64,000 bases of DNA from positions 163,122,001 through 163,186,000 of the forward strand of contig OZ038378.1 of assembly GCA_964036045.1 (NCBI GenBank), read 5' to 3'. Positions 1 through 64,000 of the stretch are shown here, one piece after another (the stretch's first letter is position 1; the number at the start of each line of letters is the position of its first letter). The notes beneath the pieces are model-generated. The model made no database searches and was not told the origin of the DNA. It saw only the letters and a list, made by a program, of their open reading frames with translations. This DNA comes from Eutreptiella sp. 'Long Island Sound 2002'. Taxonomy: Eukaryota > Protista > Euglenida. Both the position numbers and the translations under genes were made by a program.

Positions 1-301
1 TAATACCCCGCAGGGCTGACGCTGTAGCGCCGGCTTGCGCCCGCTCTGCTAGGAGGCCTGCCAGTGCCGCGGCTGGATCAGGCGGGCCCGCCCGCTCCGC
101 GTGAGCCGCCAAGGCCCGGAGCCGGGACGCATACTGCGAGCGGGTTCTCGGCCTCCAGGACTGCATGGCGCTTTCTTCCGGCGAGCAGGGGTCGTCTGCC
201 CGGGCTGCTGTCTCCCACCGGCGGGCGAGCGCCCGCAGTTCCGCCGCTGTGTCCGTGACGCCGGAGCCCGGGGCGGCCGGTCCAGGCTCCAGCTGGTCCT
301 G
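1..301 (-). CDS. Tyrosine recombinase N-terminal (SAM-like/core-binding) region of a YR retroelement; runs off the window edge
   Basis: Manual translation 301->1 has no stop: QDQLEPG...MQSWRPRTRSQYASRLRALAAHAERAG...LLAERAQAGATASALRGI. It resembles the 'T..Y...l' and 'g...s.lr..lsa' pattern of DIRS/phage-integrase N-termini. ATG at 166. The catalytic RHRY region lies outside the window. Confidence 0.6.
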
Positions 302-915
302 TCAGGACCTGGGTGGGCATCTAAAGTGCCAGTGGCGCTCGTCGGGGGAGCCCCGCTGCGCGCACCTCTGGCACCCTCCGCTCGGCGGCGACTCCACAGG
401 GATCCATTCGCCCTGCCGTGACTGCCGCTGCAGCACCCCGCCCACCTCCCTGAATTTTACGCTTCGCCATGTGAACGCCGACCCCTGCTCCTTCCATGCC
501 TCCTCCAGCGTGGCGTACTGGCTGGACTCGGAGCTGGACTTCCCTTGCGTTCCTGCATACTTGCGGGCATACGCCGCCTGGGACTGGGACACGCAGTCCC
601 AGACCCTCCACGCCAGTGGTTCTCCCGGGTCGACCGCGGCCTCCGTTGCCTGGCCGCCGAACTCGCTCGGGCGGGGGATCTCCCCCACCTCACCGGCCCT
701 AAGGCGTACGTACGCCTTGATGTTGGACAGCATGAGTCTCATCCACTGCGCCAACTGGGGCTTCTCGAGGGCTCGGTTGATCTCAGGCACGCTCAGCGGG
801 GGAAGCCACTCGGGCGAGTTGCTATCTGAGTTCTTGAATTTCTTTGGCTTGCGCTGCCAGCCGCTCCTCGGCTGACACCTGTTGGGTCTGATTGGGCTGC
901 TCAACCCCGTCCATG
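302..915 (-). pseudogene. Gag-like ORF ending in a Zn-knuckle-like motif (YR element ORF1), frameshifted
   Basis: ORF 302..1231 ends CQRCAQRGSPDERHWHFRC (Cx2Cx8HxHx2C). A plausible ATG start at ~914 (MDGVEQPNQTQQVSAEERLAAQAKEIQELR*) is in another frame, so the copy is degenerate. The called ORF upstream of ~915 overlaps non-coding G/C repeat. Confidence 0.55.
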
Positions 916-1699
916 GGTTAACAAAAACAAAGACAGGAAAACTGCCTAAACATTGGAGGCGCAAACAAAAGTTGAGACGAGGCACAACTAGTGGTTCCCC
1001 CCCACCCCCGGGGGATGGACAAGGGGGGGGACTGGACATGGGGCCATGAGGCAACGGAAACTGGGTTCGCATACGCCCCCGTGTCACAGGCGCATGGTCA
1101 TAACCACATTGTTCAATGTCATGCTTGCTGCACTGCAGCGTAGACCAGTTTTGTACCACACCAGGTGGTTGCTGACTGTGCTTTGGCTCTGCTCCTCTGA
1201 ACAGTGAGGTCAGCTCGCACCCACCACCCACCCACAGTGCCGGTTAGACTCTAACCCTTGCCCTGCAAGTCGTGCCCCTGCCTTGCACTCGTTCCCTGGC
1301 ACGTAAGGACGTGTCGTAGTCGTGCCTCAGGGGCGCAAAGGCGCCTGTGTTGGTGCAAAGGCGTCTCAACATTTCAGTATGTACTCCTGCTGTCGGGTGT
1401 CTCAACAGATCATTGCTGTACCGTGTGTGGCGCCTACCTTTTTCACTGGACACCATTCATGCGCATGCTGTCCACTTGTCCTTGCCCACTGGCTTCCAAC
1501 TGCCTCACGTGGGCCGCACTCTCGCAGCCCCAGTCATGCTTCGGCTTTTCAACACGTGACAACGTGTCGAGCCTGTGGCTCAGGGGCGCTACGGCGCCCT
1601 GTTTTTTCATCACTTGACTGTTCCGTGCTGTCTTGGCGTCCCATACACCCTGGTCAGCTCGAACCCACCACCCTCCCTTTGCGCCGGTTAGCCCCCGTC

Positions 1700-1810
1700 T
1701 CTTGCTCTGAGGGTCTCTCTCCTCCTCTTTCCCTCCCTATCTCTCTTGCTCTCTCCTGCTCTCTCTCTCTCCTGTTGCTCCTCTCTGTTCCTTTCCCACT
1801 GTGCTCTACC

Positions 1811-1843
<33 letters not shown>

Positions 1844-1850
1844 CCTCTCG
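1700..1850. repeat. (CT)n/(GA)n-rich imperfect microsatellite
   Basis: Runs of ctctctct at 1706-1850. Confidence 0.9.
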
Positions 1851-1890
1851 CCCAAAAAAAAAGGGGGTTCGGGTCGTTCGGTGCATCTCT

Positions 1891-1961
1891 ATCCCCCCCG
1901 GGGTTCGAACCATCCTCTACGGGACAGAAGAGGTGTGGTGTATCCACTGGGCCATGACGAT
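1891..1961 (-). other. Decayed tRNA-like Pol III promoter (A box + B box), possible tRNA-SINE head
   Basis: Minus strand has A box TGGCCCAGTGG (1954-1944) and B box GGTTCGAACCC (1911-1901). The box starts are 43 nt apart, close to tRNA geometry. The T-stem does not pair, so this is not an intact tRNA. Confidence 0.45.
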
Positions 1962-2027
1962 TGGGTATCTGCACCATGTCCGGCACACCATGCGCTCCAA
2001 TCTTTTTCTCCTGTGTGTCACCCCCTG

Positions 2028-2640
2028 TCATGCGTATCTTCTTTCGCATGGGGGTGTGTTCAGCAGCGTGTAGAGGAACCGCACAGCGTCCCCGGGTACC
2101 GGGTCCGCCTGCCTGAAGAGCGTTCTTTGGAACAGCCGCAAGAGGTCCGCTCGGCTTGCCAGCCACACATGCATGCAATCTCCAGTTCTGCTCACCGAGG
2201 AGGGCACCGCTCTGTGTCCCTCTGCCGTCGGACAGTGGAGGATCGCCTCCCACTGGAACGGGTGCCACTTGCCTGCACTTTTGGGTCGCCACTGGACCTG
2301 CATGTTCGCCAGAGCCTGAGACTTCAGGGTCCAGTTGATCTGGACCATCACCGAGTAGAGCTCCTGATTGCTCATCAGCAATGGTTCCCCATGGTTGTCC
2401 ACAATCTCACAGTGCATCCTGGTGTCATGTGGTTGGTCCAGTCGGAGCCAGATCTGCTGGTTGCGGGCCCAGGCCATTGTGGTCAGCTCTGCTTCAGCTG
2501 CTTGCAGTCCTTCATTCGCAATGGCGTCCAGCTGACTCAGTGCTTGCACTTTGAAACGCTGGCGTTCTTGCTGAGGCTTGACCTTCTTTCGGATTGGCTG
2601 GATGTGTGTGTATGGGCCATACCGCTGCTGATGTGATCCC
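2028..2640 (-). CDS. Extra ORF of unknown function downstream of the LINE RNase H
   Basis: ORF 2028..2549 (173 aa; ALSQLDAIANEGLQAAEAELTTMAW...FLYTLLNTPPCERRYA) has globular-looking composition, and its frame stays open a little upstream. No motif recognised. Confidence 0.4.
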
Positions 2641-2868
2641 TTCTCCTGCTATGTCCTACCAGACGGCAAAACGCCTGGGTGCCTGTCCGCGACAGGACGC
2701 GGCGTTCAGCTGCTTGGAGGTCTCCTTTGTGTGCTGCTGCTCGCTGCGACAGAACGCAGCTCGTGTGATGAAAAACTCTGCGTCAGAACACAGATTTCAG
2801 ACATGCATTGTTGTGCTTGGAACCTGTGAAATGTCCGCACCATTATGCAACGGCTACTGGCTCTGTCA

Positions 2869-4584
2869 TTATCGACCCTGTCCTGGGTTCGTGCGTTTCC
2901 TGAGCCTTCGCTTCTTGCGCTGCCGCCTGGTGTCACTCACATCAGTGTTGAAGGACAGTGTGTCCGCTGCTGACAGTTCACTCAACAGCACTCCCTGGTA
3001 TGTGTGTCCTGTCCTCATTTCCTCACTTTCTGTATTGCTTGAGGAGTATGGTCCCATTTCACGTGGCGCTGGCTCCCCGGATGCTTCCCCTGTTAGTTCA
3101 TCACTGTCCATGGGTACCATACCCAAGGATGACCAGAGTGCCCTGGTGCCCTCTGACTCTGATCCCGACCCTCCCCTCAAGCCTACCGTGGACTCTGACC
3201 CTGATGATGAATTTGGTGGAACATGCTGAGACCATAGTGGGCTTGAACACATACCTTCCATAGCCAATCCATTCGCCACCTCATTTCCCTGCACGTTGAC
3301 ATGTGCTGGGACATGCTCCCACCTGACTTCTCTTCCCAGCGTCGCCATTTCCTGGAGCAGCATTTCCCAGACTGGGACGTGGACCTGCAGTTTTCCAGAT
3401 GTGGTTGTCCATCCCTTTGAGTTCCAGTGTTGGGCCCTGCCAGTCGCTCCCAGCTGCAGGTATTGCGAGTCGGTGAGGATTGCCAGTTTTGGCACCCAGA
3501 ATCCCTGTAAGGCTTCTACGGCTGCCCAAAGCTCTGCTCCGTTATTTGTTTGCCTGTGATGTGTTGGTACGTAGCCGCAGAAGCGTACCTCTGGTCCTTG
3601 ATCATCTTCCGCCGCGAACACGCCAAAACCCCCGGCCCTGCGCATGTCCTTGTGGCCCAGTCTTTTCGACGATCCGTCCGTGTACACTATCCTGTAGCCC
3701 TTCGCCACCAGTTCTGCAATCAGATCTTGCACTCCTAGTAGCACTCCCGGGCCTGCTTGCCTCGGGCGCTTCGGGCGTGATTCCGCTGCCCTTTGCCAAC
3801 TGTGATTGTTGGCTGATCTCTCTTGGGTGAAGCACTCCGTGTGTGTTTGCCACCATGCATTCAATCCCCCATGTACTTGCACTTCCCCTTGTCGCGGCTG
3901 CACTCCGGTATCTCGAAGTTGTTCCAGTGATTTTTGAAAGCCTCTCCATTGTTCCCTGCGCTCCCCTGTGTAAAATCCCACCCACTCACATAGCTCCCTT
4001 AGCCATGTTGTCAGGTATGACGTGAACACCGGCGACGCTCCTGCCTTGACTTCGCATCGGTACCGCCAGTGGGCACTTCTTGCCGACCACATTGCCCAGC
4101 CTTGGTTCGTGTTCAGTAACCATTCCTGGTCGTCGTACTCCATCATGTCTCGAACTGTGGATGTCCCGTTATCAGTTTCCACCTGGCCATAGTAGTGCTG
4201 TATAACCGCCGCCGCCGCTTTGAACATGGGGCATTCGACCATCGCGTGCTTAACCATCTCCTTTTGTGAGCACACCGGGCACTTGTCAGTGCCTGACCTC
4301 TTGTAGACTCTTGCAAGCACGGTCAGTTTGTGCCACAGCGCCTTTTGCGCAAAGTCCCGAACCCTCGGCGGTAGCTGTGCCTGTGCCAACTGTTCCCATA
4401 CCTCCGGTGTTTGCGGGTCGCGGACCTCTTGCTGCGAGGCGTAAAACTGAAGCAGCCATGCCCTGGTCCAGTTTTGGGTGTGGACTGCGGGGGTATCAAA
4501 CCCCCCTTGTGACGGGACTTTGTTGAGGAGTCGTCCGCCATGATTGTAGACCCCTTTCCATGTCCGAGGCAGTGCAGTGAACAA
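2869..4584 (-). pseudogene. LINE ORF2 C-terminal part: zf-RVT-like Zn finger and RNase H1-like domain
   Basis: CPVCSQKEMVKHAMVEC at ~4231-4281. RNase H motifs YTDGSS, TNNGAELWAA, ILTDSQYL and WEHVPAHVNVQGNEVANGLA at ~3255-3690 (the last Asp appears as Asn). Confidence 0.9.
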
Positions 4585-6931
4585 TCTTGCGTCCTCCCTG
4601 CCGGATCAGTTTCGTGTTGTAATAGGAGCAGTTGAACTCATTTCGGAAATACACAGAGTGCCACAACGGCAGGCGGTCCCGGTTTGCCGGGGGGGGCACC
4701 TGCGGGGCTACTCGCTTAATGTTGGAATGTGCCTTTGCCGACCATCCCAAGAACGTTAGATCAGCCGTTCGGACCATGCCCAGCTGGATATATGGAAGGT
4801 TGTCCTTGGATGGTGTGAACCCTATGGTTGTTGCCCATGCATAGAAGGTCTCCACTGCCTTGTCGGGAAATTTGTGAGGCTCTCCCAACGGGCTGACGAA
4901 CGGAGCCGCTGCCTGGTGCATAAGAAACAGCTCTGGTTCTGGTAGTGCCAGTCCCCCTTGCGTTCTTGGTCGTGAAAGGATTGGCAGGGTGATTCCCCAG
5001 CTGTTGGTACCCATAGTTACGTGGTACACCAACTTCAGTTGTCTGATCACCGAGACTGGGGCGTAGTATGCCTTGGATACCCAGGCCACGACCAGCACGA
5101 TCCATGATGTCAGCATGAACGCACGTTCGTTCATTGACAGTTGCAGCGTGGATACCACCCTAGCGCGACGGAAGGCCTCTTGCAGTGCTGGTGCGAAAGC
5201 CTGCTCTATTGTCAGCCCCCATCCTTGGTCATCCTGTTGGTGCCGAATATTCCCCAAGCGTACACCCAGATACTTGACGAAGTTTTTGACGTCCACTCCA
5301 ATGTCCCAAAAGCACCTCGCCGACTCCATTCCCCCACAGTTGCGAACTATCGTTGCCGTTTTGCTCAGGTTGACCTTCAGCCCCGAAAACTGTCAGAAAC
5401 GAGACACCACTTCCCATACCCTCTTCAACAGTTGTGGGTTGGCTCGTCCATCCAAGAAGATGATGAGGTCGTCTGCATACATCATGACAGTCAGCATTGG
5501 ACCCAGGTCTTGTAGTGGAAAAACCACAAAGGATGGCACAAAGGAGAACAGCGCCGGGGAGAGTGGATCCCCCTGGCGCGTGCCTGCCCTCGGATGGTGG
5601 TAGACACCTGGGACGTATCGTTTTCCAACGGAGTATAGATACCGTGCACGTAAAAGATGTAGTATCACACGGATATACAGGAATGGTATGCACATTAGAC
5701 TCAATGCCGCCGACACCATCTCGTGAGACATCGTGGAGAAAGCATTTCTGAAAGCTACTGATAACGCCGCTCCTTCACGTAAGCCATCCCAGAGTGCCCG
5801 TGACCCATAGACATGCTGGAGTATGCTTCTGTGGCGAAGGAAACCTGTTTGCTGTGACGGGATGCAATGAAGGAGTACATCCTCTAATTGGATCACGAGG
5901 ATGTTGGTGAGCCACTTGTGCCTTGTAGTTTGCAGTGCAATTGGTCGGAGCGAGTCTGGTGTCTGCATCGCCTTCGTCTTGGGGATCAGTGTCACCACTC
6001 CCGAGGTCCATGTCTCCAGCATTTTGCCCACGTCGAGGAAGCGTTTCAGTGAGTCATACATTTGTGGTTCGAAGATGTCTGAAAACCTCTTGAAGAATTT
6101 TGCCCAGAAACCATCCAATCTAGGGGAATTGTTGCTGTTCAGCCTCTTAAGGCCTTCATGAACTATGTCCAAGGATAGTTGCTTGAAAAGGAGTCGACCT
6201 GCCTTGCGCAACCGCTGTTCCACTCCTAACGACTTCAGATAGGCCGAACAATCTTCTTCCGTGGATCCCGTTGGGGTGGACACTTTGTCCCAATGGTCCA
6301 CCAGCTCTTTTGCCACCGCCTTTGCTCCCCGTATCGCCGAGCCTGTCCTGGACACCAGCTGCTGCAGTTTCTTTCGCTCCTGCAACTCCCGCATTAATCG
6401 ATACAATTCGTTTCTTTGCGTTCTCAGATCCCCTGAAGTTTCCCCCGTCGTGATCACCCCCTTGAGCTTGGAGAGTGTTTCCATGCCCGTTCTGTCACGC
6501 TGAGCCTTTTCATACACCCCCACCAGGAGGGTGTAGGCTGTTGCCGCATCTGTTGCTGCAATCCCCAGTGATGAAAGAAATTGGTAGACCGCTGGTGCGA
6601 CAGAGTCTCTCGTGGAGCCACGCAGGAACCGTAGGGCTTGTAGCTCAACCGACAGCTTTTTGTTTTTATGTTCCCTTTGATGGCTGACCGCCTTCTTTTG
6701 AATGCAGCTCGGCGCCTCTTCCCACCATTGATCTCCCGTTGACTTGATAGACTTGAGAGAGGTCTCCAGATCTTCCACTGCCTCCGGGTCTTGAAGGATG
6801 GTCTCTGGGCAGTAGAATCTGGGAATTGTGTCCTCTGTGTCGAAGGACGGGGGTGTGAATTCAGCCAGGATTGCCTTGTGGTCCGAGTTGGCAGCAAACA
6901 TGGGGTACACGCTGGTCACCAGGCTCAGCAA
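4496..6931 (-). pseudogene. LINE ORF2 reverse transcriptase region (two called ORFs joined across an in-frame TGA)
   Basis: RPIALQ, QTGF, GTRQGDPLSPALF, YADD (5468-5479), FSGLKVNLSKT, KYLGV, GGLALP. The motif normally reading 'SvDF.kAFD' reads SVAFRNAFS, so the first catalytic Asp is lost. Confidence 0.93.
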
Positions 6932-7681
6932 GTCGGATGTCGTGTGGATGCGGTCAATACGGCGTAGCCCCTGCGGGTCGAGTCGCTCTCCTTATCGAGG
7001 GTAGCCGTATGTGAAGCCCGTCGGACACGATGCCTCCTTGTCCTTGATGTCCGTCAGGGTTGGACAATGGATGTCTACCCAAACATCCTGCAGACCCGCT
7101 TTCGCCAAGGTTGTCACCTCCTGGTCTCTGGCACGTAAGGACGTGTCATGCTCAAACTCTGGGGGCGCGAAGGCGTCCCTGTGTTTTACAACTAAACTAC
7201 TGTGATCAGCACATAAAATCAGGTTTGGTCCATGTACTGCCTTGGCGATGTCTTTCCATTGCGACTGTCGACGCGTGTGCTTGTGGTGGAAGTGGACCAC
7301 AACTATGGTGATCTCCAGTGGACCACTCGACAGTGAGGCTTTCAGCGCCCTGGGAGACAAGAACTTCATTGATTGCAGTGTCCACTTGGATGTTTTCCAC
7401 GCCAGTGCCACTCCTCCCCTTCTTTCTTCATGAAGTGGTCCGTCCAGGCCATACCCGTACTTTGATAAGCACTGCATGCCCGCTTGACGATCCTCCACCG
7501 TGACGAAGTGTGGCTCGTGGATGGCGAAGAAGTCCACCTCCAAGGACCGCAGCAGTGACCCTAGGGCCACTATGCGCTTTTGCTTACGCTTTCTCATGGT
7601 TATTTTCGTTTGAAACCCATTGATATTTTGGGACAATACTCTGAGTGTGCTGCTCAGAGGGATGCTGGATGCTGACGTCAT
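6932..7681 (-). pseudogene. LINE ORF2 apurinic-like endonuclease (APE) domain
   Basis: LRVLSQNINGF, FFAIHEPH, GGVALAW, LILCADHS, LQDVW, GFTY. After the in-frame TAA at 6994-6992 the frame continues RIDRI...SDH into the RT ORF. Confidence 0.92.
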
Positions 7682-9342
7682 CGCGCTGCTCCATTGGACG
7701 ACGAAGCCTCATCTTCCTTCAAGTCCCGCTTGCGTTTGAGGGAGCTGATGACCTTGTCGACTTGGTCATCCAACTCCATGGCCTTGGCCATTTCTCCCGC
7801 CGTGATTAGGCCTTGCCTGCGTGTCTTTGAATCGTCTGTGTTTCTAGGCCGATCTGTGATTCGCCTTTTCCGCGCCTCATAATCCGCCTCGGAAATCACA
7901 AACATCGGAGGAATCCCAGAATCTGACAAGTAGACCTTTCCAATCAGCTGCGTCACACTTTCCCCGGTCAATCGCCATGTGGCAGTGCGCATCTCCCCAA
8001 CACTCCATCGGACGCGGTCTGCGATGTACCGGCAGTGTACTGAAGGAGCAAGAGCCTCAGTCAGGTCCGAGAGATACCACCACGGTGCCACATCCGGAAT
8101 GTACACTGTGCCCACAACGTCCTTCTTCCGTGTCGAGGGGACTGTGGGCTTGGAGATGATATCCCTGTCGAGGAACTGTCCTGTCCTCAGGTCCTTGAAG
8201 ACGGCCCCGATGGCAGCCACCAGCTCACGGTACCTTGTCTTCAACAATGAGTGCCCAGTTTCCGTGAGACCCAGCAGCAGTTTGCTGGGCCCCAGCACGC
8301 GGATTTTCACTGGCGATTGTGCCTGCAGAACGCCCAGGATTGTCCAAAACAGTGCGAGAACTGAGGCATACAGCATGGGAGACCATGTTTCCTTGTGCGT
8401 CTTCTTGATCCATACCTCATAGACAGCAGACATGTTCGTCAGGTTGGCACCACGATACCATTCCACTGGCTGGATCTGGAACCTTGGCTTGGATCCGAAC
8501 TGTGATACCACAGTATTCACCTGTTCCTCATTTAGCTCCGTGAAGAGCAGCTTTGAGTTTCGTGGGTCTGTCCCCGGAAGGAGATGGACTTCATCAGAGT
8601 TCAGGCCAATAGACCCCAACAGCCCGTTGATTAGGTCATTGTGGACCTGCACAGCGTATGGGTTATCCCGCACATCTGGCTCGTGGAACACCACCTTGTC
8701 AACTTCTGCCCCAGGCGTCATAAGCCGCAAAAGCTTATACGTTGGGGGCGGAGATAGGCTCCTGGAATCCCTTGTGCTGCTTGCAATCCAGACATCAAAT
8801 TGATCATGTGTGCGCATGTGCATGAGGGACCTGTCCGCCATTTGCAACTTTTCGCAACCGAAAGGCAAGTTTGAGTTGAGGGCGAGTGCCCGATTGAGGA
8901 ACGATGGCCTGCCATCATCATCGCTGACAGGTTCAAGCAGGATTGCAACAAAGCGGCCCAGCATGGGCAAATCAGCAAGCAGTCTCTCAATTGCATGTTG
9001 GATTTTGTCATATTCAGTCATTTCCCCAACGAGCACAACGTTGGGGCGACTGCCGTAAAGGACGGCAGCAAAATTTTCAGACGAGTCGCAGTCCTTGAAG
9101 AGGTCGTACGACAGGGAGGCAGCCTCTGGAACTCCACTCTTCAGCACCACTTCGTCCTGAATGATATAATCTGCGTCATCGATGGCTGCCAAACACGCCA
9201 ATTGACCGGCGTCGGCAGGAACGATGACCTCGTCCCCTGGCGTGGCCAGACGGGCCTGGGTGTCCCGGACGCTCATGCGGTCAGGGGACAAGGAGGTGGC
9301 GTCGGCGGCAGTTTGTCAAGGCCCAGCGGCCCGGGCAAGCAT
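7678..9342 (-). CDS. LINE ORF1 (gag-like), ~550 aa, with one early in-frame TGA
   Basis: 537-aa ORF 7678..9291. The in-frame ATG at 9342 is followed by a TGA at 9318-9316. The ORF1 stop overlaps the ORF2 start as ATGA (7681-7678). The basic C-terminus reads KRKRDLK. Confidence 0.8.
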
Positions 9343-9356
9343 GGACAAAAAGAAAC

Positions 9357-9384
9357 CGAAAAAAAATAGACACCCAGAAAAAGT
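9357..9384 (-). other. Euglenid spliced-leader exon copy at the LINE 5' end
   Basis: Reverse complement reads ACTTTTTCTGGGTGTCTATTTTTTTTCG, versus the recalled Euglena SL ACTTTCTGAGTGTCTATTTTTTTTCG (1 substitution, 2 extra T). Confidence 0.85.
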
Positions 9385-9399
9385 CATGGGGGTGGGAGG

Positions 9400-11040
9400 G
9401 TACCAATCCCTTTGGACCCCCCCCCACCTAATTCCCAAATAGGGTGAAAAACACATAAATACGGCCTAAAATATGTTTTACACAGCTTGGATGGTCATTG
9501 GTCATTTTAAGTGATCACGGTATCAGAAAATGAAGTTTCGAAAACTTCGAATTTTGAGCTGCCCAGGGTGAAAAACTGCATAAACAGGTTGTGTACCAAT
9601 CCCTTGGGAGCCCCCCCCCCCCCCCGTTCGCCCAATGCCCAAATAGGGTGAAAAACACATAAATACGGCCTAAAACATGCCTTACATACCTTGGATGGTC
9701 ATTTTAGGTGATCTTGGTATCAAAAAAAAAGTTTTGAAAAATTTGATTTTTGAGCTGCCCAGGGTGAATAACTGAATAAGCAGGTTGTGTACCAATCCCT
9801 TTGGAGCCCCCCCCCCCCCCCCCCCCCACCTAATACCCAAATAGGACGAAAAACTCATGAATACGGCCTAAAATATGCTTTACATACCTTGGATGGTCAT
9901 TTTGGGTGATCACAATATCATAAAAACAACTTTCCAAGACTTCGATTTTTGAGCTGTCCAGGGTGAATAACTGCATAAGCAGGTTGTGTACCAATCCCTT
10001 GGAAGCCCCCCCGGACCTAATACCCAAGTAGGGTGAAAAACATGTAAATACGGCCTAAAATATGCTTTACATACCTTGGATGGTCATTTTGGGTGATCAC
10101 GGTATCAAAAAAAGAACTTTCGAAAACTTCGATTTTTTGAGCTACTCAGGGTGAAAAACTGCATTAGCACGTTGTGAACCAATCCCTTGGGAGACCCCCC
10201 CCCCCCCCCCAATACCCAAATAGGGTGAAAAACTCGCAAATACGGCCTAAAATATGCTTTACATATCTTGGATGGTCATTTTAGGTGATCACAAAATCAA
10301 AAAAATAAGTTTCGACAACTTCGATTTTTGAGCTGCCCAGGGTGAAAAACTGCATAAAAAGGTTGTACCTATCCCATACCCATCCCTTGGGAGCCCCCCC
10401 CCCCCCCCAACCTAATACCCGAATAGGGTGAAAAACACATGAATACGGCCTAAAACATACCTTACATAGCTTGGATGGTCATTTTAGGTGATCTTGGTAT
10501 CAAGAAAAAAGTTTTGAAAACGTTGATTTTTGAGTTGCCCAGGGTGAAAAACTGCATCAGCAGGTTGTGTACCAATCCCTTTGGAGACCCCCCACCCACC
10601 CAATACCCAAATAGGATGAAAAACTCATGAATACGGCCTAAAATATGCTTTACATACCTAGGATGGTAATTTTAGGTGATCACAATATCATAAAAACAAC
10701 TTTCCAAGACTTCGATTTTTGAGCTGTCCAGGGTGAAAAGCTGCATAAGCAGGTTGTGTACCAATCCCTTGGAACCCCCCACCCCCCCCGGACCTAATAC
10801 CCAAGTAGGGTGAAAAACACGCACATACGGCCTAAAATATGCTTTACATACCTTGGATGGTCATTTTAGGTGATCACAATATCAAAAAAAGAACTTTCGA
10901 AAACTTCGATTTTTGAGCTACCCAGGGTGAAAAACTGCATTAGCACGTTGTGAACCAATCCCTTGGGAGACCCCCCCCCCCCCCCCACCTAATACCCAAA
11001 TAGGGTGACAAACACGTAAATACGGCCTAAAACATGCAGG
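9400..11040. repeat. Satellite array, ~195-bp monomer x8 plus a partial ninth, with a 4-monomer higher-order repeat
   Basis: Anchor acggcctaaaa at 9461, 9665, 9863, 10050, 10242, 10445, 10633, 10827 and 11022. Monomers are separated by poly-C tracts. Confidence 0.97.
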
Positions 11041-13800
11041 CAATGAGGCTTAGTAAGGCGTGAATATTCTGTAAGAGGGTCGGCAAGAGGGCTGTTTGGG
11101 ATTAGGGGGCCTAGGTTCTGAAACCCGACAGCCGCACTAGAGGAGTCCATGGGGAGCTTTGGGGGCCAGGGCGTATGGCTTGGTGGAGGCGAAGCAGCCG
11201 GGGTCAAGGTATTGTATGGCTCCTGGGTACATTGCACACGTACATCACAATGTACCTCTTTTGCTGGATGTGGCAAAAGGGGTGCTCCAAAAAGGTTGCC
11301 TGAGTGTGACGTTGCAGCCGAACACATGGGTACGCGGCATCCAAAGAACACCGCAAACGGAAAATGAACCTGGACGCCATCGACCATGACACAACGACAG
11401 CTCCACACAGTGTCTCGGCGCTGACCAAGGAGATGCCCCAAAGCCCGCTACCACACTCCCCATGGGTCAGCGACACACCACCACCGACGGCCAATATGAA
11501 AGATGTTGCCCAACTCCGAAACCGGACCAGTTCCTCCGAGGATGGCTCAAAAGACACACACACACCAAATGGTCGCCGACACATCGACTTGACGAAGCGG
11601 CTTGCAAACCACATCACCGACAACGCCTTCATTCCTCTCAATGGTGTTCCCGACACTGTCCAAAGGCCCAGCGAATAAGCGCACAATCTTCGATGATTTC
11701 GGGCCTGCTTTCCTCGTAGTTGAATACTTGGCCACAGCGGACAGACTAATCCCCCCTGTCCACAATCTTCACAGTTTTGGAGTAGGTAGTGGTGGTCAAG
11801 TTCCTAGAATATCACTCATATCAGAATATCAAGCCCTAAATGGGACCCACCCCTAGTGCCTCACATGCCAATAGTTCCGCATGGTGTCCAAGGGGGGGGG
11901 GGGGTCGGATGGGATGCTAGGTTGCCGTAGATTGACTTCGCCGTTGAGTCACCACCGTGGATGGGTATTGGATCATACAAGCCCTCCGCTGAGGGACATA
12001 GTGTGATGAGTGCTATGGGTTGCAGTTCCATAATCATAGTGGCTCTAATGATGGTAGTTCCATTGAGGCTAGCCATGGCAAACCAGCCGGTGGTTGGAAT
12101 TGCCAGTCAAGCAGCGGGGCAGCAAAGATGCGGGCTTGTTGCTTAAAGCACCACGAACCCCATGGGGCAATGCTTTGCAACACTGCCTCTGGCGGCTACC
12201 AACGGTGCCCTCCCTAAATGGGCAAAATGTACAACAACCCATCCACTCCCAATGTGTCCTCAATAGCAAGGCCCATAGTCCCAATGTGCGGGGGCTAGGA
12301 AGATAGGGGAAGTGTGTGCGGTGCTGCAGGAGGGGCTGCCGGACGATGGCCTCATGGTGGGGATTTGCCTAGGCCATCGTTCACGCATCGCTCCTTTGGC
12401 ACATATGTGACAGTGGGTGCCGATCTACCACACCACAACACATGCGTCTTGCGGCCAAGGGGAACGGCTCGGCCACCATCCGAGGACTCCTTCTGCCCTT
12501 CATATGGCCGAAAAAATTCTCTTTTTGCCCCCGTTTAAAATCCCTCTTCCCCTTGGGCCATGGCCGCCAACACCAACAGTGTTTACAGCATCCCGAACCG
12601 CGCCGCATATTGGCATGACCCCGTGTGCTCCAACACATGGCTAGCAAAGTTGGCCCAGGACGGGAGTATGGTTGCCTATTTGTCAAATGTTCACCTCTTG
12701 CATGTTGGTAAGGCGTGTTCCCGCGCCAGTCCAACCTTAAGACCTGCTATCGCATGACAGAGTCAGCAGGGCAAACAAAGCAAAAGACATTCTACAACCC
12801 AAGGCTCGCAGGGCAGCACAGTGATCCTCTATCCTTCAAACCACTTGATGGTGCCCAAAGCCTCTGCGACACGCGCATGGTATCGGTGGCGGAATACCTC
12901 AAGGGTCCACCCCAGGGTACAGGAGGTGCAAGGCTGTACCATCACAAGCTTCTCTAGGGTGGTCAAGCACAGAGGTTTCATTATCATTGGGTTCCTGCTG
13001 CACCGCTTGGCTGTGGAGCTCTGGAGTGCAGGGGGCCAAGTGGCTGCAATCTCCTCCAGATGCTGCAGGCTTGGCCAAAAGAGGTGCCAGTTTTGTGGGC
13101 ACCTTCCTCTTTTGCCTGTTGGCTGACTCTGTGAAACAACCCCCATACACACACCGTGCGTGCATTGTGTATGGTACTCCCTCTCAACTTTGTCCAACAA
13201 ACCAACCAGCCAACCTCTGAGGGCTCAGATGTCACAAGAAAGCACCCCAAATAATTGCACCGCGCATAGCCCCTGGAAATGTACTATGCACAGCAAGGCA
13301 CTTCGGGAAGCAAGCACAAGGTCCTTGAGCACAGCATACAATCGTGAAGACCAAATGCAGGAACATCCACTGTGCGTGTGTCTGTCTGTTGGCCTGGTTG
13401 GAGATGTAGCTGTCTGCCTGTTTGACTACCTAACTAATGGGTTGGGGAGAAGGTGCATGTTATCCACAAGGCTCCCTTTTATTGGGAAGTACAGAATTGC
13501 CCCCGAAATGGCTACATCAGGTGTGCAGGGAAGGGGACAGATGGCAGGACAGGGAAACAAATTTCAATTTAACGGAGTGCACATTGACCGCTCAGGGAAT
13601 GTTCCCCCAATATCGTCACTGGCAGGTGTAAATGGAGCCCTCTGAAGGCTATCGTCCCCCTTGTGCGCATTGCAGCGAAACCACAGCAGGATACCAATAC
13701 CTACTCATTCCTTCGAGCATTTGGAGCTTCCAGGGAGTATGCATGGAGGATCAACTGTGAGTGTTAATATGCGGTTGGGAAAGCAGGTTGAGAAGGAGGC
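11040..13800 (+). mobile_element. Highly decayed retroelement-like fragments
   Basis: Broken protein-like ORFs (11364..11856; 12715..12957 FYNPRLAG; Cys pairs near 13650). Only vague similarity to the LINE; no catalytic motif is intact. Confidence 0.25.
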
Positions 13801-14499
13801 TTTGGTTACAAGCTTGTGAGGTGAAATACAAGTTCCATCAATGCTTTGTCGGCAAAGGATAGAACTAGAAAAAATAATCGATTATGCAAGGAAGCAACAG
13901 GTAAAAGGGTGTACCCATGGACTCTGTGCCAGAAACCCATGACAACTGTGTTCATTAAAAATTTTAGGGAATTTCTGGTATTTGCCTTTTCATACTTGTG
14001 GGCAATGTGGCATCCACCCAACCTGCCCTGAAAAAAAAGGAGTTTAGAAAGAAAATGTTGAGGAGAGGGTGGTGGGGGAGGGGGGGGAAGGCCTGCTGTT
14101 GAATAATGTTGAAGAGTGACAGAGCGCATGGGTGGCCAGGGAAAGCAGCACGTGACTGGCCACATCCGGCAGCTGAGGATCAGGGGAAAACTTTCCCAAT
14201 AAATGAGCTCCTTAGAGCATCGGAATGCATCAATGGGGCCTCTGGCACCCCCCACATGCACATTCAGCGCGCCCCACGCACCCTGCACAACTCTGGGAGG
14301 GCCACAACTTGTGAAGAGCAAAATAGGTGCCATGCAGTCAAGCATGATTGAGGAGAAAAGGAGGGGCAGGAGAGGGGGGGGGGGGGGGAGAAGCAGATTG
14401 CAGGCAAAAAACACGAATCTTCACAACTAAGCATGTGGGGAGGAAAGTTTTTGGGGAGGGCAGTGAAAGCTGGTTTGTTGTCATACAGTACAAGCAGTG

Positions 14500-16150
14500 T
14501 CCAATGCTTTGCCTTTTTGTGTGACATGCTATTTGAGGTCAGTTGTCTTCCCAAACCATGTACTGTCAAACTAAGGTTTTTGGCCACTTACTGCAACCGT
14601 TCCAACTCTTTGTTGAGATGTTGCTGCACATATCTGGTTCAGATTAGTGGCTCAACATGCTAGCATCGCTCTGTTGTCCTTGGATTGGTGGGGTAGTCCC
14701 CGTCTCTGGTGGTCTCTCCTTCTCTGTGCTTGCCTACTGGTCATGAAGCATAGAAACAAAAACAAAACACAAGCCCTGGGATGGGATTATCTGCAGAAGT
14801 CATCTGTCTCGAGAAAAGTAAATTACCTTGCCAGGCATCCATCCAACCATCTGTGCAGGTGTACCAACCCACAGGACTGTTTGTGCGCCCAGCGATGCAA
14901 AACACACATGATTTGGTGCCCCCATCTCTGTTGCCCTGCACGCACAGCGCACACTATGGAGTTACAAAACCCTTGGTAGGTTTGCAGTCATCGTTCTGTA
15001 TGGGTTCAGAGATGGATAGTGTGTTGACGGGCTCCCAAGGACGTCACATCCCTCATCATCTTCTATTCATGAAGGTGAAGAAGGTCAACTAATAAACCAA
15101 TCGAAGTCCGAAACTGTGTGCTCAGCACATCCCAATGCGTAATGGCAACACCTGTTGTGTTTCTTGGTTCTGTCAGATCTTGCTTGTTGGTGTAGGAAAC
15201 TGCTTTTCAGGTGGCACAAGGACACTTGCTGAGCCCCAATGTAGCTAAGGTGCACTATAAACTGCTCGTCTCCCTGCCCACTCTGCCTGAAATATGCCAA
15301 TTTAATCAGCGAAAATCGTTGCATTCATGCAGCAATGCCAGGCGTGGTGGAACGATTGCAAGCCTGCAACAATGAAACCTCCAGGAAAAAAAAGACCGAA
15401 AAAAAAAACAAGGAAACCTGCTTTGGCCCACCACATCTCCAATACAATGTTTGCAATTGCACACCGCATGTGAGAAAAAGGGATGGCAAGTGAACAAATT
15501 TAACCATGTCCAAAGCAGGGCTGCATACCCAAACTAGCCCATCCCTCCCACCTAAAACAGGACGACATTGGCAGACATTTGTGGTCCACAAGCTGACAAG
15601 CTGACTTTTCTGTGTCCCTGGCAACAGAGATGCTGCGCCTGGTACCAAAAAAAAATTAATAAATTCATTCCCAAAATTACACATTGCCTCCTGGCTCCTT
15701 TCTCTACAGGGAACAAGAAGGGCGACACAATGGGACTGTGGTCTGTGCTGGCGCATTCTAAGAAAAAAAGCCGGAAAAAAATGTGCATGGGGCCTTCAGT
15801 GAACTCACTTCAAAGCGCCATTACCTAAATGGGCACTGCTTGAAGGCCAATAAACTTCAAGAGATCACTCAGCATAGGTGACCTCAATATCAATAAATTG
15901 TTGGTCAGCTTGGCATAAACTATAAATAAGCGCTGGAGAGCACGAGCACGCTCTCCCTTGTCAACTGACGTCCTCCTGCACCATACTGCTGCAAGAGGTT
16001 ATCAGTTCAGACCCCAAAATGAGTGCTGTGTGCTGAGTGGCCTTGTCTTACGGTATGAAGCCTTCTTTGGTGGTGGTGCCTGCTCTTGCACTTCCTCCTC
16101 CACTGCCTCTGGCTTCTTCTTGACGACCTTTTCACCACTGAAAGCTGCAA
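14500..16150 (-). mobile_element. Possible decayed hAT-like transposase relic
   Basis: GWYTCTDGWMDAWQGNLL in ORF 14741..14941 resembles the hAT 'DgW' first catalytic motif. Charged N-terminal-like stretch EKVVKKKPEAVEEEVQEQAPPPKK near 16100. Many stops. Confidence 0.25.
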
Positions 16151-16365
16151 CAAATAATGATCATGTGGAGGCGTGGTTCAGAGCTCAGAGCAGGGCACTG
16201 AAAGAACAGGGCACTCAGGGCACTGAAAGACACAGCATACACAGCTTAATCATTCCCAACTCACCTAGGGACAGGTGAGTGTCATGGCTTCGTCATGGCA
16301 CCTTGGGTTAGCCCATACCCAGAGAACAGCACAGTACCAGCATGCACTGTATGTTAAGCAGCAAG

Positions 16366-16516
16366 TCCATTCATCCATTCATCCAAACATCCAAACATCC
16401 ATTCATCCAAACATCCATTCATCCAAACATCCAAACATCGAAACAGCCAATCATCCAAACATCCAAACATCCAAACATCCATTCATCCAAACATCCAAAC
16501 ATCCATTCATCCATTC
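16366..16516. repeat. Compound 8-mer minisatellite of CATCCAAA and CATCCATT units
   Basis: Direct reading of the sequence. Confidence 0.95.
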
Positions 16517-16824
16517 TGTAGGCACAGTTCTGCGGACAGGAGGGAGGGAAGATACCAACACTGCAAAGAGAACCCCCCCAAAACATGTGATTCAAGTTTC
16601 GTGCCTTACTAGTAGTAGCTTAGATTCTGATATTTCGAATCATTTCACATTTTTCAACAGGACCTGGGTCTGGCTCAACGTGTAGTGGCAGTAATAGCCC
16701 ACCCCACCCCACCTAAAAACTGGCACAAAATTGAGTCCTTCATTAGAGACCTTTGTCAGGGTTAAACATCCATTTTCATACGTTGGGGCATTGGGGTATG
16801 GTGCGAGAATGCCGCCAAAAAACA

Positions 16825-16880
16825 GGGGTATGTGGCGTTCGCGCCTGCCTATGATCTAACAACCTCTCTTCAAGGTGATT
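16825..16880 (+). repeat. Dispersed repeat family member (other copies at ~26985-27040 and ~42265-42330)
   Basis: Shared core gatctaaca(a/g)ccctcttc(g/a)aggtgatt preceded by a gc-rich ggcg...cgcctg stretch in all three copies. Confidence 0.75.
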
Positions 16881-17129
16881 CAGCTGCAGGTGGTGGTGGT
16901 GGTGCTGCTGTGGTTTCCAACCTGACCTTTCCCTAACCTTTAGCGTGTGCAACAACAACCAATATGCCCCCCCCCCCCCAGGCCTTGTGAAACAAGCATT
17001 CAGCTCCAGTGGAACACATCACACACACCACAATAGCAGTGTGCGCACCCAACCAGAAAGGGGCTCAAAGGGCGGGAGACATGCTGTAAAACGCAGCATA
17101 CAACCTCAATTTCAGGAATCAAATGCTAT

Positions 17130-19170
17130 TGGGGCATGTGCTCTGTGGTGCGGGTGACTGCAGTGGTGGTCACAAGCAAGGTAGGCATACTGGTGAGACA
17201 CAACTCAAGGTTGAGTTCCAATCCGTCTCGGTACACCACAACAGGTAGAGTATCCCCAGGTTCATGGACACTTAAAACTCCCTGTGGCAGAGAAGGAACA
17301 GAAAAGATGCTATGGGGTAAATGTGGCATACCAAAATACCCATATGCTCAGCCATTGCAACACCCTGCAGTGGCTTCTTGGAAACCAGCAATCTTCCATG
17401 TGGTATTTAGTCATCAAAGGACCTGCCTAGCATGTGGGATTGGGCTTATGACCATATGATACCAATCTGGCCGATTTATTCGTCTCCTCTTGGTCTAGCA
17501 ACATATGAATATCAGTGGACGGGCCCATTTTCGTAATTGTGCTTCGAATACTGTGCTTCACCACCTCGAGTGGCCAACAAACATACTAACAATCCTAAGC
17601 CGGTTGTCAGCAAGGACAAAAAATACTTCTTGAAGATGACCTTGCAAAATGGTCATCTTCCTGAGAAAAACATGCAAATTTGTCACAGCTTTTCGTTTGG
17701 TATTCCACGAAACAAAACCAACAGCAGGTCATTGTTTGCATTTAAAATTTGCAGAGAAAATGCAAGCTTTCCCAATTGCTGCAGTGTCATTCATAAACCT
17801 GGAAAACCTGCCTGGAAAATGCAAGCAATGTGAGCACCTCATGCAAGGAATGGTGTACAAAGCCATCACACACCCCAATACAGTGTTGTGTGGACATCCT
17901 TCTGATGCAGCTGTTACAAGCTGTCAACATACCTCTTTGGTAAAGACTCTGCTGACCAACCTGCTGCCTTTGTGACAACCTGCCACGTCAGTCCAGATGC
18001 ACTCTATGCACACAAACACACACTCACACTGCATCCTGACATGCATTTCTAATGCACCTGCATCGATGTGCCCACCAATCCAACTACTTGCTGGATGCTG
18101 TAGAGATCATAAAAAACTCCATTCCAGAGTCCCTGTCCTGGTTGCAAGAGTTGAAAGCAAAATGCATGTGTCAATTTCACATACCACCATATCTTGTTTC
18201 CCAAGAATGGGATGGCCATCAATACTCAGAATTATGTCTTCCACATCTATTCCCGCCTGAGACATACACAGCATCCTATGTAAATGCAGCTCATTCTCAC
18301 TAAATGGGTGCAGAGGATAACTCCTACCAATAACTGCCCCACTCCAATCCCCACGGGTTGGGCCATGAATCGTAAACGTGGGCGAGATTGGTACTTCTGG
18401 GTATACGCACTAATTTGAGTTTTCAAGAGGAGCTTGTCTACGTTGCTTTTCCCAATCCACAGGTACTGTTTGGTGCTGGGAGGTACGACAAGGGGTAGCA
18501 GCAGCACCCACGAGCAGATGCACAAATACCCCACTCTCATTGCCAGCGCTGGCATGCGTCACATTCAGTCAATACTGAAATTTGGAGGGTGCTCACCACG
18601 AGGCCCATCGCTCACCTAGATCAGTCCGGGCCCCACTTCGACCTTGGTGCAATGTTGCAATCTGAATGCTTTGTCAGTTTGTCCATCCACAAACATTGCC
18701 GGGGTGACCGCCACACCATATGGCAAACCTATTTAAAAAACATAGTTTGGTATTGGTTTAATGGGGTATCCGAACTAAGGATAATTGCTGGGACAGGATT
18801 GCATACAGGGGGAGTGGGAAATATAACATAGGGCCAGGAGGTTCCAGATTCCAAAGTGTTCCCATCAGCGATGCGCAGCACCGGCATTCCAGGCATTTTG
18901 CCAGGTCCCCACCCAATTTGTGCGGTGTGCTGACAGCAACAGCAGTCATGCTGGGTCACAGCCCCATGGCATTTGTCAAGGGCAGACAGATCAACCAAAG
19001 ATCCGCATAAAAACCGCACCACTTACTTATTTTTTGAGGGGAGTAAGCACCCACACCTAACGCCTCAGCATTGCAGCAGGCCGATACCTTGCTTGGGGAG
19101 TGATGGTGGGGTGTTTGCCATAGTGGCCACTTGTGTGGTGAGGGGGCTTGTCATGTTTGCACCATAAGAG
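17130..19170 (+). mobile_element. Old LINE-like fragments (post-RT region)
   Basis: Broken frames such as WTLKTPCGREGTEKMLWG and FPKNGMAINTQNYVFHIYSRL loosely parallel the post-RT segment of the 2-9 kb LINE. Confidence 0.2.
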
Positions 19171-19784
19171 CCTAGCAGTGGGGCCTTGGTAGTTATGCCC
19201 TGCTAGCACCCACACCTGGGTAAAGCGCAGCCCTGGGGTGATCCAATGCCTAGTTTCAGGTGCACATCACGAGGGGTCTTGCGCTTCTGTAATCCAGGGT
19301 ACAATGGGAGCAGCAATCACCCCAAACTGTGCGTTCAAAAGCACTTGGGGTGAGGGTGCATCAAAACCCCAAAGTCAATCAATCCTATTTCTGAGGTTTA
19401 CACTCTTTGTTTGCCTCATTTTTTTGTACTAATTTGACAACTGCCAAGTGCCATCAAATGTGTTGCAATGCACAACAGCCTTCACATGGCCAACCCTCCC
19501 ACATAGACACACCTCATCACTCGCACCACCAGGTTTCACCAATGTCACAACTGGCACATTGCGCTGCTTCGTTCGTTCATCCTTACAAAACCTGATCTCC
19601 AGACCCATACTGGGCTTTTCAGGTTTCTTCGGCTCATCAGGTTCTTCTTGTGAGACGGTTGCCTGGATGCAATGACACATTCTATTGCCTAGGGTAGGGA
19701 ACCTAGAAGAGGGGTGGGGAGCATATAGGCACATGAAACATTGCGGAGGCTCACTTCTATGCCTCACAAATATGCCCCCCCCCA

Positions 19785-19975
19785 AAAAAAAATGATGAGG
19801 TGAAAACCACACAAAAGATGGCCTAAAACATGTTGTGCATGTGATATTTCATCATGATAAGAGGTCACAATAGCAAAAACATCAGTTTGAGACCTTTTGA
19901 TTTTTGCGCCGTCTGGGATGAAAAACTGCAGGTTGTGTATAAACCCTTTGGGAAGCCCAAGCACCCGATGGCCAA
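19785..19975 (+). repeat. Diverged orphan monomer of the 195-bp satellite
   Basis: ggtgaaaaccacac...ggcctaaaacatg...tttgattttt...gatgaaaaactgc...aggttgtgtataaaccctttgggaagccc follows the monomer's motif order. Confidence 0.7.
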
Positions 19976-20984
19976 AAAAACAAAAAATACAAAATGAAGG
20001 CCTGATACATGCTGTACATGAAATATTTGATGAATATGGGTGCCGGTTCGGGAGCTTTCGATTTTTGGGCTGTTCAGGATTCAAAAAGCAGGTTCAGAAA
20101 ATGGCAAAATCCTCACTGGTAGGGACCCATAGGGGGGCCCTGTAGGGGGTACCCAGAGATTGGACCCAGGACCAATAGGCCAACCCAGGCCCACCATGAT
20201 GCAAAACTCAAAATGGCACCTTCAAGAGACCATGGGTGTATTGGGTGCTACATAGCTCCCCATGGGTTTGTTTGTACTCCCGTTGTCACCAAACGATAAC
20301 CCAAACCTGGCCCAAGGGTCCCTGGGAGCCTTCAACAGTTTTCCATGGCACGCATCAGTGACAACCCCTGTAAAAATCGACTGCTTGTCACAATTTTCCC
20401 ACCCACGTCCACAAATTGAAAAACAACAAAGTGCGTTGTCAAGGAATGGGGACTGACAAATGCTGACTACCGAGCTGGGTCTCAACAGGTAATCACAGAA
20501 ATTGGCCCCTGCTACAGCATGTGGACAGCAGTGACAACATATCTCTCTGCTGACCACGATAGGTCAGAGTCCACAATCTCCAAACTGAGGCAATAACTAC
20601 ACCAAAGCAAATTCATACAAATTGGCTTTTTTCTTTCTTCGTGTGATAACACAGGACCTCAACGATTCTTGACTTCTCGCCTTAATAATTTTGAAATGAG
20701 GTTGTTAGATCAGGATCAACCGCAAATGCCATGTACCACCATTTTTCTCAGGGGGTATTCATATAGCCCCAATTTATAAATTAGATGTTTAACACCTTGC
20801 AAAAACCATCATTTTGGGAGACAAAATTATCCAATCAATTTTTTTATCTTGACCCCTCAGCATCCCCCTAGCTTGGTGCCGCTGTTGGGGGTGGGAGGAG
20901 GGGGGGGGGGGGGGGTCAAAACCTGGATCGGCCTATTGCGGGCACTATGCGCCAACCCAGACCCAGGCACTGGCAACCCCAGTG

Positions 20985-22440
20985 GAGGTTTGCAACCCAT
21001 TTTATGGTCCACGGTGAGCAATGTATTTTAGCAGCAAGCAGCAGCAGCAAGCAACAAGCAGCAAGCAGCAGGTGCTTAAAAAACTATTTGAGGGAACACC
21101 ATAGCTCAAAGGCATGATTGGAGTAGCTCAAAACAACCATAGAGCAAATGCAGATCCCCTGAAACAAGGTTCATGTGATTTCGAGCCGTCTAGCCTGTCC
21201 TATGGTCAATTTCATGTCCAAGAAAGGCCATTTTCAGCCTACTTTCATGACCCTGAACCTAAGATGTCAATCAACAGTGTGTCAAGCACGTGTGTCTAAC
21301 TAAGGCCATTCTTCTTCCAGAACTATTGGACCATCAAATTATTGCAAATGGGTGTTCAATGTAGTATCTCTCACGCCGTGGTGCCATGCAGTGGTCCAAT
21401 TTGAGGTGAAAATGAGCTGTTTTTCGACCAAGTTCAAGAGAACCATAAGGACCCAGCTCAGTTCTATTGTAAGTCTTGATTACCGAGCAGGGTCTTACCC
21501 AGTGAGGTTTTACAACCCATTTTAGGGTCCAAAGTACAACCCATTTTAGGGTCCAAAGTACAACCCATTTTAGGGTCCAAAGTGAGCAATGTATTTTTGT
21601 AGGAGCAAGCACTAGCAGCAAGCAAGCAGCAGCAGCAACAACAAGCATCGGGTGCAAAAAAAAAATTCTTTTTGGGGGACACAGTGGCTCAAAATGACTG
21701 CACAGCAAATGTGCATCACCTGAAACAAGTTTTGAGTCAATTTGAGCTGGTCCTGTTTTATGGCTGATCAACAACGGCCTTTTTTAGGTCTGTTTTTAGG
21801 ATGATCGCCATGATGTCAAGCACGTGTCTACGATGAGGGCCGTTCTTCTTCCATGGCGATTGGACCGGGTGTTCAATGAGGCGTCTCTCACGCTGTTGTG
21901 CCATACGGTGGTCCATTTTTAGGTGAAAATGAGCCGTTTTGCAGCCAGTTATCAGGATGGTCCTCTTGAAACTCAAGTTGTCTGCCATTGTGTCATGCAG
22001 GCCTCTCCAATGAGGGCCATTCTTCTTCCACAGCAATTGGACCATCAAATTTTTGCAAATGGGTGTTCAATGGGGCGTCTCTCACACTGTGGTGCCATGC
22101 GGTGGTCCACTTAGGACTGAAAACGAGTGGTTTGTCAACCAGGTTCAAGAGACCCACAAGAAGCCACACAAAACAAGTTTGGTGTGATTTTGAGCCATTG
22201 AGCCCGTTTTGTGGCAAACTTGGTGTCCAAAAATGGCTATTTGCAGCCTGTTTTCGGGACAATTGCCATTGCGTCATGCAGGCATCTCTAATAAGGGCTG
22301 TGCTTCTTCCACAGCCATTGGACTATCAAATGACTGCAAATGGGTGTTTAATGCGGCGTCTCCCATGCCGTGGTGCCATGCAGTGGTCCATTTTGAGTTG
22401 AAAATCAGCCGTGTTTTCAACCGAGTTCAACAGAACCATA
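20985..22440. repeat. Complex diverged tandem duplications (~500-bp block x2; ~220-290-bp unit x4)
   Basis: Motif gggtgttcaatg...tctctcac..gtggtgccat..gtggtcca.ttt at ~21345, 21868, 22057 and 22337. The gagcaatgtatttt...agcagcaagc block occurs at ~21015 and ~21585. Confidence 0.8.
21512..21583. repeat. 24-bp tandem repeat x3 (ACAACCCATTTTAGGGTCCAAAGT)
   Basis: Three exact copies; gives WTLKWVVL x3 in the minus ORF track. Confidence 0.97.
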
Positions 22441-22557
22441 AATCCTAGTTGCAAATCTTGATTCAGGCTGGCTCATCAGAGCAAGACCGATACATGAGTC
22501 TGGTCAGGGCTTGTGATAAACACACAATTCATGGTGCTGATACCTCTTTACGGAAAC

Positions 22558-24530
22558 TCATTTTCTTTGTCTCGATGACACGAACCAGATACTCGTGCGG
22601 TGGAATGCAAGCAGGCTGCGCCAACGGTGGAAGGACTGTGAGAAGGCAGTACACCAGCAATGTAGGACAGAAATGTGAGCTGCAAGGTTCAAGCCTTGAG
22701 GTACGAAATGATTGGCTGCCTCGCAATCTACCTGATTGACAAACTTTTGGAGGCCAGAACAGTTACTCTGGGGTTCCATGTGCGGCCACTGCAGCACCAA
22801 CTTTGAATCATGTTCAAGATTACAGGTATGCATGCAAAAGTTCTGGCTGTACACCAAAGATGCCACCTTTGAAGATGGTTAGAGACTATTGCACATGGCC
22901 TCGACCAAGATTCATGCCCATGCAGACTCAACACCTTTGACAGTGTGTTTCTCAGCTTCATTGATCCGGATGCCTTCGACGCAGTGCTTCAAAGTTGGCA
23001 TTGTAGGGGGCTTGCAGTGTGCTATGTTGTTGCGGTACAAGTATTCCAAAGTGACTTGGTCCAACCTGGTGTTGTCCACGCCACGAACACCATCAATTAT
23101 GAACTGCAAAACAGATGTGTTGTTGCTGCATGGTCAAAGGAGGGTGCCATGCCAGTGCATACACATGCCAGGGGGTTGCAGCCTGTTGCATATCCACCCA
23201 CAACACATGTTCAGGCATTTTGCCAATTGTTCCAGGGATTCGCTGCTCGTGCAGTGTGCAGTGGGTGTGTCTCCTATCAGGGCCCTACTGTGGAGCCTAG
23301 CTGTGCGGTGGGTGTGTGTCCTGCAAGGGGGGGGGGGGGTCCGGCCCTTTTCTAGACCTCCTGCCATAGGGAAATTTTATGTCCGCAATGGCCAATATCT
23401 TGGCAAATATCTTCCCATATGTTGCATCAGGACATCTATGCAAATTGTGACAGACATGCTCCCAATGATAAACAAAAAGTGGAGACAAAAAGTGCAATTT
23501 GACCTGCATTTGAGAGCCTAGAGGTTCACAGCCCAATTGCACCAGCTCATACACTGGATCTGCTATTCTCTTGAAAAAATTTTGGTCCACATGAAAAATG
23601 CCTTCAGATGATCAGCCACTTTGAGGTGAATGTGTTGGGGTATTCAGCCCCACACCCACCCAACGCCCAGGGGGTCTGGACTCCCCGGTGCTGCTACTGA
23701 TGTGGAGGTGCCTAGGCATAAACATCCACACAACAGGGTGACCACAACCTGAGCGCATGGGACACAGGACCCTGTTTGCAGACCTGAATGCTGCTCTCTC
23801 CAACCGGCAGCCTGAGCACTGTGATCCATGTACAGCCAGTTCCTCTGTCTCGGATGGGGATCAGTGGTGCCTGGGAGACACAAAGCAGAGGCGTCATCAT
23901 GGATGGGTGGGGAAGCAAATTCATGGCGGATCCAGAAACACACGCTCGCAAATAGTTCAGAAGAGGGGAATGAGTGGGGCAACTGCTATGTTGCAAGGCA
24001 AAATGGGAGAAACAGGCCCTGTGCATCATCATTTGCAGGGTTTCCCCCGCTAAAAGACAACAGAAAATGAGGAAATATCCGCCGAAACTTTTAGTGACGG
24101 CTTGCGGTTCACCCACCACATACAGTGGTGATCTGGGCCTCCCTCCCCCTCCACGCCACAGGGGAGTACCACACGGGTCTCAGCCCTTGTGAAATCACAA
24201 CCCATGAGCTGGCTTGGGCATGAACCACATATCAATATGTCTCACGCAAACAGAGGTGTTGCAGTCTCCACAATGGTGATACGGTCCATTTCTGGGCAGT
24301 TTTGGGCTCGTTTGGGCCAATTTTGCACAGCATGGGTTGTGGGTCACAAAAAGCGGCAATGCACTCAATGTAGTTAAGCATCCCACATTGCCTTTCATCT
24401 GTTCCGATGCTGGATATTGCACGGCCCGAACATTTCCGGATGCTTGTGGCCCTGCCCGACAAGTAGGGGCTATGCATATGTCTCGAAGACCCTCAATCTT
24501 TGCCTCCATGCGCCCACCATGGTGCTCCAA
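22558..24530 (-). mobile_element. Decayed Cys-rich transposase-like gene (possibly KDZ/CxC-associated class)
   Basis: Consecutive protein-like broken ORFs: HHCGDCNTSVCVRH; DQNFFKRIADPVYELVQLG...; QFIIDGVRGVDNTRLDQVTLEYLY; FCMHTCNLEH...VDCEAANHFVPQGLNLAAHISVLH. The family call is by recalled motif spacing only. Confidence 0.3.
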
Positions 24531-25659
24531 GATTGTGTTGGATGAGATTCATTTTTGGTCCAAAAACGCCCTGTTTTGAGGTTGAACGTCTTTAGACCTT
24601 CGGGGGCGCACAATGTTACACACCAGGGGTCTTGGGCCCTGCATCACAAAGGGTCCGACATATATGCCGCTCTGTGGCTGGTGGCACTGTTGCACCTGAC
24701 CCACACACCTGGGCCCCCAAATACACAGAAAAAACCGGACACACAATGTCCGGAGAATGATTCAGGCATGTCAGCTGTCTCACACCCGTATCCACCAACT
24801 ACACTGGCAATGCGCCAAGACACCACTACCAGCATGAGGCTCCCTGAACTTGGCACACACACTCTCTCTCCTGTCCTGCATCTGACTCACAACTCTTGTG
24901 CACACGAACAGCACAGGTGCCATCACTATGATGGGAGAAGGGGGGAAGGTTCGTCCATGGAAAAGCAACCCTGCTTGCATGGTCTGCAGCCATTCCACAG
25001 CCTGCAGTAGATGGACACAGACATAGACTGCCTGTGCAACAGATGCACAAACTCACAGACATACCGCACTGTAGATATTCCAATCATTCCAATCCCCCAT
25101 GACACTGACTGAACTTGGATTGTATCCCTTGCCAGAGGATTGAAATCGAATGACACAAGCGTATCCTGCATCAATCGAAAAACCGGGATACTGCAGTTGC
25201 ATAACGCTAAACAGGAATTCAGCGTTTTTCACTCAAATATGAAGACAACTTTTTTGTTGTACAGTGTCATGCAGGTACTTTTTGTCGCTCTGCCACAAAG
25301 ACTGTTTCTTTTCTATGTTGTACAGCATCTGCTTTTTCCCCGCTAACACAAATACTTTTTAAAGGAGTACAATGTCGCATAAACAAACATTACTCATAAA
25401 GCAGCAACACTGGCAGGACATGAAATATGACAATGCTTGTGACTCACAGTGAGCGTACACATTGATAGACATGGGATGAAATGGCAAACACAAAAGGAGA
25501 GCAGCACAAGGTGATGCACAGTTGGGGTCAACTCCTCCTTTGCGTGGTGCAGGCTCAGTGTCCCGGCCGGAGCCACATCTCGGGCTGGTCCATGCAGGGA
25601 AGATAACAAATCCAGGCCTTGCACAAAATCGCAGCGGGTTCCCATGGGTGCTCAAATAT

Positions 25660-26450
25660 CCTTATTATCACCAAATGACCACGTAAACCCATCCCAGGGG
25701 CGATGTAAGGGTTGCGGAAAAATTGGATTTTTCCCAACTTCCAAGTGCCACCAAACAGCCCAAACAACAGCAATTTCGGCGCTTTGGGGGGGGGGGGGGG
25801 GGTGGCACAAATGACAAGCAGGCACCCGTACTACTGCGGGCATCCTTTTGGGGGGGGGGGGGGCTGGGCTACATGGGCCTAACAGCCACTACGTGGGTCC
25901 CCATGGGTGCTAGGTACCCATATTGTCACCAAACGACCACTCAAACCCATGCCAAGGGCGACAGAAGGGTTTCAGAAAAAGTTGAATTTCCCAAAATTTG
26001 CAAGTGCCACTAGACAGTCTAAACAACAGCAACAACAGCAATTTTGCCGGTTTCGGGGAGCCCATGGCCCAGGCTAAACAACAGCAACTTCGGCGCTTTT
26101 GGAAAGGCCCATGGCCTGGGCTGCATGGGCAGCCACTACGTGGGTCCCCATGGGTGCTCAAATTCCCGTATTGTCACCAAACGACCACCAAAACCCATCC
26201 CAGGGATGACAGAAGGGTTTCGAAAAAAATTGGATTTTTGAAAAATTTCTCAAGTGCCACTAGACAGTCTAAACAACAGCAACAACAGCAATTTCGCCGG
26301 TTTTGGGGAGCCCATGGCCCAGGCTACATGGGCCTAACAGCCACTACGTGGGTCCCCATGGGTGCTTGAGTACCCGTATTGTCACCAAATGATCACCCAG
26401 GCCTATCCCAGGGGCGGCAGAAGGGCTTCGGAAAAAGTGGAATTTTCAAA
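25660..26450. repeat. Diverged tandem repeat, 4 units of ~210-255 bp
   Basis: tcaccaaa(t/c)gaccac...aaacccat...agaagggttt...caagtgccac...aacagcaattt at ~25669, 25925, 26133 and 26381. Confidence 0.85.
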
Positions 26451-27447
26451 AATTCTCAGCCAACGCACGCTAGCCTGAAACCAGCCTTAAAGCGGCCAAG
26501 TCCTCAAGGGCAAGGGGCCATATGGGGGAGGGGGCTGACCGGGGATACCCGGAGTTTGGACCTGGTACCCCCACCATTGGTTAGGGGGTCCATATACAAG
26601 AAAAAAGGTCTTCAGGACCCAGGTCCCAATCCACACACAGCGCCCACAATACACAGGGAAGTTTTGACCCCCCGACCAGCCCCCCTCCGCAAATGGGGTA
26701 CCCAGCTTGGGGGGAGGGGGGGGGGGGGGGGGCTGCAAAGGTCAGGTGTGGTCCCACCACTGTGCTCCAGCCGCACCTGCCTGCACACAGCCTTCATCGC
26801 CATCTCAGTCCCACAGCAGTGCAGTAGTCCGTTGTTGGCTTTAGTTCTGGGGGGGGGGGGGGGGCAAGATCAAAAAATTCATTGAGGGGTCATTTTGTCT
26901 CTCTTAAAATGATGATTCTACGGGGGGTTAGACATCTGATACCACACCTTGGGTATGCTGCGCAAATGACCTGCCACCCAAAAAGGGGGCATATGGCGCC
27001 CATGCCTCCGCTTGATCTAACAGCCCTCTTCGAGGTGATTTTTTTCAGCAGACCAACCGATCAGGTTTGAATGTATACAGGCTACAGAACAGACATGCGC
27101 AGCCCAAAAGGTCAAGAAGCAGCATTCTTGGCCATGTTTGACATAATCCTAACCCTAGCATGTGCAGAGCGCTCCACCGCCAGATGCTAACTCGTGGGAC
27201 ATGCACAATGGCGTTGGCTGACTGGTACTTGCAGTTCTTACAGAATTTTGTGCAGCTGTTTTGGTGGCCATTGACATGCCATGTCATTGGCATGGACTTT
27301 CTGTGCACATCACAAAATTTTCATGATGGAGCTGTGCACCCCACGGAAAGCTGTCCATACCTCACACTTCTTTGCATTGTACTGGTCAAAGAATTGAGCA
27401 GTACAATCATTTTGTTTATTTTTCAAGCTGCATCACCGAACTATGAA

Positions 27448-27587
27448 ACATTGTTTGCATGATCCCATAGCCAGAAAGCGGGGGAAGTGTCCCGTGAGCG
27501 TTGACAGGTGTCACGCGACATTGTTTGCATGATCCCATAGCCAGAAAGCGGGGGAAGTGTCCCGTGAGCGTTGACAGGTGTCACGCG
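27448..27587. repeat. Perfect 70-bp tandem duplication
   Basis: acattgtttgcatgatcccatagccagaaagcgggggaagtgtcccgtgagcgttgacaggtgtcacgcg x2, identical. Confidence 0.98.
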
Positions 27588-28599
27588 AATACATTTTTCA
27601 TATCTCTTATATGTTTTTCCTTTTTCACCCTTGCATGACACTTCACCCCCAGCGTGCACAACCCCAAAGCAGAGAAAGGAACAACCCATGACCAGTGATC
27701 TGATTTCACCAACTGCAGTGAGTCACATTGCCCTCAGCAAATATGCAGGAACAGGGGCACTTCAATTTTCACTCAAAAACACTGACAGCTGCGCCCTGGT
27801 TGTGTTCTACTCTCAGCTGCTCTGGCTTGAAACCCTTGCATGCAGGTGAGAGTTGAGGTGGAGCTAAAAGGGTGGGCGATGAGGTGCTCCATGACATGCA
27901 CGCTAAGCAACTCACTGCTGTCAGTGACAAACAGGTGGGGTAGAGCTCAGCTGTACTACCTGTACGGTGGGACAGGTACTCTCCTTCGAGTTCGTAACGC
28001 TGCAGTGCCAGTTCCTGAAGCTCCATAGCACTTGTGGCTGCAATCTTGTACGGTGGCACAGCTTGTTCTGGATTGACTACAAAAGCAAAGCACAACTGAA
28101 AGAGGAAGCAGTATCCGAAACCCCTTCTGTCCTGCTGATTCACCATGCAGCCAACACAAAAAGGAGGATTTGTGCCTTGTACTTGGAGCACCCGGGACTC
28201 CTCGGGTTTGGATGCCAACTACCCCCCACAAACCGTTGGCCGGAGGCCCCTAAGGGGGGGGGGGGGTTTGGCACAAGGCCTCGGTATCTGATTGTTTGCC
28301 TTTGGCGGCGCCTATTGGCCTCTCGCCACTGCTCATTCTGACCCTCTGTGGGCCCGAACGTGTTTTGGTTGTGCCAACGGAGCCCCTGGATGACTTGTCC
28401 TGTTTGACTACTTCAGGGTCGGCTGTCCCGGAGACGGGCTGTTGCCCGTGCCGTTGACCAGGTGCATCCAGATGCACACTCCGAGTCCATGCTGGGTTTG
28501 CCGACTCCAGCACTAACTTGAGCGCGGGGGGGAGGGGGGGGTTGGATTTGATTTGATTTGATTTGATTTGAGGGCCGATCTTGAGGCTCACAGGCCGCC

Positions 28600-29545
28600 T
28601 GGGGGGCGCTCGATGGCTGTCCCGACGACTCTGCATATCGGCCGGCCATGCATGCAGTGCACACCCATCAGCGTCTGCGGGCCGGGGGGGGGGAGGCCTG
28701 TCGCTGTGCCGCGGGCTGGGTGAGGAGGGGGGGGGGGAGACACGCGCATCCCGCTAAGGGGGGGGGGGGGCACGGAGGCCTCGGCGGATGCCCATCCGGG
28801 GCCCGCACACCTGGGTCACGGCGCGTGAAAGACGACCTTGCACCCTGCGTCGCCGCCGCCACGCTCACATGAGCTCGCGGACTGGCATCGTCCCCCGTGC
28901 GGGGGCAGCGGGGGCGCCCCTGGGGCAGGCAACACCGCATACCACACGGCGTATACCCTGGGGGTTGAGGCCAGCACCGCGCCGGCCGCGGCAAACTGGT
29001 CCGGGGGCGTGGCGAGGTGCCCCGGGAGAGGCACCGGATGGTGCCATCGTGGGTGACACCCACCCAGTGGCCACCGGACTCCTCCGCCTCGTCATCCCAC
29101 CCCTCGACCAGGAGCGCCTGGCGCTGTGGGGCGCTGGCGCAGGCCTGTGGGGCGGAGGCCCCGCTGCGGTGGACGGGGAGGGGACCCAGGTCCTAGAGGG
29201 GTGCCAGCAGAGGGGCCACATGAGCGGGTAGCGTGCCCTCGCTCCAGTGGAGGCAAGGGGACCGCCAGAGCGGGGCTGCCGCGCCATACCTCCAGCTGAG
29301 GGCCTCGTGGAGTGTGGGCCCGGATACTGCCAGGCCATGGGGGACTCGTTGTAGCGCCGACAGCCCCCACTGGCCACCCCCTTGGCCGTCTAGTGGAGGA
29401 AGTACCCCATGAGGATGTCCTCCAGGCAGAGGTGGCTGGTGGGCAGCCCCCTGAGGGCGTGCAGCGCGCAGGTGACGCTCGAGGCGGGCGGGTAGCGCCT
29501 GGCTCACATGGGTGAGCCAGAGGCAGAGGGCGGGCCTTGAAGGCC
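28600..29545 (-). pseudogene. GC-rich decayed ORF relic, possibly a Ulp1/C48-like protease carried by a transposon
   Basis: Frame-broken CLEDILMGYFLH...LLVEGWDDEAEESGGHWVGVTHDGTIRCL...GGDAGC; only the HW motif and motif order are suggestive. Confidence 0.2.
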
Positions 29546-30053
29546 TGGACAACTTCATTCCATGAGGAAAATGGCTTTGGGCATGGCTGAGCGTAATTCA
29601 TCATCTGCGATGGAAGCGCATGCCTTTTCCGTGCCTTTCTATCCAATGCCCAAACGGTACAAATGGTGCAAATCTTTCAGGAAATTGTCTGGGTCTGTGA
29701 TCATGCATGTTGATTGCAGGGGGGTTTGGACGTACCAAGAGGACCATGTGAAGAATCCAGGTTTCAGCCACCAGCAGAGCATCAAATTGCATTGTTGCCA
29801 GTGAAGGCCAACTCCTCAAACACGCAAAACAACGGCACTGGGCATCCCTCCCCATCTGACTTATCCTGTGCATTTAAGCACACTCTTACCTATGTAAGCA
29901 AATGGGACTTGGGGTAGGGGATCCGCAATCACAACTGGCTGTGCAGGGAAGCACCTGGAGTCAGAATTTCTAGAACGTGCTGGTGCCCAGCCTTGTATGC
30001 CAAATCCCAAGCAGTGCTGCCGTCATCTGAGAGACATGTAGACACAGACAGAA

Positions 30054-30054
<1 letters not shown>

Positions 30055-30094
<40 letters not shown>

Positions 30095-30103
30095 GAGAGA
30101 GAG
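30055..30103. repeat. (GA)n microsatellite
   Basis: Direct reading of the sequence. Confidence 0.97.
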
Positions 30104-33100
30104 CATGCCGAAGGTCTGTGAGGAGCACAGCGTCCCCACGTGCTTGGGGTTCATGAAGCACAGGAGGGTGAGACACTAATGCTCATACAACCACGTTGGC
30201 CACTAAACGTTGGCCACTAGACACGCGACGTGGCACTGCGCATGTCAGGATTGGCCTCTCAGCTGTCCATGATGTCAGGTTTTCATGTACCCCGCCCCCC
30301 TCATGTCCAGCCCCCCCCCAGGGTACACGGTTCCCCCCCAGCCCAGGGGGAACCGTCACCAAGTGACGGTTCCCCCCCTGGGGGGGGGGGGAACCGTACA
30401 CCACTCCCGACCAGCCAATTCCAGTATAACCCAACTAAAAATTTTCTTCGGCGCCTGTGATTTCCTATTGATTTCTTATTGTTCATGGGCCAAGTGACGG
30501 TTCCCCCCCTGGGGATGGACACGGGGGGGATGGACATGGGGGGGGGGGGGGGTACTCAGCATGGTCCTGACCCCACGCCACACTGCATCAGTTCAACCAT
30601 AGGTTTTGTTTCGACACCCTGCCTGGCATGCACAGCACTGCTACATTCACAGTCAATTCTTCGGACAGCCCTGTACTGCTCACCATGAAAAACAGTAAAC
30701 TCTGAACAAGGGTCAAAACATAAAGTTCTTGGGAACTTTTGGGTTCAGAGGATCTTTTGTATGTCCTGAGGGGCCACAAGCAAACCACGAAGCGCTCCAC
30801 ACATGCACGTCCTGGTATGCATATGCAGCAATGTTCAGCAGTTCAGCCAATAATCCCTTGACAAGGGGTTTCTTTACTCTGACCAATGCATTTATCTTGC
30901 TCTGTTTTATTGACAAAAAGCGTCTGCATACAACTGTACAGTAAGGCGCTCCCGGTTAGCAGGTCAGGTAGTGCATCTTGCCTGTGGCTGATACCATGCA
31001 TTCAAATGCAATACCTATCCCAGTTTACCTGCAGGAGGAGGAGTGTATGGAGATTTGGGGGGTATGGGAGCTGAAAATCGAGCCCAGCGGGAAGCTGGTT
31101 AAAAAAAGCAATGACAGGTATGATAGAGTCCACCGACGCCAAATCACCTGAGATATACCAATTTGCTGTGTGCTGGGTGTGATGAGCTTTCTTTTTTCCC
31201 GTGGGGGCAAAATTGTGGACTTTGCGTACTACCCTAGGCTGTGCCATAACTTCCCCATCATTGCAGAGCACGAGACTGGGGAATCTGGCAACTCTGTTGT
31301 GTGGGACATTGCACCAACATCATCCGGAAGAGGCAATTGGCCGCCTGATAGTAACTGTTGCAGCTGGGCTGGTTGCAGTGTTGGCTGCTGAAAACAGGCT
31401 GTCATCCAGCATGCCCTCCATCGTTACATCCTGTAATCTAACTGGGGACTCTATGGAGTTGTACGTAACTGACAAAACTGAAGATTGGTAATCCTCAGAC
31501 AATTGCTTGAAGGGATTGTTGAGGGTATCAACTGAGGCCGCAGGCCTCGCATAGGAGATCAATGCCGGTGTCCTGGCAGCTGGTGTCTCCAGATTCATGA
31601 TTTCCATTGACAAGGGTACCACTGCTCCCCTGCGAGGGGTGGGGGTGAGGAGCAGCTCTAAAGACACGACAGGCTTTTCAAGCACTGATAAAATAACATA
31701 AAATGGCGAACTAGCCCTTCCCCTTTCCCTGAATTGATCTGCCCTGTGATTGTCCAGAATGATGACCGTGTTGTGACTGGGTGCCTTGATTGAGTGCACA
31801 GTCATCGTGGACTCATCCACCAGCCGCCATAGCCGTAACCACAAATCCAAGTGGAGGCAGATCCTGTTGAACCATCATATACGTCCTGAGAATCGCAAGT
31901 AGTCTTGTGTCTCCTTGCATTCTTTCTAGAACCTTGAGGGCAGCCAACTGCAACAACTATTGTTTGTTTTGGGTCAAGATGTGGGCAGATGTCCATATTC
32001 ATTCCACTCATTTAACATTGTGCACCAATAACTCTATGGGTACGTCCCAAGGGCCGCGCGCAGGTTGAAAGGCACTCCACACACGCACGTCCTGGGAATG
32101 CATAAGCAGCAATATTCGGCAGCTCATTGGATTGATGCAACAGCCACAATGGTGAGATCACCACCTATGTAGATCCGTCTGCTTGCGTGAACTACTGTCT
32201 GTACCTATTTGCTGTATTTTGTCGACCAAGAATTGCTGGAAGGAATCCCTATGGCAGTCAAATGGGGATTACTTGCACTGTGCGCGCACTGCGTAACATG
32301 TTGGAACAAAACTATGGGGAACAGGTCATTCCTTGGTTCCTTGGTTACTTGATGCTCACGTACTGCCGACAATCGGAGGCGGAGATGACAGTGGCAGGCA
32401 CTCTATCAACATTTGATCTGATGTAGGTGACAGTGATGCCCCGAGGAAGCCATGAAAGAGACACGGGTGAAACTGTAAGGGGACACAGTGCAGTATGTGC
32501 AATCCACAGGGCAGTCAGAAGTGACAGAGGAGAAAGAGGGGTGTGGCCTGCACAGCATAGTTTGCCGCAACATGGACAGATTGCAAGGGATGAGTGCTGA
32601 TGGAGTGATCATCAAGGCCATGGCTGTTGCCTTGATTCCTTCTCATTAAGAGGTGTCTGGATGGAGGAGCAAAGCACTCAGCCCATGGGCTAAGCTGCGA
32701 AATATGATATCCTTCCTGCATTGAACCCTTCTTAGAGTGGGCTTATTTGTGTTCTGTTTGCTTCCATCCTTTTTGAAGTTGACTGTTCTTAGTCAGCGCT
32801 TGAAGGCATGCAGTTAGTCTGTGTGTATCTTGGGAGGAATGTCACCCCCCAAAACCGGGGGGAAGGGGGTGTAAAAAGGGCTCAATTGGCAGGGGCCATT
32901 ATTTGCATGGGCGATGAAGGTGTGTGAGGAAAAATGTTGTCAATGGGGCCCTAGCACCATTTTTTTCATGATGCAAGCATGTCCATCACATGTTGATTTG
33001 GTTGAAGGTGGTGGTGATTTGGAAAACACAACAGTGCAAAGAGGCCCCAAGGCCTTGAAATGTGCTAAGAGGCTTGCAACGTGGTCACTCTGGTGGGAAG

Positions 33101-33254
33101 TTGTGAATTCCAGAGAGCACAATCTGAGTCAATATGGTCACTAGGGTTGGAAGGTGAAGGAAATCGCTTCAAAGAGAGGCCGCCGGGGCATGGGCATGGG
33201 CAAGCGCAAGCGCCATATACCCCCATTTTTGGCATTGTTTGACCGAGACTGCGC

Positions 33255-33595
33255 GCCTCGTTTAACGAGGTGCACGGGGGGGGGGGGGGGTTTGGCGCTA
33301 ACGAGGCGCACGGGGGGGGGGGGGGGAGTTTGGCGCTAACGAGGCGCACGGGGGGGGGGGGGGGAGTTTGGCGCTAACGAGGCGCACGGGGGGGGGGGGG
33401 GGGAGTTTGGCGCTAACGAGGCGCACGGGGGGGGGGGGGTGCAAACGAGGCGCGCGGGGGGGGGGGTTTGGCGCTAACGAGGCGCGCGGGGGGGGGGGGG
33501 GGTTTGGCGCTAACGAGGCGCGCGGGGGGGGGGGGGGATTGGCGCGCTAACGAGGCGCACGGGGGGGGGGGGGGGTTGGCACTCACGAGACGCGT
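33255..33595. repeat. ~37-bp poly-G minisatellite, ~9 units (tttggcgctaacgaggcgcRc(G)n)
   Basis: Core aacgagg.gc.cg recurs about every 30-39 bp, each followed by a run of 11 or more G. Confidence 0.95.
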
Positions 33596-33607
33596 ATTCC
33601 GCATACA

Positions 33608-33700
33608 AGTCCGTGCATACACAAGGCGGTGCACATACAAGCCGGTGCATACACAAGGCGGTGCACACACAAGGCGGTGCACACAAAAGGCGGTCTGTAG
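33608..33700. repeat. 16-bp tandem repeat (acacaaggcggtgca.), ~5 units
   Basis: Direct reading; a further copy occurs at ~33737. Confidence 0.85.
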
Positions 33701-36700
33701 CCACCGCAGGAGTCTTGTTATTTAAGGGGCCACGGGCAAGGCGGTGCACATAGGACATTTGGAGGCATTCATGTAGCATTCGGCAAAGTATGACATTGGA
33801 TGCTAATTTGCATCCTTTTTGGGAGACAAAATCAATGAAGTTTTCAATTTTGACCCCTCACCCCCCCCCCCCCCCCAAACCCCCAGAGGGAATGCTACAC
33901 ACGGTGTGCGCGGAGTGATTTCGTAGACCTACCCACCTGGTCGACAGTGAAATGCATGTGTTTCCAAGCTGTAAAAGGTAAAAGGCAATCCCAAACATGA
34001 TACGGCAGTATTGTGTTTCAAAAGGCCCAAAATTAGAACTTAAAAGTGTGTGTCAACTTTGGGCGTGCGGGTGCTTATGCAGCAGACAGCAAAAAATTCA
34101 GGCAAGGAGGCAACAATTTGGGCACCCTACAAATCTGCAAATGGGGTCAGAGGATGTACAGAAAACAGTCACTGAGTTAAGGGGTTTGGGTTATCAGAGC
34201 AGCCAGAGGCAGTGGCAAAGTCGGTGATTCAAAGGACTACGGCTACCATCTCTAACCCCCTGTCAATGGCCCAGGCCATGATTCCTAATTTGAGTCCAGT
34301 GAACGAGGGGGGGGACTCGGGGGGAGGGGGAGCCAACTCGAAATATCATCGTTGTTTCAAAAAGACTTTTTTGGAGTCTTTTCTGGCCTGTGCACCTGCT
34401 CAAGCATTGTTTGGACGTATGCTTTGTACCTCCTGCATCTTTGTGATGGTTGTAGAGCTCACCTCAACCACTTTTTTGTAGTTCTCGGTGCTTGTGGTTA
34501 TTCAACTGTGTTAAAAGACTGCACAGTGTTGATTCTCATTGTGATCAACTGGTTGACTGGAAATGGAAGGGAGGGGACCGGGCGTCCAGGGAGGTGCGCC
34601 TGGGCATGAATTCAGTACCAGCAACCACCTTGATGACCCCACAGATGCATCATGTTGGCACTGGGGGTGTCCAATCCAGATGGATGGTCAGTAGCAACGT
34701 GCTGTGCAAAAAGTCAACTGACTAGAAGCAGTCCCAGATGATCAGGCCCCACAGCAAAGGGCACAGCATTGTATTGAGTGATCCATCATCCTGTGGATGT
34801 AGGCGGCAGTTGGTACTGCTCACCTTCGTACCCCAGCTGCCCAGGGCATTGGTCCACGCACAATACACACAGAATCCTATTCAGACAGCTCATAGTGTAG
34901 CTCGTTAGTCTGATTTTTCGTGGGATACAGGGATCTGGATGCTGTGTGTACTATGTCAGGCTGAGAGGACTGAGGTTTGCACATCAAAACTTGTGGCTGC
35001 TGTCACTCCTTGTGGCTGCCACCAACTTTATATTGGATATGCAAAAAGGCCCCAGGCTGTGGTGAAGATTTTTTTTTACCTCGTGACCGAAGTTCCACCA
35101 AGTGTCCTTCGAGAATACACGTAGCAGGTCATGGGTCAGTGACAGGGCCGGCGAGCCAAGAGGACTTCTCTCTCAAAGGGACTGCAACCAGCAACATACA
35201 GACTGAAGAGTAGATTGTGGGACAAGGAGTCAAATCAGCAACAATTAGTGCGGGATTAGTGCGGTTCGTTTTGTGCGGTTGGTGTGTAGCTTTGCAGCCT
35301 GGGGCAAAGCATGGGATCACTGCATGAACGAGATCCAAGGGAATCTGACAGCTCACACCTGCAGTGTCCGTGCTTGAATGGTTGTAGTTCACCTGCAGGC
35401 TATGGTCACTTGCGTTCAGGCTGTGCTTCAGGATGAGAAAAAGAATGCAACAGCGCTCCAAAAAAGTCAACTTCATGACTCTTGGGCTGACAGATAGCTG
35501 CATGCCGGGTGAACACACCCTGTACCAAGGGTTGGAAAGGCAGCAAGACCATTCCCTGGGCACAACATGAGGGTGATGGGCGTGCAACATGCCAACGTGC
35601 TATGCCTGTCACCTGCCCCACAGAGCTAATGCGAAAATCAGAATCAGAAATTCAGAGTAATTGATGATCTTGTGTTTGCAACGCATGCCACTTGCAGAGT
35701 CTGAACAGCTGCCAGTGGCTTACAGAGGGTTCGGTTACAGACAAGATCTCTCACCATACGTGTATCCAAATCCAAGATCCAAGAAAACGGGATTGTCCAA
35801 AACAAAAAGAACAAATAGAACTGACCAGTCTCTTTGATGCATGGCCTCAACAAAATCCCAATTGACCAGCAACAGGTCTTGATTAGTCAGTACTTGTACC
35901 CACCCACTTCAGGATCATCAATGGATATCAATTGCTCCTATCCATCGCCCACGAAATGTCAACAGCAGTTGGGGAGCCATCAACCACTGTCGTTGTTTGC
36001 TCACAGCCATCTTGGCGTTGTCAAGCGCCAAGTGTCGAACACGTGATTGGTCCATACTTTTGGAAGAACCATCAAAAATACGGTGCGCAAGTGGCTATGC
36101 CAAAGGCAGAGCTGAGAGGGACGATCACAGAAAAATAAATCCGATGGAGGAAGGGCCCTCGATCGCCAGCAGTTTCACACTGTCACCCAAATCCTATCGA
36201 GCTGAATTCAACTTTGTGCCGTCCCTGGGAAAGAAGAAGAATTATGGCCACAAAAAACAGTCCTTGGCGTGCAACTGATGGGTAACCGCCAAACTGAACG
36301 AAGAAACGTGCCATCTCCAAACCCGACAGCTCCCTAGCTTAAAGGAAACCAGACCGTCGCGCCCTCATCAAATAGCCACACTAGGTGGCAGGCAACAGAA
36401 ACAACTGGGCCATTCGCCAACGGTGGACAGCCAGTCACTGTCAACAATAAGCTGTCGGCAGCCAACAATTAACTGCCAGCACTTGGTGGTCAACCCATGA
36501 ATGTAGCTGGTAACTGCCAGCGTCCGGCGATGAAACAACAGCGCTTGACTGGTAACCGCCATTGGTTGTCTGGTAACCACCAGCTTGACTTGCGCTCCTT
36601 TAAAATGCTCAATAATGAGAGGGGGGGGGGGGGGAGGAGTGCCCTGAACAAATCCAGTGACACTCTGAGCAAACATGGTCACGTGAGACTGTAACTGAAT

Positions 36701-37768
36701 TGGTCCAAAGGCAGCACGGGGCCTTGTCTTAGGCTCATGGTACCAGTGCTAACTGTTTCTTGTACCAGCCACCTCCCACACAGAGCACATCTGCGAGTGT
36801 ACATCACCACACACCCAAATGCGCAATGTGCTGATATATAGGCTGTAGACTTACAGAGGGAGTGCACAGAGATGCCAGTGGCATCTTCAGCCTGTAACAG
36901 CTGATTGCACAGCACATCAAGCTTGGCATGGGATCCACACAAATGTGAAATGGAACGTCCCTCATTGAAAACTGCACGTCGGGGACCGTGACGATACATG
37001 CATCAAGATTTGGCTTGGGTTTCAGGTCTCGCACGGCGTCGCGGGCGAGATTATAAATCGCGGAATCCGAATCATCTTTGATTTGCAGTGATGGATATTG
37101 CCGATGGGGGACTTGTTCAATTCTGCGTCTCCTGGCCTAAATCACCTAGACTTCCAAAGCGATCCTCACATGGATGTGTCAATGCAGGGTGTCTGCAAAA
37201 GGGTGCGAGCAGAGTGTGTGCAGACGGCAGATGTTCGCGTACGTTGCCTAATCCAAGCTATTCGCGAAACACATGTCACACCACCTGGGAGCTTCGTTTC
37301 GGCTATTGTTTAGTGCCAGCGAGAGCCAGAATTGCTGCGTGCAGAGGACCCACAATTCAGATAACGTCACCCTACAGCACACAAACCCCCTCACTGATTG
37401 CCATTGATCATTATCAATGGTACAAAAAGTCATGTGTGAATCACCCAAGGCATTGGACAGGTCAAAGAGGCATGTAAGCATTACGGAGCACCAAACCATG
37501 CCCTGGTCAGGGTAGGGCGAAAATCAGCACAAAGGGGAGTCAAGCAGGTGGAAAAGAGGGTAGAAAACACGCAATCCGCCTGTCCACCTATGATCCCTGC
37601 CTTCCTCCCTGTAGTGATCTTCAACCTGTTGTACACAACCACTGCGCATAACTCTCGCAGGGGTAAAAGTGGGTGCAGGGTGGTGTAACTTCCCAATCCC
37701 AATCTTGGTCAGAATGGAGAATTTTAAAACAAATGTGGATAAGTAGCGCCACAGTATGAAACCACCAC

Positions 37769-37798
37769 ACCGTACCGTACGACCGTACCGTACCGTAC
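37769..37798. repeat. (CCGTA)n pentanucleotide microsatellite
   Basis: accgtaccgtacgaccgtaccgtaccgtac. Confidence 0.85.
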
Positions 37799-38248
37799 TG
37801 CACCACACCAGTTTTTGTTGTGGGAATAGGCTTCTGGTTTCAAGAATGTATTAAGCAGCAAACTTTTATTAAGCAGGGACTTGACTCGGCAAGGTTGCAG
37901 CGTCTCCCAGGAGGCTGCCAACAAAAACCCACAGGGTCATTGGGACAGGTGACACTGTGGCCCACCTACCAACTAACGGTCAAAGAAGAAGAGTCAACAC
38001 TGATACCTAAAAATGATCTACATGACGTGATCAGTGGGGGTAAAAAAAACCTTGGGGCCCAAAAAGTCAACAAAATCTCTGTTTCCATCAACTGCCATTG
38101 TACAACTGCCAGCCACTGTTAATCTGACTGAAACAGCTATCAGACAAACAGCCACTGTCTGGTGACAGCGAACCACCGTCGTTCGCCATCAACCCCCGTA
38201 AGTCCCGCCCACCAACGCGTACCGTGTGTTCCTACACTTGGCACCAAA

Positions 38249-40800
38249 TCAATCCTCATCGTCGTCATTTTCCTCTTCCTCTTCTGCTCGTTTAGTCGCC
38301 TCAGAATCCTTCCCTGATGCAGGCTCAGGGCTACTGTTGAAGCCACCAGGCCCCCCAGCCCCTGAATGGCCCAGTGCCTCTGCTTCAAACAATGTACTGC
38401 GGAGCGCCTCGCGTTGCATTGGATCTGCCATCCAAGGGAACTTGTGGATCCACCAGACTGCGACCAAGTGTGTCAGCCACAGCCTGGCCAACTTAGCATT
38501 CAGCGGTTCCTGCCGCAGTATGGCAGCGCGCTGGTGACGCTCATGGATGGCCACAAGATGGTGGGCAGCTTCCTTTTCTTGCTCCTTATCTCTGCGCAAG
38601 CGAGTGTCCAAGACTTCTTTCTGGTGGTGGTGACGGTCCCTGAGCAAGCGACATGATCCAGTGAGCCATGGGACAGATCTTTGGACAAAATGCGCCACAA
38701 ATATTCCTGCATGACGCCGAGCCAACTCCAACAGATCCAAATTGGTCCAAACAACCCACAAATCCATGTACAGGGAGGGATTCTTGTACGGGTATTAATT
38801 TGCGGCGGAAAATTTTGTGGGGGGGAAATTTCGCCACCCTTGGAAATCCAACAGCTCCAACTGACTGATGCACACCCTAAAGCGCAAGCCCATCAGTCAG
38901 GAAGATTTGTAAATAAAATTGCCACTGAAAGTAGCAATAGTTCACAACATCTGAAAGATTCTGCTGGCTCAAACACTTGGCCAAAAACTATGGACCCAAG
39001 CTTCACTACTCTGCCGACACCCATAAATGAAAGCAGGGGAAAATTTCGCCACTGTTCTCAAAAAACGAATTTTCCATGAAATCATCCCCCCCCCCCACCT
39101 GTAGTCAAAACCATGACACAATACCTTGAAGCATGGTGCAGGCAGATGCCATGGAGACATGGGATAGATAACAAAATCGCAAACAGCATGACAGAGATAT
39201 GCCACGGACACTGATGCATAACCGCACTGACGACGTGATGTTCGGAGCCTCTCAGGTCTGCTGCATATAACACTACGGGCCCTAGAAGGCTACGTGGCAG
39301 TGCTAAACCAGGTGGGTGTGCGCCACGCCGAAGTTTTCCACCTGGTGCAGTTACACACCCCACAGATTTCCTTGTGCACCTTTGGCTCGGTCAAAAACAA
39401 ACCAAGCTCCACTCGCGTGCCAAATGTACAACTTTGTGGCCATTTCTTCTCCCACTAATTGCACAATGCATTGTTTGTTAGACTTTTTACTCGGAATGAC
39501 CAACTAAACTACAACATACGTTTGCCTCTTTTTGATGCCTGATTTTATATCTGCCCAATACCGGACCGCCAACATGTTCTCGTAGATATGGTCCTTGCTT
39601 TCACCCTTCGAATCATCCAGCATATCATTAAAAGAACTCATAGAAAGAGCTGAGTCTGAATGAGATGGGCAGCAGTGGGGTGGAAAGGACAGACACAAGT
39701 ACAATATGCAGAAGCATTGCACGAACAATCGGGACATGACACATGTAAGGAATGGATCGTTGCAGTGGCAATGGACAGACAGAAAGCATGACGAAACATG
39801 TTCAAAATGTGCGCCACACACACAGATTCATTGCGGTGGGTGGGCAATACCTTCGTTGTTGGTAAAATAGGAAGCCTTCATGGAAATCTGTCTTGCTGCT
39901 TGCAGAGCCTGCAGACACCAGTGGTGACCAAATCCATCATGGATCAGATGTGGAGATCGCCATCACCGATCATTCTTCTCATTACTTCGTTTACTTTCTT
40001 GATGACAGCATTGAACCTACTGACCTTCAGACTGCCTTTGCTTCCCCAAACCCAGATGAACATGAAGCAAGCAATCCAACTAGATTCAGCCCACCATCCA
40101 CCTCTTCCTTTGAGCCGGTCGCCAATGACCACGCCAGAAAAAAAGCCATGTTCCCATTGGATAGGAGGTCCAAACACAAAGATTCCCCATTCTGGGACTT
40201 CCCAGACTGTGCGGCACAGGGAGGGTCTTCTCGGGGGACCCGTAGACGGCCCAAACTGGGTTGCATCGAAACAATACTTGGGTGGTACCTTGACAATGGC
40301 TATTGGCAGCACAAAAACAGACTTCCAAATTCAATTTGGATCGGCGCCTAGACGGTGCAGTAGGCCACGTGGTTGTGTACTCAACACTGCAGAACTGCCC
40401 ATACATGCTCTTGTGGCAGGCCGCGACCAGCCGCACACAAGGTTGAAAGGCATCAAGTTGGAACACATGCTGTTGTAGTGTTACAACCCACCGACCATCC
40501 CCTCCCATCAGTACTTTCAGTCCAATTTTTTGAAGAACATCAATCAAAACCAGCCATTCTGGGGCTTCCGGGTTGACTGAGGTACATACAGACCTGGTCA
40601 CGCTTGCGATACTCAGAGACACGATGCAAAAGCTCGGCTCTTTGAATTGGGTCCTCACGCTCCTCCGCTAATTTCGCTTCTATCTGCTCCCTGCGGCTGC
40701 GGAAGTTGGTCGGAGACCGCCGGGGGGAATTCATGGTTGCAGGTTGAGGAGCTGAAGGCTTGATGCTGGTACGTCTGGGTCTGGTGCGAGGGCTTTCATT
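38249..40800 (-). mobile_element. Decayed, apparently intron-containing DNA-transposon gene (hAT-like C-terminus)
   Basis: Putative first exon MNSPRRSPTNF...HRVSEYRKRDQ|gtctgt (~40735-40595). Further protein-like frames at 40086..40540 and 39504..39700. The terminal ORF 38249..38767 (LWVVWTNLDLLELARRHAGIFVAHFVQRSV...) has an acidic tail, loosely like a hAT dimerisation region. Confidence 0.35.
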
Positions 40801-43800
40801 CTGTGCTGTGAAGAAGCATAAGAAATTGAGCTGGTGAACTAACACATTAACCACGCACCCAAAATAAGCACTGAACGTGTCCCAAATATCCCAAGACCTA
40901 CACTTTATTCCTAACTGCTCTTCACGTGTTTGCTGCTTCTTACAACGGACGGTGGGGGGCTCCCTCACTGTGAGGCCGTGTCTGCTGGGCCCTGATGCCT
41001 CATCCCTCACTTTGGAAAGCGCTCCTGTCACAAGGCTGTGTCACACGTGACTTCTGGTGTCCTTGTGCAACCACCCTCTGGTCCACAAGCCCCGTGCAGG
41101 AGTTGCATCGAGCACCACTGCGAGGTCCTGTGCATCCCTCTCGGATGCCCAAAGGTGCCTTGGCGGCCTGGTGCCGGATGTGCACAGCAATTGACAGCGG
41201 TTAACACCGCTGAACAACAGTTTTCATTCATGCACCCTAACAAGAAGTGCACAGAAACGTGCCTTACAAGGACAAACCGGCAGCCACCAGAAGCCCTGAA
41301 GATTGTCTTAACCCAAGGCACACAAGCAGTCCAATGGAAAATGACAAGCACGGGCACAGCTGAAGGCCACAAAACTGACCAGACAACAGAGTGAACACAG
41401 GGCAACACAAAAGCGGCAAGAAAAAAGGGGGGGGGGGGGAAGAGCGTGCAGGGCAGTGCGGCACGTGCCAACCGACCCATGAACCGTGCGAATGACCAAG
41501 AGAACGTCAATGAAGTGTGTATATCACACAACGCCAGACCACCAAAAACAAACGAGATACAAAACAGTGCAACTCAGAGGAAAGCAAGTAAATGAAAGCC
41601 CAGTGTGTCAAACTGTAGGGCAGTGCAGCATGTCAACCATTTTGTGCCTGTAGCATCTAGCCCCCCCCCCCCCCCCCCCCCGGGCCCCACTTGATTTCTG
41701 CAGCCACCCCAGTCAGCTGTAGAACCACTGCCGCAAGTTGTGCCCTGTTTGCGAATGGGCAGGAAGGTAAGCCAGTCGTTGGTGTGGCTGTTGTCCCCAT
41801 GCTCTGGAGACCCACTTGAGCTGAACTATGTCGTGGAGGTAAAGAAGTGACAGGGACATGGAAAGCAACAAAGGTATCACAGGTTCATCAAGGAGAAGGG
41901 GAAGGATTCCATGGAGCAGGAAAAAGCAGCCTCTGGAAGCCTTGACATCCGTTGTGCCCTGGGAAGCGCACCTGCAAAGTTGCCTGAGCCAAGCACATTA
42001 TAGTTATTGAGATCCTCCAGTTCCTGAAAACAGAAAGAGTCAGAACACAGAAACAAAGACCACAGGCAATAAAAGCCCCAGAGGGGGGCGTGCAGGATTT
42101 ATGGAAACCAGTTGAGTCAGGTACGGACTCTCAATATGACCCTGCTCTGCATCTTGCTGTTGCCAGGGATGCATATTGGGACCTGTCTTTGTGTGGTTTC
42201 TTTGTTTCTCTGTTGCAGGCTCGCACACTGCAGGGTATGCCACAGGACACCCCATGTACCCACAGAAGGGGGGGCTACATGCGCCCGCGCCTGCACTTCG
42301 ATCTAACAACCCTCTTCGAGGTGATTGTCCGGGGCTCAACCTGACGCAAATGATTTTTCTCCCCAGGATGTCAAAAAAACTGGGTGGTTGAGAGGGTGTG
42401 GGTCGAGAGCAGTGAAGCGGCATCAACAGCAACAGATGGGACATGTTTTGCTGTCATGCAAGTCATGCAAACGTGTAACATGTAAAATATTGTCAAGACT
42501 TCTGATATACGACTGTACAGCAGCTCATGGAGCTGTCCAGCAGAGCAGACAGAGAAAAGGCACCTGTGTCTTAGGTCGGAATGCACCCACACAAATCCTG
42601 GGTAGAGTTGGTCAGGGATCTCTGTGATGTGCCCGACTATGTGCCAAATGCAGCAACAACTTTGGGATTGAAAATTCAGATTGAAGCCCCTTGAAGCTCC
42701 TGGTGTTCTGAGCACAAACTTGGCTTTGAGGGGGCCACATACCTGGAGAATATCGCGCAGTTGAGCATCTCTTTCCTCTTTTGTTGACACACAAAATTTG
42801 GGACTTCCATCCGCAAAAACTGCAAAGGCAAGATGCGGGAGAGATTGAGGCGGCAGACACACAGAAGGAAAGCAGAAGACAGGGGAAAAAAGCAGAGCTG
42901 CTCTGTCACCAAGTGTCGCTGACCTGCACAGTGATGGTTATGCATCATGACATCAATCAAAAAGTCAGGGTTGTGTTGAATGGAGAATGGGAAAAAGGAA
43001 ACTCCACTGAGCCTCAACAAAGCGCCAGCCGACCAGCAGCTGCTGTTGGTTGATCACCGTGATCCATAAACAGTCATTGATTTACCACAGCAACCCCGTC
43101 CATCAACCTTCATTCAAATCAGAACTATTCTGCCCCCACCCACGTTGAAATATTCAACGTTGAATTGGAACATATTGACTTGCCTCAGTGCAATTACACA
43201 TGCAGAGGCCAGAAACTGGTGACGCGACGGTGCCCATCCCCCAGGGTATAGTTGAGATGTCAACAGATCCTGGTAGTTGCTGCACGTACCCATAACAGAC
43301 TCGTACCAAATCATAAATCATTTTGCCAACAGCAAGTGTTTTATTCTACCCCCCCCCCCAGTGTCCAACGAAAAATTTGGTCCCAAATTAATACGGTCCG
43401 AACAGGAGTGTTCGTTGGACACGTCGTTCAGTGCATGCGACAATATTGTGAAACGGCGGTAACCTAGGCACAAGATACCCAGCCCATTCAAAGCACCATG
43501 CGGTGGAGGCCTCCAATTAGCACTTTTCAGAGTAGAAGCCCTTGTTGTGGTCCTGCTTCAAGCGGAAAAGCTGAACATGCTTCCCGGGCTTGGGGCCCTT
43601 CTGGTTCTTGTGACAGGCAGAAATGGCAGCCCGATCCGGCTCAGGCACTTTCGGGATGGACAGATTTGATGGGACAGCACTGTCCTCCCTCCATCAAATC
43701 ACGGAGAGTACCCAGTACACAGCAAACACGGTTTCTGGTGTTGTTGGTGTGGTCACAGTTGCCTGCACAGGTCTCACTTTTCTTGGTGTGGCTGTGGTCC

Positions 43801-44037
43801 TGTGTGGCATCTCAGGTGCAGGGCAGTGCAGGGCTGTAGGGGCTGTGAAGGAAAAAAAATATGCATGAGCCAGGTGGCTCCATGTGCTCCGTGTGCGTGG
43901 CAGCTGTGCTGACCGTTGTACACAAACCGTTGACTCTATTGCACGAAATTCATGTGGAAGGCAACACACTTCGCGGTCTCGTGTTGCCATTTCCTGTGCC
44001 ACAGTGACAAACTTGCACCAGGTCGCCATTGGTACAC

Positions 44038-44213
44038 TCAAAAACAGTGTGGCACATGCCTTTGTTGTACGCTTCTTGTCTCTTCCAGCCAGGGAGCCAA
44101 TTTTTTAAACCTAAAATAAAGCTGTGCGTCGATTACGTATTCGCGTTTTGTGCGTGGCGGCAGTTGGACCGGGGACCGAAATACGCCGACAAAGAGCGTT
44201 GGGTCGTGGTACT
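44038..44213 (-). CDS. Ankyrin gene exon 13, possibly terminal (EYHDPTLFVGVFRSP...EYVIDAQLYFRFKKLAPW...HCF*)
   Basis: Strong ttcctttcttgcag acceptor, phase 1. No typical GTRTGY donor before the TGA at 44038, so the 3' end is uncertain. Confidence 0.65.
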
Positions 44214-47200
44214 CTGCAAGAAAGGAACATAGACTGATAGAGTACTCACAGAACAAGAAATAAACAGCCTATGGCATGTGCCAAAGGCGCCAAGAAAAAA
44301 TTTCCCCGTCATTTAAAAACGTTCCCAAAACTCAGGTTCTCAACTGCACTGGAGCAGGGGGGGGGGGGTCGACGGGAGGCGGTCTAGGGGGGGGGGGGTC
44401 CCCCCACCCCCCTGTCAGAATGAAAATGAAAGCAATCCCTGCCCCCCCCCACCCACTGGACCTGTGGCGGGGGTTCAGCATACAATTTCGGGATCAGCAC
44501 GAGCACAAGCATACCACCAAGACTGTGGGAAACTAATGAAGGAAGCTGATAATCAGCAGAGTCATGTACTCCACATTGATCCCCAATCAAATCCATGACG
44601 TCATGTGCCCGCTCGTTGCACAAATGCACTTGTGGTGTGAGGCTGTGAAGCTGTGAGACAGCCGAACGTGTGCTGACAGCATGCAACACACGAACGACAG
44701 TCCAAACAAGACAGGGAACAGGGAAGAACGGGCACTGCAAGTAATCTTCCTTCTGTCATGCAAATTCTCCTTGTTGATCTGTAATCCAGCCTACTTTTGC
44801 TTTTCTTACATGGATATTGTTCTGACAAACACTTAAATGGACAGGGATATCTCCAGACACCAAATCCACCAGGCATGAAACACTTTGTGGGGCCACCAAA
44901 TGAAGGGTGTGCGTGGCCAACATCTCTGAATAGATATTTATACACGCTGCGGCAGAGCATCAGGTGCAAATATAGGCTGCATGGGCTGTGGTGGTGGTTA
45001 GGGGTTGGGGGTCAAACCATGCAGAATTGATGGGTGTGAGAAGGAATGCTATCAACCAGACGACCAAGAAAAAAGAGTTTTCCAGATTTTCACCATGCAA
45101 AAAGCCTGCAAAAAAAATTACAGGCTGCCAAAATGTATGCTCCATGAATTGCACCAGGATGGCACAAGGGGACCAGAACAGCAACAATTAGGCATCCTAC
45201 ATACCTCCCAGAAATCCTCAGAGGGGATAGTACGGGGCAGCATGGTATTTAACACCATGGACAGACAGCTGTCTTTGCGACGTATGGCATTTGATGGTCG
45301 CGGCGGCAATCTGTCAAACATCTTCCGTAGATCTACAGTGGTGATTGATGTTGGCTCCGTTGGGAAAGTGTCCAATTTGGACTCAGCCTCCCCTGCCAAG
45401 AGTACGATTGTGAGCAGTAGACAATTCATGGGGAATTAAATGGCATGCAGGCCTGTACTGAAACAGGAGGGACGAAAGAAGATGTCTTCATCATCAGGTA
45501 TAAGACGTGTACTTCAGGCTGGAAAAAAGGTTCGTGGGCTGTGGCAGCACAGAGAGGGACTGGGTGCCATTGGGGGCCCGGACTGTGTGCTGCGCACTTC
45601 GTTGTTTGCTTGTCTGCGATGCGCTAAGCTCTTGGGACACCCTCAGTGCTGGGGGCCTCGATGCTCATCAGTCTGCATCATCCACCAGATTTGTGGTCAG
45701 CAGGTCTAGTGAAACACCAACAGCAAACTCGTAACCAGCAGAGCAAAATGGGAACCCCCCCCCCCTCCCCTTCATGCGACAATCCCCCCTCGCCATGACG
45801 GGACGGTCAACAAGTGACGGTTGCCCCCAACCCCAAGGGGCAAGACTCGCTTGCGTGTCGGAGGTTCTGGATCCGAGCAATGTGCGCAACCACATTGTGG
45901 CCCCACCACAGAACGTGGAAAATTGCACCTCATCAGGAACAGCCCCATTCGGCTCAGAGTCACCTCATGTGGCACTGCGCAGGGTATCATCATAGATGCG
46001 CTCCTATTTGTTCAAAATCCAAATTGCCATTTTGTGGGTGCAGAAGGGTGCTTGTGGTGTGCAGCCGCTGCACCCCAAGATCGATGCTTCCCAAAAGTGA
46101 GCGCGGAACGGGGCTGCGGTATCGAGATACACTGGAATACCGTCAGGGTAAGTGTTCACTTGTGTCTGGCATGTCCTGGCACTGGGCTCACTGTCCTGCT
46201 ATGATGGAGGCAGTGTTTCAAATTGCAGTCCACTCATTTGCATGGCTTCAGCTGCAAGTGCTGCTCTTGCGAAGGGGTGTGTCGGTGTGGCCTGCTGTTC
46301 TGCAACATCTCGGGTGCCACAGCTGTAGCTTTGCACCGCCGCTTGCGGCGTTGGACTGTTGAGCCCTCCCATGGGTACTGCGCACTCGCCGTTGGGTAAG
46401 GACGGCATGATCATCAGCCGGAACAGCCCGTGCAAATAAATCCCTGAGCTACAGACATGAATTTCTGCAGAACCCTGAGAGGCATATATCAAGCGCGCGC
46501 ACACCTGCGGCAACGATTTTGCTGGTAACAGACTTCCTCGGTGATCGACCGGATCTGGGGCCATGTGTTCTTGCATGTTGTGGGGGAGAAGGCGTCTGGA
46601 TCTGACTTTTCAGAGGTTGAGCGATGACGGGCCGCATTGTGCAGCAGCCCACGCTCCTCGAGCTACAGGTGGTACCACATGCACCGGAACAAAAAAAGAG
46701 AAAAGAAGAGATCTGCAACGCGTTCGGCAGAAGAGCAAATGGAGGAGGTGGTGGTGGTGCTTCAGATTGGCACTCAGACTGCACACGTGGGAGGCGAAAA
46801 GGCTGCAAGGTGACCATGAAAGCTTCTATAGTGCCATGTGATCGATACTATCCCTGTAGAAAATGCAGCGCACCTGTGTGTGACACATTGCCAGGGCCAC
46901 TGCATGTCATAATACAAGAAACAAATGAAAGCAGGAGATCTGGAGCCCACAATTAATGCTGTATGATTTGTATGTATTGCTGTATGACTAAGTCTCAGAG
47001 GTGGCTGCACTATCCTTCTTACAGCACAAAAAATTGCATCAACCTTTAGTTGAACAAACCATTCTCTCCTGGACTCCACACCAGATGAAAACTGTTGCGG
47101 CCAAAAACAAAGTGGTCGCCACTCGTCGTGGCGAGTCGTGTGAGCTTGAGTTTGAGTTTGAGCTTGAGGCTCACCGCTCAACAGGTTTTTCGTAGTATGC

Positions 47201-50200
47201 ATTGAGTGTCAAACAAAGCGCAGGGCGAAAATGGGTGCGGGCATGGGCAACAGTACCTTGCAACCCATTGATATCCACATTATCACAAGTCAGCAGCTTC
47301 TCCACAATGCTGACCAGTCCAACCGAAGCAGCCACATGCAATGGTGTAGTTGCACCCCAAGCTGTACATGTGCAGAGGATACTGCAAACAAGGTCCTCCA
47401 AGCAAAATCAACTGGAAAACCTCATATCTCCGGGTGGCATAGCATTCAGTGCTGAAATAAATCAGTCCCATCAATGCCATTCGCCTAATATACCTTGCAC
47501 TTGAATACGACGATCGCTACACCCAACCAACAAAGTAACAAAAAGACAAAAACCACCACAAGCAACCCTTTTGAAATACAACATTGGAAACATGAGGGTG
47601 CCTTGGGGTGTGTGCCTTGGGTTGTTGTTGTCCGATCATCCACCAGACCTGACTTGACCCAAAATATTCTGTTGCTGGGACGGAACACAGGAAAGATGAA
47701 AGATGCAAGCAGAACGTGTGGATACCATTAGTTGATCCAAACGCACCTGGACAGCGCCACATCCCATCTCGCAAGTCACCCAAGAACAAAGCATACGTGT
47801 TGGCAAAGAGGGATTGATCTGAGGGCATCGTAGCAGGGTCCGGGCCACCGCCTCGTTTCCATACTCACAAGCCACATGCAGCGGAGTCCCTGTGCCGGAT
47901 CGTTTGTAGTAGCAATTCTGACCCTGATATCTGCAGATCAACATTGCATTGAGAGGATGGGATGGAGCGGGAGTGGGCTCTCGCGCTCCAGTCTTGATGC
48001 AGCCTGTAGCCGTTCACACCTAGAAATGAGCCCAACTAGCGTGTCTTGGGCTTCTCCACATTGGACTCAGGGCTACAGCTCGTCGCCAACCTTGACTGAG
48101 ACAGTCTCAGTTTTGTGTATTGCAAGGACCAAAATCCATTGCGATCAGTGCAATTACGGAGATTAGTGAAAAAAATGCTGGAAGAAAAAAGGAAAATGAC
48201 AGCAAATTACAGTGAAAATTACATGGCGCTCTCCCAGGCTTATGCTACCAAAAGGGTTGTCACAGCTTCCAGCCAAACCATTTTGGTCACGCTACCCCGT
48301 GTGCCGTCCAATGCAATCCCCCCCCTGCTGTTAGTTTTGGATTGTCTGATCTTTCTTGCGTTTTTTGGTGATTTTCTGGGTGTCGAACTTTTCCAGCAAA
48401 TACAAATTATAGAAAACTATGATCGTAATCTAGATTTGTTCTTGGCATTGGGTTGATTATCTGTCTATTTTGGTGTATTTTTTTGGATTTCTGGTCCGGT
48501 AGTATACCCCCTCCCCCTGCTGATTGCGCAGGCCCCAGTGCCCCTAGCCAGGACCATAAATTGACATGGCTACAGAACTGTCCCCGGGGGGCGACTACCA
48601 ACGGTCCTGATGCGACCCCCCCCCCAGCTATCTGTCAAAACTTGGGGGGGGGGGGGGTGTAGGGGGGGGATTTCGGCTGCGGGGGGGGGGAGGGGTTCCC
48701 AAGGTGGGGGGGCTTGCGCGCGACCCACTACTACCACATGCATACCTCTAGGGGGATGTGTGTCTGGGGGTTTGGGGGTACGGAGGTATGTATGCGATAA
48801 TAACGCTTTCTCGTCATTGCCGAGAAGAAAGTCTGAAGGGTCGCCGTGTTGCCCCCCTCCCCCCTTCCCCCTCCCCTTCCCCCTCCCCCCTTGTTCCCCC
48901 GCGCCCCCCGGTTAGTTTGCCAGAAAAATTCCTGAGGCTTGGTTAGAGTTGGGGGTTAAAAGAAAAAATGGATGGATTTCTGCTTAGAGGTCCTTGAAGC
49001 GCCCCCCCCGTCTAAGGAGGAGGAGGAGGAGGATCAGTCTCGGCGGGCGCGCTTCAACTCAAGCTCCTGTTGGGCTTCGTCCTGCCTCTTCTTGTTGTGC
49101 TTCCCGGCGCTTTTAAGCGGACGAGATTGCTCAGCCCCAGAGGTCTTTGCCTTGGACTCACTTGGGAGCGGGGGGGCAGGAGGCTTTGACTAGGGAAAAG
49201 GCAAGGGAGGCAAGCTCGACGACGATGAAGCAACGTCGCCAGGTGCAGATGAGGCCACTACATCAGACTGGGCATCATCAGCCTGTGCAGGTGCATTGCC
49301 ATGATTTTTTCGCAAAAACGACATTTGTTCAGTGCCTCGTCTTGCTAATCTGGCGCTCAAAACCAGTGATGATTTGATGAAAAGGAAGCATACACTAAAA
49401 AAAAAGGGGCGCTATTGGCGCCATGAAAAAAAAGGGGGTGCCGTTGGCGTCATGCCCCCAACCCACTATCTTTCAAAACCTGGGGTGGGGGGGGGGGGGG
49501 GCTGGGGGTTTTGCATATTTTAGGACCCCCCCCCCCCCGGAGAACTGTCACCAAAATTGTGTTGTCAGACTCCAAATCAAGGAGCCGGAATGTCATTCAT
49601 ACCACCACACAGTTTAGAGGTAGGGCCACTTCCTTCTTAAGGAAATTGTATCGTGCCCCTTGAATTTTTTTCAAGAGCCCCTGTAGAGACATTTCACAAT
49701 ATTTTTCTGCATGGAGAGTCCGGGAGCAAAACTACCTTTGTGGCCACAAAGAAAAGCAAAAGACCATGCGAAGAATGGAGACTGAGAATGGTTGGGGAAA
49801 TTCGTGGACTTCTCATCCTGTTCCTTTTCCCTCCTTGTTCCCTGAAACTGGAAAACAGCTGGATACTGCTTTTTCAGTTTCCAACCTCCCCGTCAACCGA
49901 TGGGGACAGTGGCTAATATGCACCCATTATCATGCAGCCGTCAATGTTTTCAACACAAAACATCATTTGCATTTTGCACTTACGGCGTGCAGTATGGTCA
50001 ACTGCACCCAACAATGCATATTTGGGCATATCCATTGGCCCATTTCCCTCTGCAGCGAAAGTTGTTGCGCTCTTGTCGCCATGTGACAGCACTCAGAATG
50101 CCATGGTGGGCATGATATGCCACCGATGATGGTCAAGGTGGATGTGGTAACTTTAATGAAGATCCATTAAATGGGGAGCAGAGGGTAGAGGCAGACTCTT

Positions 50201-53200
50201 TGCATAGCCACGCAGACCTGTAGGTCATTGCATTTACATCAATGCCCGGAAGCTTCAGTAAATAGTTGACGACTGCTCGATGTCCACCTCGACAGGCATC
50301 ATGAAGAGGTGTGCAGCCCATCGCTGTAGGAGGGAGGCAGGAGGGAAACCATTTTGGACAGCATGCGCCAGAGGGTTGTGCTGCATTGTCAATATGTGCT
50401 GCAAATCGGAGGAACACCACAATTTAGTACTATTGCATCAGGCTTTTAAAAATCAGCGTCACTCAGACGTTTGGAGTAAGTGCTACAGTGGGTGCTGATT
50501 TCCTCTAGGCGGAATCTCAGTCTGCGGCCCTCAAGCAGGGTTCCTGTTCAGGGGTCTCAGCAGGAAGGGCACATTGCGCATGGCTGCTTCTGTCATACGG
50601 CTTTGCTTCTGTCATACGGCTGGTTCTCTTACTTGGTGCACGTCCCATTGCCCTACACCCCACATAACACACAGGTTAGGTTGGACAATGTTGGGGAGTT
50701 ACATCTGGCAACAGAATTCACCGTCAAGCGCCATACTTCAAATCAACAAGCGAAGTCAACTGACCATCAACTGCCATTGGTAAAATAGAAACCTGCAATG
50801 GGCAACCCGCTATGTGTACATTGAATTGACCATGTCTGCTGATGCCTCACTGTCGCTAGTCCTTGACCAATCGCTGTGCATCAATTGCCTTTTTATCATG
50901 CATAGCCGGTTGCTGCATTTCTGCTGTAGGGGTCTTGGTAGATCTGGGCGCTGCAACAGGTATGGAACAGTCTCTGTCCATTTTGTCCAGAAATATTGGC
51001 TATGTTCTCTGCAGTTGTGGTCAGTGTGGGGAACACTAAGGCAGGGATGCTTTTGCGAAAAAAGTGGAATGAACACTGCATTGACGAACAAGAATACGTC
51101 TTCCACAGCAATTGTGAATAGCTTGCTGTGCCAGCACAGCAGCAAAGACAAACTGTTTACAAGGAAAGGTGAGAAGGGCACACCATCCTGAGCATTGATG
51201 TCAATATGGTGCTTACGGAAAGTGCATAGCACTTCGACCATATCCAAATCACCACGTTCCGCCGCCAGATGCAAGCATGTCATGAGTCCACCTGCACACC
51301 AATGAAACAACAAATAAAGACTGTCATCAAGACTAATCAGCAACATTCTTCCACCCCCCTGAACTCTGTCACGTGCTGTGGTCGCTGTTGGTGCCTCACC
51401 AATACTGGTTGTGGCATGAAAGCAAGTGCAAACTAGAAACCTCAAGACCTCACATCGTCCCATCACAAGGCAATTTGCATGTACAGCGTAAGAGAACGCA
51501 ATTGTGGGCTCCACATATAACTGATCTTTCTTCACACTCACATGAGGGGGTGGCCTGCAAACGGTTTTTGTTGGGGTGTGGTTGTTGGATGCCCTTGTTG
51601 CAGGTGACAATTTGTCCAGACAATAAACTTCTTGATTTGTTGATATTGATATGCCTTTTTCTGTTTTTCCATTGTTCACTTGTGTTTCTAAGCGGCCATT
51701 CTGACAAGCCCGCAAAAAGGTTGGGAGGAGACAATTTCATGAGTTAGACGAATCTTTCGTTGCTCACCTCTTATCTGTGCACTATTTTCCACGTGTCCTT
51801 TATGGCTTTGTTTGACAGTCATTTGTCAAATATCCTCCTGCTGTGATTGTCCCAAGAAAATTCTGTGGTTGCCCTGTGTCATGTATCCTTGAAAAGAGGG
51901 ACAGGAAGAAACCGGGGAGGAGGATGAGGGGATGTCACTTTTGAACACTAGGCCCGGAAATTGTGCTGTCTGCAGGTCCCAACTCTGTCTCCCATATTCT
52001 CGAACTGACCGGTTAGGGCTCGGATTAAGCATGCACCCCTGATAGCAATCCGGCAGTGCTTGTGGCTCTGGACCGTGGTCAGACAGCATACAGGGCAACG
52101 GGGGGGGGGGGGGCGTAGCAATGGGCCATATGCCAACTCCTTTCCACTTTCGGACCACTTTCAGGGGGGGGGGGGGGGGTTGGCAAGAAGCCATGGTCTT
52201 GTGTTCTCGTCTGCAGCTGGCGGCGCCCACTGGCCGATCGCCATTCGCTGCCCTTCCCTTCCCTTCCCTTTCCTTCAGTGAAGGTCCACCAAAGGGGGGG
52301 GGGGGGGGGCTCCCGGACCCCAACATATCTGGCTTAAAATGACCGCCTCATGGCGATAATCACTTTGAGGTATGTATGTTGGGGCAAAAAAATTGAAACA
52401 GGGGGGGGGGGGCATGGTAGGTGGTACTTTTGTTAAAGGGGACAAAATCACAAGTGGGTACATCACCCCTGCCTTCTTAGGGCCCCATAAATGGGTGGAA
52501 TTGCTACAAAACCCCTGCGTTCTCGGGGTCCCCAATAGAGGGGGACAAAATCAGAAGCAGCTGCATAGCCCCTGCCTTGGAAAAGAAGATTCATGATGAT
52601 GCATGGAAAAAAGAAGGACAAAATCAGAAATAGCTACATAACCCTTGCCTTGGAAAAGTAGATTCATGATGAGGCATAGAAAAAAAGGCAAACCAAAGGT
52701 ACAACCCCATACCACCACTGTCCCCTAAAGGATCACTTCTGCCAGCAGAAGGAATTGAACAAGGGTCTCTCCAACTGCAGGTGCCGTGTTCCACCAACTA
52801 GGGCAAAGGCCGATTTAAGTCCCGGACGCCATGCGAGTTCCACCAACTAGGGTATTAGCCATCTCTGGAAAATGGTGCTCACAGATGGGATAATGATTTT
52901 GCGCTCACTGAAAAGAGCAAGTTTTTGTCCACTTTTGAATTCTTCTAAAAATTCCGAGGATATTGAGTATAGACACATTGGGTGAAAACGCATTTTTTTT
53001 ACCCTTTGCCACATCAAGCAAAAATTGCTTACAGTGTCTTTGGCGCCGATGGTCCGGCACTTTCCTCCCAATTTCCAGGGACGGGGGGGGGGGGGGGTCG
53101 GCGTCAAGGACCCGGGCCCGGTGTGCCCCCCGTGATACAGGGCCCCTCTGCCGCGGTGGACCCCATGCTTGTTTGACTTGGCATACCACGCAATTATGAT

Positions 53201-56200
53201 CCTTCTGCCTCCACCAAAAATTGTGAGAGGTGGGGAGCCCGCTCATGATGACAATGTCCCCATTTTGGAACTGCCCCACCTGCCTGACTTTGGGGGCTCG
53301 AATCTGGGATTTTGCCTCCCCGTGGGCACATATGTTGTGGGCACATATCTTGGTTTTCGACTGGGACGAATATTCATCGCTATGGTTACTGGGGAGGGTC
53401 GCGAAGCCTCAAGCAACGCTGTAGCCGCCCGGGTGCCACGGCTCGCTCCGGTATCCCAAAGACTGGGGGGGGGGGGGGTCTGAGTGTTTCTGGTGTGGGT
53501 GGGTCCGTTAACCACTCCTCCATCATCACGGCTACTTTCCTGAGCTACTTTCCTGAGGGCCAAGACGAGGTGCTGCAAAATTGTCCGGGGGGGAAGCATA
53601 CACAGTTGGCATTAGAATTTGCAAATCCTAGAGTTGTAGAGGGAACCCATGGCGTTCAAAATTCAACAGTACATTGAAAAAAATAGGCATTCCAGGGTGA
53701 TTTTTAGCGCCTTCTTGGGCCGCGCAAAAGGGGCACAAACCCCCCCCCCCCCCCCAGGCCAAACGAATGCCAAAAAATGTTAAAAATAAGTTGCATGCTT
53801 TCATGTGGTTTGAATGTGCATGCATCTTATGTGTCCAAAATAGTTGAAGCAAATGGCTGTATTTCCCGCCATTTTTGGCAGTTGGAATCCAGCCTCTCAA
53901 TTTGCCACACCCGTGCCACTGCTGAGTTCTGCCCAAACTTGAGAGGATTCATCTTCGTATATCAAGCATCGTAGCATCCACCAAATTTTGGACCTGATTT
54001 ATTTGTCCATCCTGTGCATGCTTGCTGCTTGCCAAAGGGGTCCACCCTACGCAAAAAAGGGACAAAAAACCTCACCAGTGTAAACAGCGGCTTGGTAACC
54101 CCTGCCGTATTAGGGTCCTGCAGAGCTGATTACCCTGCTAGATGCTGCCAGATGCAAAACACCTCTGCAGGAGGCCACTAGATGTGCTTGCATGTGCCTG
54201 CAGAGGCTGGAAGATGGGGCCAAAATTTCTTCCAGGTGTCAACTCTAGTTGCACACTTGTTCGAAAGCCAGGTGCAGACTTGTTCTAAAGCATGCACAGG
54301 CCAGGGTAATGGGGTTGGGGAGAATTGTATGCCATGCCCTGCAGACTCCGCTGTCAGCATTGGCAAAAATGTTCCATTTGTCAGAGCGTTTCACATTTTC
54401 ATGCAGCTCCAACCCCCGCAGACTTTGCTGATACTTACTTTATGCACTGGAATCACAAACGCATCTCACAAGAAGAGGCATACGAGTCCGAGTGTTCACA
54501 TCCGTATTGGGGTGCTGCAAGAGCATCTTGGTGATAAGTGTGTGTGCAGCTCCTGCCGCTGCATGCAACGCCTCTCGGCCATCGTCTGCACAGGATAGAC
54601 ATGGGTTGCTGATGGGGCCAGGGGTGCAGTGCCACGGTGTTGATGCTTTGTCAATGCTTTTATGGGGGGGAACCATTGAAGGCGTGAACAACAGCCTCAC
54701 ACACACACAGACCCTATGCTTTGCATTGAGGTCGTCCTGTAGCACAACGAAGTCGTGAACGAACCCGTGAAATGGGAAACAACAGCAAGTGACCAGAAAC
54801 TGCAATTCAAGACTTTGTACCGAAATGGTGCTGTGCTAACCAGAGGTTCACCTTGATTTTTCAATGGGTGGTGACACAAATCTACTCTGCTTACCGAACT
54901 TGCTGCCATGAAATTTCATTCCGTTCAATACAATCCGACAAAGAAATAGCCAAAGACAGCTGGAGCAAATTGCTGAGTGATGCATAAAGAAATTGACTGA
55001 TGCAATGGGAGACCCCAGCCTCAAAAAGGGAGGAGGATCCCTCCTCCCTCCCAGATTTTGAGGGCTGTTCTCACCCTTTTGGCGGGGTTTATCCATCTGG
55101 AATACTTTTTCTTTCGCACCCTCATCCAATTCACACATGTAGGACGTGACAAACAGGCACAGATCCAATTCACACACACACACAATGAGAACCGCAAAAA
55201 CAAGAACAGAGCAAGAAAAGCAGTGAAAGAAAACTCCTCAGGGACAGCAGAGCTGCCCTAGACGTCTTTCGGTCTGTCAGGAAACGCGGCAATGTGCTGC
55301 ACTGCATAGAGTCATTTCAGGTCCTGCTCCCTCACCTGCCCTGACAATCGTGCAGCGTTCATGACAGACCATAATATTCACCTACGGAGGAGGTCGTGTT
55401 GTCCCGTCAAAACAAATGCAACCTGTGCTAGGTGCTTCCACCTGACCGCACACACACAGAGGGTAGGGCAAAGGGGAGGGCGAATTGAAAAGTGGCACTG
55501 CGTGCCTGAAGCAGGTGTATGTCAGTGCACCAGGTTGGGGTGTATCCCTCCGGTTGTAATTCGGTTGGTATCACCTGGTCGGTGTAGTTGCTGCCATCCC
55601 ACACTGCATTGCGAAAAAGCCAGTGCAGCAGTTTGTCAACTGTGGTTGCCTGGGGGCAGGGCTTGTGGTGGCCTATTGCGCACACCGCGCGCATAGTGTT
55701 CTCCGCCATCCATGGGGATGCCGAGTACACACGGCGCACTGTCTTGTGCATCGCGCGCATCACAGCCATGCGCACACACACACACACACAGATGTGAAGA
55801 AGAAGTCCTGGATCCCACACGCAAAGCGAAATTGAAAGCGGCACGTGGGATCTGAGTGGCTTTTGCTACTCTCGGCAATACCCAATATTCAAATCAAATA
55901 CATTGCGGCGTAGGCACCTTTCGAAAAAAATAGACACTCAGAAAAGACACACACACGTGCGTGCGTGCGTGCACAAGCGCACAAACAGAGGAACTACACA
56001 ACCGTGAAGCCCCTGATCCCACATGCAGGCGGCAAGGAAGAGGAGCACATGGTATGTTAAATCTGAGTCACGCACATGACAGGCAAACAGGCATTGTGTC
56101 AAAGCAGTCCGAGAGTACTGGTTTTGTCAGGCGCGTCCCAATAAGAACACGAGCGGTTCATGACACTCACTAAGTGCCTTACCAACTCTAGTATGTAATC

Positions 56201-59200
56201 CTCGGGCAGTCCCTCAGTGCAGTGCCTGATGAGCGCAATCAATTGATTGGCTCATGCACAAGCTGTATTTCAATAGGTTGACAAATCAACCTATGACTGC
56301 TACTGCTATTGTGACCACAGGTCAACCCTTTTTTGGAGGGGATGGGGTCCTCCACAAGCATCCGTGCCAGAAGAAAGGCTGCAAATGCATCTCAATCCTT
56401 GTGCTCCATACAGACAGGAAATATTACATGGAATGTAAAGCTTCAACGTTACAGAGGAGCAGTGGGGCACATACGTACAAACACCCCCTGCAATCCTGCT
56501 GAGCGCTCAAAAGCGGCATAGACACTGGAATCGGGCATCATGTTGTGTAGGGAAACAGGCGTCCACCCCTTATCTGTGAGACAAGAGATGAGTTTCAGCA
56601 ACTCCAAGTGCAACAATCCTGCCAATTCATCGGACCCACTGCACACACATGCACAAGATGGCGACCTATGGATCTATGGGATGGGAGGAGTAGTGCGTCA
56701 GTACAGTGCCTTAGAGCAGATGTCTGTCCCACTGCTCACAGTTGCCACTTCTTTCCCTCGGCCTCTTGTTTGCAAGGGAAGCCTGGGCTGGAAACCTTTC
56801 TCTCGAGAACGTTGCATGCATAACGGTGGGAGGCGGGGGCAGGCTTGTTCCAGGAGGGGTGAGGGGGGAGGGATGGGGGGGTCTGAGATCCAAGGGTTTG
56901 TGTACCACAAAGCTTTTCCCTTTACGAAGCTTAATTTGTCGCCTGAGGAATTTTTAGGCCCCATGAAAGAGGGGCGGGGGGGGGCTCCGATTCAAGCACA
57001 AGCTTGGGGGGGCGGGGGGGGCTCGAGCCACAAACTTTGTAGTGCGACAGGCGGCCCATGCGTTGTCGTACTCTCTTGCTGGGTGGCCCAAAACAGGAAC
57101 CAAAATCCAAAGAAAATCCACGACTTCTGCAAATAAAATTAAATGACTTTGCCCAAAACAGCTTGGGCGTTTCAACCCAACTGCATATCTTCAAACTGTG
57201 GGCTGTCTCAAACACCAACACTGACAGAGGAAAAGCCTTTTTTCTGCTCATCTGAAAATCCCAATCTTTTGAAGGGATTCAGAAGTCTTGAACCACAAAA
57301 CACAAAACAAGGCCGGGCCCCTCATCACCCGCTTTGTAAATTTTTTGGGATGTAAACTGGTGTGCCATTCATCACCACATACAAACAGACAAACCATTGG
57401 CCAAATAATTGATTGGTGCAAGACAAAATGCGGTTTGCTCAATGATGCTGCTCAGGAGAACGCCCATGATTTGAAATGGTTCATTGAAACCACGGATATT
57501 ATGTTGGCCAACCCGCATTCAGAGCATCATCACAGCTTGGCAGTGAATGTCATAGAGGCAAACGGGATGCTCATGGCGACAGAAATGCGCTTGACTTTTT
57601 ATATTTGTGCCACGGAGGCGCCCTTGACACTGAGGACCGGTTGTTAAAGGGGCTTGGCTTTGGGGACCCAACTAAGGCCACCTGCCCTGCTCTACTACCC
57701 TTACGTTCACCTGCAGTCGCATAGTGGTCTCTGTGTGATTGGTGTGATACTATGACTGTCCGTGCCATTGCTGTGCTTCTGAATGCACTCCTTGTTTGCA
57801 TCAGGGGCACAAACTGCATGTCTAGCGTTGGCTGTGAACAAGTGTGCATCCTTATCACCTGACTGCAGGGGTCAGCGCCCCTCTACCCACCTTGCATCAG
57901 CCCTCCCTATCCCCACTTGATGCCCGCCCTGAACCGTTTGCCAACTTCACCACATGAAATGGATGTACCACACTGCCATCCTGGGTCTCGGGCAAGGGCA
58001 TACTGAGCAGAGTGACGTTGATATCTCGATGTGCCAATAACTTCTTCACCATTTTTCTGTGGCCCAGTGCTGCTGCTATATGTAATGTAGTGTTCCCCGT
58101 ATCTGCACAACAATGAAATGAAATGAAAAAGAGGAGGTTGCACAGCAATAGCAAACAGTTAGATTGCACAGTTCACAATCCAGTGGCCGCAGCAAATCAT
58201 ACCGTGCCATTCCCCCTGCACTCATGACCAAAAGGGGTAAAAAGCACACAAAACAGGGCATGGCTACTATTAATGTCCGTAGGCCTATGTACAGAGGTCG
58301 AGGGGCTGGAGTGGTGGGCCGATCAAGAGCCCACCTTCGCCATTGCTGCCCCCCCTGCCTGTGGAGTACGGCGGCACAGAGGGATGAGATGGTTGGGACT
58401 AATTCTCTTCCATACTCGCCCTCTGTGCGGCTGCCGCGATGTTGCCTGCCCTCCTTAGGGGGGGCACGTCAGGAGCCCAGGCTGGCCCTCCGGTGGGGAA
58501 GGGGCGCATCAGCCACACGGCAAAAAGTGTTGCTTGCCTGCCCACCTTGAGGGACATGGGCTGGACGGCTGTGACGCCGCGGGCGTCACCCTAGATCCCC
58601 CAGACCCCCCCCCCCCCCGGAGGGGAGCAAGATTGTTGGGGCACGGGCGTGCAGGGGGGGTGGCACACCCCTGGTCCATATCCATATCCTGCCTTGGTCT
58701 CCTCTGGGGTGCCCCCCTCCCCTAGCAGCAAATGCTGCGCATGCAAGGCGCCGAAGATGTGTCGAAAAACCCCCGGCAGTGCTTGGGCTGCCCACTCTGC
58801 CTTTGGGGACCCTGGGACCTCCATGGGGGCAGGTATAGGCGGCGCGGGGGGGGGGGGGAGGGCGTTGCTTGAGCGGAGGGGGGAGGGGGGAGGGGGTCCA
58901 GGGGGGAGCCCCCCCCCCCCCCTGCCGGAATGAACCATATCCACCAGGAATTGCAAAAATGCACCACACTGATGCATTTAGCATATACATTTGTCATAAT
59001 GTCTGAAGACAGGTAATCAACTCATCTTTTTGGGTTCATACATTGTGCCCTCACCTAAACACCACCAGGCAACACAAACAGGAAACACGGAGGAATGCTC
59101 ATTGTTATCAAATTATTTGCTGAAGATCAATCAGAGTTCGACTCACCTGAGCTGGACTCACCAATTTCATCCTCTTCTGAATTGCAGTCTGGTTGTGCCA

Positions 59201-62200
59201 TTATGGCTGCTCGTCTTATAAACTTAGACAGAGTTGCCCTTGGAGTGTTCAGAAACAGTGTGGAACATGCTTTCTGTGCCACATTATGCGCCTCTTGCCT
59301 TTTCTTCCCAGTCCATCTATCTTGGAAGCGAAAATAGAGGGTCGTGTTTATAACGTCATATACTATACCGGGGTGCTAAAGAATGTACTTATGGGACACT
59401 GGGGCATGGTGTCTACAACAGGGGGAAGAAATGATACGAGTGGAGCGACCAAAGAACCCTACCATAGGTGTGCCGAAGGCGCTGGAGGAAAAAATTGGCC
59501 CAAACGAGAAAAGGTTCCCAGAACCCTGATTATCAGGTGAATTAGGGGGTCAAGGGGAGGGAGGCAGGGGTCCAGGGGGGAGGGGTCCCCCCCCTGCCGG
59601 AATGAAAAATAAAGCAACACCCTGGGGGGGGGTCAGGTCTCATCACTGGGTGTTGCCCTCACTGGTGGAGGTGGTATAATGGGGGGGGGGGGGTCTGTCG
59701 ACAGGCGGGCAAGCGGCTGCCCATGCCAGCCATGCCCCTCGTGGCCCGCCCTGCAACAGCGGCTGATGCCCTAACCCAGCTACCGGCAGCGGCTGCAGGA
59801 GGTACTGTGCTCTAAGCACCCCCACCATCCCTTGCCCTGTCTGGCCTCAGCCTCCCCACTAATGAGCCCCCAATGCATCATCTCGTGTCCGGGCTTCCGG
59901 TGACGCTCTCCCTTTCTCGACTGCATGTGAAGCCTGACCCACAGCACTGTGCTTTTCCTGAACCTCTCCGATGGACATAAACGACCTCCATCAACTAAGC
60001 AGGCCCCACAAAAGATAACCGGAGCACTAGACTGTACCTGACCGCGGGTGCCACTGTGCTGGTGGTTTTTTGTCATCTCAACCCAGGTCAGGAAGCTTGG
60101 AAAGCCTAATGCACCAACAACAGCCGCATGTGTTGCCTTGACCCGGTATCGTAACCTTAATCTTAATGATAATCATCACCGCTGGGCCGGAGCAGGGTAT
60201 GGCTTGAAGGGCACTCTTGGCCCCAGATACCAAGGCACATCACTGAAACCAATGATTCCAATGTTCGGTGCAGATGAATCACAAAGTTTGGCGTTTCATG
60301 TGGTATAAATTGAGTGAGTGATTACAATTAATCGACTGGAATTGTAATCATTAAGTTGAAACCTTTTTACAGCACAAAAAAAATAATCTGCGGTATGATT
60401 TTTTTTCATGTGCGACATACATCTCTGAACAGGGTCTGAACGTGGAGAGAAGCGTCAATTATTTACAGGGCCTAAAAAATTTACCAACTCAGGGCACAAA
60501 ATCGGATCAAATCGGAGAAAAGGGGCCCCAATTTGGGGGGTTGCATTTAGCCTTCATGCCCCCCTACATTGTTGTTCCTGCCCTTCCAGGTTTCCCCCCT
60601 GGAAAGGGGGTTCCTGCCAGGGGGCAAAATTTCGCTGTTTCAGATCCAGGCAGGGTGTTTGTGCACAGGAGTGGGGGTCATTTCATGCCGTAAAAATGGG
60701 GAGTGTATCATATTCCTTTGTATGCCAGTACCACACTTGTACACCTGTTGTCGCGTGACAATGCGGAATTTTGTCTTCGACACCCAGAAACTGAACCTGG
60801 TTGTGCAGATGACTGTTGGACGAATATCCCTGCCCAGTCAGGGGATATGTCTTAAGAGGACAGAAATCCCCCCCCCATTTGGGAGCAGGCCTCATGAATC
60901 TCGTGAGTACGGGGACGCCAGTGGCTGGAGGAGGTCAGGATCAAGCAGCATGCGTTGACAGCGGCCGACAAGACCCCTGTCCTATCAGCCTCTCACTGTG
61001 AGCCCATGTCCAGACAACCTTCCGATGATTGTGACTGTGGAGGACCTGGTATGGAATGCCCAGCTGAGTCCAACAGAAGGTGGCCGAAACCTGCTTTGTG
61101 GGTCCCCGGGCGTGCAACAAGGGGATGCATGTGCATAGTGACAGACAGGCACATGGTCGCACATACGAGACACGGCGTTCACGGAAATCTTGGAATACTG
61201 CAGCAACTTGCACAGGATCCTGTAGTAGCCGTGCTCCGCTGCAACGTGCAACGCAGTTCGCCCATCCTCTGCAGAAAGAACGGACTGCGTCAGGCGTGAT
61301 TTGCTCTGGATCCAGCATCTCATCAGACCAGGAATAGAGCCCACATCTGTCTTGTGTACACCTTCTTTAAATCGAGGAATCAACCTGCGGCCCTAGCTTA
61401 CATCCGACCCCATGGGGCTGGAAGACGCGTCTGGTTCACCACACAAAACCCAGTTGGCTGTGGCGGATGCTGCCTACTGTCAGCTGAAACATCGTTTTCC
61501 AAACTTGGTCGAGCAAGGAAATTCGCTGTGCACTGAGGGCCGCAATTTTGATGTTCAGACCAAAATGGCCTCATGAAGCATGCAAACTGAATCAGTCTTC
61601 GACGTACCAATGTATGATACATTAATTGATAATGCAAAACACCATAATGGCCATGAACAGTGGGGCGTTTCCCATCCATAAAAATGGGACGATAGTAAAC
61701 ATTTGCGGCTCAAAACTGAGAAATTCAAAATTTTAGTGATTTGAGGATTTTTCAGCCGACCCCCATCTGGCCCTCATGAGCAGTGGGCCCAACATTCCAC
61801 CCAGACCCACCTGACTGCAGCCATCCTTGGGTGAAATAATAAACCCCACAAGCAGGTCTCAGAAAAAACATGACATTGTTTTGCAGTGAACAACCAGCCT
61901 CTGTGGACCCTGCCCCTGTCCCGGACCCCCAAACTGGCCCAAACAGTGCACCATGTGTGCTTAATTCCGCTCTGCTGCAAAGCAACTGCGAGCTGCAACT
62001 GCTGGCCAACAAAATTACGAATAACTCAGCGAGCGCTCCATAAGCTTCTTCGAGGAAATGAAGAGAAAATCGCCCAAGACAAATTGTCTGCTTGCACTGC
62101 TGTGCAGCACCTGGATCCGTGACCCGGCTCTTAGAGTTCAGTGGCACCACAATAACCCCGGACTTGAGGTACAGTATTCTTTAGTCAAGTTTGGCGGCAG

Positions 62201-62509
62201 AGCTGAATTCGCCCTGAGAGGTTCCCTGAGCATCTGGGAGGGGAGGTCACCGTGCGGGGGGGCGGCAGCAGACTCCACTGCAAAGCATAGGGTTTCCAAA
62301 AACGGAGTTACGGCTCCAACGCCACTACTCCAAAATCTTTGCCCCCGCAAACACAACACATTCGCACTCCTGACCTCACCTGAGTCATGTGGTAGAGCCC
62401 CTTCAGTCCAACATACTGTCGGTAGCATTGACGAACTTGGGGTCCTTGTTTGTTTGGATGAATCGATCAACAGCACCGGCATCACCATCTTCGACACATT
62501 CCATCAGAG
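44038..62509 (-). CDS. Ankyrin-repeat protein gene, 5'-partial, 13 exons (7 full plus 1 partial ankyrin repeat, then a non-ankyrin C-terminus)
   Basis: Exons 62509-62417, 61268-61167, 58102-58004, 54585-54484, 51291-51184, 50323-50218, 47930-47797, 47361-47257, 46554-46505, 46195-46141, 45392-45205, 44650-44515 and 44213-44038. All 12 introns are GT..AG and the phases chain without stops. Confidence 0.88.
44515..44650 (-). CDS. Ankyrin gene exon 12 (LHSLTPQVHLCNERAHDVMDLIGDQCGVHDSADYQLPSLVSHSLG)
   Basis: tctcacag / gtatgc, 136 nt, phase 0/1. Confidence 0.75.
45205..45392 (-). CDS. Ankyrin gene exon 11 (EAESKLDTFP...LPRTIPSEDFWE)
   Basis: cttggcag / gtatgt, 188 nt, phase 1/0. Confidence 0.75.
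46141..46195 (-). CDS. Ankyrin gene putative exon 10 (DSEPSARTCQTQVNTYPD)
   Basis: catagcag / gtattc, phase 0/1; bridges exon 9 to exon 11. Confidence 0.45.
46505..46554 (-). CDS. Ankyrin gene putative exon 9 (DPVDHRGSLLPAKSLPQ)
   Basis: ggccccag / gtgtgc, phase 1/0. The split codon gives the Asp expected after 'DINGLQ'. Short, so less certain. Confidence 0.5.
47257..47361 (-). CDS. Ankyrin gene exon 8 (WGATTPLHVAASVGLVSIVEKLLTCDNVDINGLQ)
   Basis: atgtacag / gtactg, 105 nt, phase 1/1. Confidence 0.93.
47797..47930 (-). CDS. Ankyrin gene exon 7 (YQGQNCYYKRSGTGTPLHVACEYGNEAVARTLLRCPQINPSLPT)
   Basis: atctgcag / gtatgc, 134 nt, phase 2/1; the phase matches exon 6. Confidence 0.9.
50218..50323 (-). 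CDS. Ankyrin gene exon 6 (MGCTPLHDACRGGHRAVVNYLLKLPGIDVNAMTY)
   Basis: tcctacag / gtctgc, 106 nt, phase 1/2. Confidence 0.92.
51184..51291 (-). CDS. Ankyrin gene exon 5 (GLMTCLHLAAERGDLDMVEVLCTFRKHHIDINAQD)
   Basis: gtgtgcag / gtgtgc, 108 nt, phase 1/1. Confidence 0.93.
52543..52690. repeat. ~73-bp diverged tandem duplication in an ankyrin-gene intron
   Basis: ggacaaaatcagaa..agct.cata.ccc.tgccttggaaaag.agattcatgatga.gcat.gaaaaaa x2. Confidence 0.8.
54484..54585 (-). CDS. Ankyrin gene exon 4 (DGREALHAAAGAAHTLITKMLLQHPNTDVNTRT)
   Basis: ctgtgcag / gtatgc, 102 nt, phase 1/1. Confidence 0.93.
55791..55946 (-). mobile_element. 156-nt SL-headed short retroposon inserted in a (TG)n tract (intron 3 of the ankyrin gene)
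   Basis: Starts CTTTTCTGAGTGTCTATTTTTTTCG (55946-55922). Hairpin at 55811-55852. Flanked by (CA)n at 55773-55790 and 55947-55956. Confidence 0.7.
58004..58102 (-). CDS. Ankyrin gene exon 3 (TGNTTLHIAAALGHRKMVKKLLAHRDINVTLL)
   Basis: ttgtgcag / gtatgc, 99 nt, phase 1/1. Confidence 0.93.
61167..61268 (-). CDS. Ankyrin gene exon 2 (DGRTALHVAAEHGYYRILCKLLQYSKISVNAVS)
   Basis: ttctgcag / gtatgt, 102 nt, phase 1/1. Confidence 0.93.
62417..62509 (-). CDS. Ankyrin gene exon 1 in window (partial repeat: LMECVEDGDAGAVDRFIQTNKDPKFVNATD)
   Basis: catttcag acceptor, gtatgt donor, 93 nt, phase 1/1. Confidence 0.85.
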
Positions 62510-62949
62510 CTGAAATGAAATCGAGGTGATTTACGCGGATTCAGATTCATGGGCGAGAACAGAAAAGTAGAGAAGATGGTTCAGGGGAAGAGGCAGGCAA
62601 GGAGGGGAGGAAGCGGTGCAAAGAATGAGCACTGGAGAGAGAGCACTGCCGCACATTCCTCGTCCCTTCCTCCCTCTGCCTAGGGGGGGTCCTTTAGGAA
62701 CAATAGTCCTTTTTTTTTTGTTAAGGACCCCCCCTAAGAATCCCCGGAAGGCCCTTTTTCCCAAGGTCCGATGCCGGCCAACCCTAATCAAGACTGAATA
62801 TTGGGACCGAGCTGGTGGGGGAGGGAACATCAGCTATGACTGTTGAGGGACATCAACAATGATTCACACATTGATGGCTCTTGACAAAGTGAAATCAGCT
62901 TGCAAGTGAACCCCATCACCACGAGGCCCACTTTCAAGGCTTTTTGAAC

Positions 62950-63990
62950 TTCTCAGGGGCCAAAATGCCCCAAAATGGGCTCAAAATGGGCTCATTTCAC
63001 CCGTTGGTGCACCCCAAATGGTCTAGAATGAGGTTTGGAAAAATGCATTTTTGACCCATTTTTGACCCATTTTTTGTCCCAAAACAGCCCATTTTCAAGG
63101 CATTTTGGGATTTTCGGAGGACCAAAATGGGCCACCACAAGCTCAAAACGGTCCAAAAACACTTGAGCTTGCAGCTTGCCGCAGCCTAGTGGGCCTAGGT
63201 ATTGGGGTCTAGGCGTTCGTTTGGGCAATTCTGAGGGGTGGAAACCACAAAACGTGGGGGGTTGCGGGTGGAGTAGGTGCCCTCGGAATCGCATTTTGAG
63301 CCATGTAGCCAAAGATATGGTCTATTCTTGGTTTGTGGCTGTCGGCATTTGGAGCTTTTGGGGACCTTTTTGGGCCGTTTCCGGGACATATCATGGAGTT
63401 AGAGGGCCGCAAAGGGCTTGTTGACACGGGGAAGTCAAGCCGCACATGAAGTGTACCCACCGTTTCCCTTTGTTTGGCCGCTTTGAATGTGTTCCAGGGC
63501 TTTTTTGGCCCAAAAATGGCTGTATTTGGCCCTAAACTGCATTTTTTGAAACCGAGGTCCGCCACTTGCGAATCCCGTTCCCGGCCGCCACCGTTGAGTT
63601 TCTTGCTCAAACTTTGTGTGATTGTACTTCACACCCATAGGTATCATCCACCAAAATTTCACCCGGATGTGAAGCACCACGACGGAGATATGATTTTTAC
63701 CCATTTCGCGCGTGCTGCCTGCCTGCTTGCTTGCTGCTGCTTTTTTTTGGCTCCTTTTGGCCCCCCCCCCCCCCCCCCAGGCGGCGCAGAGTTTTTCGAG
63801 GCGCCAAAGGCGCTCAAGAAAATTTTTTTTGGTCTGAAACAATTGGCGCCAAAGAAATTTTTTGATAGGCTGAAGGCCCAGAAGGCCCGATCTTTTTGGG
63901 GGGGGGACCCCCCCTCCAAGCCCCAACCCCCCAGTGGTGCCGAGTCGTCAAAAGGAGCCCTGCCCCCAGCGCAATCCCCCATTCATGCAC
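62950..63990. repeat. Interspersed repeat sequence (non-coding, AT-run-rich) upstream of the first ankyrin exon in the window
   Basis: Internally repetitive tttgacccatttt/aaaatggg motifs. The ggcgcc(g/a)aa-type motif is shared with ~30430 and ~53040, and caccaaaattt/gctgcttgc with ~53980. Confidence 0.55.
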
Positions 63991-64000
63991 TATTTCACAG

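What the first reader, a model, noticed from the sequence alone, without database searches (positions are those of the whole stretch)
55773..55956. Candidate 'SL-SINE': 156-nt spliced-leader-headed element with a 3' hairpin inside a (TG)n target
Seen: the minus-strand element begins CTTTTCTGAGTGTCTATTTTTTTCG (SL, AG intact), followed by AAAGG rather than a GT donor, and has no ORF beyond ATG TAT TTG ATT TGA. Near its 3' end is a hairpin GATCCCACGTGC-18 nt-GCGTGTGGGATC (8 perfect pairs, then 2 G-U and 2 G-C; 55811-55852). It is bounded on both sides by (TG)n, a possible 10-nt TSD. Inference: a short non-coding trans-spliced RNA retroposed by a LINE into microsatellites. This would be a SINE class whose head comes from SL trans-splicing rather than a Pol III promoter. 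It is a second, independent sign of SL-dependent retroposition in 64 kb. It lies sense-oriented in an intron, where its CTTTTCTGAG could act as a cryptic acceptor.
Basis: partly seen in the sequence, partly recalled or inferred. Interest (0 to 1): 0.75.

Follow-up and report, generated by a model that had tools for sequence, protein, structure and literature searches.

The report
Spliced-leader-tagged copy of Euglena retroposon
This 156-base stretch is a dead copy of an abundant short Euglena jumping element, made from an RNA that already carried the cell's spliced-leader tag. The family matters because its conserved core looks like a rearranged self-cutting (hammerhead) RNA that sits exactly where the tag is joined.

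Summary

The reading is partly right.
- **Multi-copy family.** About 38 relatives of this subtype exist. At least 2,246 genomic sites carry the same two conserved boxes.
- **The SL comes from trans-splicing.** Unspliced relatives have a pyrimidine tract plus CAG exactly where the SL is joined.
- **The SL is not the family's head.** Source copies carry a 70-280-nt 5' region. Only about 215 sites are SL-headed, so these are processed side products.
The conserved core has hammerhead boxes in type II order. Helix I covaries strongly. Helix II is left open at the SL junction, and an 8-nt arm in this subtype is complementary to the SL.
- **This copy is decayed.** Two core positions are mutated.
- **Likely mobiliser.** The same module lies just 3' of the ORFs of three endonuclease-first Penelope-like element families, which points to these rather than a LINE as the source of the mobilising enzyme.

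Self-cleavage is untested. Other agents of this scan noted the same family on other DNA of this genome. I found no published description in the library searched.

The parts
55947..55956 (-). 5' flanking (TG)5, preceded by (ACGC)n; it is also the tail of the older element fragment upstream
55922..55946 (-). Spliced-leader exon copy (25 nt). Its last G would be G12 of the hammerhead-like core and the C before it would be C11.1
55911..55921 (-). 5' box AAAGGTGCCTA (family form AAAGGCGCCTA). In hammerhead numbering: A13, A14, A15.1, a 6-nt loop that is palindromic in the family but not here, U16.1, H17
55879..55910 (-). Helix I hairpin region. The first 4 and last 4 nt pair in the family; 3 of 4 pairs are kept in this copy
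55871..55878 (-). Decayed core box TTGCCGAG (family form CTGACGAG); C3 and A6 are mutated
55851..55858 (-). Anti-SL arm CACTCAGA, complementary to SL TCTGAGTG; nearly invariant in this subtype
55811..55852 (-). Subtype-specific 3' hairpin (12 pairs, 18-nt loop)
55791..55810 (-). 3' terminal segment ending in CTTCACATC. A YCAC motif just before (TG)n recurs in other subtypes
55773..55790 (-). 3' (TG)9 tail or target microsatellite
55972..56041 (-). 3' end of an older copy of the same subtype (83% identical to L089). The SL-headed copy sits in its tail, head to tail

Best explanation
The element is a dead, diverged, SL-tagged retrocopy of one subtype (here called 'type C') of a large family of short non-coding retroelements in a Euglena-type genome.

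Shown:
- Family members end in (TG)n and sit in (TG)n.
- Source copies carry a 70-280-nt 5' region that ends in a pyrimidine tract plus CAG.
- In about one copy in ten that 5' region is replaced exactly at the CAG by the SL. A trans-spliced RNA was therefore reverse-transcribed to its 5' end.
- Many other copies are 5'-truncated at variable points, as expected for target-primed reverse transcription.
- The family core has the hammerhead boxes in type II order: GAAA, a one-pair helix III with a palindromic loop, UA, a covarying helix I, then CUGAYGA. Helix II is left open at the SL junction.
- Type C and type D copies carry an 8-13-nt arm complementary to the SL.

Inferred:
- Mobilisation in trans by endonuclease-first Penelope-like elements, whose 3' regions carry the same module. 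That element group is reported to prefer (CA)n targets.
- The (UG)n RNA tail anneals to the nicked microsatellite to prime cDNA synthesis.
- SL-headed copies such as this one lack the 5' region and are dead on arrival.

This copy has also lost two core positions.
For: - Family and subtype.
- Acceptor at the junction in unspliced copies.
- Full-length type A is about 450 nt, with variable 5' truncation next to (TG)n.
- Counts: 2,246 exact two-box modules; 215 SL junctions; 112 with the 7-T form. All reversed-pattern controls gave 0.
- True SL RNA genes have a different intron.
- Helix I: 93.1% of cells paired against 48.6% in shuffles, 0 of 500 shuffles as high, slid controls 31-43%.
- Anti-SL arm: 9 of 40 distinct elements have an exact complement of at least 7 nt, where chance gives about 0.7% per element. 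Folds of SL-headed type D RNAs close with the SL:arm helix, z = -2.7 and -4.6.
- Penelope-like elements:
  - 246-bp direct repeats 5,385 bp apart flank a 1,227-aa ORF.
  - The module lies 90-110 nt after the stop codon in three families.
  - GIY-YIG, CxC and DKG motifs occur in that order.
  - The C-terminal model's best matches are telomerase reverse transcriptases, E = 6e-7.
  - There are 8,581 genomic candidates.
- Published microsatellite bias and non-autonomous derivatives of such elements: PMC8557442.
Against: - No autonomous element with a (TG)n tail or with a 3' end like type C was found. The three Penelope-like families examined end in G-runs.
- Similarity between them and the short elements is limited to the roughly 30-60-nt module.
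- Rfam finds no hammerhead in any copy.
- Helix II is weak or absent in most subtypes.
- 5' ends at the predicted cleavage site are not enriched: 3 against 1 at a control position.
- No RNA data were available, so transcription, trans-splicing in vivo and cleavage are all inferred from DNA.
Confidence: 0.8

Rival explanations
1. One reading: an independent SINE class whose functional head is the SL, mobilised by a LINE that targets microsatellites.
For: The element is short, non-coding, multi-copy and sits in a microsatellite. SL-headed LINE-like elements exist in the same window and genome. No Pol III-type head was found: no tRNA and no Rfam family.
Against: Most copies are not SL-headed and carry a conserved 5' region with the acceptor. 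No LINE shares the ends. The conserved module is found in Penelope-like elements.
Confidence: 0.1
2. A chimeric retrocopy: the reverse transcriptase switched template from the element RNA to SL RNA or to another SL-capped mRNA, with no trans-splicing of the element itself.
For: Template switching at RNA 5' ends is known for non-LTR reverse transcriptases (general knowledge).
Against: The junction is exactly at the AG acceptor in about 215 copies of many subtypes. A switch onto SL RNA would copy its intron part, which is absent.
Confidence: 0.03
3. A host small-RNA gene or regulatory element that only resembles a repeat.
For: The boxes and the hairpin are conserved.
Against: There are thousands of dispersed, diverged and 5'-truncated copies in microsatellites. 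This copy has a mutated core. No Rfam family matches.
Confidence: 0.03

Closest known systems
Non-autonomous derivatives of Penelope-like elements: animal non-LTR retrozymes (bioRxiv 10.64898/2026.07.22.740005) and Chlamys-type non-autonomous elements such as MRC1 (PMC8557442)
   Same: Short and non-coding. Head-to-tail clusters. A module is shared with the terminal repeats or 3' region of Penelope-like elements. They insert into microsatellites, (CA)n for Chlamys. A hammerhead-type motif is present.
   Different: The boxes are in type II order with an open helix II, not a canonical type I ribozyme. Rfam does not detect it. The break coincides with an SL trans-splice acceptor. A fraction of the copies start with the SL. 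Euglenids are not among the reported hosts.
SL-tagged retrogenes of dinoflagellates (PMC5585692, PMC12014239)
   Same: The DNA copy begins with the spliced leader because a trans-spliced RNA was reverse-transcribed. SL relics from repeated cycles also exist in this genome.
   Different: Here the tagged RNA comes from a mobile element family, not from a host gene, and the element carries sequence complementary to the SL.
Classical SINEs (tRNA-, 7SL- or 5S-derived)
   Same: Size, non-coding nature, dependence on a partner's reverse transcriptase, and a simple-repeat tail.
   Different: No Pol III-type head was detected. The RNA is a trans-splicing substrate. The likely partner is a Penelope-like element rather than a LINE.
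SL-gene-specific retrotransposons (SLACS, CZAR, NeSL-1); recalled from memory, not tested here
   Same: They associate a retroelement with spliced-leader sequence.
   Different: Those elements insert into SL RNA genes. Here the SL is acquired on the RNA and the targets are (TG)n tracts.

Membership tests
SL-tagged retrocopy | A complete SL exon at the 5' end, joined where the source has an AG acceptor | tested here: met
   In the window the SL ends in ...TCG and is joined to AAAGG. Unspliced relatives have ...CAG before AAAGG.
SL-tagged retrocopy | The body is not the SL RNA gene's own intron | tested here: met
   In the SL RNA genes the exon is followed by GTATATACTCGC..., which is unrelated to the body.
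Classical SINE | An internal Pol III promoter head derived from tRNA, 7SL or 5S | tested here: not met
   ARAGORN found 0 genes. Rfam at E up to 1 gave no relevant hit in SL-headed or full-length copies.
Classical SINE | A 3' end shared with a partner LINE | tested here: inconclusive
   Genome searches with the body and 3' module found only short copies. Candidate lists are capped.
Hammerhead ribozyme | Conserved core: CUGANGA, GAAA and a UH cleavage site | tested here: met
   This holds for the family: invariant GAAAGG..CC, near-invariant UA and CUGAYGAG in 31 diverse copies. It does not hold for this copy, which has TTGCCGAG.
Hammerhead ribozyme | Helix I supported by covariation | tested here: met
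   93.1% of cells paired, 49 double changes, 0 of 500 shuffles as high.
Hammerhead ribozyme | A closed helix II, and recognition by curated models | tested here: not met
   No helix II partner exists in unspliced copies. Only some subtypes can pair with the SL. Rfam gave no hit.
Hammerhead ribozyme | Self-cleavage | not testable with these tools
   This needs in vitro transcription or 5'-OH RNA sequencing. The genomic footprint of cleaved templates was uninformative, 3 against 1.
Non-autonomous Penelope-like element derivative | Sequence shared with the terminal repeat or 3' region of autonomous Penelope-like elements | tested here: met
   The same 12-nt box, helix I and CUGANGAG lie 90-110 nt after the stop codon in three families. 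The similarity is limited to this module.
Non-autonomous Penelope-like element derivative | The partner ORFs really are endonuclease-first Penelope-like elements (GIY-YIG, CxC, DKG, telomerase-like RT, terminal repeats) | tested here: met
   Pfam GIY-YIG is sub-threshold at E = 0.014 in two families. YVGKT..RLRKH, CxC and DKG are invariant. The model's best matches are telomerase RTs, E = 6e-7. Repeats of 246 bp flank the ORF.
Non-autonomous Penelope-like element derivative | A specific partner with matching 3' end and the same (TG)n target | tested here: not met
   The three families examined end in G-runs, not (TG)n. No partner was identified.

The most novel reading that the evidence does not exclude
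The family encodes a split hammerhead. The element supplies helix III, the cleavage site, helix I, the CUGAYGA box and, in some subtypes, an anti-SL arm. Trans-splicing supplies C11.1, G12 and the other strand of helix II. The host's spliced leader would thus act as a ribozyme strand, and self-cleavage 11 nt downstream of the junction would occur only after trans-splicing. This copy would be a fossil of an uncleaved intermediate.
Probability: 0.3. Interest if true: 0.9.

Novelty: new variant of a known kind. Interest (0 to 1): 0.6.

Why it matters
It shows that in a euglenid, trans-spliced RNAs of mobile elements are routinely written back into DNA. In the library I searched, that has been documented mainly for host genes of dinoflagellates.

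It ties a family with more than 2,000 copies to Penelope-like elements, in a lineage where these elements have not been reported.

It puts a concrete and cheap experiment on the table: does adding the 26-nt leader switch on a hammerhead-type cleavage? If so, this would be the first case I know of where a host RNA-processing tag completes a ribozyme.

It also matters for annotation. SL sequences in Euglena genomic DNA are not reliable markers of SL RNA genes, and integrated SLs provide cryptic acceptors.

Tried and rejected
- **Body as SL RNA intron:** rejected.
- **Single-copy processed pseudogene:** rejected.
- **Canonical ribozyme or other known RNA family:** Rfam at E up to 1 found nothing relevant in 16 loci.
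- **tRNA-like head:** none.
- **Hairpin covariation:** not above shuffles.
- **Autonomous partner sought through 3'-tail similarity:** only short copies came back.
- **Footprint of ribozyme-cleaved templates:** 5' ends at the UA site numbered 3, against 1 at a control position, which is uninformative.
- **Naming the large ORFs by sequence:**
  - Pfam gave 0 hits or sub-threshold hits.
  - PDB sequence and profile searches gave nothing.
  - The word-based protein search returned only six same-family proteins, without names or Pfam domains.
  - The exhaustive search gave 801 unnamed relatives.
  - Only the fold comparison identified the reverse transcriptase.
- **Literature:** no paper on SL-headed retroposons or hammerheads in Euglena.
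- **Limit on genome access:** Later copies were fetched by coordinates, so samples are small.

Full report
**What is there.**
On the minus strand, the region 55956-55773 reads as follows:
- (TG)5
- a 25-nt spliced leader (SL)
- AAAGGTGCCTA
- about 90 nt with no ORF beyond four codons
- a hairpin of 12 pairs with an 18-nt loop
- a 20-nt terminal segment
- (TG)9

The SL is of the euglenid type. The genome (2.28 Gb) holds about 3,700 matches to SL+GT, and these are the real SL RNA genes. Their intron is unrelated to the body of this element. The window holds one other SL match, at 9358-9380, which heads a long ORF-bearing element.

**It is one member of a family.**
- The body alone finds about 10 relatives. 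A better-preserved relative used as query finds 38, at 70-86% identity. I call this subtype C.
- The first 70 nt, which cover (TG)n, the SL and the 5' box, match many more places at 84-88% identity. Those places belong to other subtypes: A, B, D, E and more.
- These subtypes are 110-190 nt long from the junction to the tail. All start with AAAGGCGCCTA, have CTGAYGAG some 20-70 nt later, and end in (TG)n.
- Exact two-box modules number 2,246 in the genome. SL-to-box junctions number 215 when the T-run length is allowed to vary. All reversed-pattern controls gave 0.

**Where the SL comes from.**
- Most copies have no SL. In them the box is preceded by a pyrimidine tract and CAG, and the SL of the tagged copies is joined exactly after that AG.
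- The region upstream of the acceptor is conserved within a subtype: about 70 nt in type C and about 280 nt in type A. A full-length type A element is about 450 nt and is bounded by (TG)n on both sides.
- Many copies are cut short at variable 5' positions directly next to (TG)n or a G-run. This is the usual mark of target-primed reverse transcription.
- Three kinds of template are therefore recorded in the DNA: the primary transcript, incomplete cDNAs, and the trans-spliced RNA.
- Among 100 type A copies with an intact box, only about nine independent ones plus one 15-unit tandem array are SL-headed.
- The SL is thus a mark of processed copies, not the family's head. Such copies lack the upstream region and the acceptor.
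- The window copy abuts the 3' end of an older type C copy at 56041-55972. Its 5' (TG)n is therefore that copy's tail.

**The conserved core.**
- Read as RNA, the shared boxes are the hammerhead core in type II order. In sequence they are:
  - G12 A13 A14, where the G is either the AG's G or the SL's last G;
  - A15.1;
  - a 6-nt palindromic loop;
  - U16.1 and A17;
  - a hairpin;
  - C3 to A9 and G10.1.
- In an alignment of 31 diverse copies, the four bases after UA pair with the four before CUGA in 93.1% of cells. They do so through at least eight different sequence combinations. Shuffles give 48.6% and none of 500 reaches the observed value. Slid controls give 31-43%. Helix I is therefore real.
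- Helix II has no partner in unspliced copies.
- In SL-joined RNA the C before G12 restores the canonical C11.1:G10.1 pair.
- Subtypes C and D also carry an exact complement to the SL 6-19 nt after the core. This holds for 9 of 40 distinct elements with at least 7 nt, where chance gives about 0.7% per element. The arm is 8 nt in type C and up to 13 nt in type D.
- Predicted folds of SL-headed type D RNAs close with that helix, z = -2.7 and -4.6. The centroid fold of the window RNA shows it too.
- In type C the arm is the best-conserved block of the 3' half.
- Against a working ribozyme:
  - Rfam detects nothing.
  - Most subtypes lack the arm.
  - 5' ends at the predicted cut are not enriched.
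  - SL-headed DNA copies prove that many tagged RNAs were not cut.
- The window copy itself has TTGCCGAG in place of CTGACGAG and a non-palindromic loop. It could not be active.

**Who moves them.**
- Notes of earlier agents pointed to Penelope-like elements. I checked this independently.
- At C1:158.61 Mb, two 246-bp direct repeats lie 5,385 bp apart and flank a 1,227-aa ORF. Each repeat carries the same box, a short helix I and CUGAAGAG after a CAG.
- Two further ORF families, about 40% identical to the first, have the module 90-110 nt after their stop codon.
- The three proteins share YVGKT..RLRKH, a CxC motif and a DKG motif, in that order. GIY-YIG is sub-threshold in Pfam at E = 0.014.
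- A model of the C-terminal 540 residues (pLDDT 75.8) matches telomerase reverse transcriptases best, E = 6e-7, ahead of group II intron and retron enzymes.
- This is the architecture that Craig et al. 2021 (PMC8557442) describe for N-terminal-endonuclease Penelope-like elements. They also report pseudo-LTRs, non-autonomous derivatives, no canonical hammerhead, and insertion bias to (CA)n and (C)n that hides target duplications.
- A 2026 preprint derives animal retrozymes from the terminal repeats of such elements.
- The link to the short (TG)n elements rests on the shared module only. The three families examined end in G-runs, and I found no ORF-bearing element with a (TG)n tail. The partner remains inferred.

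- 'Cryptic acceptor' is supported for the genome as a whole. At 106 sites a full SL is followed by the SL part that lies after its internal AG. This shows re-splicing of integrated SLs followed by a second round of copying.
- 'Sense in an intron' is plausible. Ankyrin-repeat ORFs on the minus strand lie at 50810-51715 and 60985-61383. No gene model was built.
- No tRNA-like or other Pol III head is present.

**Verdict.**
The same family has been noted by other agents of this scan elsewhere in this genome. I found no publication on it.

Noticed in passing
window 55185-55448 (-), core at 55270-55234: An unspliced copy of a second (TG)n-bounded short family. It has the same design but different boxes: CAG, then ACC, then GAAA, a palindromic loop GACGTC, TA, a 7-bp helix I, and CTGAGGAG. 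L015 and L058 hold relatives, and L069 holds an SL-headed one.
   Followed up: partly
window 9358-9380 (-) and downstream to about 2870: An SL-headed long element with several large minus-strand ORFs. It begins SL+GTTTCTTTTTGTCC and is preceded by C/G runs. L038-L040 belong to the same family.
   Followed up: no
L016-L029 (G000 C24:31.92-31.96 Mb): An SL-headed type A copy lies inside a unit of about 2.68 kb that is tandemly repeated at least 15 times. This is segmental amplification after insertion.
   Followed up: no
L073, L081, L102 (5' junctions): Runs of 10-14 G lie between the upstream flank and the 5' end of unspliced or truncated copies. The Penelope-like repeats also begin and end with G-runs. 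These may be untemplated additions or (C)n targets.
   Followed up: no
genome-wide: Some SL junctions read ...TCG+CGAAAGG, which is 2 nt longer. This fits the acceptor position CAG|C/T-GAAAGG seen in the Penelope-like repeats rather than the position seen in the short elements.
   Followed up: no
window 50810-51715 (-) and 60985-61383 (-): Two ORFs with single ankyrin repeats on the same strand as the element. They may be exons of one gene.
   Followed up: partly
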